Part shown: piece by piece, positions 1 through 64,000 of the stretch
Layout of the letters: every line of letters starts with the position of its first letter
Numbering within the stretch: position 1 is the stretch's first letter
Source: an uncultured Gemmatimonadales bacterium
GTDB taxonomy: Bacteria; Gemmatimonadota; Gemmatimonadetes; Palauibacterales; Palauibacteraceae
Direction: 5' to 3'
Assembly (NCBI GenBank): GCA_963783385.1
Contig: CAWANJ010000006.1
Span: forward strand, 320,001-384,000
Length of the DNA stretch: 64,000 bases
Made by a program: the position numbers and the translations under genes
Notes under the pieces: model-generated
What the model was told of the DNA's origin: nothing
Databases searched by the model: none
The model's input: the letters and a program-made list of their open reading frames with translations, nothing else

Positions 1-371
1 TAGGAGAGTAAGGCCCGGGTCATCGGGTCCAGGTCGTACTCGGGCCACGTCGTGGCGAACTCGTGGCTCAGGTGCTCATCGCCCGTGAGGCGGCGGACCG
101 CCGCCGTATGCAGGCCCAGTCAGGGCGCGCCGCCCACCTTTCCGTTGACCACGGTGGCCAGCATCTCCCGCTGCAGTCGACTGAGCGGCGAGGACTTGCG
201 CAGGTGCAGGTGGCGGTACAGTGCGCCCGCCGGGCCGGCGACGCCGAGGTCGACGGCGAGGACCTGGAACACGCCGGGGATGACCCCGCCGTACTGGCCG
301 CGAACCCAGCGGTAGAACAGGGCGCGGAGCCCGGTGGCCCGCTCCGGAGCGACGGTCTTGATGTGCGTCAC
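1..371 (-). CDS. AhpD/carboxymuconolactone decarboxylase-like peroxidase-related protein, probable selenoprotein (in-frame UGA at 122-120); 3' end runs off the window
   Basis: GTG start with GAGAGG RBS. LSRLQREMLATVVNGKVGGAP-UGA-LGLHTAAVRRLTGDEHLSHEFATTWPEYDLDPMTRALLS stays open to base 1 and fits the AhpD-like pattern REMxAxVVS..CxxC..H...L. Confidence 0.8.
89..105 (-). promoter_or_regulatory. Putative bacterial SECIS hairpin
   Basis: Minus strand GGCGGCG-GUC-CGCCGCC, starting 14 nt after the UGA, with G as the first loop base. Confidence 0.6.
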
Positions 372-501
372 GCGTTCCTCTCTCGGTGCGTGGGAGGCCG
401 CGGGCCCGGTGGCCGGCGGCGGGGAAATGTGGGATCGGCGGTTCCGGCCGGCAACGCGCTCCGACCTCGAGGCCGGAGACCACGGGCCGAAGCCCGCGGC
501 G

Positions 502-543
502 TTGACGCTCGCGCCGGAGCTCGTTATACATAGATGACTATGT
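502..543 (+). promoter_or_regulatory. Putative padR promoter with palindromic PadR-type operator
   Basis: TTGACG (502-507), 17-bp spacer, TATACA (525-530, imperfect -10); inverted repeat ACATAG-ATGA-CTATGT at 528-543. Confidence 0.5.
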
Positions 544-575
544 GAAGCTGTCTAGGCATGACCGGAGGGAGGCGC

Positions 576-911
576 ATGACACCCCGCGGCAACAACATCC
601 TCCAGGGAACCCTGGGTCTCCTGGTGCTGCGCACGCTGGAGGCCCGTGGCCCACTCCACGGCTACGCGATCACCTCGGCCATTCACGGGCTCTCGGACGA
701 GCTCCTCCGCGTCGAAGAGGGCTCGCTCTACCCGGCGCTCCACCGCATGGAGCAGGAGGGGTGGCTCGAGGCCAAGTGGGGCGTCACCGACAAGAACCGA
801 CGAGCCCGCTTCTACACCATCACCGCCCCCGGCCGGCGGCGGCTCGCGAGGGAGCGGGAGAGCTGGAACCGGCTGACCGAGGGCGTCCGGCGCGTGCTCC
901 AGTTCGCCTGA
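576..911 (+). CDS. PadR family transcriptional regulator (acidobacterial type)
   Basis: ILQGTLGLLVLRTL..PLHGYAI..VEEGSLYPALHRMEQEGW..NRRARFYTIT; GGAGGGAGG RBS before ATG 576; directly upstream of an ADOP permease. Confidence 0.95.
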   Translation: MTPRGNNILQGTLGLLVLRTLEARGPLHGYAITSAIHGLSDELLRVEEGSLYPALHRMEQEGWLEAKWGVTDKNRRARFYTITAPGRRRLARERESWNRLTEGVRRVLQFA

Positions 912-963
912 CGACCCCCCGTCCGACCACGACGCCCGGCGCGGACCGGGCTCCGGAGGACTC

Positions 964-3292
964 ATGACGTGGCATCGCCGCTGGCTCAACCTGCTGAGCC
1001 CCGGCCGGGTCTGGCGCGACATTGACCGCGAGATGGCCTTCCACCTCGAGGAGCGGGTCGACGAGCTCGTGGCTTCCGGCATGAGCCCCGAACAGGCGCG
1101 GCGTGAAGCCAGGCGCCGGTTCGGCCGCGTCGAGACGATCCGAGGCCGCATCCGAGACGTGGACGTGGTGGGGTGGCTCGAGTCGCTGCTGTTCGACATC
1201 CGGTATGCGCTCAGGGGACTCCGGGCTCATCGGGGCTTCACGGTGGTCGCGGTGGCGTCGCTGGCGCTCGGCATCGGGGCCAACACGGGCATCTTCAGCC
1301 TCATCGACGCCGTGCTCCTGCGCTCCCTGCCGGTGCGGAACCCCGGGGAGATCGTCCGCCTGTCGATGGGGGACGGAACCACCAACTTCACGAACCCCCT
1401 CTGGGAGCAGATCCGCGACCGACAGCACTTCCTCGCCGGGACGGCCGTCCTCAGCCACGACTTCTGGGAGAGGGAATACGGCGGAGCTGGGGACATCGTC
1501 GGCCGGACGCTCTCGCTGGACGGCCATCCCTTCCAGATCGTCGGAGTGGCGCGCCCGGGGTTCTCCGGCATCGACGTGGCCCGACCGGCCAAGATCTTCG
1601 TCCCGCTTTGCACCGCCGCCATCCTCCGACCCGGCCGCGACGTTCTGGACGCGCGGAGCACGTGGTTCCTGAACGTCTTCGGCCGGCTGCGGCCGGGCGA
1701 GACGCTGGCGCAGGCCCGCGCCGGCCTGGCGACCCTCTCCCGGTCCGCCTTGGAGGCGACGGTGCCCCGGGACTGGAGCCCCGCCGAACAGGAGAACTTC
1801 CGGGAGAGAACGCTCACGGCCGAGTCCGCGAGCAACGGCATGTCCCTCCTGCGGAGCCGGTACGACCACGCCCTCTACGTGCTGCTCCTCGTCGTGGGGG
1901 TGGTGCTTCTGATCGCCTGCGCCAACGTGGCGCAGCTCCTCCTGGCCCGGGCCACCGCGCGCAAGCACGAGGTGGCCGTCCGACTCGCACTCGGCGCCGG
2001 TCGGGCCCGGCTGGCACGGCAGACCCTGGTCGAGAGCCTCCTGGTGGCGCTGGCGGGCGCGGGCCTGGGCCTTCTGTTCGCCCGCTGGTCCAGCCGAGTC
2101 CTGGTCGGATTCCTCGCACGGGGAGGGCACGGGGTCCGCCTCGACCTGTCCCTGGACCCCAGGGTGCTCGGCTTCACGGTCGGCGTCGCCGTGGTGACCG
2201 CTCTCCTGTTCGGACTGGCGCCCGTCGTCCGCTCCAACGAGGTCCGTCCAGCGTCGGCCATGCGGGGAACCGGGCGTGGGGTCGTGGGCGACGCACGTCA
2301 CGGCGCCGTTCGCGGGATCGTCGTCGCGCAGGTCGCTCTGTCCTTCGTGCTGGTGGTGGCCGCCGGACTCCTGGTCGGGAGCTTTCGCCGGCTCGACACC
2401 GAGGACCCCGGCTTCCAGCGCCACGGCGTACTGGTGGTGACCGCTGACTGGTCCAACCTGCAACTGTCCGGCGCCGAGCAGCAGGCCTTTCCGCGCCGTC
2501 TCCTCGATCGGATGCGGAGGCTGCCGGGAGTGGCGGTCGCCGGAGCCGCGGAGTTCACGCCCGTGAGCGGCACCTCCTGGAACGAGGTGGTCTCGGCGGA
2601 CGGCCGCGTGCCCGCATCGCCTCGGGACGCGATCCTATGGTTCAACGGGGTGACGGACGGCTACCTGGGCGCGCTCGACACGCGACTGCTCGCCGGCCGG
2701 GACTTCACGCCGGGAGACGACTCCGCCTCCGGGAGGGTGGTGATCCTGAGCCGAACGGCGGCCCATCGCTACTTCGACGAACCCGCGCCTCTGGGCAAGT
2801 CGATCCGGCTGGTCCGACACGACACTTTGGGTGCCTCGCTCCGGATCGTGGGGATCATGGAGGACGCGAAGTACCGCCGCATGGACGAGGAGATGTTGCC
2901 CACGGCGTACGTCCCGCTCGAACAGACGGGCACGGGGTCGACGATCCGGCTGACGCTCCGAGCGGACGGCCCGACGAAGACCCTCATCCCCGAGGTCACC
3001 GAGTCCATGCGCGCCCTGAACCCCGGCATCGCGCTCGAGTTCACCACGCTCGAGGACCAGGTCGCCGCTTCCCTGGCCAGACCCCACCTCCTGGCCACGC
3101 TGTCGGGCTTCTTCGGCGCGCTGGCGCTCCTCCTCGCCGTGATCGGGCTGTACGGCACGATGTCCTACGCCGTGGCCCGCCGCCGCAACGAGATCGGGGT
3201 CCGAATCGCGCTCGGCGCGACCCGGACCCGCATCCTCCGCATGGTGGCGCGCGGCGACCGTGAACCCGATGGTGGCGCTTCGGGAGGAATAG
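964..3292 (+). pseudogene. ADOP-family duplicated MacB/FtsX ABC permease with two internal deletions
   Basis: Typical N-terminus (EMAFHLEE..ARRRFG, LALGIGANTGIFSL), LLIACANVA and RRNEIGVRIALGA. A segment appears missing near 1440. The canonical C-terminus RAATVNPMVALREE* is in the +1 frame at 3248-3292, fused directly after ILRMV. Confidence 0.8.
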
Positions 3293-3360
3293 GCGACCGG
3301 CGGGCCGAAGGAGTGTGTGGATGCATGCCCTGAGACCTCCCTGTCCGCTCGGGGAGAGCG

Positions 3361-3560
3361 TGCATACGGCGAAGGCTCCCGCGGCGGGCCCTTGCGATCG
3401 CGGACCTCCGGCCGGGCCATCGCGTGTTCGACATCGGCTGCAAGCGCTGCGAGCTCCTCCGCGAGCTCCGTGACTCGGGCTCCCCGATCGACTTATACCG
3501 GCGTGGACATCGCCGCGGAGAACGTGAGGGCGTGTCGGGAGGCGTGCCCGGATCCTGGAA
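3361..3560 (+). pseudogene. Class I SAM-dependent methyltransferase remnant
   Basis: ADLRPGHRVFDIGCKRCELL..PID, then a +1 shift (~3493) to YTGVDIAAENVRACRE (motifs I and II); no intact start or C-terminus. Confidence 0.55.
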
Positions 3561-3613
3561 GGCGTCGGCGGGGCCGGGCGGCGCCGCGTCGATCGCAGGC
3601 GCCTCTTCCCGAC

Positions 3614-6007
3614 TCAGCCCCTCGGGGAGTATTCGGCCGGGGGCGGCCCGGTGACTTCCGCCCGCAGCAGTGCCGCGAGCTCGTCCGCGGGAACCGGCCG
3701 ATTGAAGAAGAAGCCCTGCACCGCGTTGCAGGCGTGCTCGCGCACGTAGTCCGCCTGGTCCCGGGTCTCCACTCCCTGGGCGACGAGGGAAGTTCCCAGG
3801 CTGCGGCCCATCGCGACAATGGCGTCGGTCACCTCGCGCTCCACCCGGTCGCTGCCGGCGGCGCGGATGAAGGTCCGGTCGATCTTGACCATGTCCGCCG
3901 GGATCTGCCGGAGGACCGCGAGGGTGGAGTAGCCCGTCCCGAAGTTGTCGATCGTGATCTTGACACCGACCTCCTTCAGGGCCCTCAGGATCGACAACGT
4001 GCGGTCCGCGTCGCGCGTGAGGACGCTCTCGCACACCTCCAGCTCGAGCAGCTCGGGCGCCATCCCCGTGGCGACCAGCGTGTCGCGGACAGCGTGCACG
4101 AGCCCCTCGTCGAAGAACTGCCGGGCGCCGAGGTTGATCGCCATGGCCAGACGCGGGAGGCCCTCCTCCACCCAGGCCACGCTCTGCCGGCAGGCGGTGG
4201 CGAGCACCCAGCGGCCGATGGGCACCATCAGTCCGGTCTCCTCCGCCAGCGGGATGAACTTCATCGGCTCCACCATGCCCAGCTCGGGATGGCGCCAGCG
4301 TAGCAGCGCCTCCATCCCCGTGATGCGGCTGGTTCGCACGTCCCGGCGCACCTGGTAGTGCAGCTCGAACTCCTGCTTCACCAGCGCCTGGCGCAGGCTG
4401 GCCTCCAGGGCCAGCCGCTCGCGGGTGTGGCTCGTCATGGCGTCCGAATAGAAGCGGATGTCGTTCTTGCCGGCGTCCTTGGCCTGGTACATCGCGATGT
4501 CGGCGTTCTTGAGGAGCGCCTGCTCGTCCTCGCCGTCCCCCGGATAGACGCTCACGCCGATGCTCGCGGTCACCTGGAACTCCTGGCCCAGGATGTCGAC
4601 CGGCTCGCTCAGGGCATCGAGCACCTTCCGGGCGACCGTCGCCGCCTGGCCGGCGTCCTTGAGCTCCGGCAGCAGGATCACGAACTCGTCCCCGCCCATC
4701 CGGGCCACTGTGTCGCTCTCGCGAAGAGTGCCCTCGAGCCGCTCGGCGACCTCGCGGAGGAGCTGGTCGCCCGCCTCGTGACCGAGCGAGTCGTTGACCT
4801 CCTTGAAGCGGTCGAGGTCCAGGAAGAGGACCGCGAGCCGCCGACCGTAGCGCCGAGCCTCGCTGACGTGCCGCTCCACCAGCCGGCTGAGGAGCGAGCG
4901 GTTCGGGAGGCCCGTGAGCCCGTCGTGATAGGCCAGGTGCTCGACGCGGCGCCCGTAGGCGATTCGAACCTCGCTCTCCCGCTCCCGCAGCCGGACGATC
5001 TTCCAGTTGAGGCGGCCCACGACGGCGAGGACGAAAACGAGGAGCAGGCTGACGCCGGCGGCGCGCCACCGGTAGAGACGGGCCAGTGACGCCGCGGGCG
5101 CCATCCGCTCCTCCTCGGACAGCCCGACGACGACGGCCAGGGGCAGGCCATAGAGGTCGCGGGCGCTCGTGAACCGCGGAACGCCGTCCGGCGCCTCCCC
5201 GGAGAGCCGGACCTCGGCTTCCCCGGTCTCGCCTTCGGGGACGATCGAGGCGAAGTCGACGTGCTCCCCGGCCGAGACGCGGTCGCCGGTGCGGAGGACG
5301 CGGAAGTCCCCGTCCGAGCCGAGCACGCCCAGGAGGCCGTGCTGGCCGACAGCGGTCGTATCGTAGCCGCTTACGAAGAAGCTCGCATCGACGCCGACGA
5401 CGGCGACGCCTCCGTAGGACCCGTCGGTAGCGGTGAGCCGCCGGGCGAAGCGCAATCGCCACTCTCCGGCGCCCTCCCGCCGAACGGAGCGGCCGACGGC
5501 CAGCGTGTCGGCCGCGCGGGCCGCCCGGAAGACCTCGTCGTCGGCCAGGCTGGCCGGTCCTCCGCCCACGTCGCTGGCCGTGACGGTCCCGTCCGGCCCC
5601 GTCACGCTGACCGTGAAGACCAGGGACGGGGGCAGCAGGCCACGGGCGCGGAGATCACGGAGGGCAGCGTTCCCGCTTCCCCGCAGACGGTAGGCGTATT
5701 GCACGGACTTGAGGGTCCGGTCGATCTCGCGGACCACCCGCACCACCTGAGCCTCGTACGTGTTGAGGTTGTCGCGGGTCGCGGCCACGGCCGCCGCCCG
5801 GGCGTTCGAGCGCTCCACGTCGATCCGGTTGAGCGTGGCGAACCACACGACCGTGAGCACCGCGACCCCGATGAGCGAGAACAGCGCGGGCGGGGCCGAG
5901 CGCCGCTGGAGCCACCCGCGCGGCCGGTCGTCGGCCGGGACGAGCGACGCGGCCGGCTCGGAGGACGAGCCGGCGCCGCCGGTCGGTCGATCGCGCCCGT
6001 CGCTCAT
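3614..6007 (-). CDS. Membrane-anchored Cache-like sensor, GGDEF-EAL protein
   Basis: Two TM helices flank a periplasmic domain; HDGLTGLPNR, DLDRFKEVNDSLGH, RMGGDEF, GMEALLRW. ATG overlaps the upstream gene's stop (ATGA). Confidence 0.92.
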   Translation of the reverse strand: MSDGRDRPTGGAGSSSEPAASLVPADDRPRGWLQRRSAPPALFSLIGVAVLTVVWFATLNRIDVERSNARAAAVAATRDNLNTYEAQVVRVVREIDRTLKSVQYAYRLRGSGNAALRDLRARGLLPPSLVFTVSVTGPDGTVTASDVGGGPASLADDEVFRAARAADTLAVGRSVRREGAGEWRLRFARRLTATDGSYGGVAVVGVDASFFVSGYDTTAVGQHGLLGVLGSDGDFRVLRTGDRVSAGEHVDFASIVPEGETGEAEVRLSGEAPDGVPRFTSARDLYGLPLAVVVGLSEEERMAPAASLARLYRWRAAGVSLLLVFVLAVVGRLNWKIVRLRERESEVRIAYGRRVEHLAYHDGLTGLPNRSLLSRLVERHVSEARRYGRRLAVLFLDLDRFKEVNDSLGHEAGDQLLREVAERLEGTLRESDTVARMGGDEFVILLPELKDAGQAATVARKVLDALSEPVDILGQEFQVTASIGVSVYPGDGEDEQALLKNADIAMYQAKDAGKNDIRFYSDAMTSHTRERLALEASLRQALVKQEFELHYQVRRDVRTSRITGMEALLRWRHPELGMVEPMKFIPLAEETGLMVPIGRWVLATACRQSVAWVEEGLPRLAMAINLGARQFFDEGLVHAVRDTLVATGMAPELLELEVCESVLTRDADRTLSILRALKEVGVKITIDNFGTGYSTLAVLRQIPADMVKIDRTFIRAAGSDRVEREVTDAIVAMGRSLGTSLVAQGVETRDQADYVREHACNAVQGFFFNRPVPADELAALLRAEVTGPPPAEYSPRG

Positions 6008-6501
6008 TGGATCTCGACCGCGTGAACGCTGACGTCGAGCTGGCGGCGCTCCAGGTAGCCGATCGCGCCCGGAGTGCGGGCCACGAGCTTTCTCAAGGCG
6101 ACGCCGTCGGGCACTTCGCGGGGGGGCTCGCCGCGGCCCGTGAAGATGATCCTGGACCAGTGCGCCTTGACCTCCGCCAGCGTCCGCCCCAGGTACGTCG
6201 CGTAGAAGGTGGCCCGGTCCGGCGACCCCGGCGCCTGATCGATCGGCTCGGCCTGCCTGCCGTCGGCGAACCGGCTCGTCCGCCCCAGGTACAGGTCCTG
6301 TAGCCGCAGCCGGTCCATCCGGATCAGGGGATTGTCGGCCGAGACCACCACGACCAGGGAGTCCGGTGGAGGCGCGCCCGACGGGGCGGCCGCCGGTCCC
6401 GGCATCAGGGTCGGGGCCAGGAGGAGCATCGCGGCCGCGATCCGCGCTCGTGGCCGGATCGGGGGCCTCGCCTCGCGCCGGCACCACGCCCGGAGATTCA
6501 T
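6004..6501 (-). CDS. Small secreted phosphate-binding-protein-like (PBP2 fold) protein
   Basis: Signal peptide, then LVVVVSADNP..LQDLYLG..FYATYLGRT..HWSRIIFTGRGEPP..PGAIGY. Confidence 0.8.
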   Translation of the reverse strand: MNLRAWCRREARPPIRPRARIAAAMLLLAPTLMPGPAAAPSGAPPPDSLVVVVSADNPLIRMDRLRLQDLYLGRTSRFADGRQAEPIDQAPGSPDRATFYATYLGRTLAEVKAHWSRIIFTGRGEPPREVPDGVALRKLVARTPGAIGYLERRQLDVSVHAVEIQ

Positions 6502-7727
6502 CAGAGCACGAACACGGCTGCCAGGCTCACGAGGGCCGCGGTTCCGCCCGGCTTGAAGCCCGGCTGCGGGTTCGCGTACGTGCCCGGCGAGTGATCCAGC
6601 CGATCGATGAAGTCCACCTGGCCCTTCAGCGCCATCCCCGTCCGGAAGTCCCAGCGGCCCCCGAGCGAGACGCTCTGCTGCTGGACCATTGACTGCAGGA
6701 TCGCGTTCAGGGCCGCGTTCAGGCCGGCGGCGGCCGCCGCCCGCTCGGGCGGTAGCCCGGCCAGCGAGAGTCCGGCGGTCGACGTGTTGCTGAGCAGCTG
6801 CGAGCGCGAGTAGGTCGCGTAGGGAGCGAAGGGCCCGAGGCGGACGCCGGCCGTCACGTAGCCGGCGGCCGACTCCCCCAGGATCGAGTGCGAGTTCGTC
6901 CATCCCAGCTCGCCCATTGCGAACCACCGGCCCGGATCGTACCGCACACCCACCGTGGCGAACTCGAAATGGCGGTCACGCGGCTCGAGGCGGGCCGCGA
7001 GGGCGGCGCCCTGCGCCCCGAAGGAGCGAACGGCGGAGAACAGCGACTCGAAGGAGGTGATCGTCAGGTCAACCCGCTCCAACGCGGCCCGCGCGGTGAG
7101 GCCGCCGCGCTCCGCCGTGAAGCTGACGGCGAGCCCGTTCTCCCCCCTGACCTTCGCTCCGCCCGGGGCGTCGGCGGTCGCGCGGCCGAAGGTGGCGTGG
7201 ACCCGGGTGGTCCAGTCGCCGGCGCGCCACCGGTAGGCGGCGTCCGCCCCATTGACCGAGAACAGCGGGACCAGGTCGTAGAACTCGACGGGCGGACGGA
7301 TCCACGGGTTCGCGTAGGAGACCTTCCGGTAGTCCGAGGCAAGGAACACGTCCAGGACGGTCCGGCCGACCCTGACGCTCAGATTCGGGGTGAGGCCGTA
7401 CTCGACGTTGGCCCATTCCACGTGCGGAGTGTAGTGGTCCTCGGCGTTCTGGTCGGCGACGACCTGGAGCACGGCGGTCAGCCGCGGCAGGAGGGTCGCG
7501 GTCAACTGTCCGCCGAGGTTGGTGTCGAGGTCGAGGCTCACCCGCTCCCCGAAGCCCGGGCCGTCCGGGCGGAGCGGATTCCACACGTAGTTGGCGCGGC
7601 CGTCGGTGGAGTAGGCGGCCCCGAGGGTACCGAACGCGTTGAAGCGCAGGGACGGCGTGTGGCGCTCCTGGGCCCGCGCGGACGGGACGGCCACGGCCGC
7701 GGCCGCCGCGCACAGGAAGAGGCTCAC
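6501..7727 (-). CDS. Outer-membrane porin-like beta-barrel protein (start uncertain; ORF open to 7967)
   Basis: Signal peptide ..AVAVPSARA|QE; FNAFGTLG, VEWANVEY, VRVGR, YANPWIRPPVEFY; C-terminal amphipathic strand. TGATG overlap with the next gene. Confidence 0.8.
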   Translation of the reverse strand: MSLFLCAAAAAVAVPSARAQERHTPSLRFNAFGTLGAAYSTDGRANYVWNPLRPDGPGFGERVSLDLDTNLGGQLTATLLPRLTAVLQVVADQNAEDHYTPHVEWANVEYGLTPNLSVRVGRTVLDVFLASDYRKVSYANPWIRPPVEFYDLVPLFSVNGADAAYRWRAGDWTTRVHATFGRATADAPGGAKVRGENGLAVSFTAERGGLTARAALERVDLTITSFESLFSAVRSFGAQGAALAARLEPRDRHFEFATVGVRYDPGRWFAMGELGWTNSHSILGESAAGYVTAGVRLGPFAPYATYSRSQLLSNTSTAGLSLAGLPPERAAAAAGLNAALNAILQSMVQQQSVSLGGRWDFRTGMALKGQVDFIDRLDHSPGTYANPQPGFKPGGTAALVSLAAVFVL

Positions 7728-8407
7728 GGCGAGGCGTCGTCCGCCCGGCCGGGCCGCACGGAGGCGCCACGCTCGCGCGGGCGACCGGCCGACGGGAACG
7801 GTCGGATCCGGGTCGTCCTGCGCCCGCGGGGCTCCGGCCGTGATCAGCCGTCGGTCGCTGTCGTTGAACGTGAGAATCCCGGGCCTCCTTCGCTTCCGCC
7901 GCGCTGGGCGACTCCGAGACGCGGGGGGACCCGCGCGCTGGGACCCGGACTCCGGGACGGACCGCATTTCGTTCTAAGTGCAGTAGTCGTGCCGGGGAGA
8001 GCGACCCGACCGGGAGGCCATGGGAGCCGGCGTCGATCCGCCCGGGAGACTCGGTCGCGCGCGCTCCGGCCGGGAGGGCGCGACACGTGGTGCCGCCATC
8101 CAGCTCCCTTTGCGACAATGCGTTGGGACAGATCAGCGCCGGTCGGTACGGGGCGTGCCGCGATCGATCCGGGGGCAGGCGGCGGGCGCCGGCCGGTCCA
8201 CGACCGCCGCCTCCCGCAGCGGGAAGGGACCGCCGGGAACTCTCATTCTGCGGCGCCCTCCGCACTTCAAGGCGGGCGGCCGCGGCCCGCTGTCGCCGGA
8301 CGGCCGCCCGCGACACGCGCCCATCGGGCCATGTTTAGTCTAGCGGAATGTCATTCGCGAGACTAGACTTCCGCTCCCTTTCCCACCACCTCAGACGGGA
8401 GCCGGAC

Positions 8408-8695
8408 ATGAAATTCATGGTGACGTGGCGCGTTCACGAGGACCAGCGACACGAGGTGCTCAAGGGGTTCAGCGAGATGACCGCCGAGGACGACCGCGCG
8501 GACCACGGCGACAGGGTCCGCCTCATTGGCCGCTGGCACGACGTCGTCAGCTTCACGGGCGTGCTCATTCGTGAATCGGACGATGCGGCGGCCGTGGCGG
8601 GCTGGCTGCTGAACTGGAACGGCGTCCTCGACGCCGAGGTCACGCCGGTGCTCGACGACGAGGAGACCCGCGCGCTGGGTCGGGCCAGGAGCTGA
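8408..8695 (+). CDS. DUF3303-like small protein
   Basis: MKFMVTW..VRLIGRWHD..G..I.ESDD..W..W..EVTPVLDDEE pattern. Confidence 0.75.
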   Translation: MKFMVTWRVHEDQRHEVLKGFSEMTAEDDRADHGDRVRLIGRWHDVVSFTGVLIRESDDAAAVAGWLLNWNGVLDAEVTPVLDDEETRALGRARS

Positions 8696-8741
8696 CTTCC
8701 ACGGCGCCCCGTGGTGGACGGACGCAGCACTCGACCGGTCC

Positions 8742-9452
8742 TCATCCTCCCGGCCCGGATCCCGGCGAGCCCCGCGTCTCTTCCGCGCGCGGGCCGCCCG
8801 TTCGCTCCGCGACCAGCGCCTCCGAGGAGATCCCGAAGGAGGTGATGACGGCGTCCTGCAGGACGCTCCACCGCCCTTCGGAGAGGAGCGAGCGGAGGTC
8901 GAGAGCCCGGCAGCCACCGACGAGGGCGGGCCGCCACGCCTGGACCCGGCTCCAGAGCCTCTCCACTGCGCGGGCCGGCCGCGTCGCGCCGTGGGTCAGG
9001 CTCACGAGCGCCACGCGTCCCCCCTCAGCCAGGACCCGGTGGGCCTCGGCCAGCACCGCGCGGATGTCGGACGGCGACAGGAGGTCGAGCACGTAGGTGG
9101 ACAGGACGCGGTCGAAGCTCCCGGCCTCGAACGGGAGCTCGGACGCTCCGTCGGTGAGGAGGACCCGCGCCCGGTCCCCGAAGCCCTCCAGGCGCCGGCG
9201 AGCGAGGTCGACCATGGTCGGGCTCAGGTCCACGCCGACGTAGCGGGCCTGCGGTCCGAGGAAATGCACGAGGAGACGCTCGGCCAGGCGGCCCGTCCCG
9301 CAGCCGAACTCCAGCACGGATGCGGCATCCTCGAAGCCGCCGTGCCGCACGAGTTCCCGGACCGCCGGTCCCTCGTAGAAGCGCTGCGTGTCCTGCCACG
9401 CCCCGATCCGGTCGTAGCAGGCGCGTGCCTGCGCGTGGGTGAGGATGGGCAT
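8742..9452 (-). CDS. Class I SAM-dependent methyltransferase
   Basis: VLEFGCGTG, YVGVDLSPTM, LPFEAGSFDRV, HRVLAEGG. Confidence 0.9.
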   Translation of the reverse strand: MPILTHAQARACYDRIGAWQDTQRFYEGPAVRELVRHGGFEDAASVLEFGCGTGRLAERLLVHFLGPQARYVGVDLSPTMVDLARRRLEGFGDRARVLLTDGASELPFEAGSFDRVLSTYVLDLLSPSDIRAVLAEAHRVLAEGGRVALVSLTHGATRPARAVERLWSRVQAWRPALVGGCRALDLRSLLSEGRWSVLQDAVITSFGISSEALVAERTGGPRAEETRGSPGSGPGG

Positions 9453-9465
9453 CGCCCGCTGCGGC

Positions 9466-9729
9466 TCAGGCTCGTCGCCGCCCGCGCGCCGGCGAGACGT
9501 CGATCATCAGCGCCACCACCAGCCCCACGATCGGCCAGAAGGACCACACGCCCCCGAACCAGTGCTGCACCGCCGTATACCAGAGCAGCGTCGTCGGCAG
9601 GAACACGAAGCCGAGGATGGGCCACAGCACGGAGTCGAACACCCCGCCGAACCAGGTCGTGAAGAACCACAGCGCGGCCACCACGAGCCGGGGAGCGGCC
9701 AGGGCGAGCAGGGCGAAGAGACACGACAT
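9466..9729 (-). CDS. Small hypothetical membrane protein
   Basis: 87 aa, about three hydrophobic segments (PRL..WPILGFVFLPTTLLWY); AGGAGG RBS. Confidence 0.8.
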   Translation of the reverse strand: MSCLFALLALAAPRLVVAALWFFTTWFGGVFDSVLWPILGFVFLPTTLLWYTAVQHWFGGVWSFWPIVGLVVALMIDVSPARGRRRA

Positions 9730-9776
9730 TGGATATCCTCCTGCGGAGAGCGGTCGAAGCTGCGCTGGGTCGGCCC

Positions 9777-10143
9777 TCAGCTCACCGGGTCAGAGCGGCC
9801 CTCCTCTGAACCTTCCTCGAGCCCCCACACCGCCGCCGTGGCCAGCTCGATGCTGTTCCCGGCCGGGTCCCTGAAGTAGATCGAGTAACCGCCCCCGGGC
9901 CACCGCCCCTCCGACTCGATCGGCACGCCAGCCTCTTCGAGGTGAGCCCTCCAGCGATCGACCTCCCGCTCCGGGAGCCGGAAAGCGAGGTGGCCGGGGC
10001 AGTGGGCACCGTGCGGAGGCACTCGGACGCCTTCGTCGGCGGAGTCGTCGCCGGCGCTCGGCCGCTTCCAGGTCCCGGCAGTAGAGCGAGCTCTCGAGCA
10101 CGCCGGGGGGACGCAGGGGTGGAGCGGGCTGGCCGGCTGCCAC
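9777..10143 (-). pseudogene. VOC/glyoxalase family protein with internal deletion and frameshift
   Basis: GVLESSLYCRDLEAAER in one frame joins directly (~10050) to VPPHGAHCPGHLAF..WPGGGYSIYFRDPAGNSIELA in another; the FY..VLGL..F segment is absent. Confidence 0.75.
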
Positions 10144-10147
10144 CCCC

Positions 10148-12551
10148 CTACGCCACCTCCGCCTCGCCCATCTCCGCCGCCCGCTTCTCCCGGATGGCCC
10201 GCCACATCCGCGGCGGGGTGAACGGGAGCCGGTCCATGCGCACGCCGACCGCATCGTAGATGGCGTTGGCGATGGCGGGGAGGGAGGGGTGGAGCGGGCC
10301 CTCGCCGGCCTCCTTGGCGCCGTAGGGGCCCTCGGGGTCGTTCTCCTCGACGATCAGGGCCACGAAGTCGGGGCAGTCCTTCGAGGTGGGGATGCGGTAG
10401 TCGAGCAGGGACGGGCCGTCGTGGAGCCCGGCCTTCCCGTGCGAGCCGAGTCCTTGAACGGTCTGCTCCTCGAGGATGGCCTCGGCGAATCCCATGTAGG
10501 CGGAGCCCTCGATCTGGCCCTCGACGAGGGTGGGGTTGAGGGCGTGGCCGCAGTCGTGCGCCACCCAGATGGTCTTCACGTCCACGAAGCCGGTGTCGGG
10601 GTCGACCTCGACCTCGGCCACGTGGGCGGTGGAGCTGTAGGCAGGGGAGGCGCCGATCGTGCCGCCCCGGTAGTCGCCGTGCGTGTCCTTGGGCGTGTTG
10701 TAGTGGCCCACCGAGCCCAGCGTGCCGTGCTCGGCCTCGGCGGCCTGGAACGCCTCGGCGATCGGCATGCGGCGCTCGGGGTCCCCGGTGTCCACGGCCC
10801 ACCCGCGGCGCAGGCGGCACGCGCTCCGCCGGGACCTCCCACCCGGCCGCGACCGCCGCGCCTCACCTTCTCCCCGAGCTGGCGGCAGGCGGACAGGCAC
10901 GCGTTCCCGACCATGAGGGTCTCGCGCGAGGAGTAGGCGCCCAGGTCCACGGGCACGAGGTCGGTGTCGGCCGAAAACACGCGCACGTAGTCGAGCGGGA
11001 CGCCCAGCTCCTCGGCGGCGATGTAGGCCATGGTGGAGTCGGACCCCTGGCCGATCTCCGAGGCGCCGTGCAGGACCGTGACCCGGCCCGAGCGCTCGAT
11101 CTGCACCTGCACGGCGGCCTGCGGCATCGGGTTCGGGTAGATCGGGTAGTTGGTGCCCGAGATGTAGCTCGACCCGGCCAGCCCGATCCCGCGCCCGTGC
11201 GGCATCCTCCGGAACTTCTCCTTCCAGCCGCTGGCCCGCTCCACGGACTCGAGGCAGCGCAGGAAGCCGTTCGACTTCACCGTGAACTCGTTGATCGTCT
11301 TCCCGGTGCCGAGGAAGTTGCGGCGCCGGATCTCGAACGGGTCGAGGTCCAGCGCCTCGGCCATCTTGTCGACCGTGATCTCGAACGCGAACCGCGGCTG
11401 CACGGCTCCGTGCCCCCGCTTGGGGCCGCACGGGGCCTTGTTCGTGTATACGCGCGTCGAGTCGAACCGGTAGCTCTCCATGCCGTACGGGGCGGTGAGG
11501 AGCTGCCCGCTGTAGTAGGTCGTCACCAGCCCGAAGGAGGCGTACGCGCCGCCGTCCAGGATCGTGTTCGCGTCGAGGGCGAGGAGCTTCCCCTCCTTCG
11601 AGGCGCCGAGCTTGTAGCGCATGATCATCGGGTGGCGGCCGCGGTGGGAGTAGAACACCTCCTCGCGCGTGTACAGGCACTTGACCGGCCGCCCGGTGCG
11701 GAGCGCGTGCAGCGCCACGCAGAACTCGAGGTCGAAGGGCTCGGACTTCCCGCCGAACGCCCCGCCCACCGCCGGCTGGACGACCCGGATGCGGGCCACG
11801 TCCAGCTCCAGCACCCGCGCCAGCTCGCGCTGCAGGTAGTGGGGCACCTGGGTCGAGGAGTGCACGGTGAGGACGCCGTTCTGCTCGACCCGCCCGATGG
11901 CGCAGTGGGGCTCGATCGGGGCGTGCGTGGTGCCGTGGAAGTAGTACTCGCCCTCCACCACCTGGTCGGCGGCGGCCATCTTCCCATCCACGTCCTCGAA
12001 CTCCAGGTGGACGTGCTTGGTGACGTTCCCGTTCCGGCCCGGCTTGTGGGGCTCGTGGATCGGGTTCGAGCCGTCGGCGAGCGCCTCCTCCGGGTCCAGG
12101 TGGACGGGGAGGGGCTCGTACTCGACCTCGATGAGGTCGAGGGCCCGGAGGGCGGTGTCCTCGTCCACGGCCGCCACCGAGGCCACCGCGTCCCCGATGA
12201 AGCGCACCTTCTCCAGGGCGAGGGCGTGCTCGTCCCGCGTCCAGGGGATGATCCCGTAGGGGATCGGCATGTCCTTGCCGGTGAGGACGTCGTGCACGCC
12301 GTCCAGCGCCTCGGCCTTCGAGGTGTCGACCGAGAGGACCCGGGCGTGCGCCTCGGTCGAGCGCAGCAGGCGGCAGTGCAGCATCCCCGGAAAGGACAGG
12401 TCGTCGGCGTAGAGCTCCTTGCCGGTCGACTTGCGGAGCCCCTCCACCCGGCGGTTCCTGCGCCCGAGGACGCCGTCGCCCTCCTCGGCCGCGATCTTCT
12501 CCGGGTCCTCGGCGCGCCCGCCTGGAGCTCGTTCAGCTCCTCAGGTAGCAT
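10148..12551 (-). CDS. Xanthine dehydrogenase-family Mo-binding subunit, 4-hydroxybenzoyl-CoA reductase alpha (HcrA)-like; apparent frameshifts at ~12515, ~10860, ~10817
   Basis: LLRSTEAHAR, STQVPHY, VGGAFGGK, HRGRH, TNKAPCGPKRGHG, EIGQGS, GAYSSR, NPTLVEGQIEG, GPYGAKEAGEG, spread over successive frames. Confidence 0.88.
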
Positions 12552-13068
12552 CGGCGCGTCTCCCTCCATCTCCGCTCAGCACCTCGTCGGCCGGTCGGTC
12601 CTCACGCAGCGCCCGCGCCGCCAGCTCCACCGCGTCCAGGATCTTCGTGTAGCCAGTGCAGCGGCACAGGTTGCCGGAGAGCGCCTCCTGGATCTCCGCG
12701 CGCGAGGGCTCCAGGGTGTGGGACAGGAGGCCGTAGGCGCTGGCCAGGATCCCCGGCGTGCAGAAGCCGCACTGGGCCGCGCCGCACAGGTCGAAGGCGT
12801 CCTGCAGCGGGTGCGGGCGCGGTCCGTCCGCGATCCCCTCGACCGTGGTGACCTCGCGGCCCACCGCCTCGTAAACGGGCATGATGCAGGAGAGGTGCGC
12901 CTCTCCGTCCACCAGCACGGTGCAGGCCCCGCAGTCTCCCTTGTCGCACCCCTGCTTGGAGCCGGTGAGCCCGAGCCCGTAGCGCAGCGTCTCGAGCAGG
13001 GTCCAGTGCGTCGGGACCCCGACCTCGACCTCGTCGCCGTTCACGTGGAGGGTGAGGATGTCCTTCAT
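12541..13068 (-). CDS. (2Fe-2S)-binding small subunit, CoxS/HcrC-like
   Basis: GSKQGCDKGDCGACTV, QCGFCTPG, GNLCRCTGY. Confidence 0.95.
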   Translation of the reverse strand: MKDILTLHVNGDEVEVGVPTHWTLLETLRYGLGLTGSKQGCDKGDCGACTVLVDGEAHLSCIMPVYEAVGREVTTVEGIADGPRPHPLQDAFDLCGAAQCGFCTPGILASAYGLLSHTLEPSRAEIQEALSGNLCRCTGYTKILDAVELAARALREDRPADEVLSGDGGRRADAT

Positions 13069-13099
13069 GCCGCAGTCTAGGCGGGCGGCGGCCGGCGAA

Positions 13100-13621
13100 T
13101 CAAGCCGGCGGGTCGGACGGGGCGGGCGGCCTGTCGGGCTCCGGGGGCGCCGGCTCGGAGGCGGCCGGGACGTCCTCCGGTGCCCCCGCGGCTTCATGCG
13201 AGACCGCGGGCTCGCCGTCGTCTACGGCCGTGGTCGCGGCCCCCGGGTCGTCTACAGCGGTAGACGAGATCGCGGGCTCCGCGTCGGCCGGAGGCGGCGG
13301 CGCCGGGCTCTCGGCCGCAGGAGTCTCGGCGGTGGCCGCGGGTCCACCCGTGGGAGGCGCGCCGGCGGTCATGTGGGGCGGCTCGATCGTGCCGCTGGGG
13401 CGCGGCTGGGTGTCCCGGGTGTCCTGCTTCCAGGCGGGGGAGTCGTCGGCCATGCCGGCCTGCTCCAACTCCCGCTTGACCTCGTTCATGCTCTTCCGGA
13501 ACTCGCGCATGGCCTTGCCGAGTCCGCGCGCGATCTCCGGCATCCGCTGGGGGCCGAAGAAGATCAGCACCAGCACGACGATGACGAGCATCTCCGAAAA
13601 GCCGAAGCTACCGATACCCAT
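13100..13621 (-). CDS. Twin-arginine translocase TatA/TatB family subunit with Pro/Ala-rich tail
   Basis: FGFSEMLVIVVLVLIFFGPQRMPEIARGLGKAMREFRK. Confidence 0.9.
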   Translation of the reverse strand: MGIGSFGFSEMLVIVVLVLIFFGPQRMPEIARGLGKAMREFRKSMNEVKRELEQAGMADDSPAWKQDTRDTQPRPSGTIEPPHMTAGAPPTGGPAATAETPAAESPAPPPPADAEPAISSTAVDDPGAATTAVDDGEPAVSHEAAGAPEDVPAASEPAPPEPDRPPAPSDPPA

Positions 13622-13670
13622 GGCTCGGATTGCTACCCCCGGTCGCCGGAGCGAGGTCCGTACCTGAAGG

Positions 13671-13690
13671 CTCTACTTGTACAAGTAGAG
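13671..13690. promoter_or_regulatory. Perfect 20-bp palindrome upstream of tatA/B
   Basis: CTCTACTTGT-ACAAGTAGAG. Confidence 0.55.
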
Positions 13691-13725
13691 GGGACCGGGG
13701 GAGGGGCGTCGGGAGCGGGATCCGA

Positions 13726-14274
13726 TCAGCCGCGGACCGCTCGCAGGACCTCCTCGCCGTAGAACATGCGGATGTACTTGGCCTGGATGGGCGTGACCCG
13801 CCGCACGGCCCAGATGAGCTGCACCTGGTCGGGCACGCGCGGCCGCGTGAGCAGGTGCAGGCCGGCCTCCTCCGGGAGAGCGTCGCCCTTGTGTAGATTG
13901 CACCGGCTGCAGGCCGTCACCACGTTCGTCCACCCGTTCCCGCCGCCGCGCGACACCGGGACCACGTGGTCCCGCGTCAGCGACTCGCGGTAGCCGAGCT
14001 CGGTGCGGTGGCGCCCGCAGTACTGGCACCGGTAGCCGTCGCGGGCGAACAGGAAGGTGTTGGTCACCTGGCGCCGGAACCGGCGCGGGACGTGCACGTA
14101 GCGCACGAGCCGGATCACGACCGGGGCCGGCATCTCGAGCGTCTCGGACCGGAAGGGCCGGTCCCGGTCGACCTCGAGAGCCTCCGCCTTGCGGTCGATC
14201 ACGAGCCTCAGGGCCCGCCGTACGGGCAGGATCGTGAGGGGCTCGTAGGACGCGTTGAGAGCCAGGCAGCCCAT
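13726..14274 (-). CDS. HNH endonuclease (McrA-like)
   Basis: LALNASYEPL, RDGYRCQYCG, TRDHVVPVSRGG..WTNVVTACSRCN. Confidence 0.93.
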   Translation of the reverse strand: MGCLALNASYEPLTILPVRRALRLVIDRKAEALEVDRDRPFRSETLEMPAPVVIRLVRYVHVPRRFRRQVTNTFLFARDGYRCQYCGRHRTELGYRESLTRDHVVPVSRGGGNGWTNVVTACSRCNLHKGDALPEEAGLHLLTRPRVPDQVQLIWAVRRVTPIQAKYIRMFYGEEVLRAVRG

Positions 14275-14340
14275 GACGGGAGATCTCCTCCTTCGCTCCG
14301 CAGAGTCTAGAACGGCCCACAGAGAGGGTCAAGGACGCCG

Positions 14341-16936
14341 GTGACCGACCGCACGGATCGTTACTGCGACGTTGCACTGCCGCGCCCGGTGCGGAGCACC
14401 TTCGTGTACCGCCTTCCCGCGGACCTCACGGAGGCGGCGCGGCCTGGCATGCGGGTCCTGGTCCCCTTCCGCCGCCGACGGATGGTCGGCTGCATCGACC
14501 GCATCCGCGCCGAGACGGAGCTCGAGCGCGTGCGGCCGGTCCTCGACCTGCTGGACGATACCCCGCTCCTCCCCGAGAAGCTCCTCCAGCTGTGCCGGTG
14601 GGTGGCCGACTACTACGTCGCGCCCCTGGGCCTGGTGCTGAGGGCGGCGCTGCCGCCCGGCGTCCTGGCCGAGTCCTCCTTCCGGGTCGAGCGCGTGGAG
14701 GAAGCGGGAGCGAAGGGCGCCGATGCCGGGCCCCGGAGCGGCGCCGCGAGCCCCGGGCCGGGCGACGACCTCGGCGAGACTCGGCGACGACGAGCGCGCA
14801 CTCCTGGAGCGGCTGGAACGGGCCCGCGACGGCCTCCAGGCCACCACGCTCCGCCGGGACACGGGCGTCCGGTCGGTGTGGCCCGCGCTCCGCTCCCTGG
14901 CGGCCCGCGGCCTGGTCCGGATCCGCGAAGAGCCCCCATCGACCTCCTCGGGCGTGCGGACCCGGCAGGTGATCACGCTCGTCCAGGGCCTGCCCACCCT
15001 CATGGCGCGCCAGGAAGCCTTCGGCCGGGCCCACCGTCAGCGCGAGGCCTACGAGGCGCTCGAGGGGATGGACGGGAGCGCCTCGGTCGTCCACATGAGC
15101 CAGCGGCTCGGCTTCAGCCGCAGCGTGCTGCGCGGCCTCGAGGAGAAGGGCCTGGCGCGCATCACCGACGAAGTCGAGGCGCGCGACCCCTTCGCCGAGC
15201 TGGGTCCTCCCCCCGAGCGCCCCGACCTCGAGCCGACGCCGGACCAGGGCCGCGTGCTGAACGCGCTGGAGTCGAGACTGGAGGCCGCCGAGCCCGGTAC
15301 GGCGCTGCTCCGAGGCGTGACCGGATCGGGGAAGACGCTCGTCTACATGCGGCTCCTGCGGCGACTGCTGGAGCGGGGCGACCGCGGGGCCATCGTGCTC
15401 GTGCCCGAGATCTCGCTCACGCCGCAGACCGTGCAGCGCTTCCGGGCCGCGTTCGGGGACCGGATCGCGGTGCTGCACTCCGGGCTCTCCGCCGGCGAGC
15501 GGGGCGACGAGTGGCGGGCCCTGCGCGAGGGGCGGAAGCGCATCGCGATCGGGGCGCGCTCCGCGGTGTTCGCGCCCATACCCGCCCTCGGCGCCATCGT
15601 GGTGGACGAGGAGCACGAGGGGAGCTACAAGCAGAGCGACGTCCCGCGCTATCACGCCCGCGCGGTCGCCGTGGTTCGGGCCCGGCTGGAGGGGGCGCTG
15701 TGCGTGCTGGGCTCCGCGACACCCTCGCTCGAGAGCTGGCACAACGCGGCCGAAGGCCTCTACCGGCTCCTGGAGCTCCCCGAGCGGGTGACCGGCCAGC
15801 GGCTGCCGACCGTCGAGCTGGTGGACCTGCGCGAGGAGCGGGAGGCACGCCGTGCCCGCGCCATCGACCGGGCCGACGACGCGGCGCTCGGCGCCGGGGC
15901 CGGCGTCCACGGCGCCTCTGACGACGCGGGCCCCCTGGTCCTCTCGCGTCGCCTGGGCGACGCCCTGGCGCGCTGCCTGGACCGGGGCGAGCAGGCCATC
16001 CTGCTCCTCAACCGGCGCGGCTACTCGACCTTCGTACAGTGCATGGAGTGCGGGAAGGTGTGGAGCTGCCCGCGCTGCAACGTGTCGCTCACCTACCACC
16101 GGGACCGGGAGCGCATCGTCTGCCACCACTGCGGCTACGAGGCGCGCGTCCCGAAGGCCTGCGACGCGTGCGGCGCCGAGGGGCTCACCTTCTCGGGGCT
16201 CGGCACCGAGCAGGTGGAGCGCCGCGTCGGGGAGCTGTTCCCGGCCGCGCGGCTGGCCCGCATGGACGTGGACACGACCGGCACCCGGTGGGCGCACCAC
16301 CGCATCCTCGAGCGTGTCCGGCGACACGAGGTCGACATCCTCCTCGGGACCCAGATGATCGCCAAGGGGCTGGACTTCCCCGACGTCACGCTCGTGGGGG
16401 TGATCAACGCGGACGTGGGGCTGAACCTGCCCGACTTCCGCGCGTCGGAGCGCACCTTCCAGCTCCTGGCGCAGGTGGCGGGGCGGGCCGGACGGGGCGA
16501 GCGCCCCGGCGAGGTGCTCGTGCAGACGGCGCGGCCCGGCCACTTCGCCCTGCAGGCGGCCCTGCGCCACGACTACGTGGCCTTCGCGGCGCAGGAGCTG
16601 GAGGATCGGCTCGGACCCGGATACCCGCCGCACCGGCGGCTGGCGAACCTGGTGGTGAGCGGTCCGCGCCAGGAGGCGGTGGCCGACCTGGCCGAGGAGC
16701 TGGCCGCCTGGATCCGGGGGCTGGTGGCCCGGGAGTCGCTGGAGGGCGTGGACGTGGTGGGCCCGGCGCCCTGCCCCATCGACCGGGTGCGCGGCCGGTG
16801 GCGCTGGCACTTCCTGGTCAAGAGCGACCGGGCCGCGCCGCTCGGCGCCGTGCTGCGCTACCTGTCCGAGCGCCGCGGCCAGCCCTCGGGCGGGCTCCGC
16901 CTCGAGATCGACCGCGACCCCGACTCGCTCCTGTAG
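14341..16936 (+). CDS. priA: Primosomal protein N' (apparent frameshift ~14720-14775)
   Basis: N-terminal DVALPRP..PGMRVLVPF..WVADYY in one frame; GVTGSGKT, LVPEISLTPQ, DEEH, four CxxC motifs and GTQMIAKGLDFP in the next. Confidence 0.95.
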
Positions 16937-16955
16937 AAGCGTCGCCCCTGGCCGC

Positions 16956-17975
16956 CTACGCCCGGCCCACTCCGAGCCCGGGCTCCTCGCCCACCACGAT
17001 GCGCCCGCGCTCCAGGTGCGGACCCCGGAACGGATCCTCGCCCAGGAGCGCGGCGCCGTCCAGGTCGGCGAAGTCCAGCAGGGAGGCCATGTGGAGGGCG
17101 GGGGCCATCCCGAGGGTCGACCCCAGCATGCAGCCCATCATCACCCGCAGGCCGCACGCCCGCGCCGCATGCACCATGCGGAACGCCTCCCGGAGCCCGC
17201 CGCACTTGGGGAGCTTGATGCTGATCCCGTCCACGCGGTCGGCCAGTCGCGGGATGTCGGTGGCCACCAGGCACGACTCGTCCACCACGATGGGGAGCGG
17301 GGAGATCGCCTTCAGCTCGGCGAGGCCCTCGAAGTCCGCCGGCGGCAGGGGCTGCTCGATGAACTCCACGTCGTACTCCGCCAGCACGGGGATCCTCTCG
17401 GCCGCCTCCTCCACCGTCCAGGCCGCGTTGGCGTCGGCCCGCAGCCGCGCCGAGGGCGCACCCGAGCGCACCGCTTCGAGGATCTCCCGGTCCCGGCCCG
17501 TGCCCACCTTGACCTTGAGGATGGGCCAGTCCGCCGCCGCCCGCGCCTTGGCCTCCACCACGTCCGGCTCGTCGATGCCGATCGTGAAGGAGCTGGCCGG
17601 CGCCTCGGCGGGCTCCAGCCCCCACAGGCGCCACAGCGGCACCCCTCGCATCTTGCCCACCAGGTCGTGGAGGGCCGAGGAGACGGCCGCCCGCGCCGAG
17701 CCCGCCGCCGGAGCCCGCAGGGCCAGCTCGCGCTCCAGCGTCTCCAACCGGTCCGGGTAGCGGGCCTCCTCCAGATACGGCGCCACGCGCGCGAGGGCGG
17801 CATGCACGGTGGCGGCGGTCTCGCCGTAGTAGTCGGACGGGTCGGCCTCGCCCCAACCCACCAGCCCCTCGTGCTCGACCCGGACCCACACGCGCCGCAC
17901 GCGGGTCTGGACGGAGCGGCTGATGCGGAAGGGATGGGCGGGCTCGAGCTCGAGCTCCTCCCACTCGAGCTTCAC
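16956..17975 (-). CDS. Dipeptide epimerase (L-Ala-D/L-Glu epimerase, enolase superfamily)
   Basis: LKVKVG, DANAAW, IEQP, DES, IKLPKCGG, DLDG; GTG overlaps the upstream stop. Confidence 0.92.
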   Translation of the reverse strand: MKLEWEELELEPAHPFRISRSVQTRVRRVWVRVEHEGLVGWGEADPSDYYGETAATVHAALARVAPYLEEARYPDRLETLERELALRAPAAGSARAAVSSALHDLVGKMRGVPLWRLWGLEPAEAPASSFTIGIDEPDVVEAKARAAADWPILKVKVGTGRDREILEAVRSGAPSARLRADANAAWTVEEAAERIPVLAEYDVEFIEQPLPPADFEGLAELKAISPLPIVVDESCLVATDIPRLADRVDGISIKLPKCGGLREAFRMVHAARACGLRVMMGCMLGSTLGMAPALHMASLLDFADLDGAALLGEDPFRGPHLERGRIVVGEEPGLGVGRA

Positions 17976-18613
17976 GCGTCCTGCTCCCCCGGTCCCGCGA
18001 CGGTCACGAAGTCGTACGGGGGCCATGGCCCGGTGACCCTGAGCTCCACCTCCGGGTGATGGCCCTCCCAGCGCGTCGCCTTCTCCACCAGCCGCAGCCA
18101 CTCCCCCCGGCCGACCAGGAAGGCCGCCACCAGCTGGCCCTCGTCCTCGCCCGGAAGCCGGCGCGCCGCCCGGGCCTGTCCGCGGAGGGAGCCGTGCAGC
18201 ATCCGGAGGAACCCCTGCAGCGCCTGCCCGTCGCCCCCGGCGCGCAGTGACACGTGGACCCGCATCTCGTAGCTGTTGTCCAGATAGTCGAGGGCGTCTT
18301 CGAGATCCTCCCGCCGGCGGGCCAGGAACTCCTGGACGGCGTGCTCGTCCCGGGCCACGAGCCCGAACGGCACGGGGACCAGCGTCGAGCGACGCAGCAG
18401 CGCCTCCACGACGCGCTCATGGGTGCGGAGCGCCTCGGGATCGGGCTCGGTCACGTCCCGGAAGGGAGCCTCGGTCACGGCCGCCGCCAGGTCGCCCCGG
18501 GGAACGAGCTCGTACTCGAGAGCCGACCCGCGCAAGTGCAGGGCATCCAGTGCCCGGTCGGTGCGGGTGTTTCGGACCACCGCGTGCACGGCCAGACCGG
18601 GCGCCTCGGACAT
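17972..18613 (-). CDS. GvpL/GvpF family protein (no gas vesicle cluster in window)
   Basis: DLAAAV..LRTHERVVEAL..TLVPVPFG..YEMRV..AAFLV..VTGPWPPYDFV. Confidence 0.85.
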   Translation of the reverse strand: MSEAPGLAVHAVVRNTRTDRALDALHLRGSALEYELVPRGDLAAAVTEAPFRDVTEPDPEALRTHERVVEALLRRSTLVPVPFGLVARDEHAVQEFLARRREDLEDALDYLDNSYEMRVHVSLRAGGDGQALQGFLRMLHGSLRGQARAARRLPGEDEGQLVAAFLVGRGEWLRLVEKATRWEGHHPEVELRVTGPWPPYDFVTVAGPGEQDA

Positions 18614-18618
18614 GCGGC

Positions 18619-19815
18619 TCAGCCCTCCAGGGTCCAGGGCCGCCGCTGGAGTTCGGGCGGCGACACCTCGGGCCCGTCCTCTCCCAGGTGGATGTTGATC
18701 TCGGAGCGGATGCCCCAGCGCCCGGTCAGGTAGACGCCCGGCTCGATCGAGAAGCCGATCCCGGGAACGAGCGGGCGCTCGTCGCGCGTCTCGATGGAGT
18801 CGAGGTTGGGCCCGAACCCGTGGTTCACGCGGTCCATGGCGTGCCCCGTCCGGTGCAGGACCGCCTCGCGGTAGCCGCGCTCGAACAGGATCTCCCGCGC
18901 ACGCCGGTCCACCTCCGCGCCGGTGGGGGGCGGATCCTGGCCGAAGCGTTCGGAGAGGAGCTCCACGGCGCCATCGCGCGCGGCGACCACGGCGTCCCAC
19001 GCCTCCCCGAATCCCTCCGGCAGCTCCTCGTCGAGCACTCCCATCCACGTCTGGTCGGCGAACACCGCGTCGGGCTCCCCGACCGCGCGGCCCCACAGGT
19101 CCACGAGCAGTACCTCGCCCCGGGACAGGACGCGCGAGCCCTCCTCGGGCGGCTCGTAGTGGGGGAGGGCTGTGTTCGGGCCGGCGCCCACGATCACGCC
19201 GCCGCCCGTGAGGCCGGCGTCCCCCATGAGCTCGAGCACGCGGCCAGCCAGCTTCCGCTCGTTCAGCGGGCTCCCCGAGCGCACGGCGTCCGCGGCCTCG
19301 TCGAACGCCTGGCGGGCGATGCGGGCCAGGTCGGCGGCGGCACGGCGGTGGTGGCGCAGCCCCGCCTCGCCCCAGGTGGCGTAGGCGCGGGCGATCAGGT
19401 CGGCGGAGCTGACCACGCGCACGTCGAAAGACTCCACCAGCTCCACCACGCCGGCGGGCACGTAGTCCACGAAGGGCACGGCGTCCCGCTCGGAGATCTC
19501 CATGGCGATCCAGTCGCAGTGGGCCAGCATGGAGGACAGCTCCCCCTCCATCTCCTCCCAGCCCACGTACTCGCGGTGAGCATGGGGCCAGCCCTCCCAG
19601 CTCTGGCGCTCGATGCGATGCGACAGGGCCACGGGCTCCCCCTCCCGCGGCAGGAGCACGAAGTGACGCCGCGATGTCCCCTCCGGGAGGCCGAGGATCT
19701 CGGCGGCGACGCGATTGCGGCCCTCCAGATCGAACAGGAGCCAACCGTCGACCCCCTGGTCCTCCATGGCCTGGCGCGCGCGCGCCAGGAACGCCTCGGA
19801 CAGCGATGCACTCAT
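18619..19815 (-). CDS. M24 family metallopeptidase (Xaa-Pro aminopeptidase-like)
   Basis: GPNTALPHY, LLVDLW, FADQT, HRTGH, FSIEPGVY, GIRSE. Confidence 0.92.
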   Translation of the reverse strand: MSASLSEAFLARARQAMEDQGVDGWLLFDLEGRNRVAAEILGLPEGTSRRHFVLLPREGEPVALSHRIERQSWEGWPHAHREYVGWEEMEGELSSMLAHCDWIAMEISERDAVPFVDYVPAGVVELVESFDVRVVSSADLIARAYATWGEAGLRHHRRAAADLARIARQAFDEAADAVRSGSPLNERKLAGRVLELMGDAGLTGGGVIVGAGPNTALPHYEPPEEGSRVLSRGEVLLVDLWGRAVGEPDAVFADQTWMGVLDEELPEGFGEAWDAVVAARDGAVELLSERFGQDPPPTGAEVDRRAREILFERGYREAVLHRTGHAMDRVNHGFGPNLDSIETRDERPLVPGIGFSIEPGVYLTGRWGIRSEINIHLGEDGPEVSPPELQRRPWTLEG

Positions 19816-20801
19816 GAGTCTTCCTCCCTCGCGGCGTCGACCAGTCCGGCCACGTGCGCGGCCGCCAGGTCGCCCAGCCTCTCCGTGTTGTATCCACCCT
19901 CCAGGAGCGACACGGTCCTCCCCCCCGTCGTGCCGCGGGTCTTCCGCACGAGCTCGACCGTCATGGCGCGGAAGTCCTCGGGCTCCAGGGTGAACCCGGC
20001 CAGCGGATCGCCGCGCGCCGAATCGAAGCCGCACGAGATGAACAGCAGGTCCGGGGCGAAACGGGCCAGCGCCTCGTCCACCGCATCGTACAGCCCCTCC
20101 ACGTACCGCTCCCGCGGCAGACCCGGCGGCATGGGCCGGTTCAGGGTCGTGCCCTCGCCCGCCCCGGCGCCCGTCTCCTCGGCCGCGCCCGTGCCCGGGT
20201 ACAGGGGGGACTGGTGCACGGACAGGTAGAACACGTCGCCGTCCTCGTAGAAGTTGTCCTGCGTGCCGTTCCCGTGGTGCACATCCCAGTCCACGATGAG
20301 GGCCCGCTTCGCCAGGCCGTCCGCGAGGACGTCACGGGCGGCGATGGCCACGGAGTTGAACAGGCAGAAGCCCATCGACTCGGTGGGCGTGGCGTGGTGG
20401 CCAGGCGGACGGATGGCGCAGAAGGCGTTGGAGTGCCGGCCCTCGAGGACCGCGCGGGCCGCCGCCGCCGCCGTCCCGGCGGCGGCGAGTGCCGCGTCCC
20501 AGGAGGCCGCCGACACGACGGTGTCCGCCTCCAGGTGGGTCGGCTCCCCGCGGCGCCGTGCCTCTTCGACGCCCTCACGCACGTGCTCGATCATCTCCGC
20601 TTCGTGCACCAGGGAGAGCCGCTCCGGATCCAGCAGGCGTCCGGGGAGCGACCGGACCTCGGGCAGGAGGTCGGGCAGGGCCCTCTCCAGCCCGGCGCTC
20701 ACGGCACGCAGCCGACCCTGGTGCTCGGGATGGCCCCAGCCGGTGTCGTGCCGCGAGCAGTCCTCGTGCATGTACACGCCCACGGATCCGCGTGCCGCCA
20801 A
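19812..20801 (-). CDS. Histone deacetylase family amidohydrolase
   Basis: HPE, RPPGHHA, GFCLFN, DWDVHHGNGTQ, YPGTG, GFD..GDPL, LEGGY. Confidence 0.95.
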   Translation of the reverse strand: MAARGSVGVYMHEDCSRHDTGWGHPEHQGRLRAVSAGLERALPDLLPEVRSLPGRLLDPERLSLVHEAEMIEHVREGVEEARRRGEPTHLEADTVVSAASWDAALAAAGTAAAAARAVLEGRHSNAFCAIRPPGHHATPTESMGFCLFNSVAIAARDVLADGLAKRALIVDWDVHHGNGTQDNFYEDGDVFYLSVHQSPLYPGTGAAEETGAGAGEGTTLNRPMPPGLPRERYVEGLYDAVDEALARFAPDLLFISCGFDSARGDPLAGFTLEPEDFRAMTVELVRKTRGTTGGRTVSLLEGGYNTERLGDLAAAHVAGLVDAAREEDS

Positions 20802-20936
20802 CCACCACCTCCGCCTGTCGTGGGGAACCCGGCCGTGGCCACCGGGGCGTTGATGCCCCCGGCGCCGCCCCGTAGCTTCCGCCCTTCACGTGGCCCGCCC
20901 CGCGGCGCGGCCCTCCACCGGGAGACTCGGCTCACC

Positions 20937-22022
20937 ATGGCATCGAACACGCGACGCACGCGACTCGCTCTCACGGCCCTGCTCGTGGCCGCCAGCGCGG
21001 CGGCGTGCGACGTGAAGTGGGGCGGCGGCCACATCGCCCTCGAGCACCCGCGCTCGCCGCGCGCCGGGCAGGACTCGGCCGCCACGGCCGCGCCGCCGCC
21101 GGTCCCGCTCCCGAAGCCGCCGTTCGTCTACCTGGTCCGGTTCGAGGGGGATGGAAGCGCCTCGGCCGTGCCCTTCGCCCGGGCGGGAGCCGCCGGCCTC
21201 GAGACGCTCGGCTGGCCCGCCGGCGCCGACGCCGGCTACGCGGCCCGCTTCGACTCGAGCTTCGCCCGTCCGGGCGCCACGCTGGCGCTCCAGGTCGCCG
21301 CCCGCCGCGTGGGCACGCTCATAGTGACCGGAACCCGCATGGCGGTCAACGCGACGTGTCCCTCGGTCACGGACGTCCGCACCCTGGTGGCGCCCGGCCA
21401 GTCGACGCCCCGCTGGGCGTTCGCGGTCGGGCCGGGCCTTCCCGACAGCGTGCCGGCGCGCGTGGACCTGCCGTCCATGGACGATCGCATGCGTACCTTC
21501 GGACCCATCCTGGCGGAGAACCTCCTGAAGACAGCCGGCGTGGAGCACGCCTACCTGGCCCAGCGGGCGGAGCTGCAGGCCGTCCCGCTTCCGGGTGACA
21601 CCCTCGCCGGCGCGGCGGCGCGCGGCCTGGCCGCCACTTACCTCATCGGCGACACGCTCGCCCCCGTGCCGCCCTCGTCGGAGTCGGCCGTATCGCTCTT
21701 CTACCTGGCCGTTTTTGATCCCGCCCGGGGTTACGTGCCCGAGTGGAGCTCGGTGCACCGGTACGGGTCGGCCGCCGACAAGCGGGTCCTCTCGTGGCTG
21801 GGCGCCTTGCGGCTCGGGACCCGGCGGCTGGACATGCTCAGGGAGACGGACGGGTCGGCCGCGCACGTGGCGGCGCACGAAGAGGGGAAGAGCCGGGACA
21901 TCGCCTGGACCGAAGAGGGGCTGTGTCCGGCGCTTCGGAGCCTGCTCGAGGCGCCGCGCGCCGAGAGCGGCACGGCCTCCGACTCGGCGGCGGGCGCCGA
22001 CCCGGGCGCGGGAGGCGGCTGA
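20937..22022 (+). CDS. Hypothetical lipoprotein
   Basis: MASNTRRTRLALTALLVAASAAAC lipobox-type signal; long ORF filling the gap between flanking genes. Confidence 0.7.
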   Translation: MASNTRRTRLALTALLVAASAAACDVKWGGGHIALEHPRSPRAGQDSAATAAPPPVPLPKPPFVYLVRFEGDGSASAVPFARAGAAGLETLGWPAGADAGYAARFDSSFARPGATLALQVAARRVGTLIVTGTRMAVNATCPSVTDVRTLVAPGQSTPRWAFAVGPGLPDSVPARVDLPSMDDRMRTFGPILAENLLKTAGVEHAYLAQRAELQAVPLPGDTLAGAAARGLAATYLIGDTLAPVPPSSESAVSLFYLAVFDPARGYVPEWSSVHRYGSAADKRVLSWLGALRLGTRRLDMLRETDGSAAHVAAHEEGKSRDIAWTEEGLCPALRSLLEAPRAESGTASDSAAGADPGAGGG

Positions 22023-22061
22023 GCGGAGGGACCCGGCGCGCCGCCGGGCGGTGGGGCGGCG

Positions 22062-22937
22062 TCAGGCCGCGTAGGTCTCGAGGACCTTGCCCAGCTCTCC
22101 CTGCCGGAGCTCCCGGAGCGCCCGGTCCCGGAGCTGCCGCACCCTCTCCCGCGTGATCCCGAGGACCTTCCCGATCTCCTCGAGGGTGTGCTGGCTCTCG
22201 CCCTGGAGGCCGTAATACAGCCGGACCACCCGGGCATCCCGTGGACGAAGGAGACGCAGGGCCCGATCCACGTGCTGGACGAGCAGGGCGTCCTCGAACT
22301 CCCGCTCCACGTCCGTCTCATCGAGGAGGATGCGGTCCTGGAGCTGGTTGTCGTCCGAGTCTCCCACCGGAGCGTCCAGCCGCACCTCTCCCACGTTGAG
22401 GGCCTGGAGCATCTCCACCGTCGCGGGGTCCAGCTCCGCCGCCTCGCCGATCTCACGGCTCGTGGGCTCGCGACGCAGGCTCTGGCGGAGATTCTCCCGG
22501 GTGCGCAGCACCCGGCCGAGCTCGGTCGCGCGGTTCAGCGGAAGCCGGACGGATCGACTGTGTCGGGCGAGGGCGGCCAGGATGGCCTGGCGGATCCACC
22601 ACACGGCGTAGCTGATGAACTTCACGCCCTGGTCGGGATCGAACTTCTCGGCGGCCGTCACCAGCCCCACGTTCCCTTCCTGGACCAGGTCCGAGAAGGA
22701 CAGGCCGCGGTTCTGGTAGCGCTTGGCGACCGACACCACGAAGCGGAGGTTGGACCGGATCAGGGTCTCGAACGCCGAGCGGTCGCCCGCACGGGCGCGG
22801 CGCGCGATGTCGTCCTCCTGTCCTGAATCGAGCAGGGGGTAGCGACCCAGCTCGTCCAGGTAGAGGTCGATCGCGGTGGAGCCCCCCGGCTGACGGGTGG
22901 CGAGCGGGGTGGCGGCAGGACGGCCGTTTCGGGCCAT
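22062..22937 (-). CDS. RpoD/SigA-family sigma-70 factor lacking region 1.1
   Basis: YLDELGRYPLL, NLRFVVSVAKRY, DLVQEGNVGL, KFISYAVWWIRQ, TLEEIG..TRERVRQ. Confidence 0.95.
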   Translation of the reverse strand: MARNGRPAATPLATRQPGGSTAIDLYLDELGRYPLLDSGQEDDIARRARAGDRSAFETLIRSNLRFVVSVAKRYQNRGLSFSDLVQEGNVGLVTAAEKFDPDQGVKFISYAVWWIRQAILAALARHSRSVRLPLNRATELGRVLRTRENLRQSLRREPTSREIGEAAELDPATVEMLQALNVGEVRLDAPVGDSDDNQLQDRILLDETDVEREFEDALLVQHVDRALRLLRPRDARVVRLYYGLQGESQHTLEEIGKVLGITRERVRQLRDRALRELRQGELGKVLETYAA

Positions 22938-23139
22938 GATGGCGATCCGGTCGATTGCTGTGCGAGGAGGGTGAGGCCGGCTTTCCCCCGGTCCAACCCG
23001 CGGGGCGCCGGTCGTTCACCGGTTCGAAAAGTTAGGTGGGCCTACGCGGCCCGTCAACGAGGTCCCCGGAGCGCCGTCGCGGCCCGGCCGCCGACGGCGC
23101 GTCTTTCGTCACGGCCGTACGGCTCCCCAGTATGTGTCC

Positions 23140-23913
23140 ATGGAGCTCCAGCTCGCGCATGCGGCCGCAACGGACGTGGGTCGAGTCCGTGACCAGAACG
23201 AGGACGCGTGGCTCGCCGTTCCCGACGGCTGGCTGTTCGCGGTCGCCGACGGCATGGGTGGGCACGCCGCGGGCGAGGTCGCCAGCCGCGTGGCCGTCGA
23301 GACCCTGGCCGAGGAGCTGAAGGGAGTCTCGCCTCGCGACGTGGAGGCCGCCCGATCGGAGCTCGAGCGCGCCGTGCTGCACGCCGGGCGGCGCATCCAC
23401 GAGCAGTCCGCGCGCGTGCCGGAGCGGCACGGGATGGGCACCACGGTGACCGTCCTGCAATTCCTGGAGGCCGGCCGCGCCGTGCTGGCCCACGTGGGTG
23501 ACAGCCGCGCCTACAGGCTCCGAGAAGGGAGGCTGCGGCGTCTCACCCGCGACCACACCTGGGTCCAGCAGCAGATGGACCGCGGCCTCATGTCGGAGAG
23601 CGGGGCCCGCCGCCACCCCGCCTCGAGCGTGCTCACGCGGGCCCTGGGGACGGCGCCCCAGGTGTCCCCCGATCTGTCCGTGGTCGACTGGCGCCCGGGC
23701 GACGTCTTCCTGCTGTGCTCGGACGGCCTCACCGGACCGGTGGCCGAGGCGGACATCGAGCGGACGCTGCGGGAGAGCCCCGATCCGCAGACCGCGGCCG
23801 CCGCGCTGGTGCGCCTGGCCAACGACCGGGGCGGACCGGACAACGTCACGGCCGTGGTGGTGCGAACCGGAGCGGAGTCGGCGCAGGAGGACGATCGAAC
23901 CCCGGCGTCGTAG
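23140..23913 (+). CDS. PP2C-family Ser/Thr phosphatase (Stp1/PrpC-like)
   Basis: TDVGRVRDQNED, VADGMGGH, HVGDSRAY, LLCSDGL, GGPDNVT. Confidence 0.95.
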   Translation: MELQLAHAAATDVGRVRDQNEDAWLAVPDGWLFAVADGMGGHAAGEVASRVAVETLAEELKGVSPRDVEAARSELERAVLHAGRRIHEQSARVPERHGMGTTVTVLQFLEAGRAVLAHVGDSRAYRLREGRLRRLTRDHTWVQQQMDRGLMSESGARRHPASSVLTRALGTAPQVSPDLSVVDWRPGDVFLLCSDGLTGPVAEADIERTLRESPDPQTAAAALVRLANDRGGPDNVTAVVVRTGAESAQEDDRTPAS

Positions 23914-23916
23914 CGC

Positions 23917-25260
23917 TCAGCCGTAGATCGGCCGGTCCTCCGCGAGCCGGTCGGCGGCCTGGCCGGGTGGCGCCTCGAGCAGCTCCAGCAGGGGAGCCGG
24001 ATCGCGGGGCTCGGTGCCCGGGAGGGTGAACACCCGCAGCACCCGCGCCGAGTGGTGCAGCCCGCGGCTCAGGCGCGGAAGGTCGAGGATCCCCTCTGCG
24101 CCTGCCGAGGTCAGTCTGCGTACCTCGCCGCGTGCCCTGACCAGGAGGAGGCGCAGGTCCAGCATGGCCGGGTAGGATGGGTAGTCCAGCAGCACGATCC
24201 CATCTTCCAACCCCCACTCCCGCGCCAGCCTTCCCTCCAGGCGACGCGCCAGGCCCGGCTTCTCATGGAGCCAGGTCGGCGTGTCGGGCGGCAGCTCGTC
24301 CCCGAACAGCTCCACGCAGCGCTTGGGCAATCGCCGGTCGGTGAGCGCCGCGACCATGTCGCGGACGCGCCCGCCGGCGGCCTCGCCCGCGCTTCCCGCC
24401 CCCGCCTCGACCCGGTGCCGCAGCGTTCCGAACAGCTCCTCGTCCGTTCGGCCGGGAAGCTCGTCGCGTCCCAGCACTCCGGCCTCCAGGGCGGTCTCCA
24501 CCAGCCGGCGGAACAACGCCGATGCCGCCCGCACGGTGTGGTGCCAGTAGACGTTCCGAAACATCTGGTACTTGGAGAACAGCAGCGACTCGAGAGCCGT
24601 GATGCCCTTCTCGGTCACGGCGAGCTCCAGGGGAGCCCCGGGCGCCTCGCGGGCCAGGGTGAGGGAGTCCAGGAGCCGATCCACGTCGACGGCCCCGTAG
24701 GGCACGCCGCAGAAAAAGCTGTCGCGGGCCAGATAGTCGATCTTGTCCAGGTCCAGGGAGCCCGCGATCAGTCCCTGGAGCGGGTGGCCGGATCGGCCCC
24801 GGATGAAGTCCGCCACCCGTGCGGGGCCGTCGGGCCGTACCTGCTCGAGGGAGCGGCGGATCGGGTCGGCCCCGAGGAAGAGGGCCGCGAGCTCCTCGTG
24901 GTGGCCGGGAAGCGAGTCCGGCTCGATCTCCTCCATGGCGTGGGAGAAGGCGTAGTGTCCCACGTCGTGGAGCAGGGCGGCGAGCGGCACGAGGGGAAGC
25001 TCCTCGCGCTCGGGAGGCGACAGGCTGGCCAGCGCACCGGCGCTCTCCAGGAGCCCCAGGGCGCGCTCGGCCAGGTGGTAGACGCCCAGGGCGTGGAGGA
25101 AGCGCGTGTGGACCGCGCCCGGATATACGAGGTGCGCGAAGCCGAGCTGCTTGACGCGCCGCAGGCGCTGGAACTGCGGGCTGTCGACCAGGGCGGCCGC
25201 CCGTGGACGCAGGCGGATGTTGCCCCACAGGGGGTCACGGACCGTGCGGGCTCGGACCAT
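23917..25260 (-). CDS. HD-domain phosphohydrolase (SAMHD1/dNTPase-like)
   Basis: RDPLWG, FQRLRRVKQLG, YPGAVHTRFLHALG, LLHDVGH, DLDKIDYLARD, VYWH. Confidence 0.92.
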   Translation of the reverse strand: MVRARTVRDPLWGNIRLRPRAAALVDSPQFQRLRRVKQLGFAHLVYPGAVHTRFLHALGVYHLAERALGLLESAGALASLSPPEREELPLVPLAALLHDVGHYAFSHAMEEIEPDSLPGHHEELAALFLGADPIRRSLEQVRPDGPARVADFIRGRSGHPLQGLIAGSLDLDKIDYLARDSFFCGVPYGAVDVDRLLDSLTLAREAPGAPLELAVTEKGITALESLLFSKYQMFRNVYWHHTVRAASALFRRLVETALEAGVLGRDELPGRTDEELFGTLRHRVEAGAGSAGEAAGGRVRDMVAALTDRRLPKRCVELFGDELPPDTPTWLHEKPGLARRLEGRLAREWGLEDGIVLLDYPSYPAMLDLRLLLVRARGEVRRLTSAGAEGILDLPRLSRGLHHSARVLRVFTLPGTEPRDPAPLLELLEAPPGQAADRLAEDRPIYG

Positions 25261-25340
25261 CCGGGAGCCCCGGTCTCGCCGTCAGCTCCGCGGCCGTCGC
25301 CGGCGGGCGGATGCCCACCCGGGACGGCGACGTTCCCGCC

Positions 25341-26861
25341 TCAGTAGACGGCCTCCTTGAGCTCGTCCGGGAAGGTCGGGAACCGGTCGAGCCACTCGCA
25401 GCGCGCCGCGCGCAGATCGGCCAGCCTGTCGGAAAGCTCGGATTCGCTGAAGTGCGCCGTCAGGTCGAACTTGGAGCCGCTCACGCCGGGCACCGACTTC
25501 GGCACCTCCATGCGGGACGCCTCGTCCGGGACCCATTCAATCTGGTCCCGCGCCACGGCCCTCAGGATGGCCACCGTGTCGAGGAGCCCGATCTTCTCGG
25601 CCCGCTCGCCCTGGCCGATCGCCCCGGTGTTGAGGATGTAGCAGTGCAGGTCCGGGTTCTCCTCCAGGATGTCCCGGAACAGCTCGCCTTCCCGTCCCTT
25701 CGGGCCCACGATGAACGGGTTGGTGCCCACCACCCGGACCGGCTCGCCCTTCGCGTTCGGGTCCGCGGCCGACGTCTTGATCGACTCGCCCAGCATGAAC
25801 GCCACCGCCGCCTGATCGGCCGTGAGTCGGCCGATGGCGGGGACGAGCGGGTTGCGGGTGATGAAGAAGATGTCGGTGATCTTCTGCACGTCAATGGTGC
25901 CGTCCGTGTTCCGGACCTCGTCGATCGGCACCACGGCGCGGCCGTTGGAGGTGAGCTCCTCGTTGTAGAAGTCCACCGTGCCGTCGTCCTCGACCCACAC
26001 GTTCTCGAAGATGGCGCGCTCGCTGGTGGCGGCGCCGTACAGCGCCTCCTGGTCGCGGGGGTTGAGCCCGTCGGTCTTGATGTAGAAGCCGCCGCCCTCG
26101 GTGCCCTTGCAGAACGCATCGGGCGTGAGCACGACCACGTCGTCCTGGCGGACGCGGACGTGCTCGCCCTTTCCCTCGTCGAGGTCGAAGTCGTGGCAGG
26201 TGAGGCTCGTCTTCCCCGTCCCCGAGAGGCCGAAGAACAGGAAGCCCTTCTCCACGAGCTCACCCGTGCGGGCGCTGTGGCTGTGCACCAGCTTGCTGCC
26301 GGCGTGCAGGCCGAGCCCCTTCCCCCGCGCCTTGGCCAGGTACATGGTCAGGCGCAGGAAGGACTTCTTGATCTCCCCGTAGTAGTCCGATCCGAGGACC
26401 CAGGTGACTCCCTCCTCCGGGTCCACGAGGATAGCCTTCTCGTGCGGCCACTCGGGGATGTCGATGGTGACGAAGTCGGGCTGGCCGTCCGGGTTTCCGG
26501 ACTCGGTGAGGCTGGCGTCGAACATGTGCGCGAGCCTCGCGAACGGCCGCGTCACGTAGAGCCTGCAGTGGAGGCAGCCGAACCCGCTGGCCTCGCCCAT
26601 GCACCGGTCCACGCGGATCAACTCGCGGCTCTCCAGGAACCGCTTGGCTTCCTCGATCGTCCCGAGGTCCGCCTGCGTCACCTCGCCGTCGACCGTGTTG
26701 CGGGTGTCCTTCGCGCTCCGGGCACGGTTCTGGGTGATGTAGGACGGGCTCCCGTACTCGGTCGTGCGCTCGTCGGAGCGAGCGAGCCCCCGGAGCTCCT
26801 CCCGGTCCGGATTGTCCAGGATGCCGCGGCACTTCGGCGGTGCGTCCGTGGCGATGCTCAA
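25341..26861 (-). CDS. pckA: Phosphoenolpyruvate carboxykinase (ATP)
   Basis: YYGEIKK, LHAGSK, FFGLSGTGKT, QDD, YIKT, NGRA; TTG start with AGGAGG RBS. Confidence 0.9.
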   Translation of the reverse strand: MSIATDAPPKCRGILDNPDREELRGLARSDERTTEYGSPSYITQNRARSAKDTRNTVDGEVTQADLGTIEEAKRFLESRELIRVDRCMGEASGFGCLHCRLYVTRPFARLAHMFDASLTESGNPDGQPDFVTIDIPEWPHEKAILVDPEEGVTWVLGSDYYGEIKKSFLRLTMYLAKARGKGLGLHAGSKLVHSHSARTGELVEKGFLFFGLSGTGKTSLTCHDFDLDEGKGEHVRVRQDDVVVLTPDAFCKGTEGGGFYIKTDGLNPRDQEALYGAATSERAIFENVWVEDDGTVDFYNEELTSNGRAVVPIDEVRNTDGTIDVQKITDIFFITRNPLVPAIGRLTADQAAVAFMLGESIKTSAADPNAKGEPVRVVGTNPFIVGPKGREGELFRDILEENPDLHCYILNTGAIGQGERAEKIGLLDTVAILRAVARDQIEWVPDEASRMEVPKSVPGVSGSKFDLTAHFSESELSDRLADLRAARCEWLDRFPTFPDELKEAVY

Positions 26862-26910
26862 ACTGCCTCCTCTATGCTTGGTACCGGCGGGATGCCGGCA
26901 TCGTACCCTT

Positions 26911-29205
<2,295 letters not shown>

Positions 29206-29484
29206 GCTCCTCCTCCCTGTGGGCCTGTGGTCCGATGAACCCGTGGCCCTCGTCTTCCCGCAAGCCTTCGGCCAGCCATCCCCGGGGCGCAGCGGACCGT
29301 CCGCCCCGAGGCCGGGGGCCATCGTAACCGGACGCGCCCCCACGCTGCCAGCCATCCGCCCGGCGCTTGACACCTTCCGATCCGCCGGGGAAGTTACCGG
29401 CGCAACCCGAAAGAAGGCTCTCGCGGCGCCGGGGCGTGCCTCCTCCCGGGGGTCGCCACGGCCTTCCAGCGAAGCGGAGGTCCC

Positions 29485-29883
29485 GTGGAGAACCGATCCC
29501 ACCGCATGGTGCATCTTGGCTACGGCAAGTACTGGCGCTCCGACCACATCGTCGGACTGCTGCCGATCGAGGAGGGGCGCGGGCCGGGCCGCAGAACCGA
29601 GGTGTACGTGACCAGCCGCGCGGAGCCGGTCATCGCCTCGCGAGCCGAGGACACCCTCCTGGACGACATGTCCGCGGGCCCGAGCCAGGAAGCCCGCGCC
29701 GACGAGCTGCGCTCGGCGGTCGAGGAGCTGCAGGGCGTGCTGCAAGGTCTGTCACCGGTCCTGCGTCGGATGCTTCGGAACGAGGGGGATTTCGACGTCA
29801 ACGCCTGGTTGCGCCGGCTCGGCTCCCTTTCCGCGGGGGACCCGCCGGACGACGGTCAGGAGGAGCTCTTCCCGGCGGACTGA
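29485..29883 (+). CDS. Hypothetical protein (N-terminus reminiscent of RemA/DUF370)
   Basis: GGAGG RBS; [27 protein letters not shown], followed by a helical C-terminus. Confidence 0.7.
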
Positions 29884-30112
29884 GCCCTCCCCCGAGCGGC
29901 GCTCGGGGCGCGTGGCCTGTCTCTTGCCCGTCACGTCGATCCTGGAACGAAGAGCACTCCGACGATCCCCGCGCGGGCGCCGTTCGAGATGGCCGAAAAC
30001 CAGCGCATGGAGATCCTCGATCTCCTGGTCCTGCGCGCACCCGACGAGAAGAGCTGGAGCTCCCTGAGGGAGGCCGCCCGCGAGTTCGGCTGCACCCTCG
30101 AGCCCTTCACCG

Positions 30113-31285
30113 GTGACCAGAATGCCCGCGCCGGCGGGCTACGTGCCCGCCGGCACCCCGGGTCTCGAGGATTCCGCGGCGCTGTGCCGTGCGCTGCTCG
30201 ACGGTACCCGCGACGAGGTGCTGGTCGCGGACGAGAACGGCACCGTCACCTTCGCCAGCCGCAAGCTGGCGTCACTGGCCGGTCACGAGCCCGAGGCGGC
30301 CGTGGGCCGTCCCGCCGACGACATCCTGCGGGCCATCGACCTCCCCTCCTTCGATCGCCTCCGCGGCATGCTGACCCGGGTGAGCAGCGCGCGCACCGAG
30401 GCCACCCTGGTGGACCTCGAAGGGCGAAGCCGCCCCGTGCTGCTGCGCGGCGTGAGCACCCGTCTCACGGGCGACCGGCGGCGGTTCGTATGGTTCATCA
30501 CCGAGCTTACGCGGGTGCGCAGCGTGGAGCGGGCCAACCGCATCCTGCGCTCCGAGCTCGAGACGCAGTCGCGGCTCCTGGCGCTGGTCAGCCACGAGCT
30601 TCGCACGCCGCTCAACGTGATCCTGGGCCAGCTGTCGCTCCTGCAGGCGGGTCTGCGGGGAGAACTCGGGGCGGAGCAGAAGGACTCCGTCCAGCGCGCG
30701 GCGCGGGCGGGGCAGAGCCTCCTGGCCCTCATCAACAACCTGATCGACTTCGCCCGCCTCGAGGCCGAGGAGCTGGAGGTCGAGGACACGCCCTTCTCCA
30801 TCAGCGAGATGCTGGAACAGGTCGTCGAGACCACCGACTCCCTGCTCTCGGAAGGCGGCCTGCGGCTCGTGGTGCACGCCGATGCGCCACGCGATCGAAT
30901 GCGGGGCGACCCGGCGCGTACGCGGCAGATCCTGATGAAGCTGGTGACCAACGCGGTCAAGTTCAGCGAGCACGGGATCATCCGGATCGAGACGCGCATG
31001 GTGGAGGACCCGTCGGCCGAGCCCGCCAACACCCTGCCGCCGGCGACCCGTTTTCTGGCCCTCGACGTGCGCGATCCGGGGATCGGGATCGCCCCCGAGG
31101 AGATCGAGCGGGTATTCGAGCCCTTCCAGCAGACGGCCGGCCTTCTGAACCGACCGCAGGAGGGGACGGGGCTCGGCCTCACGATCGCTCGCCGGCTGGC
31201 CAGGCTCCAGGGCGGCGACCTCGTGGCCACGAGCCGCCCGGCCCAGGGATCGCTATTTACGCTGTACCTGCCCCTGGCGGACTGA
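30113..31285 (+). CDS. PAS-domain sensor histidine kinase (true start may be 29989 via a frameshift near 30120)
   Basis: SHELRTPLN H-box, QILMKLVTNAVKF, VRDPGIGI, VFEPFQQ, GTGLGL. Confidence 0.9.
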   Translation: MTRMPAPAGYVPAGTPGLEDSAALCRALLDGTRDEVLVADENGTVTFASRKLASLAGHEPEAAVGRPADDILRAIDLPSFDRLRGMLTRVSSARTEATLVDLEGRSRPVLLRGVSTRLTGDRRRFVWFITELTRVRSVERANRILRSELETQSRLLALVSHELRTPLNVILGQLSLLQAGLRGELGAEQKDSVQRAARAGQSLLALINNLIDFARLEAEELEVEDTPFSISEMLEQVVETTDSLLSEGGLRLVVHADAPRDRMRGDPARTRQILMKLVTNAVKFSEHGIIRIETRMVEDPSAEPANTLPPATRFLALDVRDPGIGIAPEEIERVFEPFQQTAGLLNRPQEGTGLGLTIARRLARLQGGDLVATSRPAQGSLFTLYLPLAD

Positions 31286-31330
31286 CCCCCGGCCGGAACG
31301 CGGGCCCGCCCGCGGGCGTACCCTCCATCC

Positions 31331-33514
31331 GTGTTCGAGCGAGCATCCCGAGCGGTGACGGCCGTGCTGGCGGTCGGTGTCCCGGCGGCGGCCGCCCTCG
31401 CGGTCCGGCCCCGCCCGGCCCGGGCCGCTTTGCTCGTGGCCGAGCCTGTCGCGCCCGGGCGCGCGACGGCACGGGACGGGCCGCCCGCAGCCGCTCCCGA
31501 CACGGCTCCCTGGGACGGGCCCCGAGTCGAGGCGCTCGTGCGCGGCGCCATCCGGGCCCGCCGTGACGCCTGGTCGGACTCCAGCCTCCGGAATTTCGAG
31601 GCTCGGGTCGACGCCCACGTCTACTTCCTGGCCGGCGTTGGACCCGAGGAGGAGGTAGGCCGGGGGGAGGCCTCGCACGAGCGCGTGATCCGGGCCGACC
31701 AGCTCGCCCTGCGCGTCCGGTGGCAGGCTCCCGATGGCTCGGTCCAGACGATCATCGGCCGTCGCTCCCGTCAGCGGCTCCCCACGCCCATCCGCTACCA
31801 CCTGGACCATCTCAGCCTGGTGATGGCCAACTTCGGCGACCGGATTCGCATAGGGGAGGGAACGGAGGTGCCGGGCGTGCTGCATCCGATCGCGCCCGGC
31901 GGACCCTCCTTCTACCGCTACCGGCTCGCCGACTCCATGACCATCCGCACGGCGGACCATCGGACCACGCTCTACCGGGTGGAGGTTCGTCCCCGGGACC
32001 TCTCCGACCCGGGCGTGGTCGGCAGCGTGTACCTGGATGGCGCCACCGGCGCGGTGGCCCGCATGCGCTTCACCTTCACGCCGGCATCCTACCGGGACCC
32101 CAGCCTGGCCAGCATCACGGTCGATCTCGAGGCCGCCCTGCGCGGCGGCCACTGGTGGCTCCCCGCCGAGCAGTGGGTCGAGATTCGCCGGCACGCGCGC
32201 TGGCTCAGCTTCCCGTTGACCGGGGTGATCCGCACCCACCTGGTCGTGCGCGACCTGCAGGTCAACGTCCGCGACATGCCGACCCTCCCTGCGGGCGCCA
32301 GGGTCATGACCCTGAGCAAGCCGAAGCTGCACGCCTATCACGGATGGCAGGAGGGGTTGTTCGACGACCCGGCGGCCTCGGACCTCACGGGAGCCATGGG
32401 GCCGGAGGAGGTGCGCGAGGAAGCCCGCAGGCTCGTGCGCGGTCGCTTCCTGGGAGGCGGCGGCCGGCTGAGCCCGGCCCTGCCCGACGCTTCGTCGGCG
32501 TTCAGAGTCCGGCGGGCCGAGGGCGTGCTGCTCGGAGCCGGCGTCCGCTACCGGCTGAACGACGTGAGCGCGCTGGACGGCTGGGCCGGATGGCCATTCG
32601 AGGCCGAGCTCCTCGAGTGGAGGGCGCGCTACCGGGGCGCCGTCGCGGGAGGCCGCCTGACGCTGGAAGCCTACGGACACCGCTTCACCGACATCGGCCC
32701 CTTCCAGGCGGCGCCCGGCGCCGTGTCCACGGCGGGCTTCATCATCGGGGGCGAGGACTTCACGGACCCCTACTTCCGTACGGGAGGTCGTGCGTCGATC
32801 ACCTTCCCGGCGTGGGGCGGATCGCTGTCGACCGGCATCCGGCTGGAGCGGCAGCGCTCCGCCCACCTGGTCGCCTACCCGCCCCGGGACGAGCTCACGC
32901 GGCCGGTGAGGCCGGCGCGCCCGGGCGACCTGGCCGCCCTCGAGCTGGACTGGCAGAGCTCGTTCGGGGGTCCGGCCTCCGGGAGCTGGCGTGCCGACGT
33001 GGACCTGCTCGGAAGCAGCTCGGAGGTGGGGGACTTCGGCTACACCAGGGAGATCGTCACGCTGGGCGGTCGCTCCAATCCCGGAGCGGCGCCGTGGGGC
33101 TGGGAGGCGCGGCTGGGTCTGGCGCTCGTGACCGGTTCCCCGCCGCCGCAGTCTCTCCTCCTCGAGGGGGGGCGTGGCACGGTCCCGGGCTACGCCTTCC
33201 GGGCGTGGGGAGGCGATCGCGCAGCGTTCGCCAACCTGGCCGTGACGCACCAGGTGATCGGCACCTTCGTTCGCGTGCGGGCCCTGGCCGCGGTCGGCTG
33301 GGTCGATCGCGGCCCGGCCGCCGGGGCCGCCGCCGTCTGGGATTCCGTCTACGGAGCGGCTTCCGTGCACGACTCCAGGGGTCTCAGACCTTCCGCCGGC
33401 GCGGGCCTGGACTTCCTGGACGGGATCCTGCGAGTGGAGGCGGCGCGCGGGCTGGACCACGGATTCTGGGAGTGGATGGTGAGCGTCGATCCTCGGATCG
33501 GCAGCATACTCTGA
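31331..33514 (+). CDS. Hypothetical outer-membrane beta-barrel protein
   Basis: Hydrophobic N-terminal signal; C-terminal half of alternating amphipathic strands ending GILRVEAARGL..WEWMVSVD. Confidence 0.65.
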   Translation: MFERASRAVTAVLAVGVPAAAALAVRPRPARAALLVAEPVAPGRATARDGPPAAAPDTAPWDGPRVEALVRGAIRARRDAWSDSSLRNFEARVDAHVYFLAGVGPEEEVGRGEASHERVIRADQLALRVRWQAPDGSVQTIIGRRSRQRLPTPIRYHLDHLSLVMANFGDRIRIGEGTEVPGVLHPIAPGGPSFYRYRLADSMTIRTADHRTTLYRVEVRPRDLSDPGVVGSVYLDGATGAVARMRFTFTPASYRDPSLASITVDLEAALRGGHWWLPAEQWVEIRRHARWLSFPLTGVIRTHLVVRDLQVNVRDMPTLPAGARVMTLSKPKLHAYHGWQEGLFDDPAASDLTGAMGPEEVREEARRLVRGRFLGGGGRLSPALPDASSAFRVRRAEGVLLGAGVRYRLNDVSALDGWAGWPFEAELLEWRARYRGAVAGGRLTLEAYGHRFTDIGPFQAAPGAVSTAGFIIGGEDFTDPYFRTGGRASITFPAWGGSLSTGIRLERQRSAHLVAYPPRDELTRPVRPARPGDLAALELDWQSSFGGPASGSWRADVDLLGSSSEVGDFGYTREIVTLGGRSNPGAAPWGWEARLGLALVTGSPPPQSLLLEGGRGTVPGYAFRAWGGDRAAFANLAVTHQVIGTFVRVRALAAVGWVDRGPAAGAAAVWDSVYGAASVHDSRGLRPSAGAGLDFLDGILRVEAARGLDHGFWEWMVSVDPRIGSIL

Positions 33515-33521
33515 GGCGCAC

Positions 33522-34508
33522 ATGACCAAAGTGCTCATCCTGGATGGGGCGGCCGTCGAGCGGCTGCTCGAGGTGGAGCCGCTGCTCGCGGCCCTCGAAG
33601 AGGCCTTCCGGAAACTGAGTGCCGGAGAGGCCTCCGTGCCCCCGCGGGTCGCGGCCCGCACGCCGCACGGCCTCCTGGGCGCCATGCCCGGCTACGTGGA
33701 GGGCGCCGGACTGGCCTCGAAGCTGGTGACCGTGTTCCCCGGCAACGACGACGGGGAGCACCCGTCGCACCAGGGCCTCATCGTGCTGTTCGACGAGCGT
33801 AGGGGGGCGCCGCTGGCCGTCATGGACGGCATCCGGATCACGGCGCTCCGCACCGCGGCCGCCACGGCCGTGGCCACTCGTCACCTGGCCCGGGACGACG
33901 CCTCGGTCCTGGCCATCCTCGGTGCCGGAGTCCAGGGCCGGGCCCACCTCGAGACCGTGCCCCGGGTCCGGGCCCTCCGCGAGGTCCGCGTCGCCTCGCG
34001 CACGCCGGCGCACGCACGGGCTCTGGCGCGGGAGGCGCCGTCCCTGCTGGCCGGATCCGCGGGCGACGGATCCGCGCCCGAGGTCGTGGCCTGCGAGACG
34101 TTCGAGGAAGCGGTGCGTGGCGCGGACATCGTGTGCGCCTGCACGGACGCCCACCACCCGGTGATCGAGTTCGACTGGCTGGCACCGGGGGCGCACGTCA
34201 ACTCGGTGGGTGGAAGCGCCGGCAGGGAGCTGGACGCGGCCACGGTCTACCGGGGCCGGCTGTTCGTGGAGTGGCGCGGAGCCGTCACCAGCGCGCCTCC
34301 GGCGGGAGCCGGCGAGCTTCAGGGGCTCGATCCGGATACGGCCGTGGAGCTGGGCGAGCTACTGGCGGGCGGCCGCTCCGGCCGGGGGTCGGACCGGGAG
34401 ATCACCGTGTACAAGTCGACCGGCCACGCCGTCGAGGACGTGGCCGCGGCGCGGCTCGTCTACGAGCGCGCCCTGCGCGCGGGCCTGGGTACGACCGTCT
34501 CGATCTAG
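33522..34508 (+). CDS. Ornithine cyclodeaminase/mu-crystallin family protein
   Basis: KLVTVFPGN, ITALRTAAA, ILGAGVQGRAH, YKSTGHAVED. Confidence 0.93.
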   Translation: MTKVLILDGAAVERLLEVEPLLAALEEAFRKLSAGEASVPPRVAARTPHGLLGAMPGYVEGAGLASKLVTVFPGNDDGEHPSHQGLIVLFDERRGAPLAVMDGIRITALRTAAATAVATRHLARDDASVLAILGAGVQGRAHLETVPRVRALREVRVASRTPAHARALAREAPSLLAGSAGDGSAPEVVACETFEEAVRGADIVCACTDAHHPVIEFDWLAPGAHVNSVGGSAGRELDAATVYRGRLFVEWRGAVTSAPPAGAGELQGLDPDTAVELGELLAGGRSGRGSDREITVYKSTGHAVEDVAAARLVYERALRAGLGTTVSI

Positions 34509-34566
34509 GCCGATCCGCGGCCGGGGCCCCGGTCCGCCGCGGCCGCGGGACGTCCCTCGATCCAGC

Positions 34567-37417
34567 TCAGGGCTTGCACGCGTACCACGTGCGGCCCACT
34601 CCGATCTCGACCCGGAGCGGCACCTCCAGGGTCATGGCCCCCTCCATGGCCGCGCGGACCGTCTCGCGCGCCTCCTCCACCGCGCCCTCGCGCACCTCGA
34701 ACAGCAGCTCGTCGTGCACCTGCACGAGCATGCGCGTCCGGTCGGGGTCGAGCTCGTCGTGCAGCCGGATCATGGCCAGCTTGATCAGGTCGGCCGCCGA
34801 CCCCTGGATGGGCGAATTGGTGGCCGTGCGCTCCCCGAACCCGCGCACGCCGGGGTTCCTGGAACGGATCTCCGGAATGTAGCGCCGCCGCCCGCTGAGG
34901 GTCTCGACGTAGCCCTTCTCGCGGGCCTCCTCCTTCATTCGCTCCAGGTAGGCCTTCACGCCCGCGAAGCGCTCGAAGTAGCCCTCGATGAAGCGCGCCG
35001 CCTCACGCCGAGAGATCCCGAGCTGCGCCGCCAGGGCTGCCGGTCCCTGGCCGTAGATCGTGGCGAAGTTGATGGTCTTGGCGCGATCCCGCATGCCGCC
35101 GTTCACGTCCTCCGGCTTCACGCCGAAGATGCGCGCCGCCGTCTCCCGGTGGATGTCGCGACCCTCCCGGAAGGCCCGCACGAACGCGGGGTCGCCGGAC
35201 AGGTGCGCCAGGATACGGAGCTCCACCTGGGAGTAGTCCGCTCCCAGGAAGGTCCACCCCTCCTCGGCCACGAAACCCTTGCGGATCTCGCGCCCCAGGA
35301 CCGATCGGATCGGGATGTTCTGGAGGTTGGGCTCGGAGGAGGACAGACGCCCCGTGGCGGCGATGGTCTGGTTGAAGCTGGTGTGGACGCGGCGCGTGTC
35401 GGGATTGACCAGGCCGGGGAGGACGCTGACGTAGGTCGAGTTCAGCTTGTCGAGCTCCCGGTATTCGAGGATGAGCCGCGGGATCTGGTGGCCGCGGGCG
35501 GCGAGCTCGGTGAGCACGCTTTCGTCGGTCGACGGCCCCGTCTTGGTCCGCTTGAGGACCGGGAGCTCCAGCCTCTCGAACAGGAGCTCCCGGAGCTGCG
35601 GCACCGAGCGCAGGTTCACCTCCTCGCCGGCGATCTTCTGGATCTCCTCCTCCACCAGCCGGAGCTCCCGGGAGATCCGCTCCTGGAGCTTCTCGAAGAA
35701 GGCGAGGTCCAGCCCGATCCCGGTCATCTCCATGTCGGCGAGCACCGGGACGAGCGGCACCTCGATGCGCTCCAGGAGCTCGAGCATGGCGTGCTCGCGG
35801 AGCTCGCGCTCGAGCACCCCGGCCAGCCGCAGCGTGTAGTCCGCGTCCTCCCCGGCGTACTGGAGGGCGTCGTCCAGCGAGACCTCGGCGAAGGAGATCT
35901 GGGAGGCCCCGCTCCCGCACACGTCCTCGTAGGAGGTCAGCTTCCGGCCCAGCCGGTCCATGACCAGGATGTCGAGGGCGTGCTCGCGCTTCCCGGGATC
36001 GAGGCAGTAGGAGGCCAGCGAGGTGTCGAACCGGATCCCCCCGATCTCCCCGCCGGCCCTGCGCAGCACCACGAGGTCGTACTTGATGTTCTGCCCCACC
36101 TTGGCCACCTCCGGATCGGCCAGCAGGGCCCGCAGCGGTTCCATCGGCTCATCGGTCAGGGCGGGGAGGTTGTCCGGCTCGCGGGCGTCCAGCGCCAGGG
36201 CCGGCTCGCCGTCGGGCCCGGTCTCGGTCATGGGCGGTACGTGCCCGACCGGCAGGTAGAAGGCCCGGCCCGGCTCGGCGGCCAGCGAGATCCCGACCAG
36301 CCGCGCTCTCATCGGGTCGAGGGACGTGGTCTCGGTGTCCACGGAGAGTAGAGGGCCGATCCCGGGTCCCTCCTCCGCCTCCCCGCCGGAGCCCTCGGCG
36401 CCCCGGGCGCCCACTTCCCCTCGCAGCGCGGCGCGAAGCTCGCCGACCACCTCGGCCAGACGCTCGACGGAGGTCACGAGCTCGTAGTCCTCCTGGACCT
36501 GGTCGCCCTTCCCTTCGGGCGCGTATTCGCGCAGGAGGGTGTGGAACTCCAGGGCGAGGAACAGGTCGCGGAGCCGCCTGCGATCGGGAGGCTCCCGGCG
36601 GAAGCGCTCCAGGTCGAGCGACACGGGCGCATCGCGCCGGATGGTCACCAGCTCCCGTGAGAGCCGGGCTCCATCGGCGGCTCCCTCCAGGGCGTTCCGG
36701 GCCCGGGTGCTCTTGACCTCGTCCACGTGGGCCAGGACGCCTTCGAGACTCCCGAAGCGCTCCAGGAGCTTGGGCGCCGTCTTCTTCCCGATCCCGCGCA
36801 CGCCCGGGACGTTGTCCGAGCTGTCGCCGATGAGAGCCAGATAGTCGGGCACCTGGGCCGGTGGCACGCCCAGCCGCTCGTCGGCGTTGTCCGGGGACAC
36901 CCACTCGGCATCCACTCCGGCGGGGCCGCCCCGCCCGGGGTTCAGGAGCCAGAATGTGCTCGTCGATGAGCTGGTAGAAGTCCTTGTCCCCGGAGATGAT
37001 GACCGTCTGGAGCCCCGTCCCCTCGGCCTCGGCGGCCAGCGTCCCGATCACGTCGTCCGCCTCCCAGCCCTCGGCCTCGACGACGGGTACCCGGAACGCC
37101 TCGACCAGCTCCCGACAGCGAGGCAGGGAGGCCTCGAGCTCGTCCGGCATCTTCTCTCGCGTCGCCTTGTACTCGGGGTGCATCTCGGTCCGGAAGCTGT
37201 CGCCCGCGTCGAACACGACCGCCAGGTAATCGGGCCGGTGGTTGTCCAGCACGTCGATGAGGAAGCGCGCGAGGCCGTACGGCGCGGAAGTGTTCTCCCC
37301 CTTCGAGGTGGTGAGAGGGCGGCTGATCATGGCATAGAACGCCCTGTAAATGAGGGCGTAGCCGTCGATCAGGTAGAGGATCGGGCGGTCGAACTCGGGG
37401 ACGGATACGTCGTTCAC
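34567..37417 (-). CDS. polA: DNA polymerase I (apparent +1 frameshift ~36953)
   Basis: LIDGYALIYRAFY, EADDVIGTL, SGDKD; then GDSSDNVPGVRGIG, DTET, TGRLSSSEPNLQNIP, DYSQVELR, AKTINF, QVHDEL. Confidence 0.97.
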
Positions 37418-37517
37418 GGCTCTCCGTGGCTGTAAACGGTTGCGCCCCGCGCCGGGGGCGCGGGGCGCGGCGGCGCCCGCACGGGACGGGCGTGTTAACT
37501 GCGGCGGGACCCTGCGG

Positions 37518-37721
37518 TCAGACCCGGGTCACGCGCGTCGCGTGAAGGCCCTTGTCGCCCTTGGCCAGCTCGAACTCGACTTCCTGCCCCTCGGCCAGGG
37601 TCTTGAAGCCGTCCATCTCAATGGCGCTGTAGTGGACGAAGATGTCCTCGCTGCCGTCCGGCGGCTCAATGAAGCCGTAGCCCTTGGCGTCGTTGAACCA
37701 CTTCACGGTACCTCGGGGCAT
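37518..37721 (-). CDS. Cold-shock protein (CspA family)
   Basis: [32 protein letters not shown]; AGGAGG RBS. Confidence 0.97.
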
Positions 37722-37871
37722 GGAACTCCTCCTGCGCGGATGAACGGGTGGGGGACACGAGTTCCATCGTATTCCGGGTCTCCGGCGTCGTCAACAGCCC
37801 CGCGGGCGGCGGGCGGGACCCGGGTATACGGCGGCTCGCGGATGCGTCGCGGGCGTGGGCCCGCACGGCCG

Positions 37872-40058
37872 CTAACCGGTGCCCAGGGCCGAATCGGCCG
37901 CGGTCGACGCCGGCCCCAGGTCGTGGAGCTTCCGGTAGAGGAGCTCGTTGCGGAGGACAGCCTTCACGTAGCGCCGTGTCTCCGCGAAGGGGATCGCCTC
38001 CACGAACAGCTCCGCGTCCGCGCGGCGCTCGGGGAGCCGGCGCCATCAATGCCACCGGGTCGGGCCCGCGTTGTACGCCACCAGCGCCGCCAGCCGGGAT
38101 CCATCGTAGCGTGCGAGGAGCTCGGACAGGTAGCGGGCACCCAGCTGGATGTTCACCCCGGGATCCAGGAGATCCGTGGAGTCCGGCTCGGGCAGGCCGG
38201 CGTTCCGCGCCACCCGCCGCGCCGTGACCGGCATGAGCTGGGTGAGACCCACGGCCCCCGCGTCCGAGACGGCTTCGGGGTCGAAGGCCGACTCCTGTCG
38301 CACGACGGCGGCCAGGAGGGCCGGGTCGACGTTGACCTGGCGGGCCGCGGCAATGAGGGTGTCCCGGTACGGAAGCGGGTACACCGCCCTGAGCAGGGAC
38401 TCGTCCCACTGGCCGCTCCGCGCCGCGAACGCGCTCCAGGCCATCCCAATGGCGGGGCTCGACCAGCCGGCCTCCTCCAGCCGATGGGCCAGCTCCAGGC
38501 GGTCCGCACCCTGCTTCACCAGCGCTTCCCGGGCGGCAGCCAGCTCGGTGAGGGCCCGCGGCCTCCACCCCAGCTCTCGGAGCAGATTCATGCGCGCCAG
38601 CAGGGTGTCGACCCGGTCGCTCCAGGCCGGGGCGGGCTCGGGCAGCGTATCCGGATCCACGCCAGCCAGGACGTCTCCTCCCAGCCGATCCGCGGCGCGC
38701 AGTCCGTAGTAGCCGACGGGGTCGGTACGCGCCACGCGCCCGTACAGCCCCAACGCCGCCAATGTGTCACCGGCGGCCTCGCGGGCCCGGCCCTCCCAGT
38801 AGACCGCCGCCGACGCCCAGGCGCCCCTGGGGCTACGGAGCCGATAGCTCCGGAAGCGGACCGCCGCCCCGGCGTAGTCCTCCTGGAGGAAGGCCACGAA
38901 ACCGAGCCTCATGAGTGCCAGGCCACCGTAGTAGGAGCGCGGAAAGCGCGCCGAAGTGCGCTTCAGCCAGGTTCGCATGGACGTGAGTCGCCCTCGATCG
39001 TGCGCCAGGTCGGCCAGGAGGTAGGCCGCGCGCGCCGCGGCGACACCCCGGCCGCGCGCGGCTCGCCGGAAGGCGGACTCGGCCCCCGAGCGACGGCCAC
39101 GCCGCAGCGCATCCGTGCCCACGGCCAGCTCCATCGCGGCCCGCACGGAGTCGGGCGTCGCCTCGCGGCCCACCCACGGTTGGACCGCCACATCCACGCC
39201 CGGCAGCCCGGCGTCCAGGCGGGTTTCGGCGAGCCGGAGCGAAAGTCGGGCCCGCCGGGCCGCCGGCGCCGCGCGCACCGCACGAGCCAGGAGCTCGGCC
39301 GCGTGCCCGGACCGGCCCTCCCGGCGTTCGGCCATGGCCACGTCGCGCAGCGTCTCCCAGCCGTCGTCGAGTGCCAGGAGGCTGTCGCCCGCCCCGCGCG
39401 GCACGCCCTCCGCCTGCAGGGCTCGGCGGTAGCCCGCCGTGGCGGCGGCCGTGTCGCCGGCGCCGAGGAGGACCGGCGCGGCCCGACCCGTCCACAGCTC
39501 CGGATCCCAGCGGGCGTCCACGGACGCGGCCACCGCCGCCAGCGCGGCCGGAGGCTCCGAGTCCCCCGCGACCAGCGCCGCGCGCGCCAGCTCGAGGTCG
39601 ATGGAATCGGCTAGAATGCTCGGATCCGAACGAAGGCGAGCGGCCAGCGACTGCGCCCAGGCCGGGAGGCCCGCGCGGGCCGCCTGCTGGAGGGCGGAAA
39701 GCCCGAGCCATCCGGAGATCTCGGGGCGGCCACGTGCGGCCGCCGCGTACAGCCCGCCGGCGGCGGCGTGCTGGCCGGCGGAGGCCAGCCGGTCGGCCCT
39801 CCCGGTGAGGGCCCGGAGGGAGTCGAGCGAGAGGGTGTCCGGCCGGACGAGCATCTCCCGGTCGGTCGCCGCCGTACCGGCGCCGACCCGGGCCAGGGCC
39901 GGCGGCGAGAGCCCCGCCACGGGACCGACGGCCAGGAGCGCGAGGCCGAGCATGGCCGTCGACCGGGGAGCCGCCGCCCCGCGACGACGGCGGACGGGGA
40001 GCACGACCCGCCGTCCGGCACCGGGATCTCGATCGCGCCGATCACGTGTCCCGGGCAT
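37872..40058 (-). CDS. Soluble lytic transglycosylase (TPR/helical + SLT domain); internal in-frame TGA at 38048-38046
   Basis: VVRQESAF..GAVGLTQLMP..NIQLGARYL..AYNAGP; the frame continues past the TGA to FVEAIPFAETRRYVK and TAG at 37874-37872. Confidence 0.88.
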
Positions 40059-40193
40059 CGTCTCGGTCTCCCACATCCCCGTCCCACACCCGACTGCGCG
40101 AAGGGCCCGGGATGCGATCCCGGGCCCTCGCCGCCACCGTTCAGCTTGGGAGGTCCGGGCGGTCGGAGCCGCCGGCGGCCTCCGCGTCGCGCG

Positions 40194-40901
40194 TCAGCCC
40201 GCGGCGCGGCCCGTGTCGTGCTCGTGGAGAGCGTCGATCATCTTCTGCGTGCTCTCCTCCATCGAGAGGACAAGGCGGTCCACCTGCGTCACGAAGTAGT
40301 TGTGCGCGATGTTGATCGGGATCGCGATCGTGAGACCGGCGGCCGTCGTGATCAGGGCCACCTTGATCCCGCCCGCCACCAGCGTGGCCTCCACCTCGCC
40401 GGCGATCTGGATGGCCTGGAAGGCCTGGATCATCCCGACCACCGTGCCGAGGAAGCCGAGCAGCGGCGCGACGTTGGACAGGGTGGCCAGCCACACCAGG
40501 CCGCGCTCGAGGCCGGCCAGCTCGATCACGCCGGCGTTCTCGACGGCACGCATGGCCCGCTCGGCGCCCTCGTCGTGGCGGCGCAGGCCGGCCTTCAGGA
40601 TCCTGGCGGCGGGAGCCTTGGACTCCTCGCAGCGCTGCAGGGCCGCGTCGAGCTTGTGCTGAGCGATGAGCTCATCGACCTCGCCGAGCAGCGACCGGGT
40701 ACGCGCGGACTTCGTCATCAAGTCGATGAACTTCCAGACGATGATGATGGCCCCGGCGACGGCGCAGAAACCGAGCGGGTACATCATGAAGCCGCCCGCC
40801 TTCCACAGTTCTCCGAAGTGCAGCTTCTGTCCGGCACCAATGGTTGGCGTGGCGGCCTGCAGCAGCAGGAGCGCCAATGCGGTGAGACTGCTCAAGGTCA
40901 C
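40194..40901 (-). CDS. MotA/TolQ/ExbB proton channel family protein
   Basis: APLLGFLGTVVGMIQAF..AGGIKVALITTAAGL..AIP. Confidence 0.93.
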   Translation of the reverse strand: MTLSSLTALALLLLQAATPTIGAGQKLHFGELWKAGGFMMYPLGFCAVAGAIIIVWKFIDLMTKSARTRSLLGEVDELIAQHKLDAALQRCEESKAPAARILKAGLRRHDEGAERAMRAVENAGVIELAGLERGLVWLATLSNVAPLLGFLGTVVGMIQAFQAIQIAGEVEATLVAGGIKVALITTAAGLTIAIPINIAHNYFVTQVDRLVLSMEESTQKMIDALHEHDTGRAAG

Positions 40902-41013
40902 CTCCAGCGTGCTCGTTCCTTACCGGGCCCGCAACCACGCAGGAAGCTACGCGTGCCGGACCGCACCCGATCGACAGTAGGCCCGAGAACCTATTCGGGG
41001 CTCCGATGGGCTG

Positions 41014-42074
41014 TCAAGCCGGGGGCTCGTCCGCGACCCCCGCTGGCGGGTCGATCCCCTCGGCCACACGCCAGGCCGGCGTCTTGATGCAGCGGGCCCA
41101 TCCCTCCGGACGCTTGCGTTCGAGTGGCGGAAGCGTGGCCCGACAGGCGGCGTCCCGCTCCGGGTGCATACACCGCGGCTCGAACGGGCAGCCCCCCTCC
41201 GGCACGGACCCGGCCCGCGCCTCTCCGCGCACCGGGGCGTGCGCACGCCGGCCGGGGCGCGGCCTCGGGACCGCCTCCAGGAGCGCCCGCGTGTACGGGT
41301 GCAGGGGACGTCGGAACAGCTCCTCGCACGTCCCCGATTCCACGATGCGGCCCATGTACATGACCGCCACGCGCTGGGCCACGTGGCGAACGACGGCCAG
41401 GTCGTGGGCGATGAACAGGTAGGTGAGACCAAGATCCCGCTGCAGGTCCGAGAGCAAGTTGAGGACCTGGGCCTGCACGGACACGTCGAGGGCGCTCACC
41501 GGCTCGTCCGCCACCACGAGGTCGGGCTCGACGCTGAGCGCGCGGGCGATCCCGATCCGCTGGCGCTGGCCGCCGGAGAACTCGTGGGGATAGCGCCCGG
41601 CGTCCTCGGGATCGAGGCCGACGCGGCGCAGCAATTCGGCGACCCGCTCGGGAACCCGTTCCCGCGGCACCACGCCGTGGACGCGGAGCGGCTCGCCCAG
41701 CGCCTCGCCGACCCGGATGCGAGGATTGAGCGAGCCGACCGGGTCCTGGAACACGATCTGGGCACGGCGCCGGAAGGAGAGGAGGTCGGCGCCCGAGAGG
41801 CCGTGCACATCGGCGCCGTCGAAGCGCACGGTCCCGGCGTCCGGGCGCTCCAGCCCGAGGACGATCCGGGCCGTCGTCGACTTTCCGCAGCCCGACTCCC
41901 CGACCAGCGCCAGGGTCTCTCCGCGGCGGAGCTCGAAGGAGACGTCCCGCACGGCACGGATGGCCTCGCCCCGCCGCCGGAAGGCACCGCCGGATGCCGC
42001 GTAGGTGCGGGCGATCCCCTCGACCTCGAGGAGGGGCCCGTCGCCGGCGGGGGCCGCCGAAGATGCCGGCCCGG

Positions 42075-42078
<4 letters not shown>
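41014..42078 (-). CDS. Oligo/dipeptide ABC transporter ATP-binding subunit (OppF/DppF-like)
   Basis: GESGCGKST, YPHEFSGGQRQR, ADEPVSALD, HPYT, C-terminal Cys motif. Confidence 0.93.
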
Positions 42079-43117
<1,039 letters not shown>

Positions 43118-43118
<1 letters not shown>

Positions 43119-44233
43119 CACAGCCCCCGCGCGTGCCGCGGGTCGAGGGCGTCGCGCAGCCCGTCCCCGACCAGATTGAAGCTCATCACCGTGAGCACGA
43201 TGGCCAGGCCCGGAAAGGCCGCGATCCACCAGGCGTTCAGCATCACGTCCCGGCCCGAGGCCACCATGTTGCCCCAGCTCGCGGTGGGCGGCTGAACGCC
43301 GAGGCCGAGGAAGCTGAGCGCCGCCTCGGCCAGGATCGTGTTCCCCACGCCGAGCGTGGCCGCGACGATCACGGGAGTGAGCGCGTTCGGGAGGACGTGC
43401 CGCACCAGGATGCGCCAGCGGCCCAGTCCGAGCGCGCGCGCCGCCTGGACGTAGTCCTCCTCCCGGATCGACAGCACCTGGCCGCGGACGATGCGCGCGG
43501 TCCCCATCCAGCCGGTCAGCCCCAGCACGAGAATCACGAGGCCCAGGTGCGGCTCGAACAGCGCCACGAGAGCAATGAGAAGGACGAGACGGGGGAAGCT
43601 GAGCAACAGGTCGACGCCGCGCATCGAGGCGGTATCCATCATCCCGCCCGCCAGGCCGGCGCCCGAGCCAACCAGCGTTCCCACCGTCATCGCGATCGCG
43701 ACCGCGACGAAGCCGATCGTGAGGCTGATGCGAGCGCCGTACAGGACGCGGCTGAGCACGTCCCGCCCGAAGCGGTCGGTGCCGAGGGGGTGCGCGACGG
43801 ACGGGGGCAGGAAGCGGGTCGCGACCACGGCGTGCTGGGCGTTGGGGTCGAAGGGCGCCAGATAGGGGGTCAGGAGGGCGACGAGGATGAGGGCCGCGAG
43901 CAGGACGAGCCCGATCGACGCCTGCCGGTGGCGCGCGAACGCCTCCCAGTCGATGGGGCCCACCGGAGCATCCGAGGCCTTCCGTGGCTCCCGGCGGAGC
44001 CATCCGAGGGCGGCCACTGGACAGGCGACCAGACAGGCCACGAGCGTGGCCAGGGCCAGCCACTGGTCGGCGGACCCGCCGCGCAGGGTGAAGACGATCC
44101 GTCCGAGGCGCAGGGCGGTCAGCGCCCACAGGAACGCCCAGGCCGCCAGGACGGCGGCGCCTCCGCTCCTCCCCGACAGCGCGGCGCGCGCGCCCGGCAG
44201 CAGGAGGTCCAGGACCAGGCCGGCTCGCCTCAT
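43118..44233 (-). CDS. Oligo/dipeptide ABC transporter permease (OppC/DppC-like) with N-terminal hydrophobic extension
   Basis: HPLGTDRFGRDVLSR, EEDYVQAARALG, EAALSFLGLG. Confidence 0.92.
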
Positions 44234-45213
44234 CGGTCCTCGTAGCGCACGCGGGGATCCACGGCGGCATACAGCAGGTCCGCGACCAGGTTGCCGAGCA
44301 CCACCAGGGCGCCGAACAAGAAGGTCGCGGCCATCACGACCGGATAGTCCCGGGCCAGGATCGCGTTGTAGAGGAGACGGCCCATGCCGGGCCACGAGAA
44401 CACCACCTCGATGACCACCGTCCCCCCGAACAGGAGCGGCAGGTACAGGCCGAAGAGGCTCACGATGGGAAGGAGGGCGTTGCGGAGGGCGTGTCCCAGG
44501 ATGACCCGGCGCTCGGGGAGTCCCTTGGCGCGCGCAGTACGGATGTAGTCCTGTCCCACCACCTCGAGCATGGAGCCGCGCATGTACCGGGCGACCCCCG
44601 CGGCCGAGGCCAGGCCGAGCGCGATGACCGGCAGCACCAGGTGCCGGGCGCGGTCGGCCACCCTCCCCCACCAACCCAGGTACTCGTGGTCGATCGACAC
44701 CATCCCGGAGATGGGCAGGTGCAGCCAGGAGGAGATCGCCGGGCTCGACACAAGCAGGATCAGCATGAGCCCGAGCCAGAAGCCGGGCACCGAGTAGATG
44801 GCCAGGCCGAGGAGCGTGAGGACCTGGTCGGCGGCCGAGTACTGACGCACCGCCTGGACGACGCCGGCGGCGCAGCCGATCACGAAGATCAGGACCAGCG
44901 AGATCCCGCTCAGGAGGAGGGTGTTGGGGAGAGCGTCCAGGATCACCGCCGACACGGGCCTGTGCTGGCTGAAGCTGTAGCCGAAGTGACCCGTGAAGAA
45001 GGAGCGCAGCCAGTCCAGGTACTGGACCGGGAGCGGGCGATCGAGCCCCAGGTTCCTGCGCATCTGCTCAATGACGTCCGGCGGGATGTTGGGGTTGAAG
45101 TACGCGGTGGTCGGGTCCCCCGGCGCCAGGTGGAGCAGGAGAAAGGTCAGCGTGACGATCCCGAGCAGGAGCGGGATCGCCCCGAGCAGGCGCCGGCCCG
45201 TGTAGCGCAGCAC
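44230..45213 (-). CDS. Oligo/dipeptide ABC transporter permease (OppB/DppB-like)
   Basis: LAPGDP, LGLDRPL..QY, QDYIRTARAKGL, IEVVFSWPGMG, RDYP. Confidence 0.93.
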   Translation of the reverse strand: MLRYTGRRLLGAIPLLLGIVTLTFLLLHLAPGDPTTAYFNPNIPPDVIEQMRRNLGLDRPLPVQYLDWLRSFFTGHFGYSFSQHRPVSAVILDALPNTLLLSGISLVLIFVIGCAAGVVQAVRQYSAADQVLTLLGLAIYSVPGFWLGLMLILLVSSPAISSWLHLPISGMVSIDHEYLGWWGRVADRARHLVLPVIALGLASAAGVARYMRGSMLEVVGQDYIRTARAKGLPERRVILGHALRNALLPIVSLFGLYLPLLFGGTVVIEVVFSWPGMGRLLYNAILARDYPVVMAATFLFGALVVLGNLVADLLYAAVDPRVRYEDR

Positions 45214-45228
45214 GCCGCCCGGCCCGCC

Positions 45229-46896
45229 TCAGCGGGGCCGGGGCACGAGCCCCCAGCGCGCCGCCGTGCGCAGTTCCCCGCGGACGTCTACGGCCACACC
45301 CCGGAGCGTGTGACGCAGGGCCACGGCCCGGTCCTCGTTGAACAGGAAGGTGTAGGGCTGGGCCTTCTCCACCATCTCGGCGTAGCGCCGCAGGAGCCGC
45401 CTCTTCCGGTCCAGGTCCAGGGCACGCGGGATCGAGTCCATGACGGCGTCCAGGGCCGGATCGCAGTAGCCGCTGAATTGGACGGGCTCGTCGCGGCGGT
45501 CGCAGGCCCAGTAGTCACGGTCGTCGATGACCAGGTCCTCGGTCCACGACAGCAGGAATGCGTCGAAGAGCCGCTCGGGACTCTGGATCGCCTGGGCCAG
45601 GGCAGCGAACTCCCGGGTCCTGGGAACCAGCGCCACACCGACCTTCGCGAGGTCCGCCTGGAGCATGACGGCAATGTCCTGCCGCGTCTGGCTCTGATTG
45701 GTGAGGAGCTCGAAACGGAAGGGATGGCCGTTCCGGTCCAGGACGCCGTCGCCATCGGTGTCCTTCCAGCCGGCGGCCGCGAGCAGCGCCCGGGCGGAGT
45801 CCGGGTCGTAGGGGATCGGACGCCACGCCGTATCGTAAGCCCAGTGCCACGGGCCGAGCGGGCCCGTCGCCACGCTCCCGAGGCCGGCCCGCACCGTCTG
45901 CAGGATCTGGCTGCGGTCCATGGCCATCGTGAGCGCCCGGCGCACCCGCGCATCCGCGAACAGGGGACGTCGCGTGTTCCAGGCCACGAACGCGTACGAC
46001 GTGGAGGGGAAGGAGAGCACCTCCAGGCTCGTGTCCCCGCGCACCCGCTCGACCTGGTCCGGGGGCAGGTTGAGGTACAGGTCCACGTCCCCGCGCTCGA
46101 GCTCGGTGAGCTCGGTGCTCTCGTCCGGGACGATCCTGTAGATGAGACGGTCGATTCGGGGGCGACCGCCGAGATCGGCGGGGAAGTCCGGATTGGCCTC
46201 GAACACCCAGCGGTCTCCCTGGTCGTGGCTCACGAAGCGGAACGGACCGTCGCCCACCGGCGCCGTCGAGTTGAACGCCGCCGTGGCCAGAGCGGAGTCG
46301 GGCACGCTTCCCAGCACGTGCTCGGGCACGATCGGCACCTGGGACCACGCGTACAGGAGCTGGCTGTAGGGCCGCAGCCAGAAGCGGACCGTGCGGGGCC
46401 CCTCCACCTGGACCGAGTCCCAGCGGTCGAAGTAGGCCCGGTTGGGGAACGGGAGGTCGGGGTCCTTGGCCTTTCGGAAGGTGAAAGCCACGTCGCCGGC
46501 GGTGACCGGCTCGCCATCCTGCCACTTCACGTCGTTCCGGAGGTGGAAGACGATCTGCGAGCTGTCGGCGTTCAGATCCCAGGAGCTGGCCAGCCACGGC
46601 ACCGGCTGGAGATCCGCACCGAGCTGCACGAGTGGCATGAACAATACATAGCGCTCGATCTGGCTGGCGAAGTAGTCGGGCGGCGGAACCAGGGGGTCGA
46701 CCCCTGGAATCTCCGCCCGAGCGGAGACCACGACCGTGCCCCCGTGCCCGGCCGAGTTGGCCCCCGGGGGCGGGGCGTGTCCGCCCGTCTCCCCGCCGCC
46801 GCAGGCCCACGCCGCCAGCGCCGCCAGCACCAGGATCCGGCCGGAGAGGCGACCCCCCGGCCGGCCATCCCGCTGGGACCGCCGCGGCCGCCTCAC
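45229..46896 (-). CDS. Peptide ABC transporter substrate-binding lipoprotein (family 5)
   Basis: LAAWAC lipobox; LRNDVKWQDGEPVTAGDV, PVGDGPF, VRRALTMAMDR. Confidence 0.92.
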   Translation of the reverse strand: MRRPRRSQRDGRPGGRLSGRILVLAALAAWACGGGETGGHAPPPGANSAGHGGTVVVSARAEIPGVDPLVPPPDYFASQIERYVLFMPLVQLGADLQPVPWLASSWDLNADSSQIVFHLRNDVKWQDGEPVTAGDVAFTFRKAKDPDLPFPNRAYFDRWDSVQVEGPRTVRFWLRPYSQLLYAWSQVPIVPEHVLGSVPDSALATAAFNSTAPVGDGPFRFVSHDQGDRWVFEANPDFPADLGGRPRIDRLIYRIVPDESTELTELERGDVDLYLNLPPDQVERVRGDTSLEVLSFPSTSYAFVAWNTRRPLFADARVRRALTMAMDRSQILQTVRAGLGSVATGPLGPWHWAYDTAWRPIPYDPDSARALLAAAGWKDTDGDGVLDRNGHPFRFELLTNQSQTRQDIAVMLQADLAKVGVALVPRTREFAALAQAIQSPERLFDAFLLSWTEDLVIDDRDYWACDRRDEPVQFSGYCDPALDAVMDSIPRALDLDRKRRLLRRYAEMVEKAQPYTFLFNEDRAVALRHTLRGVAVDVRGELRTAARWGLVPRPR

Positions 46897-48502
46897 CGCT
46901 GCGCCTGCCCGGTCCAGCGCCAGCCCGGCAGCGTGAACAGCTCGCCCCTCGCATCCATGTGCACCCCCTCCAGGTCGCGGCTCACTCCGGCCAGCTCATC
47001 GTTCCAGAACAGGAAGGTGAACGGCTGATCCCGTTGCAGGACCTTTTCGAACGCCGCCCACGTGCGCCGGGCCCGCCCGGGATCGCTCGTCCGCGTCCCC
47101 ACCTCCATGAGGCTGTCGGCGACCCGGTTCGAGTAGGAGCTCCGGTTGGCGCTGCCCGGCGTGTTCGCCGCGCGGGTCGAGAACAGGGGCCTCGGGTCCA
47201 CCCTGAAATTGTCGAGGACCCAGTTCGTGAGCACGGCCTGGAAGTTCCGGGCCCGGTGACGGCTGAGCACCGTCTGCCACTCCAGTAGCTCCGGGTCGAC
47301 CTCGATCCCCACCTTCCCGAGCTGGGCCTGGATCATCTGGACCAGGTCCGGGAAGGTGGCGTTGGCCTGGCTGGCCAGGAGGCGGAACCGGAACGCGACG
47401 CCGTTCCGGTCCAGGACGCCGTCCCCGTCGGTGTCCCGCCATCCCGCCCGGGCCAGCAGAGCCCGGGCGGAGTCCGGGTCGTACGGGAGCGGTTGGAGGT
47501 GCGGAGCGTACGGGTGCCACGGCGGGATGGGACCGACCGCCGGCCGGCCGTGTCCGTACAGGGTGGCCTGCAGCAGGGCATGGCGATCGATGGCCATGGT
47601 GAGGGCCCGGCGCACGGCCGGGTCCCGGAACAGGGAGTCGCGGGTGTTCCACCCGAGGTAGGTGAACTGGCGCCAGGGGAAATCGGCCAGGCGGGCCCGC
47701 CTGGCCCCCTCCAGCCGCGGCGCCTCCTGGGGCTCGAGCGGTCCATCGACCTGAAGGTCCCCCCGCAGGAGTTCCTGCAGCCGGGTGGTCGCCTCGGGAA
47801 GGATTCGGTAGGAAACGCGGCGGATGGCCGCCGGCCCGCCGAGCGCCGCCGGGAAGGAGTCCACGGCCTCCAGGAGGATCTCCTGTCCCGCCTCCCAGCG
47901 CACCACGCGGTAGGGCCCGCTCCCCACCGGCTGGCGCCCGAAGGGAGCCTCGGCCACGTGCGCCGGGTCGACGCCCTCGAGGACGTGCTTCGGCACCGGC
48001 GGCCACACGAAGTCCTGCAGGGGGTCGGCGTGCGGCTCGGAGAAGCGGAAGCGGATGCGGTGCGGCCCCAGGACTTCGGCGCTGTCGACGTCGGTAAGGT
48101 AGGCCGCCGCCAGCGGCGAGGCCGTGGCCGGGTCCTTGGCCAGGTCGAAGGTGAACTTCACGTCCTCCGCGGTCACCGGCTTCCCGTCCTGCCAGCGCAC
48201 GTCGCTCCTCAGCTCGAACACCACGTCGGAGTCGGACAGGGTCCAGGAGCGGGCCAGCCACGGGCGCACGCGGTAGGCGGTGTCGTACGTGACGAGGGGC
48301 GTGTACAGGAGGGGGTACATCAGGTCGTTGGCGTTCTGGTCGGTGCTGACCACCGGGTCCAGGGTCTGCAGGTCCTCGGCGTAGCCGAGCACCAGGGTGC
48401 GGCCGCCGGTCTGTCCGGCGCCGCCCCCCCGCACGCTCCGACCATGACAAGCGCCGCGGCCACCGCGGGCACGATCCGCCTCCCCGAAGCTCTCCTCAGC
48501 AC
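46893..48502 (-). CDS. Second peptide ABC substrate-binding lipoprotein (frameshift in G7 run at 48424-48430)
   Basis: Signal VLRRASGRRIVPAVAAALVMVGAC in one frame; LRSDVRWQDGKPVTAEDV and PVGSGPY in the next. One extra G joins them. Confidence 0.88.
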
Positions 48503-48521
48503 GCCGTCGAAGGTACGGCGC

Positions 48522-49372
48522 TCACCGTCTCCAGGTCCACGCCGGGTCCCGGTAGCGGGCCTCGAGTCGCTCGACGAGCCCGGGGTCCGGAAGGTCGAGG
48601 GGAGCGTCCACGACTTCGACGCCGAGCTCCTCGGAGAAACCGGCCTCAGCGCCGCGGCGAGCTCCTCGGCGCCGGGGACCCGCTCCAGCAGGTCCGCGAG
48701 GGCGGCGGCGCGCACGTTCGCCCCGTCACCCGGGCCACCGCCCGAGCCGGCCCGCTCCCCGCTCGCGAGGCGAAGTTGCTCGGCCGTAGCCTGATCGTCG
48801 TGCAGGAGGAGGGAGCCGTGCTGGAGAAGGGCTCCGCCGTCCCGCCACTGCGCGCTGCCGACCAGCTTGCGGCCCGCCGCCGTGATCTCGCCGGGAAGAG
48901 GGTCGCGGAAGCAGGCCCTCGTGGTGGGGGCCGGACTCCGCCTCCCCGGCCGTCGCTCGGCCTCCGCCACGGGGGCCCCGAGCAACGCGAGCCCGCGCAG
49001 CAGCGCCCGGTTGATGCGCAGGTAGCTGGCCCGCAGGCCGCCCCACAGCCCGGCGGGAGCCGTCACGGAGTAGGTGAGCTCCCGGTGATGGAAGACCGCG
49101 CGCCCGCCCGTCGGCCGGCGGACGACCTCGATGCCCCGGTCGCGCGCCGCCTCGAGGTCATAGCGGTCCCGCGCCCGCTGGTTCCTCCCGAAGGAGAGGC
49201 AGGGTGGGTCCCACCGGTACAGCCGCAGGGTGACCCGTCCGTGACGGGCCCCCGCCATCAGCGCCTCGTCGACCGCCATGTTGCGAGCGCCGGGCGCGGG
49301 TGGGTCGAGACGGAAGTGGAGGGGCCCGGCGAACGCCGGACCGACTATCGGCCTGCCTCCGGAAAAGTCCAT
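48522..49372 (-). CDS. Lipoate-protein ligase A / octanoyltransferase LipM-like (frameshift ~48645; start uncertain)
   Basis: NMAVDEAL, LRLYRW, VVRRPTGGRAVFH, CF, KLVGSAQ, LLQHGSL; C-terminus GFSEELG..RYRDPAWTWRR* in a shifted frame. Confidence 0.87.
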
Positions 49373-50838
49373 CGGACGTCCAGCTCCCGGCCGGCCCGGC
49401 CCTCGTCCAGGCGCCGCACCGGCGTCGTGTGGGGGGCCGAACGCACCAGCTCCGGGTCCTCCTCGGCCTCCCGCGCGATCGAGTGGAGCGCGTCCACGTA
49501 GCGGTCCAGCTCCTCCTTCGTCTCCGTCTCGGTGGGCTCGGTCATGAGCGCCTCGGGAACGGTGAGCGGGAAGTAGATGGTCGGTGCGTGGAACCCATAG
49601 TCCAACAGCCGCTTGGCCACGTCCGACGTCCGGACGCCGAACCGCTTCTTGAGCTCCTCCCCGGTGAACACCGACTCGTGCATCCCGCGCCCGTACGGCA
49701 GAGGATAGGTGTCCGAGAGGAGCGCGCTCAGGTAGGCGTTGTTGAGCACGGCCGCCTCGGCCGTGTCACGCACCCCGCCCGAGCCGAGCATGCGGATGTA
49801 GGTGTAGGCGCGCACCATCACGCCGAAGTTGCCGTAGAAGCCGTGGATCTTCCCGATCGACTCGGGCCTGTCCCACTCCAGCACGTACTCGTCACCCCGC
49901 GCCTCAATGTGCGGGACGGGGAGGAAGCGGGCCAGCGGCTCCTTCACGGCCACGGGGCCCGCGCCCGGTCCACCGCCGCCGTGCGGGGTGCTGAAGGTCT
50001 TGTGCAGGTTGAAGTGGACGATGTCGTAGCCCATGTCTCCGGGGCGGACCACCCCCATCAGGGCGTTGAGATTGGCGCCGTCCATGTACATGAGCCCGCC
50101 GGCCCCGTGCACCAGGCGGCTGATCTCCTCGATCCTGGACTCGAACACTCCCAGCGTGTTCGGGTTGGTGAGCATCATTCCGGCGAGGTCGTCGCCGAGA
50201 GCCTGGCGGACGGCCTCGGGGTCCACCCGTCCCCCTTCGTCCGAGGGGAGCTCCACGCAGTCGAAGCCCGCCAGGGCCACGGTAGCGGGATTGGTCCCGT
50301 GCGCCGAGTCGGGAATGAGAACCCGTTTGCGCTGCGTGTCCCCGCGAGCGCGGTGGTAGGCGCGCATCAGAAGCACGCCCGTCATCTCGCCCTGTGCGCC
50401 GGCGGCGGGCTGCAGGCTCACCGCGTCCATGCCGGCCACCTCTCGCAGCATGCCCGCGAGCTCGTGCATGAGCGCCAGCGCCCCCTGCGCCGCCTCGTGC
50501 GGCGTGAACGGGTGGAGCTCGGCGAAGCCCGGAAGTCGGGCCGTCAGCTCGTTCACCTTGGGATTGTACTTCATCGTGCACGAGCCCAGCGGGTACAGGG
50601 CACGATCCACGTGGTGGTTCTTGAGCGAGAGCTCCGTGTAGTGCCGCACCACGACGTGCTCGGGCGCCTCGGGAAGGCGCGGCGGCTCACGCCGGCGGTG
50701 CGCCTCCGGCACCAGCTCCTCTCCGGCGGACACGGGGACGTCGGCGTCGGGCACGGACGTGCCTCGCCGCCCCGGCCGGGAGCGCTCGAAGATCGTGGGC
50801 GTCCACTCGCCCTGGAACGGGAAGGGAGGGCGTTCCAT
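49345..50838 (-). CDS. gcvPB: Glycine dehydrogenase (decarboxylating) subunit 2
   Basis: YPLGSCTMKYNP, LQPAAGAQGE, SAHGTNPA, YMDGANLNA, HFNLHKTFSTPHGGGGPG. Confidence 0.97.
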   Translation of the reverse strand: MERPPFPFQGEWTPTIFERSRPGRRGTSVPDADVPVSAGEELVPEAHRRREPPRLPEAPEHVVVRHYTELSLKNHHVDRALYPLGSCTMKYNPKVNELTARLPGFAELHPFTPHEAAQGALALMHELAGMLREVAGMDAVSLQPAAGAQGEMTGVLLMRAYHRARGDTQRKRVLIPDSAHGTNPATVALAGFDCVELPSDEGGRVDPEAVRQALGDDLAGMMLTNPNTLGVFESRIEEISRLVHGAGGLMYMDGANLNALMGVVRPGDMGYDIVHFNLHKTFSTPHGGGGPGAGPVAVKEPLARFLPVPHIEARGDEYVLEWDRPESIGKIHGFYGNFGVMVRAYTYIRMLGSGGVRDTAEAAVLNNAYLSALLSDTYPLPYGRGMHESVFTGEELKKRFGVRTSDVAKRLLDYGFHAPTIYFPLTVPEALMTEPTETETKEELDRYVDALHSIAREAEEDPELVRSAPHTTPVRRLDEGRAGRELDVRWTFPEAGR

Positions 50839-51530
50839 CAGAACTCGTAGCTCTCGCCCGGGGAGAGAATCACGACCTCGGCCAGGTCGCCCACGTCCTC
50901 CCGGAACGCCTCGGGGTCCTGCTCGATGACCTCGAAGGTGTCGTAGTGGATCGGGATCACCACCCCGGGCCGGATCATGTCGACCGCCCGCACGGCGTCG
51001 GCCGGACCCATGGTGAAGTTGTCCCCGATCGGGAGCAGGGCCACGTCCACGCGGTCGCGCAGGAGCTCGAACTCCCTGGTGAGCGAGGTGTCGCCGGCGT
51101 GATACACGCTCTTCCCGTCCACCCCCATGAGGAGGCCCGCCGGGAAGGTGGTGTACGCGCCGCCGTTCTCGCCCGCCACCTGTCCGCCGTGGAAGGCCGG
51201 CGTGAGCTGCACCCGCCCGAACGGGAACTGGAATCCGCCCCCAATGTGCAGGGGGTGGGCGTTCTCGACGCCTTCCTCGTTCTGCGCGTAGGCCACCAGC
51301 TCGAAGGTGGCGATCAGGGTCGCCCCGCTGCGGCGCAGGATCTCGTACGCGTCGCCCGTGTGGTCGAAGTGGCCGTGCGTGAGCAGCACGTAGTCCAGGT
51401 CGTCGTAGAACGGCTCGGGGCCCACGTCCGCGAGCGGGTTGTCGGTGAGCCACGGGTCAATGAGCAGGCGCGTCCCGTCCGCCGTGCGGATCTCCGTGCA
51501 CGCGTGCCCGTGGAATGTCAGCTGTCCCAT
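50838..51530 (-). CDS. Metal-dependent hydrolase, beta-lactamase fold (UPF0173-like)
   Basis: GHAC, LIDPWL..NP, LTHGHFDH, YHAGDT, LPIGDNFTMG, IPIHYDTF. Confidence 0.92.
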   Translation of the reverse strand: MGQLTFHGHACTEIRTADGTRLLIDPWLTDNPLADVGPEPFYDDLDYVLLTHGHFDHTGDAYEILRRSGATLIATFELVAYAQNEEGVENAHPLHIGGGFQFPFGRVQLTPAFHGGQVAGENGGAYTTFPAGLLMGVDGKSVYHAGDTSLTREFELLRDRVDVALLPIGDNFTMGPADAVRAVDMIRPGVVIPIHYDTFEVIEQDPEAFREDVGDLAEVVILSPGESYEF

Positions 51531-51564
51531 GTTTCGCTCCTCTCCACTGCTCCGGCGGGAGGCA

Positions 51565-52902
51565 TCATCCCGCCAGCACCTCGATGAGATCGTCGATCTC
51601 CGCCCGGTTCCGCTTCTCCGTGAACGCCAGGATCAGGCCGTCGGGAGCCCCGAGCTCGGGGAAGCGCGACAGGCTGATGCCCGCCAGGATTCCGCGGGCG
51701 ATCCCCCGTCTCAGCACCTCGCGCGAATCCTCTTCCGTCCGGACCGCGAACTCGCGCAGGTACGGGGAGTCGGGGTGGAGCGGCTCGACGCCCGCGAGCG
51801 CCTCGATGCGCTCGCGGGCGTACCTTGCGTTGCGGACCGAGGTCTCGGCCACCCGTCGGAGGCCGTCCCTGCCCACGGTCGCCAGGTAGACGGTCGCCGC
51901 CAGGGCGTTCAGCCCCTGGTTCGTGCAGATGTTGCTGGTCGCCTTCTCGCGCCGGATCTGCTGCTCGCGGGTCTGGAGCGTGAGCACGTACCCCCGGCGT
52001 CCCTCCTCGTCGACCGTGGCTCCCGCGATGCGCCCCGGCATCTGCCGGATGAGCTTGCGGCGTGAGGCGAAAAGTCCGACCACCGGACCGCCGAAGCTGG
52101 CCGCGTTTCCGAACGGCTGCCCCTCGCAGGTCACGATGTCGGCACCGGCCTCTCCCGGGGATCGCACCACGGCCAGCGACACGGCGTCGGCCACGGCCGT
52201 CACCAGAAGCGCTCCCCTGTCGTGCGCGGCGGCGGCCAGCGATTCCAGGTCCTCCAGAAGACCGTAGAAGTTGGGGTTCTGGACGATCACGCACGCCGTG
52301 TCGTCGTCAATGGCGTCGGCCACGGCCGCCGCGTCGAGGAGTCCATCGGCGCCGGGTGCGACCACGTCGACCGCCCGGGCGCTCCCCTCGCAGTACGTGT
52401 CGACGACCTTCCTGTAGTGCGGATGGAGCGATCCGGCCAGGAGGATCCTGCCGCGGCGCTTCACCGAGAGAGCCATGAGCGCCGCCTCTCCGGTGGCCGT
52501 CGCGCCATCGTACATCGAGGCGTTGGCGACCTCCATGCCCGTGAGCTCGCACACCATGGTCTGGAACTCGTAGATCACCTGCAGGGTGCCCTGCGAGACC
52601 TCGGGCTGATACGGCGTGTAGGCCGTATAGAACTCGCTGCGCCTCAGGATGTGGTCGACGGCCGCCGGGACGTGGTGGTCGTAGATCCCGCCGCCGGCGA
52701 AGCTGACCAGGGACGGATTGCCCTCGGCGAGCTCGCGGAGGCGGCGAACCGCCTCCCATTCGGACAGGGGCGCGGGGAGGTCCAGGGGCTCGTCGAGCAC
52801 GAGACTGGCTGGCACGTCCCGGAAGAGCTCCGGGACATCCGAAGCGCCGATCCGTCGCAACATCTCTCGTCGGTCGGCATCGCTGTGCGGTACGAAGGTC
52901 AT
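51565..52902 (-). CDS. gcvPA: Glycine dehydrogenase (decarboxylating) subunit 1
   Basis: EFYTAYTPYQPEVSQG, NASMYDGA, LQTREQQIRREKATSNICTN. Confidence 0.97.
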   Translation of the reverse strand: MTFVPHSDADRREMLRRIGASDVPELFRDVPASLVLDEPLDLPAPLSEWEAVRRLRELAEGNPSLVSFAGGGIYDHHVPAAVDHILRRSEFYTAYTPYQPEVSQGTLQVIYEFQTMVCELTGMEVANASMYDGATATGEAALMALSVKRRGRILLAGSLHPHYRKVVDTYCEGSARAVDVVAPGADGLLDAAAVADAIDDDTACVIVQNPNFYGLLEDLESLAAAAHDRGALLVTAVADAVSLAVVRSPGEAGADIVTCEGQPFGNAASFGGPVVGLFASRRKLIRQMPGRIAGATVDEEGRRGYVLTLQTREQQIRREKATSNICTNQGLNALAATVYLATVGRDGLRRVAETSVRNARYARERIEALAGVEPLHPDSPYLREFAVRTEEDSREVLRRGIARGILAGISLSRFPELGAPDGLILAFTEKRNRAEIDDLIEVLAG

Positions 52903-52915
52903 GGGGGCGGGAAGC

Positions 52916-53308
52916 TCAGCCTTCGTCGAGATGGGCGCGGTAGGCTTCGGCCGTCAGAAGCCCTTCCACATCGGACGGATCGGAGGCCTTGAGCCGGATC
53001 ATCCAGCCTTCGCCGTACGGGTCGCTGTTCACGAGCGCCGGGTCGTCGTCCAGGGACGCGTTGATCTCCAGGACCTCTCCGGCCACCGGGCAGAACAGCT
53101 CGGACACGGCCTTGACGGCTTCAATGGTGCCGAACACCTCCATCTTGTCGAAGCTGTCGCCCGCGGCGGGAAGCTCGACGAACACCACGTCTCCGAGCTC
53201 GCTCTGCGCGTAGTCGGTGATGCCCACGTAGAACTCGTCGTCGCCGTCGGCGGCGCGCACGTACTCGTGCTCCTCGGTGTAATGCAGCCCCTCGGGAACT
53301 TCGGACAT
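52916..53308 (-). CDS. gcvH: Glycine cleavage system H protein
   Basis: GITDYAQSELGDVVFVELP, IEAVKAVS (lipoyl-Lys), NSDPYGEGW. Confidence 0.97.
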   Translation of the reverse strand: MSEVPEGLHYTEEHEYVRAADGDDEFYVGITDYAQSELGDVVFVELPAAGDSFDKMEVFGTIEAVKAVSELFCPVAGEVLEINASLDDDPALVNSDPYGEGWMIRLKASDPSDVEGLLTAEAYRAHLDEG

Positions 53309-53458
53309 TCCGTCTCCTCTCGTAGCTCCTGCGGCCCGGGCCGGCCGTGATCGAGGCGCCTACGATACCCGGCCCTCGGATGGGACGTCAACCGTGCCGA
53401 CTGCAACGTCCGTTCCCGCCACCCGGCCGGCGCCGCGGCCGGGCTCGCGGAGGGCGGA

Positions 53459-54526
53459 CTACAGCCAGCCCTTGCGACTGAAGTAGGCCAGGAGACCGAG
53501 CGCGATCACCGCCATGAGAACCAGCACCGCCGGGTACGCCCAGGGCAGGGCCAGCTCCGGCATGTGCTGGAAGTTCATGCCGTACACGCCGGCGACGAAG
53601 GTGAGCGGGATGAAGATGGAGGCCATGATGGTGAGCACCTTCATGATCTCGTTCATGCGGTTGCTGACGCTGGACAGGTAGGTGTCCAGGAGGCCCGACA
53701 CGATGTCGCGCAGCGTCTCGCCGGTGTCGAGCACCTGGATGGTGTGGTCGTAGATGTCCCGCACGTAGATCCGCACCGGGGCCGTGACCAGGGATGTGCC
53801 CTCCCGCCCCAGCGACGAGACGACCTCTCGCAGCGGCCAGGTGGCCTTGCGCAGGAGGAGCATCTCGCGTTTGACCCGGTGGATCTCCTCCATCGTCGAG
53901 GGCACCGGCTCGGTCACGACCTCGTCCTCGAGCTCCTCGATCCACTCCCCCACGCCCTCCAGGACCGCGAAGTAGTGGTCCACGACAGCGTCCATGAGCG
54001 AGTAGGCCAGGTAGTCGGGTCCCATGGTGCGGATGCGACCCTTGCCCGTCCGAATCCGCTCGCGCACGGAGCCGAAGATGTCGCCGGGTCGCTCCTGGAA
54101 GGAGATCACGAACCGGGGGCCCAGAATGAGACTGACCTGCTCGTCCTCGACCCGGTGAGTCTCCTCCGAGAACGTGATCATCTTCATCACCATGAACAGG
54201 TAGTCCTGGAAGTCCTCGAGCTTGGGCCGCTGCTCGGTGTTGACCAGGTCTTCGAGCACCAGGGGATGCAGGCCGAATTCCGACCCCAGCCTCGCGATCA
54301 GCTCCATGTCCTGCAGGCCCACGACATCCAGCCAGGTGACCGTGGGCGAATCCCGGAACGGCAGACATTCCTCCACCGACGCGATCTCGAGTTCCTCGAG
54401 GCGCTGCGCGTCGTAGTCCATGACCGTGAGCTGGACGCGCTCGAGCGTCGGAACCTCGACCGGCACCAGAGAGCCCGGCGGCAGGCCCAGCTTGTGCCCT
54501 CTGCGGGTGATGAAGCGGGGTGCCAT
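53459..54526 (-). CDS. corA: Magnesium/cobalt transporter CorA
   Basis: GLPPGSL, LHPLVLED..QRPK, NEIMKVLT..FIPLTFVAGVYGMNF..MPEL. Confidence 0.96.
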   Translation of the reverse strand: MAPRFITRRGHKLGLPPGSLVPVEVPTLERVQLTVMDYDAQRLEELEIASVEECLPFRDSPTVTWLDVVGLQDMELIARLGSEFGLHPLVLEDLVNTEQRPKLEDFQDYLFMVMKMITFSEETHRVEDEQVSLILGPRFVISFQERPGDIFGSVRERIRTGKGRIRTMGPDYLAYSLMDAVVDHYFAVLEGVGEWIEELEDEVVTEPVPSTMEEIHRVKREMLLLRKATWPLREVVSSLGREGTSLVTAPVRIYVRDIYDHTIQVLDTGETLRDIVSGLLDTYLSSVSNRMNEIMKVLTIMASIFIPLTFVAGVYGMNFQHMPELALPWAYPAVLVLMAVIALGLLAYFSRKGWL

Positions 54527-54847
54527 GCGCGTTCCTCCCTGTCGCGGGGCGGGAGCCCCTCGGGGGGCGGTCGGCTCGCGGGTCGCGGCCCTTTCCCGGG
54601 GGGCAGTGCTTCGCGCTCCAACCTACGGGCTGCGGAGCGGGGACGCAGGGCCGCGTAGGGGCCGCCGACCGCGGGACGCGCGCGCGCGGCTTCCGCGGAA
54701 CTCGCTCGGCGCCCATACGGGCCCTGACGGCCGAGGCCCTTGTGGCGTAGTGGCATGGGAGATCCACATATTGAGACCGTAGACAGGAATCCGTCCCTTC
54801 CGAATTCGTACGGGACCAATGGCCGCACCCCGGGGAGCGTGAACGCC

Positions 54848-55480
54848 ATGACCAACCGCGACCGGCTCGTGCTGGCTGCGGGAGAGCTCTTCTGCCGTAA
54901 CGGTTACGCCGCCACCTCGGTGGAGGACATCCTGGAACACACGGGCGTCGCCCGCAGCAACTTCTACTACTACTTCGATGGCAAGCTGGACCTCGCCCGC
55001 GAGGTGTTCCGGCGCTGGGTCGGGGACTTCGAGGACCATCTGCGCGGAGCGACGGCGGCCCAGGGCGACGCCGCCGGGACGCTTCGAGCCATTTTCCACG
55101 AGGTGCGCGCGAGCTGTCCCGGCGAGAGGACGGATGCGCGCCACGGCCAGCCCTGCCCCATGGGCCCGCTGGTCCTGGAGCTCGCCCCGCACGACGAAGA
55201 GATCCGCTCCGTGGCCACCGAGTTCCTCGATACGCTGCGGAGCGCGCTGAGGGAGACGATCGCCGCGGGAGCCGGGCGAGGCGAGTTCGACCCCAGGCTC
55301 GACCCGGGGCCGGCGGCTGCGGTGGCCCTCGCCACCCTCCAGGGGGCGCTGCTCCTGTGTCACACACTCGGCCATACCCAGCCGCTCCGGAGCGCCGAGT
55401 CGGCCCTCCTGGAGCTCCTGGTGCCCCGGGAGTCCGGTCCCCGGTCCGACCCGCTCCCGGGGGACGCCTCCAGCTTGTGA
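54848..55480 (+). CDS. TetR/AcrR family transcriptional regulator
   Basis: RDRLVLAAGELF..GYAATSVEDI..GVARSNFYYYFDGK; C-terminal CPMG motif. Confidence 0.93.
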   Translation: MTNRDRLVLAAGELFCRNGYAATSVEDILEHTGVARSNFYYYFDGKLDLAREVFRRWVGDFEDHLRGATAAQGDAAGTLRAIFHEVRASCPGERTDARHGQPCPMGPLVLELAPHDEEIRSVATEFLDTLRSALRETIAAGAGRGEFDPRLDPGPAAAVALATLQGALLLCHTLGHTQPLRSAESALLELLVPRESGPRSDPLPGDASSL

Positions 55481-55503
55481 GCGGGCGCCTGCCCTTCTAC
55501 GTT
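55475..55503 (+). promoter_or_regulatory. Putative sigma-70 promoter for the intergenic element
   Basis: TTGTGA (55475-55480), 17 bp, TACGTT (55498-55503). Confidence 0.45.
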
Positions 55504-55596
55504 CGGTGACGTTCACGCGCCGCGTCGGGGTGTCGGCGGGGCGCGCCGGACACCGGAGTCGTGCCCGATCCGTCCCTTTCGAAAGGAGGTGATCCA

Positions 55597-55665
55597 GTGT
55601 CTGCAGGGAGTAGATTCGAGCCTGGCTCGGCAAGGGCAAGCGATCGCCTCGGGGTCGCTCGCTAG
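55597..55665 (+). CDS. Putative 22-aa small protein MSAGSRFEPGSARASDRLGVAR
   Basis: GTG 7 nt after GGAGG within an extended SD; TAG at 55663-55665. Confidence 0.4.
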   Translation: MSAGSRFEPGSARASDRLGVAR

Positions 55666-55768
55666 GAAGGGTCACCTTCCGCGCGAGCGTACGAGAACGC
55701 TCGCTCGCTTCGGCTAGTCGTCGCGGCCAGCAGAGGCATCGCGTCGAGTCAGGCCGGAGAGTACCCCT

Positions 55769-55809
55769 ACGGCCGCAGTGTCCCACCGGACGCTGCGGCC
55801 GTTCTGCGT
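55769..55809 (+). terminator. Terminator-like hairpin
   Basis: ACGGCCGCAGTGTCC-CACC-GGACGCTGCGGCCGT (15 bp, one G-U), followed by a weak U-tract TCTGCGT. Confidence 0.45.
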
Positions 55810-55962
55810 CCAGTTACCAGGGGGCGTAGACCGGAGGGGGGCGGGGGCGCGCCGCACGCGCGCGGCGCGGCCGGGGGGACACGCCCGGGCACGGGCGCTC
55901 CACGGGCGCGCCCCCTCCGCTCCGCTGTCTCCAGCTTCGGCCGCGGCCTCACCGGTGGCTCA

Positions 55963-57276
55963 TCAGCCGACCCGCCGGCGCTTCCCCCGCATGTAGTCCA
56001 TGAGGATGTACTGGCCCAGGCTCATCGCGTTGGCGAAGTAGGCCTTGCCCCGGGCGATCCGCGCCACTTCGCGAACGAAGGCCACCAGCGACGGATCGCG
56101 CGCCAGCATGAAGGTGTTGATCGGAACCGCCGAGCGGCGGCAGGCGCTCACCTCGGCGAACGTCTCGCGGAGAACGCGGCGGTCCAGCCCCATCGAGTTC
56201 GTGTACACGCGGCCGTCCGGCAGCGTCATCGCGCTCGGCTTTCCATCCGTGATCATGACGATCTGCTTCATCTGCTGACGCTGACCCCGCAGGATGCGGC
56301 GCGCCAGGCGCAGGCCCTCGGCCGTGTTGGTGTGGTAGGGACCCACCTGAGCGGTGGCCAGCCGCGCCAGCGGGATCTCTTCGGCCGAATCGTGGAAGAG
56401 GACGCAGCGCAGCGCGTCGCCGGGGAAACGGGTGCTGATCAGGTGGGACAGGGCCAGCGCCACCTTCTTGGCCGGCGTGAACCGGTCCTCCCCGTACAGG
56501 ATCATCGAGTGGCTGCAGTCCAGGAGGAGCACGGTGGCGCAGGTGGAGCGCTGCGGGGCCCGGTGCACCCTCAGGTCGTCGTAGGTCAGGGGCAGGGGGA
56601 ACTGCGTTCCCGACCGGGCCATGACGTTCCGGAGGGTGGCCGGGACGTCCAGGTTCATCGTGTCCCCGAACTCCCACGGCTTCGAGCTGGCCTCGGCCTC
56701 CACGCCCGTGGCCAGCATCCTCGTCTCGTGGACGCCGGCCGCCCCGTCGCCCCTGCCGCCGAGCAGGTCCCGCAGCGACCGGTAGCCGAGGAAGTCGAGC
56801 CCCTTCTCGGTGAGCTCGAAGGTGACCGAGCGCGCCGCCTCACGCTCGGGCTCGCGCTCCCGACCCTCCTCCGCCGTATCCACGGGTCCCGGTCCGGGCC
56901 CGGACGCCTCGCCGGGCCGCGCCTGACCCACCTGGAGGTAGCCCTCCTCGGAGAGTCGCTGCACGACATCATCCAGGAGCTCCGCGATGCGGCGGACGAC
57001 GTCCGGATCGGCGTCTCGTCCGTCGCGCAGGGCCCGCACCATCTCGGGGGTGAGCTCGCCCTGGTCGAGAAGCGCCTGGAGGATGGCCTGCTTGAGGCGC
57101 TCCAGGTCCCGGCTGCCGGGCTCGCCCGGCTCGCCGGGGCCCGTGGGTCCCCACCAGGGTGCGCCGCCCGCGAAGCCACTGTCCAGGAGGAAGTCGGACA
57201 GGCGATCCAGGAGCTCCTGGAGGTTCAGGGCGTCGACCAGGTCGCCCCGATAGCGCTCGTACGTCGTGGTGCGCAT
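55963..57276 (-). CDS. VWA domain-containing protein
   Basis: ATVLLLDCSHSM (MIDAS), YHTNT, MITDGKPS, INTFML. Confidence 0.9.
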   Translation of the reverse strand: MRTTTYERYRGDLVDALNLQELLDRLSDFLLDSGFAGGAPWWGPTGPGEPGEPGSRDLERLKQAILQALLDQGELTPEMVRALRDGRDADPDVVRRIAELLDDVVQRLSEEGYLQVGQARPGEASGPGPGPVDTAEEGREREPEREAARSVTFELTEKGLDFLGYRSLRDLLGGRGDGAAGVHETRMLATGVEAEASSKPWEFGDTMNLDVPATLRNVMARSGTQFPLPLTYDDLRVHRAPQRSTCATVLLLDCSHSMILYGEDRFTPAKKVALALSHLISTRFPGDALRCVLFHDSAEEIPLARLATAQVGPYHTNTAEGLRLARRILRGQRQQMKQIVMITDGKPSAMTLPDGRVYTNSMGLDRRVLRETFAEVSACRRSAVPINTFMLARDPSLVAFVREVARIARGKAYFANAMSLGQYILMDYMRGKRRRVG

Positions 57277-57370
57277 GGGATCGCCTCCGGTTATGCTGGG
57301 CTCGGGCGAGGGGCCCGCCGCGCGGACTCCTCACATCAAGCTACCCGACCCCCGGCCTCGGTTCCATCGC

Positions 57371-58228
57371 ATGCGCCAAGCCATCCGTCCGGGACTCGTG
57401 TTCGCCAAGTACAGCGGGGCCGGCAACGATTTCGTCATCGTCGAGGCCTCCGAGCTCGGTGACCGTGACCCCTCCGAGCTCGCCGTCCGGCTGTGCGGGC
57501 GGACCACCGGAGTCGGGGTCGATGGCCTGGTCCTCGTCCGGCTCGAGGGCGACGGCCGGCTCGGAGTCCGCTTCTTCAACCCGGACGGCTCGGAGTTCGG
57601 AACCTGCGGCAACGGTACGCGATCGGTGGCCCTGTGGGCCGCCGATCGAGACCTCGGCCTCGAGGGTCGGCTGGCGATCGAGACGAGCGAGGGAGCCGTC
57701 GCGGCCGCCGTGCGCGGGGATCGGGTGGAGCTGGACTACGAGATCGACGCCCGCATCGAGCGCCGCCTGGAGCTGCCCTACGCCGGGGAGTCCCGGTCGG
57801 CCTGGCTGGTGCAGATCGGCACGCCGCACCTGGTGGTTCCGCTCGAGGCCGTGCCGGAAGGCCCGATCGAGGAGCTCGTCCGCCCCCTCCGGCATCACCC
57901 GGAGCTCGGGCCGGCAGGCGCCAACGTCAACCTGGTCGCTCCCGCGGACGAGGGGCGCGCGACCATCCGGACCTTCGAGCGGGGGATCGAGGCGGAGACG
58001 CTCGCGTGCGGAGCGGGCTCGATGGCCTCGGCGATCGTGCTCCAGGCCACCGGAGCCTGCCGTGCGCGCCTGCTGCTGCACACCCGCAGCGGGGACGACC
58101 TCGAGGTGACCCTGTCGCCGGAGGAGTCGGGCCGGCCGCGCGCCATCCGCCTCGCCGGTCCGGCCCGGCGCATCTTCGAGGGCCGGCTGTACGAGTCGGG
58201 CCCGGCGGAGGACGCGGAGGGCGGATGA
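57371..58228 (+). CDS. dapF: Diaminopimelate epimerase
   Basis: KYSGAGNDF, GVGVDGL, FNPDGS..TCGNG, GTPH, NVN, RTFERG.E.ETLACGAG. Confidence 0.93.
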   Translation: MRQAIRPGLVFAKYSGAGNDFVIVEASELGDRDPSELAVRLCGRTTGVGVDGLVLVRLEGDGRLGVRFFNPDGSEFGTCGNGTRSVALWAADRDLGLEGRLAIETSEGAVAAAVRGDRVELDYEIDARIERRLELPYAGESRSAWLVQIGTPHLVVPLEAVPEGPIEELVRPLRHHPELGPAGANVNLVAPADEGRATIRTFERGIEAETLACGAGSMASAIVLQATGACRARLLLHTRSGDDLEVTLSPEESGRPRAIRLAGPARRIFEGRLYESGPAEDAEGG

Positions 58229-59355
58229 GCGGCGCGGCTCCCCGGCGGCCGGCCCGGCGGGATCCGGATCCGCCCGACGCGGCCGGGCTGGCCGGCGCGC
58301 TCCTCCGGTGGTTCGACGGCCGCTCGCGGGACGTGCCCTGGCGCGGGGAGTCCGATCCTTACCGGATCTGGGTGGCCGAGGTCATGGCCCAGCAGACCCG
58401 CATCGACACCGTCCGCGACTACTATGGCCCCTTCCTGGAGCGCTTCCCGGACGTCGACAGCCTGGCCGCGGCCGAGCTGGATGACGTCCTCAAGGCCTGG
58501 GAGGGGCTGGGCTACTACGCCCGGGCACGCCGGCTCCGCGCGGCGGCGCGGGAGGTCGTGTCCGAGTACGGTAGCCGACTTCCCGAGGAGCCCGAGCGCC
58601 TGCGCTCCCTGCCCGGGATCGGCGCCTACACGGCCGGCGCGATCGCCAGCCTGGCCTTCGGCCTTCCCGAGCCGGCCGTGGACGGCAACGTGCGGCGCGT
58701 CCTGTCGCGGCTGTTCGACCTCGCGGCCCCGACTCCGGCGGCGCTCGAGGACCGGGCCCGGGCGATTCTCGACGCCCGGGCCGACCGGGCCGGGGATCTC
58801 AACCAGGCCCTCATGGACCTGGGGAGCTCGGTGTGCACGCCGACGTCCCCCGCCTGCGAGAGCTGCCCGGCTGCCGGGATGTGCGCGGCCCTGGCCCGGG
58901 GCACCGTGTCCGAGCGGCCTCCCGTCCGCAGCCGCGGTCCCCTCCCGCACCGGATCGTCGCCACGGCGGTGGTGTGGAGGGACGGTCGCGTGCTGATCAC
59001 GCGGCGGCCGGCCGAGGGGCTGCTGGGCGGGTTGTGGGAGTTTCCCGGCGGCAAGGTCGAGGCGGAGGAGACCCCGCCCGAGGCCGCCCGCCGGGAGCTC
59101 GCCGAGGAGCTCGGCGTCGAGATCGAGGTCGGCGAGCCGCTGGGGACGGTCGAGCACGCCTACAGCCACTTCCGGATCACCCTGCACGCGTACCACGCCC
59201 GCCTCCTGGCGGGTGAGCCCCGGCCGGCGGCCGCCGACGCGCTGGCCTGGGTCCGGCCGCGAGAGCTGGCCGCCTACGCGTTCCCCGCCGCCAACCTCCG
59301 GCTCATCGAGCGCCTCCGCGACGGCGCATGTACGCTCCCGTCATCGTCCGGCTGA
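58225..59355 (+). CDS. mutY: A/G-specific adenine glycosylase with C-terminal NUDIX-like domain
   Basis: PYRIWVAEVMAQQT, WEGLGYYARA, LPGIGAYTA, VDGNV, C-x6-C-x2-C-x5-C, GLWEFPGGK. Confidence 0.96.
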   Translation: MSGAAPRRPARRDPDPPDAAGLAGALLRWFDGRSRDVPWRGESDPYRIWVAEVMAQQTRIDTVRDYYGPFLERFPDVDSLAAAELDDVLKAWEGLGYYARARRLRAAAREVVSEYGSRLPEEPERLRSLPGIGAYTAGAIASLAFGLPEPAVDGNVRRVLSRLFDLAAPTPAALEDRARAILDARADRAGDLNQALMDLGSSVCTPTSPACESCPAAGMCAALARGTVSERPPVRSRGPLPHRIVATAVVWRDGRVLITRRPAEGLLGGLWEFPGGKVEAEETPPEAARRELAEELGVEIEVGEPLGTVEHAYSHFRITLHAYHARLLAGEPRPAAADALAWVRPRELAAYAFPAANLRLIERLRDGACTLPSSSG

Positions 59356-60715
59356 TCCTCCGCTTGGCGCAGAGCGCCTCGAGCACCAGCTCGCACGTCG
59401 CCACGCGGTCGCCGTCCGCGGCACCTTTCCCGCCCTCGATCGAGCGCACGAGGGGCACGAGCCCGGGCACGCTCCCGAAGCCCTGGAGCAGGACGTCCTC
59501 GTGCGCCGAGTCCGAGATCCGGAGCACGCCCCCCTCCTCGAAGTACTCGATGATCGGGAGGGCATCCTCCTCCTCGAAGCGCACGTCGAACGCGTCCGAG
59601 CAGGCCCGGCCGACGAGGTCCTGGGCGACCTTGACGGCCCCCTGCAGCTCTCCCTCGTACTCGAGCTCCAGCTTGCCCGTGATGGCCGGCAGGGCGGCGA
59701 ACACGTCGGCGATCCGCACGGAGGCGCGCTCGGCCCCTCCTGCCAGGGCCCGGCGCTCGGCGTTGGACACCGCGTCCTCCATGACCGTGATCGGCATGCG
59801 CTGGCTGACGCCGGAGCGCTGATCGATCCTCCGCCCGTCCTCCCGCGCCTGGAAGGCGATCCGCTCCACGAGCTCGCGCACCAGCCCCGGAATCTCAATG
59901 GGCAGCCCGCGGTCGGCCCACGCCTCCTGGCGCGTGATCGCCTCCGCCTCCTCGAGGCTGCGCGGATAGTGCGTCAGGATCTCCGAGCCGATCCGGTCCT
60001 TGAGCGGCGTGATGATCTTGCCGCGGGCCGTGTAGTCCTCGGGGTTGGCGCTGAACACCAGGAGCACATCCAGCGGCAGCCGCACCGGGAACCCCTTGAT
60101 CTGGACGTCCCCCTCCTCCATGACGTTGAACAGCGCCACCTGGATCTTGCCCGACAGATCGGGGAGCTCGTTGACGGCGAAGATGCCGCGGTTGGCCCGC
60201 GGCAGCAGGCCGAAGTGCATGGAGAGCTCGTCCGACAGGAGGTGTCCTCCCCGGGCCGCCTTGATCGGATCGAGGTCCCCGATGAGGTCGGCGACCGTCA
60301 CGTCGGGCGTGGCCAGCTTCTCCACGTAGCGACCCGCCCGCCCGATCCACTCGACCGGGGTTTCCTCCCCGTGCTCCTCGACCAGCTCCCGGCCGTACTT
60401 GCTGAGCGGCGCCAGGGGGTCGTCGTTGACCTCGGAGCCGGCCAGCACGGGTACGGCCTCGTCCAGGAGCGAAGTGAGGGAGCGGAGGATCCGGCTCTTG
60501 GCCTGGCCCCGGAGGCCGAGGAGAATGAAGTCGTGGCGGGCGAGCAGCGCGTTGACGATCTGGGGGATGACGCTGTCCTCGTAGCCCACGATTCCCGGGA
60601 ACAGCTCCTCGCCCTCCCGCAGTCGGGCGCGCAGGTTCCCCCGGATCTCGTCCTTGACCGAGCGGCTCCGCCATCCAGACGCCCGGAGCTCCCCCAGCGT
60701 GCCGGGCCGGCTCAC
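59303..60715 (-). CDS. AAA+ ATPase, magnesium-chelatase/MoxR-like
   Basis: GLRGQAKS Walker A, EKLATPDV, ANRGIFAVNELPDL, SANPEDYTARGKIITPLKDRIG. Confidence 0.9.
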   Translation of the reverse strand: MSRPGTLGELRASGWRSRSVKDEIRGNLRARLREGEELFPGIVGYEDSVIPQIVNALLARHDFILLGLRGQAKSRILRSLTSLLDEAVPVLAGSEVNDDPLAPLSKYGRELVEEHGEETPVEWIGRAGRYVEKLATPDVTVADLIGDLDPIKAARGGHLLSDELSMHFGLLPRANRGIFAVNELPDLSGKIQVALFNVMEEGDVQIKGFPVRLPLDVLLVFSANPEDYTARGKIITPLKDRIGSEILTHYPRSLEEAEAITRQEAWADRGLPIEIPGLVRELVERIAFQAREDGRRIDQRSGVSQRMPITVMEDAVSNAERRALAGGAERASVRIADVFAALPAITGKLELEYEGELQGAVKVAQDLVGRACSDAFDVRFEEEDALPIIEYFEEGGVLRISDSAHEDVLLQGFGSVPGLVPLVRSIEGGKGAADGDRVATCELVLEALCAKRRISRTMTGAYMRRRGGAR

Positions 60716-61569
60716 GCGCCCAGCCCCGCGCCCGCCTCCACCTCCCCGTGGCCCAGCTCGGCGACGTCCCGGCCGTCGAGGTGGGGCAGGCGCTCGCCGC
60801 ACTCCTCCAGGTGCTTGAGGTGCGCCCGGATGGACGCCTCGGCGGCCCACTCGAGGCTGGTGGGCAGATCCGCGTACACCCGCTCGCGAATGTCCGAGAC
60901 GGAGGCGGCCCCGTCGCGAACGGCCGTCTCGATCTGCCGCTCGCGCTCCAGGCGGTGCCGGTGGTACTCGCCCAGGCGCCCGACCGGATCCGTCACCGGC
61001 TCGCCGTGGCCGGGCAAAATGCGCGCGGGGTGGAGCTCGGCCAGCCGCTCCAGGCTGGCCAGGTAGCTGCCCATGTGGCCGTCCGGGTCCCCGACCATCG
61101 CCGTGCCACTCCCGAGCACCAGGTCCCCCGTGAACAGGTCGCCCGAGGGCACGTGCAGGTAAGAGAGATGATCGCTCGAGTGGCCCGGCGTGGTGAGCAC
61201 CCGGAGCAGGCTCCCGCCGTGGTCCAGGGGCAGCTTCTCCCCGTCCACCAGGATCCGGCCGTCCACGCCCAGCGCCCGGAGGGTGCCCGCCGAAGCGGCC
61301 ACGGGCGCGTCGAGCCAGCCCGCCGCGAGCGTGGCGCCTCCGGCGTGGTCGGCGTGCGCGTGCGTGAGGCATACGAGCTCGACCCGGGCGCCGTCCACCA
61401 GGGTCTCGACCCGCTCGCGCAGATCCTCGTCGGCCGGACCGGGGTCGAGCAGGACGGCGCGCTCGCTCCCGATCAGGTAGCTCCGCGTGCCGTCCAGCGT
61501 CATGGGTCCCGGGTTGTCCGCGACGGCGCAGCGGACCTCCTCCCCCAGGTCGATCAGCCTCCAGCTCAC
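60712..61569 (-). CDS. MBL-fold metallo-hydrolase with C-terminal wHTH (LACTB2-like)
   Basis: ADNPGPMTLDGT, LTHAHADH, TPGHSSDH, FTGD, LPGHG, AHLKHL. Confidence 0.92.
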   Translation of the reverse strand: MSWRLIDLGEEVRCAVADNPGPMTLDGTRSYLIGSERAVLLDPGPADEDLRERVETLVDGARVELVCLTHAHADHAGGATLAAGWLDAPVAASAGTLRALGVDGRILVDGEKLPLDHGGSLLRVLTTPGHSSDHLSYLHVPSGDLFTGDLVLGSGTAMVGDPDGHMGSYLASLERLAELHPARILPGHGEPVTDPVGRLGEYHRHRLERERQIETAVRDGAASVSDIRERVYADLPTSLEWAAEASIRAHLKHLEECGERLPHLDGRDVAELGHGEVEAGAGLGA

Positions 61570-62378
61570 CGCGCCTCCTCGTAACCCGGCTCGCCGGGAA
61601 GGACGGGAATCACCGAGTCGCCCTCGACCCTCAGTCGGGGACGGTGCGCCCGGACCTCGCGGGCCGCGGCCCAGGCGAACAGCTCGTCCAGATCGTCGAA
61701 GCGGGCCAGCTCCTTCATCGTGCGCCGGGTGGGCAACAGCATGGGCAGGTCGCCGGCCCGGAATCGCTCCAGGGCCTCGTTCGGACCGATCCAGACGGAG
61801 TCGACGAGCTCGTCGCCCACGAGCCGTACGTCTCCCCCGCGGTGCTCGGCCACGAAAAAGCGCGCGTCGTAGCGGCGGTCCAGCCGTTCGGGAGTGACCC
61901 AACGAGACAGGTACGCCGCGCGGAGCCCCCGGAAAGCGAGATCCCAGCGCAGCAACACCTCCCCGAAATCCGTCCGGCCCTCGAGCAGCGCCGCCCTCCC
62001 CCGAGCCAGCTCGACCGCCCCCGGGAGGCGATCGGCCGGAAGGAGGCCCGTCTCCTCGAACAGCTCTCGAAGCGCGGCCGCCAGGGCCGGGCCCTCCGCC
62101 CTCGTGACCGCTGGCCCGAGCCGCTCCTCCAGCTCCACACCGGCATCCTCGGGGTCCACCACCCCGCCAGGGAACACGTAGGCACCGGCCGCGAACCGGG
62201 AGGTGCTCGGCCGTTCGAGGAGCAGGACTTCCATGGGAGCCCCGCCGGCGGATCCGGGTCGCAAGAGCGCGAGGGTGGAGGCCGCACGCGCCGGCACGGG
62301 CTCCTCGCCCGGAGGCAGGTGCCCCCGCGCGAACTCCTCCCGCTCGACGCGCTCGCTCTCCGTGAGTGGCCTCTTCAT
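61566..62378 (-). CDS. NUDIX hydrolase (NUDT19-like)
   Basis: YVFPGGVVD, AALRELFEETG, WVTP..RRYDARFF, LPT. Confidence 0.9.
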   Translation of the reverse strand: MKRPLTESERVEREEFARGHLPPGEEPVPARAASTLALLRPGSAGGAPMEVLLLERPSTSRFAAGAYVFPGGVVDPEDAGVELEERLGPAVTRAEGPALAAALRELFEETGLLPADRLPGAVELARGRAALLEGRTDFGEVLLRWDLAFRGLRAAYLSRWVTPERLDRRYDARFFVAEHRGGDVRLVGDELVDSVWIGPNEALERFRAGDLPMLLPTRRTMKELARFDDLDELFAWAAAREVRAHRPRLRVEGDSVIPVLPGEPGYEEAR

Positions 62379-62447
62379 CTCCCTCGGCGCGGGAACCCGG
62401 TGCTCTCTCGCTCGTCTCCCGTGTTCAGCGTACGCCGGCGGGCGCGC

Positions 62448-63263
62448 CTAGATCCGTTTCAGGACGCCGGGCGTGCCCGAGTAGGCGCTGGCGAACAGGG
62501 CGACCAGGATGGCGAAGGCGATGGTGAGGAGCAGCAGGACGACGACGGGGCCCAGGCACACCATGATGGCGCGCCCCGTGGTCGTGCGATGCGCCTCCCG
62601 CAGCCCGAGGACCTCGAGCACCGGGATCCACACGAAGTACGCGGCCAGCGGGCCCAGCACGGGAACAATGGTGAGCAGCGCCGGGCCCCAGCTGTAGCAG
62701 ACCACGCGCGCGGTCTGTCCGATTCCGCGCCGCGTCGGCACCAGCATGAGCACGAACAGGTGCAGGACCACGGTGCCGAGGCCGAGCACGAACAGGGCGG
62801 TGAACGGGCTCACGAAGAAGTTGAACGCCAGGCCGGCCGCGCCCCAACGCCCCCCGATCCAATCCTCACCGCCCCCGAACGCCTCGATCATGTGTCGGGT
62901 CCAGGGCGCGAACACCAGCCCCTGCCACAGCGAGCTGAACAGGGCCGCCACGACGAACACGATGAGGAAGTAGAGCAGTGGGCGTCCGAAGGAGCCCTCC
63001 CAGGACACGGACCGGAAGAAGCGGGAGGGCTCGAACAGGCTGGTGCGCCAGGCCTCGAACAGGGAGGAGAAGAAGTCCCGGTCGGGGTCCTCCCAGGCCA
63101 GACGCTCCGCCTCGCGCACCGGCACGGTCGGCGCGACGCCGGCCGACGGGCCGCGGGTCCCCTCGGGGGACTCTCCGCCCCGGGTGCCGAGCTCGCTTCC
63201 GCACAGGGGGCACGTGACGGCTCCCGAGTCGACCGAGAAGCCACAGTGGGGGCAGCTAGGCAT
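62448..63263 (-). CDS. YIP1-family membrane protein with N-terminal zinc ribbon
   Basis: CPHCG..CPLCG; WE..LFEPSRFF; about five TM segments. Confidence 0.82.
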   Translation of the reverse strand: MPSCPHCGFSVDSGAVTCPLCGSELGTRGGESPEGTRGPSAGVAPTVPVREAERLAWEDPDRDFFSSLFEAWRTSLFEPSRFFRSVSWEGSFGRPLLYFLIVFVVAALFSSLWQGLVFAPWTRHMIEAFGGGEDWIGGRWGAAGLAFNFFVSPFTALFVLGLGTVVLHLFVLMLVPTRRGIGQTARVVCYSWGPALLTIVPVLGPLAAYFVWIPVLEVLGLREAHRTTTGRAIMVCLGPVVVLLLLTIAFAILVALFASAYSGTPGVLKRI

Positions 63264-63323
63264 GACGGACCTCACTCCCGGCCGGACGGGGAAGAGGGTG
63301 GGTGCGCCGCGGAACGACCGGCG

Positions 63324-63734
63324 TCAGTCCAGCTGCAGCCACCCCTCGATCATCGCCGCGAACGCGGCGAGATCGATCGGCTTGAGGATGCAATCGTCGC
63401 AGCGGGCGGCCGCGCTGGCCTGCCGGGCTCCTTCCATGGCGCTCAGGGCCACGATTCGGATGGAGGACAGGTCCGCATCGTCCAGCGCACGAATTCGACG
63501 GGCGGCCTCGAGCCCGTCCACGCCCGGCATCATCACGTCCATGAGCACGAGATCGGGCCGCTCGCGGAGCGTCAGCTGAACGGCGCTCTCCCCGTCGGCC
63601 GCCTCGAACACCTCGTATCCGTGCGCCTCCAGGTAGGTGCGCAGGGCGATCCGGCAGTCCTCGTTGTCGTCGGCCACGAGGATGCGGCCCGGGCGCGCCT
63701 GAGGTTCCTGCCGTGGATTGGGCGACGAATTCAT
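63324..63734 (-). CDS. Single-domain response regulator (CheY/DivK-like)
   Basis: ILVADDN, PDLVLMDVMMPGVDG, ALSA, ILKP. Confidence 0.93.
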   Translation of the reverse strand: MNSSPNPRQEPQARPGRILVADDNEDCRIALRTYLEAHGYEVFEAADGESAVQLTLRERPDLVLMDVMMPGVDGLEAARRIRALDDADLSSIRIVALSAMEGARQASAAARCDDCILKPIDLAAFAAMIEGWLQLD

Positions 63735-63821
63735 CGTCCCGATGTCGCTCGAGGTGGACGCAGAAGGATCCGTATCTCGACTCGACGAGCAACATCTGCG
63801 CCATGCGGGCGCGGTGTGCGC

Positions 63822-64000
63822 TCACGCGCCCCGCCCCGGCTCTCCGACCATGATCCGGGCGTCGACCGCCACACACCGCTCCGGTTCGGGGAAGGCGAGG
63901 AACGGGTTCACGTCCAGCTCGCGGATCTCCGGGTGATCGCCCACCAGCTGGCTCACCCGTTCGAGGACCTCGGCCACCCGCTCGAAGCACACGCCCGGCT
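63822..64000 (-). CDS. Acetate--CoA ligase (ADP-forming)-family ATP-grasp domain, C-terminal fragment
   Basis: Manual translation PGVCFERVAEVLERVSQLVGDHPEIRELDVNPFLAF..VAVDARI..*; truncated by the window edge. Confidence 0.82.
   Translation of the reverse strand, partial: PGVCFERVAEVLERVSQLVGDHPEIRELDVNPFLAFPEPERCVAVDARIMVGEPGRGA

Follow-up and report, generated by a model that had tools for sequence, protein, structure and literature searches.

The closest described systems are the rre genes of the Alphaproteobacteria (Hahn et al. 2016, RNA Biol 14:1353; PMC5711450), with rreB in the Bradyrhizobiaceae and rreR in the Rhodobacterales. In that paper these genes are reported only from four alphaproteobacterial orders. 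rreB carries an extended Shine-Dalgarno sequence of 17 nt running into a GTG start codon, followed by a tiny ORF, and the start codon of rre genes is GTG, with ATG in Azospirillum (PMC5711450). Experiments on rreB of Bradyrhizobium japonicum demonstrated tight binding to the 30S subunit via the 17-nt complement, seen as co-sedimentation, together with weak translation and a decay that depended on the start codon (PMC5711450). A 20-fold overexpression of rreB had no effect on growth, and in the authors' judgement ribosomes greatly outnumber the rreB RNA (PMC5711450), which argues against a simple sponge. The function of the rre RNAs has been a question since 2016, and the present findings bear on it. 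CC2171 is a Caulobacter sRNA, confirmed by Northern blotting in Methylorubrum extorquens (bioRxiv 10.1101/2022.01.24.477521). A literature search of partial coverage found no published rre-type RNAs outside the Alphaproteobacteria, and the only works citing Hahn et al. 2016 found with the same partial coverage were three trpL papers.

The 16S rRNA complement and its locus

The window, that is the whole stretch of DNA analysed, comprises 64,000 nucleotides from an uncultured Gemmatimonadales bacterium. An earlier note made from the letters of the window had pointed out a 17-nt complement of the 16S rRNA 3' end between convergent genes and had proposed a comparison with the genome's own 16S gene. 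The motif, GAAAGGAGGTGATCCAG, was read at 55581-55597 on the + strand, between a TetR-family gene (54740-55480, +) and a VWA-domain gene (55963-57276, -). At its 3' end the 16S gene of the host (G000:C9:511692-513253) reads ...GCGGCTGGATCACCTCCTTTCTAGG, and this tail was found to equal the complement of the motif at 17 of 17 positions. The rre genes are marked by a perfect complement of at least 16 nt to their own 16S 3' end. A duplex of 17 pairs and -33.0 kcal/mol was predicted between motif and host tail. When up to two mismatches were allowed, the whole genome held the copy at 55581-55597 and the rRNA gene itself and no others, leaving 55581-55597 as the sole non-rRNA copy of GAAAGGAGGTGATCCAG.

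On the minus strand the motif reads as a 16S 3' end, which would suit a coincidental match or the remains of an rRNA operon lying on that strand. The exact motif was, however, present in 0 of 100 dinucleotide-preserving shuffles of the window (with up to three mismatches it appeared in 12 of 100), the flanks have no rRNA similarity, and past CCAG the sequence departs from the rRNA gene. Furthermore, only the + strand suits the G.U pairs and the T-rich tails, and the conserved motif recurs in 54 of the 401 genomes sampled from the phylum. Shuffles, flanks, strand signals and conservation refute a chance match or rRNA relic, to which next to no probability was assigned. The earlier claim of a stand-alone RNA about 300 nt long was supported for the + strand, and the following features were recognized.

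55475-55480, +: -35-like hexamer TTGTGA, overlapping the TGA stop codon of tetR (54740-55480, +), conserved in the genus
55498-55503, +: -10-like hexamer TACGTT (TANNNT), 17-nt spacer from the -35-like hexamer, conserved
55511-55580, +: 5' leader with a GC hairpin (55529-34/55549-54) and conserved GCCC (55563-55566)
55581-55597, +: 17c region, the 17-nt complement of the 16S tail (from sequence, host 16S and shuffles)
55581-85, +: GAAAG within the 17c region, unpaired in the closed fold (candidate toehold)
55585-89, +: GGAGG within the 17c region, Shine-Dalgarno core
55586-55603, +: 5' strand of the closed hairpin, made up of GAGGUGAUC (55586-94) plus UGUCUG (55598-603), predicted by RNAalifold
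55597-55665, +: small ORF by translation, GTG 55597-99, 22 codons (VSAGSRFEPGSARASDRLGVAR), TAG 55663-65
55620-55631, +: 5' strand of the long-range helix, pairing with 55743-55754
55632-55650, +: 3' strand of the closed hairpin, GGGC (55634-37) and box E2 GCGAUCGCCUC (55640-50), predicted by RNAalifold
55651-55732, +: variable hairpin insert (GGAAGG..CCTTCC, 55665-80; GCGAGCGT..ACGCTCGC, 55683-704), from the window's own fold
55733-55742, +: box E3 GAGGCAUCGC, Shine-Dalgarno-like, pairing with E2 in the open fold (from covariation and duplex energy)
55743-55754, +: 3' strand of the long-range helix, pairing with 55620-55631
55769-55806, +: terminator hairpin (55769-83/55788-802) followed by a short U-poor tail (from covariation)

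The promoter proposed earlier, TTGTGA-17-TACGTT, recurs in three other genomes of the genus that were read (L010, L011, L193); it is identical in L010, L011 and L012, and L193 has TTGTGG-17-TACGTT (compared by eye). The pattern TTGNNN, 16-19 nt, TANNNT was observed in 31 of 64 distinct regions upstream of related RNAs, whereas shuffles gave 2.27 on average and 8 at most. A generic scan of 55400-55900 returned 0 promoters and, by our own count, the site matches the promoter consensus at 7 of 12 positions; its conservation in relatives was the only reason for retaining it. A putative transcription start is placed near 55511. A look-up of sequencing runs returned no RNA run, and one of undefined kind with a word share of 0.20. 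Three of the four letters of the leader GCCC are invariant in alignment A1, and the fourth is nearly so. The GC hairpin of the leader is genus-specific, yet L010 of the same genus is without it. The terminal stem claimed in the earlier note, 15 pairs at 55769-83/55788-802 with one G.U among them, was found to covary: 11 of 14 counted pairs have changed on both sides, with 94.6% of cells still paired. The generic terminator scan of 55400-55900 returned 0 terminators, because the one at 55769-55806 lacks a run of T; the terminators of relatives have T-rich tails downstream on the + strand. The rre genes have a promoter and a terminator of their own; for the window's RNA, the promoter-like site is conserved and the putative terminator covaries.

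In three other genera of the family (L004, L016, L021) dapF, encoding diaminopimelate epimerase, lies on the same strand directly after the RNA, as would suit a cis-acting leader or attenuator of a downstream gene such as dapF. In the window dapF is located at 57266-58228, beyond the VWA gene. Against such a leader, the next gene downstream is convergent in the window, L006, L010 and L011; in family f2 the gene downstream is MscS-like and convergent, and in part of family f3 it is CAAX-protease-like instead. The strong terminator is also conserved and covarying, and the ORF is without the codon run typical of amino-acid attenuators. A leader function was accordingly considered highly improbable. 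No common neighbour gene across families was found in the synteny comparison, as expected of an independent gene.

Relatives, folds and internal pairing boxes

At gathering scores, no Rfam family, rRNA or other, was found in the 64-kb window, in agreement with the earlier observation that no other rRNA sequence flanks the motif. The earlier note could not place the RNA in a family known to its author, but the RNA does match a described kind: it resembles the rre genes, and its best Rfam match, below threshold, was to RF01867 (CC2171) at 28.6 bits (E = 4.2e-4), the gathering cut-off being 75 bits. Matches to RsmW (18.1 bits) and Betaproteobacteria-1 (17.2 bits), with E about 1, were taken as chance. 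The 5' end of the RF01867 consensus has the same 24 letters, ucGAAAGGAGGUGAUCCAGUGUCU, and its 5' consensus GAAAGGAGGUGAUCCAGUGUCU was matched letter for letter in the alignment. The closing helix and the inner hairpins of the model had no counterpart; the closing helix had non-standard pairs and posterior values were low across the body, which in the window's RNA is closed by a different helix. The RF01867 cut-off was passed by 0 of 31 Gemmatimonadota genomes, the best relative reaching 34.8 bits, and by one of 14 control genomes, the output not saying which; six controls matched at all, Caulobacter vibrioides among them. A search of 30 relatives with the model gave 20 loci, 17 of them true relatives on reading; L008, L017 and L023 were dropped, since the motif was absent on reading.

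Homologues with conserved motif and structure, whose presence the earlier note had proposed to check, were found in the Gemmatimonadota with covarying helices. The 54 of 401 genomes match at no more than one mismatch, and a reversed control pattern gave 3 hits. In an order of the Planctomycetota a similar motif was observed in 40 of 151 genomes. L194 and L197 were judged false on reading, and L149-L151 and L157-L158, which have the motif without box E2, were excluded from structure and frame counts. The search pattern itself fixed most of the letters of the motif and most relatives were collected with it, so the invariance of the 17c region is partly built in; its variants in relatives retain pairing through wobble. 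A search with box E2 only, which is independent of the Shine-Dalgarno, yielded four more RNAs from 10 genomes of the family without a strict match. All four have the Shine-Dalgarno core and GUG, and in three the complement is one base shorter. The alignment of 301 columns holds relatives found by pattern and box searches, from which distant members may be missing. The 16S tail, GGATCACCTCCTT, is identical in one f2, one f1 and four f3 genomes. The variants of the RNA do not track the 16S, whose tail is constant in all families checked, so there is no covariation between RNA and 16S to prove their pairing.

The region 55560-55806 folds with -132.5 kcal/mol (z = -5.78), and 0 of 200 shuffles were as stable. 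The hairpins described earlier are present in the letters: GGTGTC/GACACC at 55529-34 and 55549-54, AGCGATC/GGTCGCT at 55639-45 and 55653-59, GGAAGG-GTCA-CCTTCC at 55665-80, and GCGAGCGT/ACGCTCGC at 55683-90 and 55697-704. L010 is without the first two, and other families have different hairpins in place of the insert at 55651-55732. The palindrome CCTTTCGAAAGG, regarded in the earlier note as a possible mask of the motif, is indeed present at 55575-55586, but the conserved mask is the downstream box GGGC..GAUCGCCUC. CCTTTCGAAAGG is shared by no more than the nearest genomes within the genus (L011, L193); it is absent from L010 of the same genus and from the other genera read.

The closed hairpin was predicted independently by the RNAalifold consensus of 26 sequences, and its 5' strand spans the Shine-Dalgarno, the start codon and codon 2. 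All of its nine pairs are formed (100% of 234 cells), and one has changed on both sides (A-U in 18, G-C in 8); this one double change is common to one family and is probably a single event. GGGC at 55634-37 is invariant in the alignment. Box E2 is an internal mimic of the 16S tail and, according to the predicted energies, can pair with either the Shine-Dalgarno (-17.3 kcal/mol) or the downstream Shine-Dalgarno-like box E3 (-17.5 kcal/mol). Among 60 single-sequence folds the partner of E2 was E3 in 34, the Shine-Dalgarno in 12, local in 6 and other in 8. The E2:E3 helix is paired in 92.2% of cells with one pair changed on both sides, and in family f2 a U to C change in E2 has its match in an A to G change of the Shine-Dalgarno and of E3 alike. 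In the long-range helix 5 of 12 pairs have changed on both sides, with pairing in 93.4% of cells. None of 500 shuffles reached the values observed for the long-range helix and the terminator, and sliding the helices as a control lowered the paired share from 89.9% to 27-44%. The long-range helix crosses the closed hairpin; the two are either alternatives or a pseudoknot. An outer helix, GGGAGUA/UACCCC, suggested by single-sequence folds, was rejected with only 55.8% of cells paired.

A compact, structured transcript with a predicted terminator, carrying a box (GAUCGCCUC) that resembles an anti-Shine-Dalgarno, could also be an sRNA that base-pairs with other mRNAs, either through binding of E2 to their Shine-Dalgarno or of the motif to anti-Shine-Dalgarno-like sites. 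This explanation was given very little weight; the partners of E2 are conserved on both sides inside the same RNA, and a conserved start codon at ideal distance is left unexplained by it.

The small open reading frame

The last G of the complement (55597) is the first base of a GTG start codon (55597-99) opening an ORF of 22 codons, a feature that the earlier note had missed and that is shared with the rre genes, in which the complement ends in the first base of the start codon. The start codon is kept in relatives as GUG, UUG or AUG: GUG was found in 37 and UUG in 28 of 65, and one further genome has AUG after a one-base deletion, with the frame unchanged. Every relative read has an ORF of 19-25 codons downstream of the start.

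An ordinary gene for a small protein, in which the 22-residue peptide is functional and the long Shine-Dalgarno only sets the expression level, would account for this constant presence of a start codon and ORF. The weak translation of an rreB-egfp fusion, detected by Hahn et al. (PMC5711450), also speaks for a peptide. In a Streptomyces (L096) the same 19 letters are the plain ribosome-binding site of a lanthipeptide-like precursor ORF. Also in favour of a peptide, 58 of 64 RNAs have 39, 42 or 45 nt between the start and E2; the distance is mostly a multiple of 3, but the independent events are too few and it was therefore not counted as evidence.

The substitutions argue against a functional peptide. 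No codon periodicity was observed in the ORFs of relatives, changes being distributed 49/46/46 by codon position (chi-square p = 0.94), without an excess at the third position. In the rre genes the small protein is conserved within its clade. The peptides here align among relatives, but the only conserved residues, R/W-A-S-D-R, fall on the RNA box that serves as pairing partner of the Shine-Dalgarno. The choice of U or C as third base of codon 2 is also explained by pairing with G (column pair 62-94: U.G 16, C-G 10). Three lineages have become frameshifted before or inside the box (distances of 40, 41 and 44), and the RNA is still kept; about 5 length changes in frame against 3 out of frame, by our own count, are not significant. 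In small samples of rreB and rreR, changes by codon position were 7/5/6 and 29/35/33, so that a coding-type pattern is absent there as it is in the Gemmatimonadota. Taken with the evidence in its favour, a small-protein gene was regarded as unlikely, although less so than the leader or the mRNA-pairing sRNA.

A possible two-state device and comparison with known systems

The RNA is probably a small RNA of the rre type, corresponding in the Gemmatimonadota to rreB, rreR and CC2171 of the Alphaproteobacteria, with its own transcript from about 55511 to about 55806. This assignment draws on the complement, its conservation across the phylum, the covarying helices, the retained start codon and the lack of coding-type substitutions. 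The likeness to the alphaproteobacterial RNAs is compatible both with homology and with convergence on the universal 16S tail. RNAs of the same build are present in a second phylum and small RNAs bearing the motif in a third; from this occurrence, the arrangement is either ancient, or has been transferred, or has evolved more than once, drawn by the universal 16S tail. For annotation, a recurrent unannotated gene is added to Gemmatimonadota genomes.

Tight binding to 30S subunits, as the earlier note had proposed, is experimental for rreB (PMC5711450), whereas for the window's RNA it is suggested by likeness. By the same analogy, weak translation and a decay dependent on the start codon would be expected here. 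A toehold-and-catch mechanism may be proposed. The 17-nt region 55581-55597 would dock on the single-stranded 16S 3' tail of free 30S subunits as an unusually long Shine-Dalgarno helix reaching the first base of the GUG start. In the free RNA the box GGGC..GAUCGCCUC (55632-55650), which is like a copy of the 16S tail, would hold most of the 17c region as well as the start codon, while the five 5' bases GAAAG would be left free as a toehold. The 30S subunit would displace box E2, which would then be caught by the Shine-Dalgarno-like box at 55733-55742, so that opening could come at little cost. Initiation on the 22-codon ORF would probably be slow and may serve turnover of the RNA rather than a peptide.

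A wider reading is offered tentatively, as a possibility of lesser likelihood than the rre-type assignment. The rre-type RNAs would form a class across phyla (Alphaproteobacteria, Gemmatimonadota, Planctomycetota) in which RNA and not peptide is the working part, acting as a two-state device for docking on the 30S tail: the near-perfect docking site would be hidden by a tail mimic, invaded by the 30S subunit via the 5-base toehold and locked open by the second box. Any physiological role is likewise conjectural. If this reading is true, the device would read out, hold in reserve or protect idle 30S subunits, and protection could consist in covering the 16S 3' end, where exonucleolytic decay of the 30S subunit starts. 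The Gemmatimonadota set offers three elements with matched changes (Shine-Dalgarno, tail mimic and Shine-Dalgarno-like catch), which are unclear in the alphaproteobacterial RNAs. Together with the occurrence in a second and third phylum and the non-coding pattern, these elements make the question 'small protein or ribosome decoy' concretely testable.

In Gram-positive mRNAs, Shine-Dalgarno-like 5' stabilisers are thought to hold a 30S subunit, and STAB-SD of Bacillus thuringiensis cryIIIA is reportedly such a stabiliser. Like the window's RNA, STAB-SD is said to have a strong Shine-Dalgarno-like sequence near the 5' end. Unlike it, STAB-SD reportedly lies within the 5' UTR of a long mRNA, which it protects, and is without an adjacent start codon; stabilisers of this type are not known to carry an internal 16S-tail mimic. 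With RF01867 CC2171 the window's RNA shares, besides the 24 5' letters, a single-stranded 5' tail, a closed multi-hairpin body and a terminator, whereas the closing helix of the model, CAUUGUC/GACAAUG, is unmatched in the window.

The differences from the rre genes lie in phylum (Gemmatimonadota, not Alphaproteobacteria), in length (about 296 nt against 165 nt) and in the ORF, which has 19-22 codons against 14 or 18 and encodes an unrelated peptide. The Gemmatimonadota RNA also has a longer 5' leader and adds the Shine-Dalgarno-like box E3 and the long-range helix, and UUG is the usual start in one Gemmatimonadota family. Bench work on 30S binding concerns rreB only. The likenesses are a complement of 16-17 nt to the 16S 3' end, its last base being the first of GTG, a very small ORF in a stand-alone gene with its own promoter and terminator (predicted in the window), and a neighbourhood conserved inside a family and not beyond. 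In both, a predicted hairpin hides the complement except for a few 5' bases (five in rreB), and by our own reading the ORF of the rreB RNAs contains GGAUCGCC, a 16S-tail mimic of the kind seen in the window's RNA.

The 17-nt motif and the candidate transcript carrying it

The motif GAAAGGAGGTGATCCAG (17 letters) was found at 55581-55597 on the + strand, between the two genes described in the earlier note:

54740-55480, + strand: TetR-family gene, upstream flank
55963-57276, - strand: VWA-domain gene, downstream flank

When the window was shuffled 100 times with its dinucleotides preserved, no shuffle had an exact match and 12 had a match with up to three mismatches. The single 16S gene of the host genome (G000:C9:511692-513253) has the 3' end ...GCGGCTGGATCACCTCCTTTCTAGG, and the motif is therefore complementary to the organism's own 16S rRNA at 17 of 17 positions. 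The complement that the earlier note had deduced from the common bacterial 16S end was thereby confirmed against the host's own tail. With up to two mismatches, the only copies in the whole genome (3.54 Mb) were this site and the rRNA gene. The duplex of motif and 16S tail has a predicted energy of -33.0 kcal/mol. The 16S tail was identical across all families checked, and the changes in the motif among 65 RNAs were A to G (10) and C to U (13), where wobble preserves pairing to the tail. In 28 of the 65, U replaces G as the opening base of the start codon, giving UUG, and in one genome of family f2 a one-base deletion gave AUG in the same frame.

The promoter TTGTGA-17-TACGTT, also named in the earlier note, was retained with a different spacer in the other genomes of the genus that were read (L010 and L011; L193 by eye). 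A site of the same build (TTGNNN, 16-19 nt, TANNNT) was present upstream of 31 of 64 distinct RNAs, compared to 2.27 on average and at most 8 in shuffles. Between the end of the -10 hexamer and the motif lay 58-82 nt in families f1 and f2; in f3 this distance was mostly 30-43 nt. A generic promoter and terminator scan around the RNA returned neither. We infer a candidate transcript starting near 55511 and ending near 55806, and its length of about 296 nt fits the earlier estimate of about 300 nt. Both-side changes were observed in 11 of 14 pairs of the terminator stem, and the region 55560-55806 folded far more strongly than its shuffles (z = -5.78).

Predicted pairings of the internal tail mimic

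A consensus fold was calculated with RNAalifold from alignment A1, consisting of 26 sequences from f1 and f2. Unprompted, RNAalifold returned a closed hairpin of two helices. The Shine-Dalgarno (SD) part of the motif pairs here with E2, an internal mimic of the 16S tail; a second set of helices involves E3, a downstream SD-like box.

55586-94 (GAGGUGAUC) with 55642-50 (GAUCGCCUC), + strand: closed hairpin, helix 1 (RNAalifold, A1)
55598-603 (UGUCUG; start codon and the codon after it) with 55632-38 (invariant GGGC region), + strand: closed hairpin, helix 2 (RNAalifold, A1)
55620-31 with 55743-54, + strand: long-range helix, 93.4% of cells paired, double changes in 5 of 12 pairs
55733-42 (E3) with E2, + strand: helix continuing the long-range helix, 92.2% of cells paired

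All 234 of 234 cells of helix 1 were paired. An A of the SD is replaced by G in f2 and its partner U by C (A-U in 18 sequences, G-C in 8). E3 also has the matching A to G for this U to C change in E2, and the change is thus tracked by both of its partners. None of 500 shuffles reached the values observed for the second helix set, and slid controls were 27-44% paired. Predicted duplex energies were -17.3 kcal/mol for SD:E2 and -17.5 kcal/mol for E2:E3, and in 60 single-sequence folds the partner of E2 was E3 in 34, the SD in 12, local in 6 and other in 8. The two states cross topologically and would, on the modelled folds, be either alternatives or parts of a pseudoknot.

The hairpins listed in the earlier note were all found in the window sequence, but GGTGTC/GACACC and AGCGATC/GGTCGCT were not conserved even in L010, a locus of the same genus, from which the palindrome proposed to mask the motif, CCTTTCGAAAGG, was absent as well.

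GCCC in the 5' leader (55563-55566) and GGGC in the bulge before E2 (55634-55637) are mutually complementary and kept throughout the 26 RNAs of the alignment, where the final C of GCCC is nearly invariant. In the closed fold, the start-codon region is a further partner of GGGC. The leader GCCC may pair with GGGC, neither of which varies. E2 also holds an 8-base palindrome, GCGATCGC, at 55640-55647, which would in principle let two RNA molecules pair at E2.

Distribution, small ORF and gene context

The motif was sought in related genomes, as the earlier note had proposed. At up to one mismatch it was present in 54 of 401 sampled Gemmatimonadota genomes (3 hits for the reversed control pattern), distributed over the families as f1 21/29, f2 1/2, f3 29/166, f4 1/94, f5 1/7, f6 0/70 and f7-f12 0. 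A search of 30 relatives with the Rfam family RF01867 (CC2171) returned 20 loci, 17 of which were true relatives on reading. The 401-genome pattern fixes the motif, and a complementary search used box E2 alone. It recovered the RNA in 4 of 10 f1 genomes without a strict match. Three of these, from one genus, carry AAAGGAGGTGATCTGTGTCT, which is one base shorter (complement of 13-14 nt), with a 6-nt spacer and with GUG and the same ORF retained. The full 17 nt are therefore typical, not obligatory. The SD core and start codon were present in every related RNA.

The motif also occurs without box E2 in two further f3 variants (L149-L151 and L157-L158); their ORFs are 25 codons long in one variant (SSRDD..CC..) and 14 in the other (SHD.TKARI..). 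They were excluded from the structure counts.

The GTG at 55597 opens an ORF of 22 codons, and an ORF of 19-25 codons was found in every relative. Changes per codon position were 49/46/46 (p = 0.94), the sole conserved peptide residues are encoded within the pairing box, and the frame is shifted in three lineages. In 58 of 64 RNAs, 39, 42 or 45 nt separated the start from the box, a figure with few independent events behind it. From sequence comparison, the pattern is taken to mean that selection acts on a correctly placed start codon and not on a peptide. The same crude count for sampled rre genes of Alphaproteobacteria gave no third-position excess either, with 7/5/6 for rreB (14 codons, 14 distinct) and 29/35/33 for rreR (18 codons, 38 distinct). 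The published view of the rre small proteins as conserved may need a second look.

The gene order within the window's genus is tetR, RNA, VWA, and dapF lies directly 3' of the RNA in three other genera. In the window's genus the minus-strand VWA-domain gene separates the RNA from dapF (the two genes span 55963-58228), which suggests an insertion or rearrangement. On the upstream side, f1 and f2 have a divergent gcvH and part of f3 has a Kdo-transferase gene; downstream, f2 has a convergent MscS-like gene and the same part of f3 a CAAX-protease-like gene. No neighbour was shared by all families among the contexts compared, as likewise reported for rre genes.

Occurrence in other phyla and relation to the rre RNAs

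With one genome per species, AAGGAGGTGRTCCAGTGTC was found in at least 120 stretches. Among the matches listed, nearly all titles were alphaproteobacterial or just Proteobacteria, the exceptions being a Gemmatimonadota chromosome, one MAG each of Planctomycetaceae, Cytophagales and Hydrogenophaga, a Streptomyces and one "bacterium". The alphaproteobacterial matches listed fit the types already published, and their ORFs are 14, 18 and 21-27 codons long. The alphaproteobacterial RNAs (L024-L143) also contain boxes resembling the 16S tail. These read GGAUCGCC in rreB and CUGGAUCGUCGCCUCC in RNAs of CC2171 type; in rreR RNAs, CCACCUCC lies close to the 3' end.

In the Planctomycetota order of the Planctomycetaceae MAG (genomes G421-G571), AAGGAGGTGRTCCAKTGTC was present at up to one mismatch in 40 of 151 genomes, with 0 control hits. 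The loci read (L041 and L199-L213) are sRNA-like and have terminators, GACGGCTGG is conserved upstream, and D-C..G-L recurs in their ORFs of 10-13 codons (GUG UCN or GUG ACN). This places the motif-bearing RNAs, judged by their sequences, in at least three phyla.

In the Streptomyces sp. chromosome (L096) the same 19 letters stand before an ORF of 51 codons with many Cys, Ser and Thr residues, which resembles a lanthipeptide precursor and has a second similar ORF after it; the motif here seems to be no more than a very strong ribosome-binding site. The Cytophagales (L040, contig end) and Hydrogenophaga (L141) MAGs hold sequences of the rreR and CC2171 types, as is typical for Alphaproteobacteria, and may represent mis-binned contigs or transfer.

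The earlier note had matched no RNA family. This was correct at Rfam gathering scores, which no family reached in the whole window. A permissive scan, however, returned RF01867 CC2171 at 28.6 bits (cut-off 75, E = 4.2e-4), whose consensus starts with the identical 24 letters, ucGAAAGGAGGUGAUCCAGUGUCU, and the rre kind is already published. CC2171 is a Caulobacter sRNA, reported as Northern-confirmed in Methylorubrum extorquens (bioRxiv 10.1101/2022.01.24.477521). According to Hahn et al. 2016 (PMC5711450), rreB of Bradyrhizobium japonicum is a 165-nt RNA with a 14-codon ORF and a "17c-region", a perfect complement of the 16S 3' end that takes in the GTG start's first base. Full-length RNA sediments together with 30S subunits, its binding depends on the upstream bases of the 17c-region, and translation is very weak. 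With UAG in place of GUG the half-life rose from 10 min to 37 min, growth was unaffected by overexpression, and the function "remains elusive" according to the authors.

A closed hairpin leaving just five upstream bases free is predicted for rreB too (same source). By likeness to rreB, the 17-nt region of the present RNA would dock on free 30S subunits at the tail of their 16S rRNA. The predicted structure suggests that GAAAG would act as a toehold, after which the internal mimic E2 would be displaced and captured by E3, so that opening would cost little. A role as bulk ribosome sponge is argued against, because PMC5711450 describes no growth effect and an RNA scarce relative to ribosomes. The interpretation in the earlier note, a stand-alone RNA that would bind 30S subunits or pre-16S rRNA, was supported in part and had largely been anticipated by the rreB work. 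In that article, BLASTN analogues are given only for Caulobacterales, Rhizobiales, Rhodobacterales (rreR, 18 codons) and Rhodospirillales. The element is a variant of the known but poorly understood rre kind, for which Gemmatimonadota is a new phylum.
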